Below, piece after piece: positions 1 through 18,970 of a DNA stretch of 18,970 bases. Location: positions 1 to 18,970 of the forward strand of contig JBFMCP010000049.1 of NCBI GenBank assembly GCA_040754455.1, read 5' to 3'. The DNA comes from Nitrospirota bacterium. GTDB taxonomy: Bacteria > Nitrospirota > Thermodesulfovibrionia > Thermodesulfovibrionales > Dissulfurispiraceae. The notes beneath the pieces were generated by a model. That model searched no databases. It was not told the origin of the DNA and saw only the letters and a list, made by a program, of their open reading frames with translations. How positions within the stretch are numbered: the stretch's first letter is position 1; each line of letters opens with the position of its first letter. Both the position numbers and the translations under genes were made by a program.

Positions 1-248
1 ATAAGCTCAGGACAGATTACGAGAAGACGGCTACCCTGTCCTTTACCGCTGCAAGCAACAACTTCGAGCTGGCCATTGCGGTGGCTGTTGCGGTCTTCGG
101 GATCAACTCAGGGGCGGCCTTTGCAGCGGTAATCGGTCCCCTCGTCGAAGTGCCTGTATTGATCAGCCTTGTCAATGTCGCACGATATTTCCAGAAGAAA
201 TACTTCACGGTTGAATATTGCAGGGTCAAAGAGACGACCCCGCTCTAA
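1..248 (+). CDS. acr3: Acr3-family arsenite efflux transporter, 3' end (5'-partial)
   Basis: Own translation from base 3: [59 protein letters not shown]...PL, stop TAA at 246-248. [11 protein letters not shown] and GPLVEVP are Acr3 signature motifs. Not in the ORF track because the start is outside the window. Confidence 0.95.
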
Positions 249-272
249 TATCAGAATTGGAGAGATGCGAAA

Positions 273-653
273 ATGAAAAAAAGAGTACTGGCCTTACTTG
301 TTGCAGCGACCATCCTTCTGATAGCAGGACTGAGCAGCGCAGACCAGCTTGAGATGACGCTTAATAGAGCGAAAAAAGAGGGCAAAATTGTCATGCTTGA
401 GCTCGGCTCGGTAGGATGCATTCCCTGTGAACAGATGAAACCGGTTATGAAAAAACTTTCAGAGAATTACAAGGGCAAGCTGGAAGTTATCTTCGTTGAT
501 GTGAAGAAAGATTCGAAAAACGCGAAAAAGTATGGTGTTTTTGTAATTCCGGTACAGGTCTTTCTGGATAAAGAGGGGAAAGAGTTCCACCGGCATCTCG
601 GCTATTACTCTTATGAAGAGATTGTTCCTGTATTGAAAAAAGCAGGTTTGTAA
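273..653 (+). CDS. Exported thioredoxin-family protein (CIPC)
   Basis: Signal peptide MKKRVLALLVAATILL, CxxC motif GCIPC, downstream cis-Pro-like VIPVQVF, GGAGA RBS upstream. Confidence 0.9.
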   Translation: MKKRVLALLVAATILLIAGLSSADQLEMTLNRAKKEGKIVMLELGSVGCIPCEQMKPVMKKLSENYKGKLEVIFVDVKKDSKNAKKYGVFVIPVQVFLDKEGKEFHRHLGYYSYEEIVPVLKKAGL

Positions 654-682
654 GACAGTATTCAGAGCAGGTCAGTTGGCAC

Positions 683-1399
683 ATGAAGATAGGGATACTT
701 GGGGACATTCACGGAAATCTGGAAGCTCTTAAAGCCGCCTATCAGGAGGCTGTTTCCCGTGGCGCGGAGAAGATATACCATCTCGGAGATCTTGGGGGAT
801 ATGCCCCTTTTGTAAACGAGGTAATAGATTTTCTGATCGAACATACGATCAGCGGCGTTCAAGGGAATTATGACGAAACAGTGGGAAATGACAGGGAGCA
901 TTGCGGATGCAAATACGAAGATCCGGTTCAGGCTGAAATGTCGTCATTGGGCTTCGAATGGACAAAAAAACACGCATCCAAAAAGAGCAAAGAGTACATG
1001 AGGGCGCTGCCCTTTGAAATATCTCTAACGGTCGACAGTAAAAGGGTAATCATTTTCCATGCGTCCCCAAGGAAAAACAACCTCTACTGGTATGAAGAGA
1101 GACCGGAAAAGTTCTTTAAGGAGATGGCGGAGAAGGTGGATGCCGATATCCTCATCTACGGGCATACCCATAAACCATATCGGAAGGATATTGGTGGCAA
1201 GGTCTTCATAAATGCCGGAAGCATCGGTAAGCCGAAAGACGACGATCCCAGGACCTGTATCACTTTAGTCGAAATAGAACAGAACAGTGTGAAAAGTGAA
1301 TTCATTAGAATTCCCTATGATGTCGGGAAAACGGCTTCAGCGATTATTGAAAGGGGCTTACCCCCTTATTTTGCGGAGAAGCTGAGGCAAGGGAGATGA
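683..1399 (+). CDS. Calcineurin-like metallophosphoesterase (YfcE-like)
   Basis: Motifs DIHGN, GDLGGY, GNYD, H, GHTH, NAGSIG. Confidence 0.92.
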   Translation: MKIGILGDIHGNLEALKAAYQEAVSRGAEKIYHLGDLGGYAPFVNEVIDFLIEHTISGVQGNYDETVGNDREHCGCKYEDPVQAEMSSLGFEWTKKHASKKSKEYMRALPFEISLTVDSKRVIIFHASPRKNNLYWYEERPEKFFKEMAEKVDADILIYGHTHKPYRKDIGGKVFINAGSIGKPKDDDPRTCITLVEIEQNSVKSEFIRIPYDVGKTASAIIERGLPPYFAEKLRQGR

Positions 1400-1517
1400 A
1401 ATGGAATGTAAAAGTCAGGACTTCACCCGTCGGTCAGCGTCAGGTTTTGTATCGTTTTCCGATAATGGAAGCAACTATTTTAGTTTCTGCCTCGTCGCAA
1501 GGCTGTTGTTACGATTA

Positions 1518-1545
1518 TTGAATCACCTGATTTAAGATATATAAT
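1518..1545 (+). promoter_or_regulatory. Putative sigma70 promoter with overlapping inverted repeat (possible repressor operator)
   Basis: TTGAAT (1518-1523), 16 nt spacer, TATAAT (1540-1545). The -35 lies in the 8-2-8 imperfect palindrome TTGAATCA-CC-TGATTTAA (1518-1535). Confidence 0.55.
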
Positions 1546-1578
1546 TACGCTATCAACATGATTTACTGAGAGGGCTCT

Positions 1579-1791
1579 ATGGACGAACTGGTATGCTACT
1601 GTTTCAATTATACGAAGTCAGATATTAGAGAGGATGTGCTGAGGAACAAGGGACGTTCTACAATAATTGAGCGTATCCTTGCAACCGCAAAGGAGGGTAA
1701 GAGCCAATGTAAGATCAAAAATCCCTCGGGTCGATGATGCCTTGCCGACGTCCGCCGTGTCGTGGACGAGGTTGCACAAGAAAAGACCTGA
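1579..1791 (+). CDS. Small BFD-like/CopZ-N-terminal-like 2Fe-2S protein, putative selenoprotein (Sec at codon 53)
   Basis: GAGAGGG RBS, then MDELVCYCFNYTKSDIREDVLRNKGRSTIIERILATAKEGKSQCKIKNPSGR-TGA-CLADVRRVVDEVAQEKT-stop. The TGA at 1735-1737 replaces the first Cys of the family motif NPxGxCC, and a hairpin follows it. Confidence 0.85.
1749..1768 (+). promoter_or_regulatory. Candidate bacterial SECIS hairpin
   Basis: Begins after an 11-nt spacer following the UGA. Stem CGUCCGC/GUGGACG (7 bp, one G-U), loop CGUGUC. Confidence 0.7.
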
Positions 1792-1904
1792 AGAGACGCA
1801 ATCTAGTCGTACACTGGCCGTAAGGTTACGTTGTAGCAACTACAAATGAAACAACCTCTATGTCCTGCCCTGCAGTTTGGGCAATCAGGTTTCTAAGGAT
1901 TGCT

Positions 1905-2594
1905 ATGGAATCGCTTTTGGGTAATATTCAATCAATCGTTCAGCACCAGCACGGCGTTGCGTTCCTCGCCGTCTTTATCGGCGGGCTCGTCTCCGCGGCG
2001 AGTCCCTGCGTTCTTGCAGCCATTCCCCTGATCATCGGCTATGTAGGCGGCTATTCCGAAGGGAACAAGAAGAAGGCAGCGCTCTACTCTCTGGTATTCA
2101 TCCTCGGCCTCTCCATCACCTTCACCCTGCTCGGTGCAGCAGCCTCAGCGATGGGACAATTCCTCGGCTTCTTGGGAAAATGGCTTTCTATTGGCCTCGC
2201 CGTTATTGCCGTGCTCATGGGGCTACAGCTCATGGGGTTTATTTCAATCCCTCTCCCTTTCCAAAGGACACGAGAAGTCAGAACAAAAGGATTATGTGGA
2301 GCCTTCATTCTGGGGCTCATCACCGGCACTGTCTCCTCACCTTGCGCGACTCCTGTGCTGGCAGTCATTCTCGCCTACGTATCAACACAGGGGAACATTT
2401 TCTACGGTGGAGCCCTTTTGTTCGTCTATGCACTCGGGCACTGTGCCCTCATATTCATCGCTGGTCTTTCTATCGGGCTCACCGAAAGCATTATCAGTTC
2501 AAAGGGAGTAAAGAACTTTTCCTTCTACTCCAAGAAAATCAGCGGCGTCATGCTCATGGCTGTGGGGATTTATTTCGCCTTCACCATGCTTTAA
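1905..2594 (+). CDS. ccdA: CcdA/DsbD transmembrane-domain disulfide reductase (cytochrome c biogenesis CcdA family)
   Basis: About six TM segments with two Pro-Cys motifs (SPCVL, SPCATP). The ATG at 1905 has an AAGGA RBS and is preferred over 1860. Confidence 0.9.
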   Translation: MESLLGNIQSIVQHQHGVAFLAVFIGGLVSAASPCVLAAIPLIIGYVGGYSEGNKKKAALYSLVFILGLSITFTLLGAAASAMGQFLGFLGKWLSIGLAVIAVLMGLQLMGFISIPLPFQRTREVRTKGLCGAFILGLITGTVSSPCATPVLAVILAYVSTQGNIFYGGALLFVYALGHCALIFIAGLSIGLTESIISSKGVKNFSFYSKKISGVMLMAVGIYFAFTML

Positions 2595-2611
2595 TTGTCA
2601 GGAGGACAGCG

Positions 2612-3388
2612 ATGAAACAGAAAATGTTACTTATCATGCTTGCGATCTGCACCATTTCCCTTGCTCCGGCAATAGCGCAGGAAACAAAAAATAGCGATCA
2701 GACAATCAAGGATACAAAGGCTGAATGGTACTTCCCCGAATGGCTCGGGACAAGCCCCTATGCTCCGGTATTCAAGGTCAGAGACACTGAAAATAAATAC
2801 GGCCGCTATGCGAAACAGGTAAAGATGATCACTGTCAAAGACCTCATTAAATTCCACGGCCACTTCTGTGGGGGGCTCGTGGAAAGTGCCGCATCGCTCA
2901 GGGTCGCCTTTGACCTGCTCTTTGCGGATGGCATTGTGGACCGTACAGATTTACGGATAGCGTCCAACAATTCCGCTTGCGGCGGAGATGTGGCTGCATA
3001 TTTGACCGGCGCGCGGGCCCGGTTCGGCACGCATGTTATAGACAACTCCCTGACGGAAAGCGAATTCTACGTGCAGCAGGTCTCTACTGGAAAAACAATC
3101 CATGTAAAGCTCAATCCCGAAATGTATCCCAAAGAGGTCAAGGCACAAATGAAGAAAATAGAGTCGGGCAATTTCACGCCGAAGGACATAGACCTGTTTC
3201 AGGAGCTTCAATGGGCTTATGCGAAGCGTATGGTCAACCGGCCGCTCAAGGAGTCTTTCATCGTTGAGGAAGTGAAGGATTATAAGTGGCCGGCACCGTC
3301 GTACAAGGATTTTGGTAAACGGAAGGACAATGACTACAAGGATGTGCCGTTGCTGCCGCTCAATGGAGCACAGGAGCAAAAGCAATGA
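2612..3388 (+). CDS. Secreted FmdE-domain protein
   Basis: AGGAGG RBS before ATG 2612, signal peptide MKQKMLLIMLAICTISLAPAIA, FmdE-type FHGHFCGG motif and SACGGD. Confidence 0.8.
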   Translation: MKQKMLLIMLAICTISLAPAIAQETKNSDQTIKDTKAEWYFPEWLGTSPYAPVFKVRDTENKYGRYAKQVKMITVKDLIKFHGHFCGGLVESAASLRVAFDLLFADGIVDRTDLRIASNNSACGGDVAAYLTGARARFGTHVIDNSLTESEFYVQQVSTGKTIHVKLNPEMYPKEVKAQMKKIESGNFTPKDIDLFQELQWAYAKRMVNRPLKESFIVEEVKDYKWPAPSYKDFGKRKDNDYKDVPLLPLNGAQEQKQ

Positions 3389-4176
3389 GGCAACTGTCAC
3401 TTATCATCTTATGCCTTCTTATATTCTCCGCGGCTCCTGCACACGCGATAGAGTTCAGTAATGTTATTATTATTTCCATCGACGCCCTCCATCCCGACGC
3501 TCTAAGCGAAAAGATTGCGCCATCCATTTTCCGTATGATGAAAAAGGGCAGCTATACGCTTAAAGGGAAAAGCGTTGATCCTCCCAAAACGCTCATCTCC
3601 CATACGGCAATGATTACCGGGCTGCCTCCCGCACTCAACGGCAAAACGGATAATGACTGGAAACCAGGGGAGGCACGAGTTTCAAAAGAGACGGTGTTCC
3701 ATATCGCAAAAAAGCTTCACTACCGTACCGCATACTTCTACAGCAAGACCAAACTCGGCTACCTCGTCAATGATGCAATCGATCTCCATCAGCTTGCTCC
3801 CGATGACGGTATAAAGCAGGCTCGGGATTTTATGGGAAAAGGCGGCAAGAATTTCGTTTTTCTCCACATCAGCTCCCTCGAATATGCAGGAAGCGAGAGC
3901 GGCTGGCTGTCGGAGGCATACCTTGAAGCGGTGTCGGAGATCGATGCCGAGCTGGCTCCCTTTTTCGATTTCGTGAAAGACAAGGGCAATTACCTCCTCA
4001 TCATTACCAGTGACCACGCGGGACACGAAAGACTCCACGGTACGCAGCACCCTGAAGATTACAAGCTTCCCTTTGTCATAGTCTCCGACCGGCATACATA
4101 TCCGGGAATACAGGATCGGCCATACAGTGTCACTGAATTAAAGGGCATTCTGGAAAAAACACTCAACGCAAAGTAG
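3385..4176 (+). CDS. Exported alkaline-phosphatase-superfamily protein (nucleotide pyrophosphatase/phosphodiesterase-like)
   Basis: Signal peptide, ISIDALHPD, Thr nucleophile motif PPKTLISHTAMITG, TSDHAG...HG. ATGA overlap with the upstream gene. Confidence 0.85.
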   Translation: MRQLSLIILCLLIFSAAPAHAIEFSNVIIISIDALHPDALSEKIAPSIFRMMKKGSYTLKGKSVDPPKTLISHTAMITGLPPALNGKTDNDWKPGEARVSKETVFHIAKKLHYRTAYFYSKTKLGYLVNDAIDLHQLAPDDGIKQARDFMGKGGKNFVFLHISSLEYAGSESGWLSEAYLEAVSEIDAELAPFFDFVKDKGNYLLIITSDHAGHERLHGTQHPEDYKLPFVIVSDRHTYPGIQDRPYSVTELKGILEKTLNAK

Positions 4177-4220
4177 GATCGTCTTCAAAGGAAAGGAAGA
4201 GCTGAAAGCGTAAAGCAGTT

Positions 4221-4496
4221 ATGATTGCCGATATTCTGAAATATGCCGAAGCCGATATAACACTTAAAAGGCTTCTGGAGAAAGCGCAGGATTACGCGCG
4301 GGTCTATGTCTTTGCGAAAAAGAGGCAGAAAGGTTGCGACGGGCTTGGAGAGATGACCAATCTGAAGGATGAATTCAGAGGGGTGCTGGACGAGTTGATG
4401 GAATACTGCAAAGAGAAGAAGTATACTCTCGACAGTTTTTCGCCGGACCTCGACGAGCTATCGGATGCGATCATCAAAGAGCAGGATCTGTTATGA
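4221..4496 (+). CDS. Hypothetical protein (91 aa, helical, single GCDG motif plus one further Cys)
   Basis: Co-oriented in the operon with protein-like composition. No family recognised. Confidence 0.7.
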   Translation: MIADILKYAEADITLKRLLEKAQDYARVYVFAKKRQKGCDGLGEMTNLKDEFRGVLDELMEYCKEKKYTLDSFSPDLDELSDAIIKEQDLL

Positions 4497-4705
4497 AGTT
4501 TGAAGCTGAGCCGATAGGAGTTGTTAAAACCAATGCTGAGAAGGTTCCGCGGCATTGGACTGTCTCGGATGCGGAAAGCACGATAATTATTAATGCAGTT
4601 CAAGAAAAGACTTAACGTATCATGGTGAGTTTTTACTTCCATCAAAGCTCCGGGTTACTCCAGCTCCCGGGCACTCATGAAGCAATGAGCAAACGGGTGT
4701 AGTAA
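4493..4705 (+). pseudogene. Degraded TrmO/TsaA-like (YaeB fold) gene remnant
   Basis: ATGA-coupled to the upstream gene. MKFEAEPIGVVKTNAEKVPRHWTVSDAESTIII resembles the TrmO N-terminus (PIG...PR). In-frame TAA at 4613-4615, then RIMVSFYFHQS resembles the conserved xxxxFxFH strand. Similarity fades afterwards, so the end coordinate is approximate. Confidence 0.6.
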
Positions 4706-5099
4706 CCGTACGCAGTCATGCAGTATTGTGTGTGTTTCTTCGACTTTGCCTCTATCACAGGGCTGCACTTAAAGTTGCAGCTTGACTTTCTATATCAATT
4801 TACGTTTATATTTAATTATTGTTTCACTGTTTCGCAAATATACGTTGAATAGGGGACTCCGCGCATATGGAAAATGGCCCATTCAGCTTTTCCCTCATAA
4901 TATTATCTCTATATTTATCTTGTAGCATTAAGGCACCGCAAACTGTTTCCAATGTTTTCCAACCACGTCATTATGCCTCACGCAAAGGCCGCCTTCTCAC
5001 CTGGAGCGACTTATGTATAAAAATAAATTTATGTTTTGCTTGTCTGTGGGTATACGGATGTGGTACTTCTCACGACCGGAAGATAAAGGACATGTCGTT

Positions 5100-6416
5100 A
5101 TGAAAACAAAAAGGACTTTAACCGTGACATTGGCAATGCTGCTGTTTCTTTCTATGCTGTCCTCATCTGCCCTGGCCGAGGGCGCTCCCGAAGCTTTTAC
5201 CCTCAATGAATGCATTGCCGTCGCGCTCAAGCAAAGCCCTTTGATAAAGTCTGCCGAATTCGATATTGAGGCGGCCCGGGCATCCTTCCATATTTCAAAA
5301 GGCGCTCTATTTCCGAGACTCGACGCCAATGCCGCCTATCTGAAAGAGAATCAAAACATACCGTATATCCCTGCACAGGCGACAAATATCCCCGCAAAGT
5401 TCAGCGATGAGGTCTATTCATGGAACTTGTACCTGAGAGTTCCCGTCTATGAGGGAGGCAGGCTCTCACGGCAGGTTGCGGTCGCCGAGCTTGAAAAAGC
5501 GGTCCAGCAGGCAAGAAAGGAGTTCACCGTTCAGGATCTCGTTGCCAACCTTACCAATACCTTTAATAAATTCCTTCAACTCAAAGAGCTGAAAAAGGCT
5601 TATGAAAAATCGGTAGAGGCCCTGGAGAGGCAAAGAAAAAATACGGAACTCCTCGTTCGCTCAGGGCGGACGGCACAGGTGGAACTGCTGAGAGTCGAGG
5701 TACAACTTGCCGGCGAGCAGCAGAACCTCATAAAAACAGATGAGGCGATAATCCGCACGAAGAACACGCTGGCATTCCTCATGGGCGTGCAGGCAAGTGA
5801 CGTACGCGATATCACCGGAACCTTCGCCCCCGTTGCAGAGATCAAGCAGGCCGATGCGTATGAGTTGATGAAATCCCGGCCTGACATCCTCGCTTTGTCA
5901 CAAAGGACAGAGCAGGCGAAAAGGAGAATAGCCATCGCAGCGGGCAAACGCTACCCTGCAGTGGCGCTGATCGGCAACTATGGGAACCGCGCAGGCCAGG
6001 GGCTGCATGACAGGGAAGAGGTGTGGGAGGCAGGCGTTGTCGCCACCATCAACCTCTTCGATGCAGGGATCACATCATCGGAGATACGTCGCGAGGAAAG
6101 CCTCTACAAAAAGGCGGCAGAAGAGCTCAGGCTCGCTGAATTAAAAGGGAAGCTGGAGGTTGATAACGCTCTGTCCTCGCTGCGTGAGGCTGAGAACAGA
6201 CTCTCAGTGGCAAAGAAGGCGGTCGTGCAATCGGAGGAGTCGCTGCGGATCGAGGAGCTGAAATACAAAACAGGAGCAGGGACGATCACCGATGCGCTCC
6301 TTGCCCAATCGGCCATGAGCCTTGCCCAGGCAAACTACTACCAGGCGCTCTATGATCAGGCATCAGCACTGACCGAATACAAGCGTTCAACAGGAAGCAT
6401 AGGAGTGACACAATGA
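5100..6416 (+). CDS. TolC-family outer membrane efflux channel
   Basis: Signal peptide after ATG 5100 (AAGGA RBS), two OEP repeats (LFPRLD...YEGG and RYPAV...LFDAG), YKTGAGTITDAL. Confidence 0.93.
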   Translation: MKTKRTLTVTLAMLLFLSMLSSSALAEGAPEAFTLNECIAVALKQSPLIKSAEFDIEAARASFHISKGALFPRLDANAAYLKENQNIPYIPAQATNIPAKFSDEVYSWNLYLRVPVYEGGRLSRQVAVAELEKAVQQARKEFTVQDLVANLTNTFNKFLQLKELKKAYEKSVEALERQRKNTELLVRSGRTAQVELLRVEVQLAGEQQNLIKTDEAIIRTKNTLAFLMGVQASDVRDITGTFAPVAEIKQADAYELMKSRPDILALSQRTEQAKRRIAIAAGKRYPAVALIGNYGNRAGQGLHDREEVWEAGVVATINLFDAGITSSEIRREESLYKKAAEELRLAELKGKLEVDNALSSLREAENRLSVAKKAVVQSEESLRIEELKYKTGAGTITDALLAQSAMSLAQANYYQALYDQASALTEYKRSTGSIGVTQ

Positions 6417-7573
6417 AAAAAACAATTGCTTTTGCTGTAGCTATACTCCTTGTCATCGGAGCCGTCATTATCATCAAGAATAAAAAGTCAGCCATCGCCC
6501 ATACGCCAACCGTTGCGTCCTATCCCCTGCCTGTGGAAGCAGCGGAGGCAAAGGAAGGAAGTATCACCATATCTTCCCACTATATCGGAACCATACTGCC
6601 GTTACGCTATGCTGATGTTTCGCCGAGGATCACCGGCAACATCCTTTCGGTATATGTGAGGGAGGGTGATGTCATTCACAAGGGACAATTGCTCGTAACT
6701 CTTGATGATAGAACATTAAGAGAGAAGGAATCGGCCCAGGCGCTGGAGATTCCGGCAACAGAGGCGCAACTGGCAGGCGCAAATAGCGGCTACGAGACCC
6801 AGCAGGCGATCTATGAGAGAGATGAAATGCTGCACAGGGAAGGCGCCATAGCCCTTGAGGCGCTCCAGAAGTCCAGGGCACAGAGGGATTTGTCATATGC
6901 ACAGGTAAAGAGCCTCGAAGAAAAGATAAAGGCGCTCAAAAATGCATACAAGGCGGCTTCGGTAGAAACATCGTATGCCAGACTTTATTCCCCTATAGAC
7001 GGCGTTGTTACCAGGAGACTCCAGGAGCCGGGAGACCTTGCGGTACCCGGGAAAGCAGTCCTGAAGGTTGAATGCACTTCCGACTTCAAGGTCGCCGTTC
7101 AGTTGCCGCAGGCTGAAATGTCGTCGATAAAAAAAGGAGGAGCAGTCATACTTTCCGACGGCAGAAACAAATCGGAGGCTGCGATCAGCCGTGTTTATCC
7201 AGCGGTTACAACGGGCACCCTCGGCACGGTCGAGATAGCGGTACCGAAACGCCCCTTTGATATCCATTCAGGCGGTACGGTCGGCGTGGATGTCATCACC
7301 GGCAAGACGGATACGGGAATAATTGTTCCCTTGAATGCCCTCCTCGAAAGCCAGCGTGGATGCTTTGTGTATAAAGTCAATGGCAACAAGATTACGGTCT
7401 CGAAGGTGCAGGTGCTCGGCAAGAACGGCGAATACGCAACCATTCAGGGTGCGCTGAAGAATGGGGATATTGTCGTAACCGGAGATGAAGGGAAACTCCT
7501 CAGACTCTCCGACGGAATGTCTGTTGCCGTTGTCTTCCGGGAAAACACGGACAGCGGAGGGGGAAGACGATGA
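6413..7573 (+). CDS. RND efflux periplasmic adaptor (membrane fusion protein)
   Basis: N-terminal anchor, lipoyl-like halves (ITGNILSVYVREGDVIHKGQLL and LYSPIDGVV), coiled hairpin. Overlaps both neighbours by ATGA. Confidence 0.93.
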   Translation: MKKTIAFAVAILLVIGAVIIIKNKKSAIAHTPTVASYPLPVEAAEAKEGSITISSHYIGTILPLRYADVSPRITGNILSVYVREGDVIHKGQLLVTLDDRTLREKESAQALEIPATEAQLAGANSGYETQQAIYERDEMLHREGAIALEALQKSRAQRDLSYAQVKSLEEKIKALKNAYKAASVETSYARLYSPIDGVVTRRLQEPGDLAVPGKAVLKVECTSDFKVAVQLPQAEMSSIKKGGAVILSDGRNKSEAAISRVYPAVTTGTLGTVEIAVPKRPFDIHSGGTVGVDVITGKTDTGIIVPLNALLESQRGCFVYKVNGNKITVSKVQVLGKNGEYATIQGALKNGDIVVTGDEGKLLRLSDGMSVAVVFRENTDSGGGRR

Positions 7574-10500
7574 GCTTTACCGAACGATACCTGAAAAGGC
7601 CGTATCTTATTACCTCTCTGATATTTCTGGCGGCATTTATCGGCTTCATCGGCTTTAAGAAAATGCCGATCAACCTCTTTCCCGACAGCGACTATCCCCA
7701 GATCGCAGTTATCACCTTTTATCCCGGCGCCTCTGCGAAGGACATTGAAGACAAGGTCACCCGTCTCGTCGAAAAGGAACTGAACACCATAGACCAGATA
7801 CGGAAGGTCTCTTCATCCACAAAGGACGAGATGACCGCGGTTACGGCTGAGTTTGAGTACGCAAAGGGGCTCGAGGCCGCTGCAACCGATGTGGCAAATG
7901 CGTTGAAAAAGGTCGAGGGCCAGTTGCCGTCCGATATACGCTCCCCGCAAATATTCAAGATCAGCAAGGCGACGCAGCCCGACCTGATCCTCTCTTTGAC
8001 TTCGAAAGAAAACTCTCCCTATGACCTCGCAAAGATACGCCAGCTTGCAGACAATAACATAAAGGAAGACCTCCTGAGAGTGCCGGAAGTGGCCAACGTG
8101 GAGGTCTTCGGCGGTTATAATCCCGAGTTGACCATATCAGTCAAGCCTGACCTCCTGAACGCCTATAGCATAAACATTGCGCAGGTCATCGCCGCAGTAG
8201 CCGCCCAGAACCTCAATATCCCGGACGGTCTGATCATAAGAGATAAGGACCAGTATATCATCAAGACACAGGGCGAGCTGCTGAAGAAGGAGGATGCCGG
8301 CGAGATCGTCGTTGCGCACGCCGGCACAGGGGATGTCCATCTCAGGGACGTGGCGGAGATACGGGCGGGATACCAGGAGCGGCAGTCCCTCTTTCACGGC
8401 AACGGCAAGCCGGCCATAGCGATAAGCATTCTTCGCTCAGTCAGAGGGCATGACATGGACACCATCCACTCTGTCGAAAAAGCCCTCCCTGCGCTCAAGG
8501 CAAAGTATTCCATGATCAACTTCGAGATCGCGGACACCCAGAAGGATCTCATTGAAAAGAGCGTCGATAACATGATCGACGCCTTGCGGGACGCGATCAT
8601 CATGACAGTGATCGTAATCTTTCTCTTCCTTGCCGATATACGCGGCATGATCATCTCGGCGATCTCCATCCCCTTTACCTATCTCCTGACCTTTGCGGTG
8701 ATGTACCTGCTCGGCATGGAATTCAACATGGTCACCCTCACCGGAATCATCCTTGCCGTGGGCATGCTCCTCGACGACGCCATCGTGGTCATAGAAAATA
8801 TAGAACGGAGATACCACAGCAACAAGGAGGACTTGAAGAACGCGGTCTTCGGCGGCACGGACGAGGTGATGCTCGCCATATTCTCCGGCACCTACGCAAC
8901 GATCATGGTGCTCCTTCCCATCATATTCATCGGCGGCTATGTGCAGACGGTCTTGAGGCCGCTTTCGCTGACCCTCTCCATCGCTCTCGCCGTATCGTAT
9001 ATCGTCTCCGTTACCGTGATACCGCTCTTCGCTCCCCTGATCTTAAAGGCAGAGGCCAAAAAGAACAGGCTGGAACAGGCAACGCAGCTTTTTGACCGGT
9101 ATGTCATCTCTCCCATAAGAGACTTCTTTGTCGGACTCCTCGGCACCGCGCTCAAGCACAGGGCACTGTTCCTTGCCGGCGCGGTCATCGTTCTCGTCTT
9201 CAGCATGAGGCAGATGCCCCTGGTCGGCAGGGACCTCATGCCGCCCATGGATACCGGTATCATCAAGGTCGCCTTCGAAGCGGACTCCAACACATCCCTC
9301 CTGACAACAGAGACGTTATTGAACAATATGGAAGAGATCATCAAAAAGACACCGGGGGTGGTGCGAATATCCACAACGGTAGGTTCCGAGCCCGGCGTCA
9401 TCAGTTTCGGCAGCGGCAGGATCCCCCAGCAGGGGGCGATGACCGTCCACCTTGTGGACAGGTTTCACCGCAAGGAATCCATCTGGCAGATAGAAGACAG
9501 GCTCAGGAGTGAGTTCAGAAAGATCCCGGGACTCAAGCATATTGATGTGTACGATTACGGAGCAACCGCTATGTCGTCAATCAAAGCGCCGGTTGATATC
9601 ATGATAAGCGGTCCCGACCCCGCGATCATCAACGCCATCGGCAACGATGTCGTGAATAAACTGCAAAAGGTCAAAGGGCTTGCCAGCATATCACGAAGCT
9701 GGACGTATGACAAAAAGGAGATAGCCTATAAGATCGATATGGGGAAGGCTGCTCTGTACGGGATGTCACCGGTCGCCGTCTCCCAGCAGGTGGCGGCAGC
9801 CGTGCGCGGGGGAATGGCATCGGTATTCAGGGTTCCGGGGCAGGACGGGTATTCCATGCGGGTCCAATTTTCCCCCGAATACAGGAACAATCTCTCGTCC
9901 CTCGAAACCATGCTCATCCAAACACCGAAAGGCGCTGTCCCGCTTAAGGAACTAGGGAGGCTGGAGATGGTCAATGCACAAACATCGATGGCCCGTCAGT
10001 ATCTGCAGCCCACTCTCGATATATACGGTTACCGAAGCAAAGCAGCGGTATCTCACATCCACAATGACCTGAATGCCGTGCTAAAGGATATAAAGCTTCC
10101 TCCGGGGTACACCCTTGCGCACGAAGGGGATTTGAAGCAGATGAAAGACTCCTTCGGAAGGCTGCTGGCCGCACTCGGCATCGGACTGGTACTTCTCTAT
10201 TTTTCCCTCGTGCCTGCGTTCAAATCATGGATGCACCCGTTGACCATAATGTCGGCCATTCCCCTTGCACTTATCGGGGCGGTGTGGTCAATGCTCATTA
10301 CCGGAAAGCATCAGTGCCAGCCGGCGTTCATGGGCATGATACTCCTCGCCGGGATCGTGGTGAAGAATTCCATTCTCCTCATCGATTTTATCGAGGAAGC
10401 GCGTGGCAAAGGAGAGGGCCTGATTGACGCCATCGTCGGCAGCGTGAAGATAAGGACCAGGCCCATTCTGATGACCGCAGTAGGGACCAGTGTCGGGATG

Positions 10501-10695
10501 CTCCCCATTGCACTGGAATGGGCCATAGGGCTCGAGCGCCTCTCCCCACTGGCAATCGTCGCAATCGGCGGCTTGATGGTTTCGACGTTCTTAACGCTTG
10601 TCTATGTTCCAATCCTCTATAGTCTGTTTGACGGCTTGAAAGAAAAGGTCGGGAAGCTCTCTTTTTTCAAAAGAGCACCGGGACTGGAAACATAG
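7570..10695 (+). CDS. RND efflux permease (AcrB/AcrD/AcrF family)
   Basis: 1041 aa. TM4 GMLLDDAIVVIENIER, KNSILLIDF and RTRPILMT proton-relay motifs. Confidence 0.95.
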   Translation: MSFTERYLKRPYLITSLIFLAAFIGFIGFKKMPINLFPDSDYPQIAVITFYPGASAKDIEDKVTRLVEKELNTIDQIRKVSSSTKDEMTAVTAEFEYAKGLEAAATDVANALKKVEGQLPSDIRSPQIFKISKATQPDLILSLTSKENSPYDLAKIRQLADNNIKEDLLRVPEVANVEVFGGYNPELTISVKPDLLNAYSINIAQVIAAVAAQNLNIPDGLIIRDKDQYIIKTQGELLKKEDAGEIVVAHAGTGDVHLRDVAEIRAGYQERQSLFHGNGKPAIAISILRSVRGHDMDTIHSVEKALPALKAKYSMINFEIADTQKDLIEKSVDNMIDALRDAIIMTVIVIFLFLADIRGMIISAISIPFTYLLTFAVMYLLGMEFNMVTLTGIILAVGMLLDDAIVVIENIERRYHSNKEDLKNAVFGGTDEVMLAIFSGTYATIMVLLPIIFIGGYVQTVLRPLSLTLSIALAVSYIVSVTVIPLFAPLILKAEAKKNRLEQATQLFDRYVISPIRDFFVGLLGTALKHRALFLAGAVIVLVFSMRQMPLVGRDLMPPMDTGIIKVAFEADSNTSLLTTETLLNNMEEIIKKTPGVVRISTTVGSEPGVISFGSGRIPQQGAMTVHLVDRFHRKESIWQIEDRLRSEFRKIPGLKHIDVYDYGATAMSSIKAPVDIMISGPDPAIINAIGNDVVNKLQKVKGLASISRSWTYDKKEIAYKIDMGKAALYGMSPVAVSQQVAAAVRGGMASVFRVPGQDGYSMRVQFSPEYRNNLSSLETMLIQTPKGAVPLKELGRLEMVNAQTSMARQYLQPTLDIYGYRSKAAVSHIHNDLNAVLKDIKLPPGYTLAHEGDLKQMKDSFGRLLAALGIGLVLLYFSLVPAFKSWMHPLTIMSAIPLALIGAVWSMLITGKHQCQPAFMGMILLAGIVVKNSILLIDFIEEARGKGEGLIDAIVGSVKIRTRPILMTAVGTSVGMLPIALEWAIGLERLSPLAIVAIGGLMVSTFLTLVYVPILYSLFDGLKEKVGKLSFFKRAPGLET

Positions 10696-10776
10696 CAGAA
10701 CAGTACTATATTATGGAGCATTCAGACCTTAGGTGCTGAATCCTCCGGTTAGCAGCATAGGGAAAAGGAGACGGTC

Positions 10777-11490
10777 ATGAAAAACAACTGTATCGATGAT
10801 TTCCTGAGAATGGTTCCGGCGTTTTCGGAAGTAAGCGATCAGGCATTGAACGAGATCAAAACGCATCTCTACAAGGAGCACTATCCGAAAGGCGGGATCA
10901 TATTCCAGCAGGGGGATCCCGTGACCGCACTCTATATCGTCGAAATGGGAAAGATCGAAATCTATAAGGATGATGAAGAGGGGAAAAGGCTCACCATGTG
11001 GTTCATCAATCCGGCTGAAATGTTCTGTGTCCCTACACTGATTTTCGGCAAAGCGATTGCAAGCGCCGAGGCAGTGAAGGATACGCTTCTCTATTGCCTG
11101 GATAAGGAGCACTTTGACCGCATTCTTAGGGAATTTCCCGAGTTCTCCACCGGTCTGTTGCTCTGTCTATCGAACAGGATACTCAGCTACTCCAACTCTG
11201 TGGACAAGATTGCCTTCAACAGCACCGTTTCGCGTATCGCTGAAATACTCCTGACCCACAAAACCGCTGATGAAGAGGGCAATACGGTTTGCCTCCTCTC
11301 CCAAACCGATATCACCTCCCTGGCAGGTATATGCAGAGAGACCGTCTGCAGGACCTTGAACAAGCTCAAAGCGGACCACATCATAAGCGTCAAATACCGC
11401 ATGATCATTATCCATGACCTCCAAAAGCTTAAGGCTCTCTGCAAAGAGCGAGGAACGTATCCCCTCCCCTGCAGAGAGCGAGACGGCTAA
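10777..11490 (+). CDS. Crp/Fnr-family transcriptional regulator
   Basis: cNMP-binding-like beta domain (IFQQGDP...LYIVEMGKIEIY), HTH LSQTDITSLAGICRETVCRTLNKL, AAGGAG RBS. Confidence 0.93.
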   Translation: MKNNCIDDFLRMVPAFSEVSDQALNEIKTHLYKEHYPKGGIIFQQGDPVTALYIVEMGKIEIYKDDEEGKRLTMWFINPAEMFCVPTLIFGKAIASAEAVKDTLLYCLDKEHFDRILREFPEFSTGLLLCLSNRILSYSNSVDKIAFNSTVSRIAEILLTHKTADEEGNTVCLLSQTDITSLAGICRETVCRTLNKLKADHIISVKYRMIIIHDLQKLKALCKERGTYPLPCRERDG

Positions 11491-11503
11491 ATCACCTCAT
11501 ATT

Positions 11504-12805
11504 CTATTTGCCTTCTTTCGATATGGTTATGCTTTTAGCGTACTTATGCCATAGGAAAGAATGGTCTTCCATCTTCGTTCCGAACGGCAGATACCACAAT
11601 TCTACTGTCACCGTCATTGCATAGGAGGCGATGGTTCTTATCATCTTATCCCCCTTCTTCACTTCCTCGACAGGGAACGGGATATCGAACTTTTCGGTTA
11701 CCGTACGCTGGGGGGGCAGGCTCGTATCTCTTAAAATCCCGCTCTTCTCGTACGGTCCTCTCCCCATTCTATCGCCGCGGCCGAACTGCTGCGGCACCGG
11801 CATATACACTTTCGATTGTTTGAAGATTTCCTTGCCGTCATCGGTTGTAGCGGTCACTTCCAGGACCAGCCTGTTCGGCGTCGGTCAACCGTCGGGGATC
11901 CCGTGTCCTGCCTTGTTGGTCATCTCGACCCTCACCGATGTCTGCGGCACGATCTTCGTCCCGTCACGCCAGTAATAACCCAAGGCTTCGACATGGAAAT
12001 CAACTGCCGCCTTCGCCATGCCGGGATCGCGGTAGCTCTGCATATTATGGCCCAGCTTGCTCTTTTGAATATGGCACTCCTGACAGGTCTCATGCCCGCC
12101 CTCAGCCCTGTAAGCCCAGAGATAACTCCCATAGAGGGTAGCGCATTGTGTCGGATTTTCGAGCTCGAAATTGGGGCCGAGCCCGTGGCACTGGCCGCAG
12201 AGTATCGATTCTTTCATGACAGGGCTCTTTTTCATTGCAGGATGTGATGGGGAGGCATGAGCGCCGTCCTTTGAGCCATACACTGAGTTTTTCTCAGGGT
12301 AGCCGTCAGTCCATTTGTGCACAATCGCATTTCGATTGTGGCAGACGAGACAGTTTATGTTCAATTTGGCAAGCGCTGCCTCGGCCTTCTCATCACCTTC
12401 TGAAACCGCGTAGATCGCTTTGACGATCTCCTGCGCTACAGAATCCTCCGCATCGCCTAGCTGGGGGAGATGGCATTTGGCGCACATCATGAGGTGCTTG
12501 ACATTGACATCCTCGGGCTTCTTCACACCGGAATAGGGCCATTCCTTCAGCCCGTTCTCGATGCTGGTCCTGAAGGTAGCGGCGGTCCTGCCTGCATTGC
12601 CGAAGATCGATTTCGAATGGACCGATTTTTCCCACTCCTTGTAGATATCCTCATGGCACATCCTGCATGAACTCGAATCATACATCGCAGCAAGCTCATC
12701 GATCGTTTTCGCCTTTTTTGTTTCGGCAGAGGCAGGCTGCACTGCGTGCATTGCGGCGTATAGAAGAGTCATGCACATAAAAACATAAAGAAAGCTCTGC
12801 TTCAT
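11504..12805 (-). CDS. extKL: Five-heme c-type selenocytochrome, ExtKL-like (433 aa, Sec at codon 307)
   Basis: Signal peptide and five CxxCH motifs (CRMCH, CAKCH, CLVCH, CGQCH, CQECH). The frame continues through TGA (11887-11885) as GHGIPDG-U-PTPNRLVLEVTATTDDGKEIF into the 11504-11857 ORF. Confidence 0.9.
11861..11873 (-). promoter_or_regulatory. Candidate SECIS apical hairpin of the extKL-like gene
   Basis: UGA, 11-nt spacer CCGACGCCGAA, then CAGG-CUGGU-CCUG. Short stem with G-containing loop. Confidence 0.55.
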
Positions 12806-12884
12806 TCTATTTCTCCTTTCTCCTCGCTGCCGCTATACTCATGAGCTCCTCATAACAACGAGGGAAGTCCTCTCGATAAAATCA

Positions 12885-12906
12885 GGGAGAGGATCGCTCC
12901 TCTCCC
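12885..12906 (-). terminator. Strong intergenic hairpin (possible leaky terminator or mRNA stabiliser)
   Basis: On the minus strand GGGAGAGGA-GCGA-UCCUCUCCC (perfect 9 bp, GNRA loop) followed by UGAUUUUAU. Confidence 0.55.
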
Positions 12907-12948
12907 ATAGGTGGGTAAGAAGTTAAGGAATATATCCTTAACAGGGGG

Positions 12949-13221
12949 TTAGCATCCTTCCATTACTTTCTTCTTCGCTTTTTTCGCGGTAGCGTCTTTC
13001 TTTACGACTTTTCCGCTCTTTACCGTCACTGTATCGCCCTCTTTGAGATCCATGCCGCCGGCTTCTGCTTTTGTTATGCTCCCGTCGGCCTGCTTGACTG
13101 AGACTGTTGCTCCCTCGACCTTTACTACCTGTCCTGTTATATCATCACCCGCAAATCCAAGAGCGGCAAAGCTTACTGTGAACAGAAGCATGACTAAGGC
13201 CACCAAACTCTTATTTCTCAT
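12949..13221 (-). CDS. extJ: Small exported ExtJ-like protein with C-terminal EGC
   Basis: AAGGAGG RBS, signal peptide, small OB-like beta domain (ITGQVVKVEGATVSV...LKEGDTVTV), Lys-rich tail ending VMEGC. Lies between the porin and the extKL-like gene. Confidence 0.75.
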   Translation of the reverse strand: MRNKSLVALVMLLFTVSFAALGFAGDDITGQVVKVEGATVSVKQADGSITKAEAGGMDLKEGDTVTVKSGKVVKKDATAKKAKKKVMEGC

Positions 13222-13260
13222 CGTTTCGTCCTCCTTTATTAATTTTGATAACTAAAACTC

Positions 13261-13578
13261 TTACTCGCCGGTTCTGGGCTCTGCCCATTTAAAGCGTATT
13301 CCCTCATTTTTCTCTTTTGAGGCTTTCGCACTACGCTTCTTTTCGCTTTTTCCTTCCTTGTCCGCCTTCGGAGCGATCTCCTCGCCTTGCTTGGGAGCGG
13401 CTTGTGCCGCATCCTTTTGACCGCTCCGGAACTGAATGCCCTCTACAGCCTCTGCCCTGTCCTCCAGCACGATCTCCTGCGTTTTGCCTGATTTGAACGT
13501 TATCACTACGCTATCGGCAAAGCATACCGTACTGCCGAAAAGGCAGAGCACCAGGATCGTCCATTGCATCTTCTTCAT
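13261..13578 (-). CDS. Hypothetical exported protein
   Basis: Signal peptide, short beta-rich segment, charged linker, C-terminal GIRFKWAEPRTGE. Co-oriented in the operon. Confidence 0.75.
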   Translation of the reverse strand: MKKMQWTILVLCLFGSTVCFADSVVITFKSGKTQEIVLEDRAEAVEGIQFRSGQKDAAQAAPKQGEEIAPKADKEGKSEKKRSAKASKEKNEGIRFKWAEPRTGE

Positions 13579-13612
13579 CTTTTATCACCGTTATTCTTTT
13601 GCAGCTCGTGCA

Positions 13613-14974
13613 TTAGAGCACCAGCTGGAACATCATTCTATACGTATCGAAGTTTTTTATCTTTGCAGGTGACGCAAGGCCCATCATTCCGGTTTCCTGA
13701 CCAAAATCGGTCTTGAGATACTCGGCGGTGATACGCACATTCTGTTTCTTGATGTAATAGTTGATGCCGACCCCCTTCTGTTTGATTTTCTGTTCATTCA
13801 CGCCGAGCAGATGCGCGAAATTCCAGTGCTCATAGAGCACATACGGCTGAATTCTGCCCTCTTTCCCTAAGGTGAAAGGGAACATGTAGGCAAGCTTGGC
13901 AAACCAGCCCTCTTTCTGACCGTTCAGCCCTGCAACAAAGGTGTTACGGTCGGCAAAAGCTGTGTTGGTCTTGTATGCGTCATCAAAGTCGATCTTAAGG
14001 TATTGGCTATTTGCGGTCACCACACCAAAGGGGAACGGATATTCGAACAGGATGTCGGCGGCGTATGCCCAATAGTCCACGGTTTCGTCGTTCAGTACGG
14101 TAACGCCGGTACCATTCTGCACAACGTTTCTAAATGCCGCATCGGCCTCGTATGCGGCGCCTGCTCCGACAGTAAGTATCTTTTTCTTCCCGAGGTAGGT
14201 TCCTTCATACCCTGACCCGGGCTCGGCGTCGAGGAAGGAATAATGCACTCTCGCAACGTATTCGAAGTTGCTCTTCGGTTCGGGCGACGAATCATAGGTT
14301 TGACCGGGCACAAGAGCGGTAGCTCCTGCTACTGTTGTCGGCGAGGAGAACGTCCAACGGTTGGTCCCCTCCCTGCCTTCGAAAACGCCGAACCAGTATT
14401 TGAGTTTATCCTCAAGGAACGCTCCCCAGAGGACTACGCCGATATCACGGCTGAATTTGGTGGGCGATCCGCCGTAGGAAGAATAGACGAACATCGAACG
14501 ATCCATGCTGAGCGGAGCGAAACAATCATCCAGGTTGGCCCTGGTCAACGGGATCTTCGTGAGACCCAGCTTCATATTCAATCTCGGGTCAAAATTCCCG
14601 ATGACGTATGCATCGATCAGCCTTATGTCACGATCGTTCCAGTCATTTGCTGTGAGAGAGTAGATGTAGCCGAGCGGCGTTTTTGAGCTTCCGCAATTGC
14701 CGCATGTCTGGAATTTCGCACCCCACGTTTCGTTCATCATACCGGTGAACGTAAGTCTTGAACGCTGGAAGTGAAGATCAGTGCGGTCCTCGGATCCAGT
14801 TCGCCCCGAGCCGAAGTTGGTGTTTTCTGCAAAGAGCTGGAGCTTCACATCCATCTGCAGGAATCCGTCATCGCCGAATTCAATCATGGGACCAGCATGA
14901 ACGGTGGCAGCGACTGCCAGGCTCAGGAATATTCCAAGAAATATTCCGAGCATAGTTTGAGGTAGCTTTCTCAT
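13613..14974 (-). CDS. extI: Outer membrane porin, ExtI-like (OprO/OprP-like beta barrel)
   Basis: AAGGAGG RBS, signal peptide, amphipathic beta strands (RSRLTFTG, LIDAYV, SRDIGVVLWG, GVGINYYIK...RITAEY). Synteny with extJ/extKL-like genes. Confidence 0.8.
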   Translation of the reverse strand: MRKLPQTMLGIFLGIFLSLAVAATVHAGPMIEFGDDGFLQMDVKLQLFAENTNFGSGRTGSEDRTDLHFQRSRLTFTGMMNETWGAKFQTCGNCGSSKTPLGYIYSLTANDWNDRDIRLIDAYVIGNFDPRLNMKLGLTKIPLTRANLDDCFAPLSMDRSMFVYSSYGGSPTKFSRDIGVVLWGAFLEDKLKYWFGVFEGREGTNRWTFSSPTTVAGATALVPGQTYDSSPEPKSNFEYVARVHYSFLDAEPGSGYEGTYLGKKKILTVGAGAAYEADAAFRNVVQNGTGVTVLNDETVDYWAYAADILFEYPFPFGVVTANSQYLKIDFDDAYKTNTAFADRNTFVAGLNGQKEGWFAKLAYMFPFTLGKEGRIQPYVLYEHWNFAHLLGVNEQKIKQKGVGINYYIKKQNVRITAEYLKTDFGQETGMMGLASPAKIKNFDTYRMMFQLVL

Positions 14975-15030
14975 GAAACCCTCCTTGTTAATTTTGGCTT
15001 CACTATAAAGCTTCTACCACCATTCCCCTC

Positions 15031-15070
15031 AATGATTGCTGTCACAGGAGATTGTGACAGGTGTCACAAT
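15031..15070. promoter_or_regulatory. Tandem CRP-type binding sites in the divergent promoter
   Basis: ATTGTGAC-AGGT-GTCACAAT (15051-15070) contains a perfect TGTGA-N6-TCACA. A second degenerate site AATGA-N6-TCACA lies at 15031-15046, 22 bp away. Confidence 0.85.
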
Positions 15071-15089
15071 CCTCGCGAAAAGAGTTGGC

Positions 15090-15095
15090 TATACT
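15090..15095 (+). promoter_or_regulatory. Putative -10 element (TATACT) of a class II CRP-type promoter
   Basis: If 15090 is -12, the centre of the perfect palindrome (15060.5) falls at -41.5. Confidence 0.6.
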
Positions 15096-15121
15096 ACTGT
15101 CAGTGAATGGGAGAATCTCTT

Positions 15122-15520
15122 ATGCATGGCCTCTCATTTGAATCAAAAAAGATGCAAAACGCTAAGAGAAGCTTTTATCCGGATTACCTGAGCGAAATAC
15201 TCCTGGTGATATTTCTCACCGCGGGGACTGCTTTTGTACTCGCTCTGCTTTTCCCGCCACCTCTTACCATGGAGATTAATTTCGCCGCAGCATATCAGCC
15301 TCTGCCCGAGTGGTACTTCCTGTGGATCTATCAGCTGGTGAAGTATTTCCCCGGGGCATGGGCATTCGTAGGCACGGTCCTCGTGCCGGCAGCTGCTTTT
15401 GCACTGCTGCTCTTCATTCCCCGCATTGACCGCGGCACTGCATCTACAAGGGTTCTTGCGGGCTCATGCATTATCGCGTTATTGATCAGCTTCATCATCC
15501 TTACACTGGTTGCCTTATGA
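15122..15520 (+). CDS. Cytochrome b C-terminal half (b6f subunit IV-like, PEWY; ExtQ-like)
   Basis: FYPDY, Qo-site motif PLPEWYFLWIYQLVK and three TM helices. Start 15122 follows a GGGAGA RBS; alternatives are 15107 and 15152. Confidence 0.88.
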   Translation: MHGLSFESKKMQNAKRSFYPDYLSEILLVIFLTAGTAFVLALLFPPPLTMEINFAAAYQPLPEWYFLWIYQLVKYFPGAWAFVGTVLVPAAAFALLLFIPRIDRGTASTRVLAGSCIIALLISFIILTLVAL

Positions 15521-16077
15521 GTAGTATGGGAAGGATTATAAAGCCGCAAACGGCATCCCCTCAGCAGACCGGGGAGAGGATACTCGACTCTTCTGCACAT
15601 CCGGCCGCAGAGGAAGGGCATATTCCTGCAAACGCACGACGGGAGTTCCTAAAGAGCGTTATTAAAAAGGGATTTACGCTGCTTGCCGTGCTCTTCGGAT
15701 TTGTCACGCTGCGTTTCCTTTATCCTGCAAAAATAAAAGAGCCTGAATTGCGTTATTACGCTCTGCTACCCGAGGAGGAACTGCCGCGGGAAGGAATTAA
15801 GAAGGCCGAACTTACCTACAAAAAAAACGATAAAACGATAACCTTGAGAATATTTCTGGTCGGTCACGGAGACAGGCAGTTTGCACTCTCCTCATCGTGC
15901 AGCCATCTGGGGTGCCTCGTGAGCTGGTCATACCACAAGAACCTGTTTATCTGTCCGTGCCACGGCGGCACCTACGATATCGAGGGGAACGTGGTATCCG
16001 GCCCTCCGCCGCTTCCTCTTTCCCGGTTGCCGCTGAAAGTGCAGGACGGAAAGGCCTTTGTCGGGATCAGGGTCTGA
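15517..16077 (+). CDS. Rieske 2Fe-2S subunit of a Rieske/cytochrome b complex
   Basis: Tat-like ARREFLK plus TM anchor, boxes CSHLGC and CPCHGG, GPPPLPL. ATGA overlap with the upstream gene. Confidence 0.93.
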   Translation: MSSMGRIIKPQTASPQQTGERILDSSAHPAAEEGHIPANARREFLKSVIKKGFTLLAVLFGFVTLRFLYPAKIKEPELRYYALLPEEELPREGIKKAELTYKKNDKTITLRIFLVGHGDRQFALSSSCSHLGCLVSWSYHKNLFICPCHGGTYDIEGNVVSGPPPLPLSRLPLKVQDGKAFVGIRV

Positions 16078-16080
16078 ACT

Positions 16081-16728
16081 GTGGGTGGAATGTTCAATTG
16101 GGCAATCAGCCGTTTCAACCTAAAAGCGGCGCACCGCACGTTTCTCCAGAGGCGTCTTCCTCTCAATATCACCTACCTGCATTGCCTCGGCGGGATCGCC
16201 TTTACCCTTTATCTCGTGCTGCTGCTGACGGGCATGCTCCTGAGTGTCTACTATGTGCCGTCAGAAGCAGAAGCATTCCAGAGCGTCTTGAACATAACAC
16301 GAGAGGTCCCCTTGGGCTTTCTGATAAGAGGGCTCCACAAATGGTCTGCCCATCTCTTTATCGTGTTTCTCTTGCTCCATATGATACGAGTCGTTCTTCA
16401 CCGGGCGTATCGTCCTCCCCGTGAATTAAACTGGATGGCAGGAACCGCTCTCCTCATTCCTTCCTTTGCCTCGGGCTTCACCGGCTATCTCTTACCATGG
16501 GACCAGAAGGCATATTGGGCGACCGTCGTCGGCACTAATATGGCGACAACCATACCCGTAGTCGGGAAATACCTCCTCTATTTCCTACGGGGTGAAGCCG
16601 ACGTGAATGGGATGACGCTCGTCCGTTTTTACAGCCTTCACATCATCTGGCTGCCGCTCCTCACAGGCCTGCTGCTGTGGGCGCATTTTCATATGGTCAA
16701 GAGGCAGGGCATCTCAGGAGGGCTTTAA
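16081..16728 (+). CDS. Cytochrome b N-terminal half (cytochrome b6-like; ExtP-like)
   Basis: Four heme-b His ligands (LHKWSAH...LLHM and SLHII...WAHF), GYLLPWDQKAYWA, C-terminus RQGISGGL. Start is GTG 16081 or ATG 16090. Confidence 0.93.
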   Translation: MGGMFNWAISRFNLKAAHRTFLQRRLPLNITYLHCLGGIAFTLYLVLLLTGMLLSVYYVPSEAEAFQSVLNITREVPLGFLIRGLHKWSAHLFIVFLLLHMIRVVLHRAYRPPRELNWMAGTALLIPSFASGFTGYLLPWDQKAYWATVVGTNMATTIPVVGKYLLYFLRGEADVNGMTLVRFYSLHIIWLPLLTGLLLWAHFHMVKRQGISGGL

Positions 16729-16758
16729 GAGGCACACTATGAAACGGTTAACCGAACG

Positions 16759-18651
16759 ATGAGCATCCGGGTAGGCATACTAAGTGAAAAACTTACGATA
16801 AGAATTATTCTTTTCAGTCTGCTGATCGCCCTGTTGATCATTATTCTCCTCGGCTATCGGGCATGGATGAATACTTCTACTGAATGTGTGCAATGCCATG
16901 GAGACAGAGATAGAATGGAAGAGGAACATGCTCCGTGGGCGTATGTAACTGAAGAAACAGTCCGGAAGGAATCCCGCCATCTCCATATCCAGTGCAGGGA
17001 TTGCCACCTCGGTAACGGCAGGGCAAAAGATAAGGGCAAAGCCCATGAGGGAATGCTTAAAATGCTGATAGTCTCAAAAGAAGGAACTCTCTTAACCCGC
17101 ACATCGGGCTATCCCTATGGACTGAGCAGGACAGGCGCGAATGGCATCCTCGCCTTTTTGCCGAAATTTCAGGAAAACGGCGAATGGCAATTTTTTCCCG
17201 TAAGAAATATCCTCTGGCATGACAGAAACGTGAAGAGCTTCAACTTTGATCCGGATATCGCGCAGAAGACCTGCGGGAAGCCGGGCTGTCATCCTGAGAT
17301 GGTTGCCCAATTTAAAAAGACCACGATGGCGACCAATTCCAGACAGAGGACCATGAGGACCTGGCTCAAGCCTTACGGTCCCCACAACTGCGGTCCTTCC
17401 TTCGCCGATCTCCCCCCTGAAGAGGTACTGCGCAGCGCAGCGTTTTCATTCAAGAATACCGCTGCAATTGCACAAGAGCTGAACACCTCCTTCTCAGAGG
17501 ATCAAGCAGTGGCGAAGCAGAAGTTCTGTAACGTATGCCATGCCGGCTGCCTTGACTGTCATTATGCTCCCGATGAAAAAGAGGGCGTACACCGTTTTAC
17601 TAAGAAGCCCTTATCCGAGAGCTGCGGGGGCTACGGCAGAGGGACGACCATCTGTCATCCCGGTGCAATGCAGAGCAGACGGGGCGAAACGTATATAGGA
17701 GACGATTATTCAGTACCATCGGGAATGCGTTCTGATGTCCATTACCGGAAGAATATTCACTGCATAGATTGCCACCCAGTGGGAGAAAAAGGTATGGGCG
17801 ACATGCGTCGGGAAGCAGATTGCCAGGGCTGCCACAGGGAAATAGAAAAAGCTCACGCACGCAGCATCCACAAAAAACTCGATTGTGCCGCCTGTCACAT
17901 AAGCGAATTGAGGGGCTATCAGATCACCGTCTGGGGACCGGGGATCATCGCGGGAAAGAATAACCCCTTTAAGAAATATTCTCTTTATTATGGCATTCAA
18001 AGTCCCCCCATACTGATGAAAGACCAAAAGGGGATATGGATGCCGGTGAAAATATGGCCACACAGCGTTGGCAATTTCAGGCCGGAGGTAAAAGCTTCTG
18101 AAAAGCTCATGTTCAGATGGCCTGGCGGCGAGACGAGAGATGCCTACTACATCATCGGGACGTTCAAAACGCCTTCGGGCAATAGGCATCTGCTCTGGTT
18201 TGAGATAGAGCAGGCAGCCCACCCTTTTGGACCCGCGAGGAACTGCCCCTCCTGCCATGCCTCGCCACGGCAAGTCTCCACATCACATTGGGAATTTCTC
18301 GATGAACAGGGAGCTGAGCCGTTCAAAGGGGGATATAAAATTACAGCTGATGAAAGCGGACTTAGAATTGAGGATATGAGAAACACCACCACAATCAGAT
18401 TATTGAAAGGATATCATCTTGAGGATTTTGCCTCATGGCTCTATCTGAAAGACAAGTGGTCGATGCCGGGAGACTTTTCTATCAAGGTCGATCAGGGGAA
18501 ATATAAAAAATACGATCACCTCTCCATAATAGTAAAGGCAAAACTCAGCACCATTGATCACCGCTCTCGCGCTTTCGATAAGAAAACTGCACAAGCCTAT
18601 CGGAGACTCAAGGGGATTGCGCTGCATAATCCGGAAGAGGGGATGAAATGA
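16759..18651 (+). CDS. Membrane-anchored multiheme cytochrome c (8 CxxCH plus 2 atypical motifs)
   Basis: N-terminal TM helix. CVQCH, CRDCH, CNVCH, CLDCH, CIDCH, CQGCH, CAACH, CPSCH, plus CGKPGCH and CGGYGRGTTICH. Confidence 0.9.
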   Translation: MSIRVGILSEKLTIRIILFSLLIALLIIILLGYRAWMNTSTECVQCHGDRDRMEEEHAPWAYVTEETVRKESRHLHIQCRDCHLGNGRAKDKGKAHEGMLKMLIVSKEGTLLTRTSGYPYGLSRTGANGILAFLPKFQENGEWQFFPVRNILWHDRNVKSFNFDPDIAQKTCGKPGCHPEMVAQFKKTTMATNSRQRTMRTWLKPYGPHNCGPSFADLPPEEVLRSAAFSFKNTAAIAQELNTSFSEDQAVAKQKFCNVCHAGCLDCHYAPDEKEGVHRFTKKPLSESCGGYGRGTTICHPGAMQSRRGETYIGDDYSVPSGMRSDVHYRKNIHCIDCHPVGEKGMGDMRREADCQGCHREIEKAHARSIHKKLDCAACHISELRGYQITVWGPGIIAGKNNPFKKYSLYYGIQSPPILMKDQKGIWMPVKIWPHSVGNFRPEVKASEKLMFRWPGGETRDAYYIIGTFKTPSGNRHLLWFEIEQAAHPFGPARNCPSCHASPRQVSTSHWEFLDEQGAEPFKGGYKITADESGLRIEDMRNTTTIRLLKGYHLEDFASWLYLKDKWSMPGDFSIKVDQGKYKKYDHLSIIVKAKLSTIDHRSRAFDKKTAQAYRRLKGIALHNPEEGMK

Positions 18652-18845
18652 AACAAATTTACGTTCTGCTCTGACACTGATTGATGGGCTAAGCTCTGAC
18701 TTTTACACTCAAAGTTTACAGATGCTTGAGCTATCAATCCAGATAATTTTTTTCTCTGCCTCTCTCTTTCTTTTTTTCGTTCTTCGGCCTTTCCCTGCTT
18801 ACGCTCACGTTTCCTTTCCCTAACCTCAAACTTGGCTTTCTTTTT

Positions 18846-18970
18846 AGAACTCATTTCAAAACCTCTGAAAGGAATAAAGGATCCATGCTAGAGTGAGGAA
18901 TGGCATGGAAACATTTAACTGAGAAGCAATGGGAAAAGGTAAGGGAGCATTTACCTGAATATAAACGGAG
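18846..18970 (+). mobile_element. Left end of an IS5-family insertion sequence (runs off the window)
   Basis: Candidate terminal repeat GAACTCATTTCAAAAC after TA at about 18845-18862, followed about 50 nt later by a transposase-like start. The exact boundary is unverified. Confidence 0.6.
18900..18970 (+). CDS. IS5-family transposase N-terminus (3'-partial)
   Basis: MAWKHLTEKQWEKVREHLPEYKR matches the LTDxQWxxIxxxLP start typical of IS5-family (DUF4096) transposases. Confidence 0.75.
   Translation, partial: MAWKHLTEKQWEKVREHLPEYKR

What the first reader, a model, noticed from the sequence alone, without database searches (positions are those of the whole stretch)
1579..1791. Hidden 70-aa UGA-recoded 2Fe-2S selenoprotein inside an arsenic/thiol-redox locus
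Seen: RBS, ATG, a CYC...C...NPSGR-UGA-C reading frame that stays protein-like for 17 more codons, and a 7-bp hairpin exactly 11 nt after the UGA. Known: the CYC...C...NPxGxCC motif marks the BFD-like 2Fe-2S domain of CopZ-N-terminal-type proteins, and an ~11-nt UGA-to-hairpin spacing is the E. coli fdhF SECIS geometry. Inference: a stand-alone minimal domain with four Cys (6, 8, 44, 54) to hold the cluster and Sec53 left free beside it. This would suit reduction or binding of a metalloid or soft metal. The ORF track misses this gene, and standard gene callers may truncate or drop it.
Basis: partly seen in the sequence, partly recalled or inferred. Interest (0 to 1): 0.8.

Follow-up and report, generated by a model that had tools for sequence, protein, structure and literature searches.

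The report
Small iron-sulfur selenoprotein gene, truncated by callers

Summary
Window 1579-1791 (+) reads ATG, 52 codons, TGA (1735-1737), 17 more codons, then a TGA stop. A 7-bp hairpin starts 11 nt after the first TGA.

The hairpin alone is not significant (z -0.8). Comparison settles it:
- All 8 short homologues among 60 related genomes carry TGA in the same column. So do 80 of 80 best loci from a species-wide scan.
- Cys-Cys homologues exist.
- The frame stays open for 12-30 codons after the TGA.
- The hairpin is kept, with compensatory changes and restricted synonymous codons. It is missing from Cys forms.
- The genome has selA, selB, tRNA-Sec and two selD genes.

The protein is a stand-alone BFD/CopZ-N-terminal-type domain. 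C6, C8, C44 and C54 are the likely 2Fe-2S ligands, with Sec53 beside them.

Among 83 distinct loci, 31 have ars, mer/hgc, chr or CDF genes nearby.

Two reviews already list this family as '(2Fe-2S)-binding protein (CopZ family) form 1, GxUC'. It is therefore a new member of a known kind. Its function is untested; a metal(loid) chaperone or redox role is inferred.

The parts
1518..1545 (+). Promoter-like site: TTGAAT, 16-nt spacer, TATAAT. It lies in the AT-rich gap upstream of the gene.
   Evidence: It matches 10 of 12 consensus positions, but the region has 1 such site against 1.4 expected from shuffles. It is a lead only.
1568..1574 (+). Shine-Dalgarno-like GAGAGGG, 4 nt before the start codon.
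   Evidence: Read directly from the sequence.
1579..1791 (+). Coding sequence of the 70-residue selenoprotein (ATG to the TGA stop), a stand-alone CopZ-N-terminal/BFD-like 2Fe-2S-type domain.
   Evidence: The AlphaFold2 model has mean pLDDT 92.8.
1735..1737 (+). In-frame TGA read as selenocysteine (Sec53), in the motif G-R-U-C.
   Evidence: TGA is in this column in 8 of 8 short homologues and in 80 of 80 best loci. Other homologues have Cys here.
1749..1768 (+). SECIS hairpin: 5' arm 1749-1755, apical loop 1756-1761 with a conserved G-U at 1759-1760, and 3' arm 1762-1768.
   Evidence: The six core pairs are kept in 75-82 of 82 distinct sequences, with 13 C-G to U-A double changes. Seven Cys forms lack the hairpin.
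1744..1772 (+). Possible lower stem (1744-1746 with 1770-1772) in this copy only.
   Evidence: Predicted but poorly conserved. Pair 11:37 is unpaired in 50 of 82 sequences.
1789..1791 (+). True stop codon (TGA) with no hairpin behind it.
3..248 (+). Context: 3' end of an ACR3 arsenite efflux gene, cut by the contig end.
   Evidence: TIGR00832, E 6.8e-26, profile positions 268-327 of 327.
273..653 (+). Context: thioredoxin-like protein with a hydrophobic N-terminus and a C-I-P-C motif, probably exported.
   Evidence: Thioredoxin_2, E 1.3e-11. Export is inferred from the sequence.
683..1399 (+). Context: YfcE-type metallophosphoesterase.
   Evidence: TIGR00040, 73.5 bits against a cut-off of 56.25.
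1860..2594 (+). Context: DsbD/CcdA-type transmembrane thiol-disulfide electron transporter, 68 nt downstream. No terminator-like site lies between the two genes.
   Evidence: DsbD_TM, E 1.8e-24; 0 terminator-like sites.
2588..3388 (+). Context: FmdE-domain protein. The start is approximate.
   Evidence: PF02663, E 2.1e-12.

Best explanation
Window 1579-1791 is a genuine gene for a 70-residue cytoplasmic selenoprotein. SelB with tRNA-Sec reads the UGA at codon 53 as selenocysteine. The signal is a 6-7 bp hairpin with a G-U-containing loop that starts 11 nt downstream and lies inside the coding sequence.

The protein is the stand-alone form of the cluster-binding half of CopZ-N-terminal/Bfd-type domains.

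Inferred: C6, C8, C44 and C54 hold a [2Fe-2S] cluster, and Sec53 sits next to the cluster ligand C54 as an exposed selenolate.

Inferred from gene neighbourhoods: the protein works with metal(loid) transporters (ACR3 here; ArsP, MerT/MerP and ChrA elsewhere). It would act as a soft-metal(loid) acceptor or chaperone, or as a small redox partner. The cluster would supply or sense electrons and the selenolate would bind As(III), Hg(II) or a similar species.

Shown: the gene, the recoding signals, the machinery, the fold type and the neighbourhood pattern. Not shown: selenium incorporation, the cluster, the ligand assignment and any metal binding.
For: Recoding
- Among 61 related genomes searched, 9 short-frame matches (including this one) each carry one TGA. 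Three long-frame homologues carry none. The TGA is in the same column and is followed by Cys in all 9.
- A scan of one genome per species found 201 relatives. All 80 of the 80 kept have TGA-Cys at this column.
- In a sample of 301 genomes of the phylum, all 26 matches of 89.9 bits or more contain a TGA. The 14 matches without stops score 71.8 bits or less and mostly lie in long frames.
- Cys homologues exist. Of the 150 best cluster representatives, 27 short and 49 long forms have Cys-Cys, 60 end just before the column, and 8 show W, which is TGA read as Trp.

SECIS
- 81.5% of cells are paired, against 33-50% when the partners are slid.
- The covariation score is 0.277 against 0.221 for shuffles, reached by 0 of 500 shuffles.
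- Pair 18:31 shows 13 C-G to U-A double changes. Pair 20:29 uses GU, AU and GC.
- The Val codon in the stem is only GTC or GTT (80 of 80 Val codons), while the Val codon in the loop uses all four codons.
- The stem Arg is CGC in 62 of 62 cases, while the loop Arg is CGT or CGG.
- 74 of 82 Sec forms keep 6 of 6 core pairs. Seven Cys forms keep 2-4.

Machinery
- selA, selB, two selD genes (each with its own TGA) and tRNA-Sec are present.

Fold
- NCBIfam CopZ_Nterm_CC matches at E 2.7e-15 over profile positions 85-137 of 138.
- The alignment to 2HU9 matches C-Y-C and N-P-S-G-R-C-C.
- The model has pLDDT 92.8.

Ligands
- C6, C8, C44, P49, column 53 and C54 are invariant in 104 sequences.
- Column 53 tolerates Arg in 3 representatives and Gly in one further protein (P0003). 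C54 is present in all 87 evaluable proteins.

Neighbourhood
- Of 83 distinct loci, 21 have ars genes, 8 have mer or hgcA genes, 5 have chrA, and 31 have at least one of these or a CDF gene within 3.5 kb.
- Recurrent orders are ArsR-ArsC-ArsP-[gene]-TauE-ArsE-ACR3, ACR3-(Trx)-[gene], MerR-MerT-MerP-[gene] and ChrA-[gene].
Against: - No direct evidence of expression or selenium incorporation. No RNA run was listed.
- The hairpin of this copy alone is not significant (z -0.8).
- No Rfam family matched it.
- Pfam and NCBIfam scores are below the curated cut-offs.
- The stem overlaps a conserved peptide (D-V-R/H-R/Q-V-V/A-D) that some Cys forms also keep. Part of the nucleotide conservation is therefore protein-level.
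- The Cys-form hairpin control used only long forms with a different peptide. No DNA of short Cys forms could be obtained.
- 52 of 83 loci show no recognised metal(loid) gene nearby. No matched random-gene control was run. Gene calling in the flanks was crude.
- This copy has Ser42 where the other 88 sequences have Cys. Any mechanism that needs a Cys42-Sec53 pair cannot apply here.
- A sister subfamily carries Sec at the second Cys of the pair (motif CU). Which of the two positions binds the cluster is therefore open.
Confidence: 0.55

Rival explanations
1. It is a real selenoprotein with a 2Fe-2S cluster, but its job is electron transfer in thiol redox rather than metal(loid) handling. For example, it could be the cytoplasmic donor to the adjacent DsbD/CcdA-type membrane protein, which reduces the exported thioredoxin-like protein. 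The ars and mer neighbours would then reflect only a shared stress regulon.
For: In this window the gene lies between a thioredoxin-like gene with C-I-P-C and a DsbD_TM gene 68 nt downstream. By tblastn, thioredoxin homologues appear in 6 of 88 loci and DsbD_TM homologues in 7 of 88. These include a Desulfovibrionaceae MAG at only 33-45% identity. The fold is that of Bfd, an electron-transfer ferredoxin. 52 of 83 loci lack recognised metal(loid) genes.
Against: The Trx and DsbD_TM pair is present in only a minority of loci. The most frequent immediate neighbours are transporters of toxic species: ACR3 in 14 loci, ArsP in 10, TauE in 10, MerT in 4 and ChrA in 5 of 83. CcdA-type proteins are normally reduced by thioredoxin (established knowledge, recalled), not by one-electron carriers.
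Confidence: 0.22
2. It is a real selenoprotein in which Sec53 itself is a cluster ligand, giving a selenolate-ligated 2Fe-2S cluster, and C54 is the free residue.
For: Column 53 is Cys or Sec in nearly all members. The sister subfamily places Sec at the neighbouring position (CU), so one of the two subfamilies may well have a Sec ligand.
Against: Column 53 is Arg in 3 representatives and Gly in one further protein (P0003). C54 is present in 87 of 87 evaluable proteins. From memory only, the second Cys of the pair is the cluster ligand in the A. fulgidus CopZ N-terminal structure. That paper could not be read here.
Confidence: 0.1
3. The TGA is an ordinary stop or a nonsense mutation. The gene would then give a 52-residue peptide or be a pseudogene, and the downstream frame and hairpin would be coincidence.
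For: Gene callers treat it this way (P0002). The hairpin of this copy alone is within the range of shuffles. One relative (G294) is clearly decayed, with an extra TAA and a lost N-terminus.
Against: TGA is in the same column in 88 of 88 short relatives with DNA. Sequence after it is conserved. The hairpin covaries and has constrained synonymous sites. Cys-Cys homologues exist. The Sec machinery is complete. A 52-residue product would lack the invariant C54.
Confidence: 0.02

Closest known systems
[quoted passage not shown] It is listed in the tables of Zhang et al. 2022 (PMC9312934) and 2026 (PMC13188914). Only passages of these papers were read.
   Same: The motif is identical: G51-R52-U53-C54. 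The domain type and the single Sec match. It occurs in anaerobes rich in selenoproteins.
   Different: Nothing contradicts membership. The example accession and the CDD model could not be retrieved here, so it is not confirmed that 'form 1' is the 70-residue stand-alone form. The reviews give no function.
NCBIfam NF047645 CopZ_Nterm_CC (putative iron-sulfur cluster-binding metallochaperone) and NF045877 CopZ_Nterm_CU (Csac_0668 family 2Fe-2S cluster-binding (seleno)protein).
   Same: They share the C-terminal cluster-binding half, with C-x-C, then C, then N-P-x-G-x-C-C. NF045877 also includes selenoproteins.
   Different: Those families are 138 and 161 positions long and have an N-terminal half that is absent here. 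Only positions 85-137 and 99-158 match. Scores are 56.8 against a cut-off of 100, and 33.2 against a cut-off of 190. In the CU family Sec is the second residue of the pair, while here it is the first.
Archaeoglobus fulgidus CopZ N-terminal domain (PDB 2HU9).
   Different: 2HU9 has an extra N-terminal zinc-binding half and is fused to a copper-chaperone domain (recalled). It has Cys, not Sec. Sequence significance is weak (E 0.16).
Bacterioferritin-associated ferredoxin Bfd (Pfam Fer2_BFD; PDB 4E6K, 6E6R, 6E6S).
   Different: The Pfam score is below the gathering cut-off (18.7 against 26). The loop between the third and fourth ligand is longer and carries N-P-x-G-x. Bfd has no Sec, and Bfd partners bacterioferritin, which is not in these neighbourhoods.

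Membership tests
Bacterial selenoprotein gene (UGA decoded as Sec) | An in-frame UGA conserved at the same column in orthologues | tested here: met
   8 of 8 short homologues among 60 related genomes. 80 of 80 best loci. All 26 matches of 89.9 bits or more in a 301-genome phylum sample.
Bacterial selenoprotein gene (UGA decoded as Sec) | Homologues with Cys aligned to the UGA | tested here: met
   27 short and 49 long Cys-Cys forms among the 150 best representatives. Long Cys forms are also present in related genomes.
Bacterial selenoprotein gene (UGA decoded as Sec) | Conserved coding sequence downstream of the UGA | tested here: met
   C54, D57 and V58 are invariant in the 9 closest sequences. 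C54 is invariant and L55 and V58 are at least 90% conserved in 104 sequences. Frames stay open for 12-30 residues, median 21, in 82 distinct relatives.
Bacterial selenoprotein gene (UGA decoded as Sec) | A SECIS stem-loop at the right distance downstream, supported by covariation | tested here: met
   The stem starts 11-12 nt after the UGA. Core pairs are kept in 75-82 of 82 sequences. There are 13 double changes at pair 18:31. 0 of 500 shuffles reach the covariation score. Synonymous sites are constrained in the stem but free in the loop. Seven Cys forms lack the hairpin. The spacing rule itself is recalled from work on E. coli fdhF.
Bacterial selenoprotein gene (UGA decoded as Sec) | selA, selB, selC and selD present in the genome | tested here: met
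   selA scores 626 bits, selB 376 bits, and the two selD genes 344 and 328 bits. All are over their cut-offs. aragorn finds tRNA-Sec with anticodon tca.
Bacterial selenoprotein gene (UGA decoded as Sec) | Selenium actually incorporated into the protein | not testable with these tools
   This needs 75Se labelling or mass spectrometry. No RNA run was listed.
(2Fe-2S)-binding protein (CopZ family) form 1 selenoproteins (GxUC) | The G-x-U-C motif | tested here: met
   G51-R52-U53-C54. The family motif is as printed in the review tables.
(2Fe-2S)-binding protein (CopZ family) form 1 selenoproteins (GxUC) | [quoted passage not shown] | not testable with these tools
   No CDD library is available. 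Proxies are NCBIfam CopZ_Nterm_CC at E 2.7e-15, the 2HU9 alignment and the fold matches.
NCBIfam NF047645 CopZ_Nterm_CC / NF045877 CopZ_Nterm_CU | A full-length match above the curated cut-off, including the N-terminal half | tested here: not met
   56.8 bits against a cut-off of 100, over profile positions 85-137 of 138. 33.2 bits against a cut-off of 190, over positions 99-158 of 161. The protein has only 70 residues.
Pfam PF04324 Fer2_BFD | A score at or above the gathering threshold | tested here: not met
   18.7 bits against a cut-off of 26, E 0.0022. The fold likeness to Bfd is nevertheless the best structural match.
[2Fe-2S] cluster-binding protein | Four conserved ligand residues in the BFD arrangement | tested here: met
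   C6, C8, C44 and C54, plus column 53, are invariant in 104 sequences. The assignment of these residues as ligands is inferred.
[2Fe-2S] cluster-binding protein | The cluster is present in the protein | not testable with these tools
   This needs UV-visible, EPR or Mossbauer spectroscopy, or a structure.

The most novel reading that the evidence does not exclude
The Sec next to the [2Fe-2S] ligand makes a redox-gated selenolate site. The small protein would then be a previously uncharacterised class of iron-sulfur selenoprotein metallochaperone or reductase in anaerobes. It would accept As(III), Hg(II) or related species at Sec53 (plus Cys42 in most members) and pass them to or from membrane transporters (ACR3, ArsP, MerT, ChrA), with the cluster controlling binding or delivering electrons. 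In the MerR-MerT-MerP-[gene] operons it stands where one might expect a cytoplasmic acceptor of Hg(II) from MerT. That expectation rests on recalled knowledge of canonical mer operons.
Probability: 0.3. Interest if true: 0.6.

Novelty: new member of a known kind. Interest (0 to 1): 0.3.

Why it matters
For annotation, this gene and hundreds of relatives are stored in public protein sets as 52-55-residue stumps, or with Trp at the Sec site. Reading the UGA correctly restores a conserved ligand Cys and a C-terminal helix.

For biology, the family is widespread in Nitrospirota and Desulfobacterota and recurs inside arsenic, mercury, methylmercury (hgcA) and chromate loci. No function has been tested. 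That makes it a tractable small target, about 8 kDa and present in several cultured non-pathogenic carriers, for asking what a selenolate beside an iron-sulfur cluster does in metal(loid) handling.

It is not a new kind of system, because two selenoprotein reviews already list the family.

Tried and rejected
- Rfam scan of 1500-1900 at E up to 10: only a chance snoRNA match and no SECIS family.
- Expression: no RNA holder was listed. The reads laid were DNA contigs only.
- Control with short Cys forms. I wanted their DNA to see whether the hairpin decays when Sec is replaced but the peptide is kept.
  - A 26-sequence alignment was too diverse to scan with.
  - A 7-sequence alignment found only 2 metagenome loci. 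One was another TGA form and one was spurious.
  - Three candidate regions from the phylum search were a truncated long form, a decayed TGA copy and a contig end.
  - The control was therefore run on long Cys forms only.
- Papers not held: Sazinsky et al. 2007 on A. fulgidus CopZ, Haft and Tolstoy 2025 and the journal version of Haft and Gwadz 2023. Their content is either recalled or unknown. Haft and Tolstoy 2025 may describe the CopZ_Nterm families and their neighbourhoods.
  - The bioRxiv version of Haft and Gwadz has no occurrence of CopZ or 2Fe-2S.
  - The GOS paper that the reviews cite for this family does not contain 'CopZ', '2Fe-2S' or 'BFD'.
- Literature searches for a link between this family and arsenic found nothing specific.
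- The first word-index protein search gave only 4 hits. The exhaustive HMM search was needed.
- The lower stem 10-12:36-38 predicted for this copy is rejected as part of the conserved element.
- An alternative genetic code (TGA read as Trp or Gly) is rejected. The gene's own stop is TGA. aragorn labels one tRNA as tRNA-Sec with anticodon tca, but the listing viewed showed only the tRNA-Sec and tmRNA lines, so other tRNAs were not inspected. The selA and selB frames are read without internal stops.
Full report
**What is in the sequence**

On the + strand a GAGAGGG (1568-1574) precedes an ATG at 1579. The frame reads 52 sense codons, TGA at 1735-1737, 17 further sense codons, and a second TGA at 1789-1791. 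The product has Cys at 6, 8, 44 and 54 and the motif N-P-S-G-R-U-C.

Folding the RNA from the first TGA gives a 7-bp stem that starts 11 nt after the TGA, with a 6-nt loop (1749-1768). Its energy is -17.8 kcal/mol against -15.6 +/- 2.8 for shuffles, so z is only -0.8. The Pfam Fer2_BFD hit is also below threshold.

**Is the TGA a Sec codon?**

I searched 60 related genomes six-frame with stops read through.
- Eight genomes have a short homologue (42-55% identity), and every one has a single TGA.
- Three genomes have longer homologues (frames of 176-318 residues) without a stop.
- One further weak match (E 0.0083) was not related on translation.

Translation shows the TGA in the same column, always followed by Cys and by a conserved stretch. 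The long forms have Cys-Cys there.

A pattern scan of one genome per prokaryote species found 201 relatives. All 80 of the best 80 have TGA-Cys at this column. The pattern that found them lies in the N-terminal C-Y-C-F region. The other pattern was back-translated from Cys-Cys. The scan was therefore not biased toward TGA.

In 82 distinct relatives the frame stays open for 12-30 residues (median 21) after the TGA.

In a sample of 301 genomes of the phylum, 40 have a match.
- All 26 matches of 89.9 bits or more contain a TGA.
- The 14 matches without stops score 71.8 bits or less.
- One copy is decayed.

An exhaustive HMM search of 1.84 billion cluster representatives gave 1384 hits at E up to 1e-3. 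The best 150 break down as follows:

| Form | Count |
|---|---|
| End just before the Sec column | 60 |
| W at the column (TGA read as Trp by the caller) | 8 |
| Arg at the column | 3 |
| Short Cys-Cys forms | 27 |
| Long Cys-Cys forms | 49 |
| Frameshifted or otherwise unclear | 3 |

The Sec/Cys pairing that marks true selenoprotein families is therefore present.

**The hairpin**

I aligned 89 sequences (82 distinct) from the TGA onward; no gaps were needed.

For the structure of this copy:
- 81.5% of cells pair, against 33-50% when partners are slid by 1-3 columns.
- The covariation score is 0.277 against 0.221 +/- 0.013 for shuffles, reached by 0 of 500 shuffles.
- The six core pairs are kept in 75, 82, 81, 82, 82 and 81 of 82 sequences.
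- Pair 18:31 shows 13 C-G to U-A double changes.
- Pair 20:29 uses GU (44), AU (20) and GC (18).
- The outermost pair (15:34) is kept in 52 of 82.
- The lower stem predicted for this copy is not conserved. Pair 11:37 is unpaired in 50 of 82.

The stem overlaps a conserved peptide, so I used the codons as an internal control.

| Codon | Position | Usage |
|---|---|---|
| Val | stem | GTC 65, GTT 15, none other |
| Val | loop | GTG 32, GTT 30, GTC 9, GTA 9 |
| Val/Ala, third base | stem | G in 81 of 82 |
| Arg | stem | CGC 62 of 62 |
| Arg | loop | CGT 45, CGG 10 |

This is selection on the RNA, not only on the protein.

In the SECIS register, 74 of 82 Sec forms keep 6 of 6 core pairs, 7 keep 5 and 1 keeps 4. 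Seven distinct Cys-Cys long forms keep only 2-4. The peptide of those long forms also differs, and I could not obtain DNA of short Cys forms.

The 11-nt spacing matches what is known for the minimal E. coli fdhF element (recalled). No Rfam family matches.

**Machinery**

The 3.27-Mb genome encodes selA (626 bits), selB (376 bits) and two selD genes (344 and 328 bits), each of which has one in-frame TGA. It also encodes a tRNA-Sec with anticodon tca. The genome has a single copy of this domain.

**What the protein is**

NCBIfam places it nearest CopZ_Nterm_CC (E 2.7e-15) and CopZ_Nterm_CU, the 'Csac_0668 family 2Fe-2S cluster-binding (seleno)protein'. It matches only their C-terminal 50-60 positions and falls far below their cut-offs. 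It is the cluster-binding half standing alone.

A profile of nine sequences aligns to the A. fulgidus CopZ N-terminal domain (2HU9) at C-Y-C, a single Cys and N-P-S-G-R-C-C (E 0.16).

An AlphaFold2 model built from a 104-sequence alignment is confident, with pLDDT 92.8 and pTM 0.80. It has one short strand and four helices.

Invariant columns in 104 sequences are C6, C8, C44, P49, column 53 and C54. Column 53 tolerates Arg in three representatives and Gly in one further protein (P0003). C54 is present in all 87 evaluable proteins.

My recollection of the 2HU9 paper is that the second Cys of the pair is the ligand. That paper could not be read here, so the assignment remains an inference.

2HU9 likewise has a single Cys there.

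**Surroundings**

In the window the gene order is:
1. The end of an ACR3 arsenite exporter.
2. A probably exported thioredoxin-like protein with C-I-P-C.
3. A YfcE-type phosphoesterase.
4. This gene.
5. A DsbD/CcdA-type membrane protein, 68 nt downstream with no terminator-like site between.
6. An FmdE-domain protein.
7. A phosphodiesterase-type protein.

An RND efflux system and respiratory cytochromes lie further on.

I clustered crude ORF calls within 3.5 kb in 83 distinct loci and named the clusters with NCBIfam and Pfam.

| Neighbour | Loci (of 83) |
|---|---|
| ACR3 | 14 |
| ArsR | 11 |
| ArsP-type permease | 10 |
| TauE | 10 |
| ArsC | 8 |
| ArsE-type thioredoxin | 7 |
| DsbD_TM | 7 |
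| MerR | 5 |
| ChrA | 5 |
| MerT | 4 |
| MerP | 3 |
| HgcA | 3 |

In total, 31 of 83 loci have at least one ars, mer/hgc, chr or CDF gene. Many loci have short flanks, so this is a lower bound. No matched random control was run.

Recurrent orders are:
- ArsR-ArsC-ArsP-[gene]-TauE-ArsE-ACR3, in Desulfobacterota MAGs.
- (ArsR)-ACR3-(Trx)-[gene]-(YfcE, HgcA, FmdE, DsbD_TM or CDF), in Nitrospirota including this window.
- MerR-MerT-MerP-[gene].
- ChrA-[gene].

The common theme is a cytoplasmic partner placed beside transporters of toxic soft metals and metalloids.

**How it most likely works**

Shown: a recoded gene with a working-type SECIS, a complete Sec system, a Bfd/CopZ-N-type fold with four invariant Cys, and a neighbourhood rich in metal(loid) transport.

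Inferred: a [2Fe-2S] cluster on C6, C8, C44 and C54, with a solvent-exposed selenolate at position 53 next to it. The protein would bind As(III), Hg(II) or similar species, or exchange electrons, in support of the neighbouring transporters. It would be analogous to what the CopZ N-terminal domain is thought to do for copper (recalled).

Rivals:
- A thiol-redox electron carrier feeding the DsbD_TM/thioredoxin pair (0.22).
- Sec as a cluster ligand (0.10).
- A plain stop or pseudogene (0.02).

**Comparison with what is known, and novelty**

[quoted passage not shown] Beside it they list 'form 2', the Csac_0668 family, motif CU (passages of tables). They cite the GOS paper, whose text does not contain the name.

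The motif here is exactly GxUC. I could not retrieve the example accession or the CDD model, so identity with 'form 1' rests on motif and domain type.

Two earlier reports of this scan on other genomes reached the same verdict. They agree with mine but are not independent evidence.

I found no paper that tests the function or describes the ars, mer and chr neighbourhoods. One likely source, Haft and Tolstoy 2025, is not held.

**Verdict**

The gene is a new, mis-called member of a catalogued selenoprotein family. Interest is modest and lies in the untested function.

Noticed in passing
G000:C21:48405-49331 (-) and G000:C37:23899-24813 (+) (loci L010, L011): The genome has two selD (selenophosphate synthetase) genes above the family cut-off. 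Each has one in-frame TGA, so both are probably selenoproteins themselves.
   Followed up: no
L084 4892-6103; also L092 and L022, directly downstream of the selenoprotein gene: In three Nitrospirota loci the gene next to this selenoprotein is hgcA, the mercury-methylation corrinoid protein (397 bits for the L084 copy). This points to a possible link with methylmercury formation as well as resistance.
   Followed up: partly
window 1702-1704 (codon 42): This copy has Ser where the other 88 relatives with DNA have the first Cys of a C-x-C pair. It is a lineage-specific loss of a nearly invariant Cys. The A. fulgidus CopZ structure also lacks that Cys.
   Followed up: partly
L139 (G294:C48:9872-11018): This is a decayed copy of the gene in a genome of the same family. 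The N-terminal C-Y-C-F part is lost and there is an extra TAA, but the TGA-Cys and the downstream peptide are still recognisable.
   Followed up: partly
P0003, P0016, P0018, P0060 (proteins): These short homologues have Gly or Arg at the Sec column. GGA, CGA and AGA are each one base change from TGA. They may be real Sec-loss variants or sequencing errors.
   Followed up: no
L039 and L040: The gene and its flank are identical in two MAGs labelled Desulfobacterales and Sedimentisphaerales from one project. This may reflect a binning mix-up or recent transfer.
   Followed up: no
L115 (G156:C267:163-369): The match lies in a 174-residue open frame with two TGA codons. There may be a second recoded TGA or a fused neighbouring gene.
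   Followed up: no
window 273-653 and 1860-2594: A probably exported thioredoxin-like protein (C-I-P-C) and a CcdA/DsbD-type membrane protein flank the gene. The same pair recurs with the gene in several Nitrospirota loci and, at 33-45% identity, in a Desulfovibrionaceae MAG (L041).
   Followed up: partly
window 5013-10695 and 15107-18651: An RND efflux set (outer-membrane factor, adaptor, AcrB-type pump) lies at 5013-10695. Further on is a Rieske/cytochrome b cluster with multihaem cytochromes. A Crp-type regulator lies at 10777-11490.
   Followed up: no
window 4221-4496: A 91-residue ORF with no Pfam match lies between the phosphodiesterase-type gene and the RND operon.
   Followed up: no
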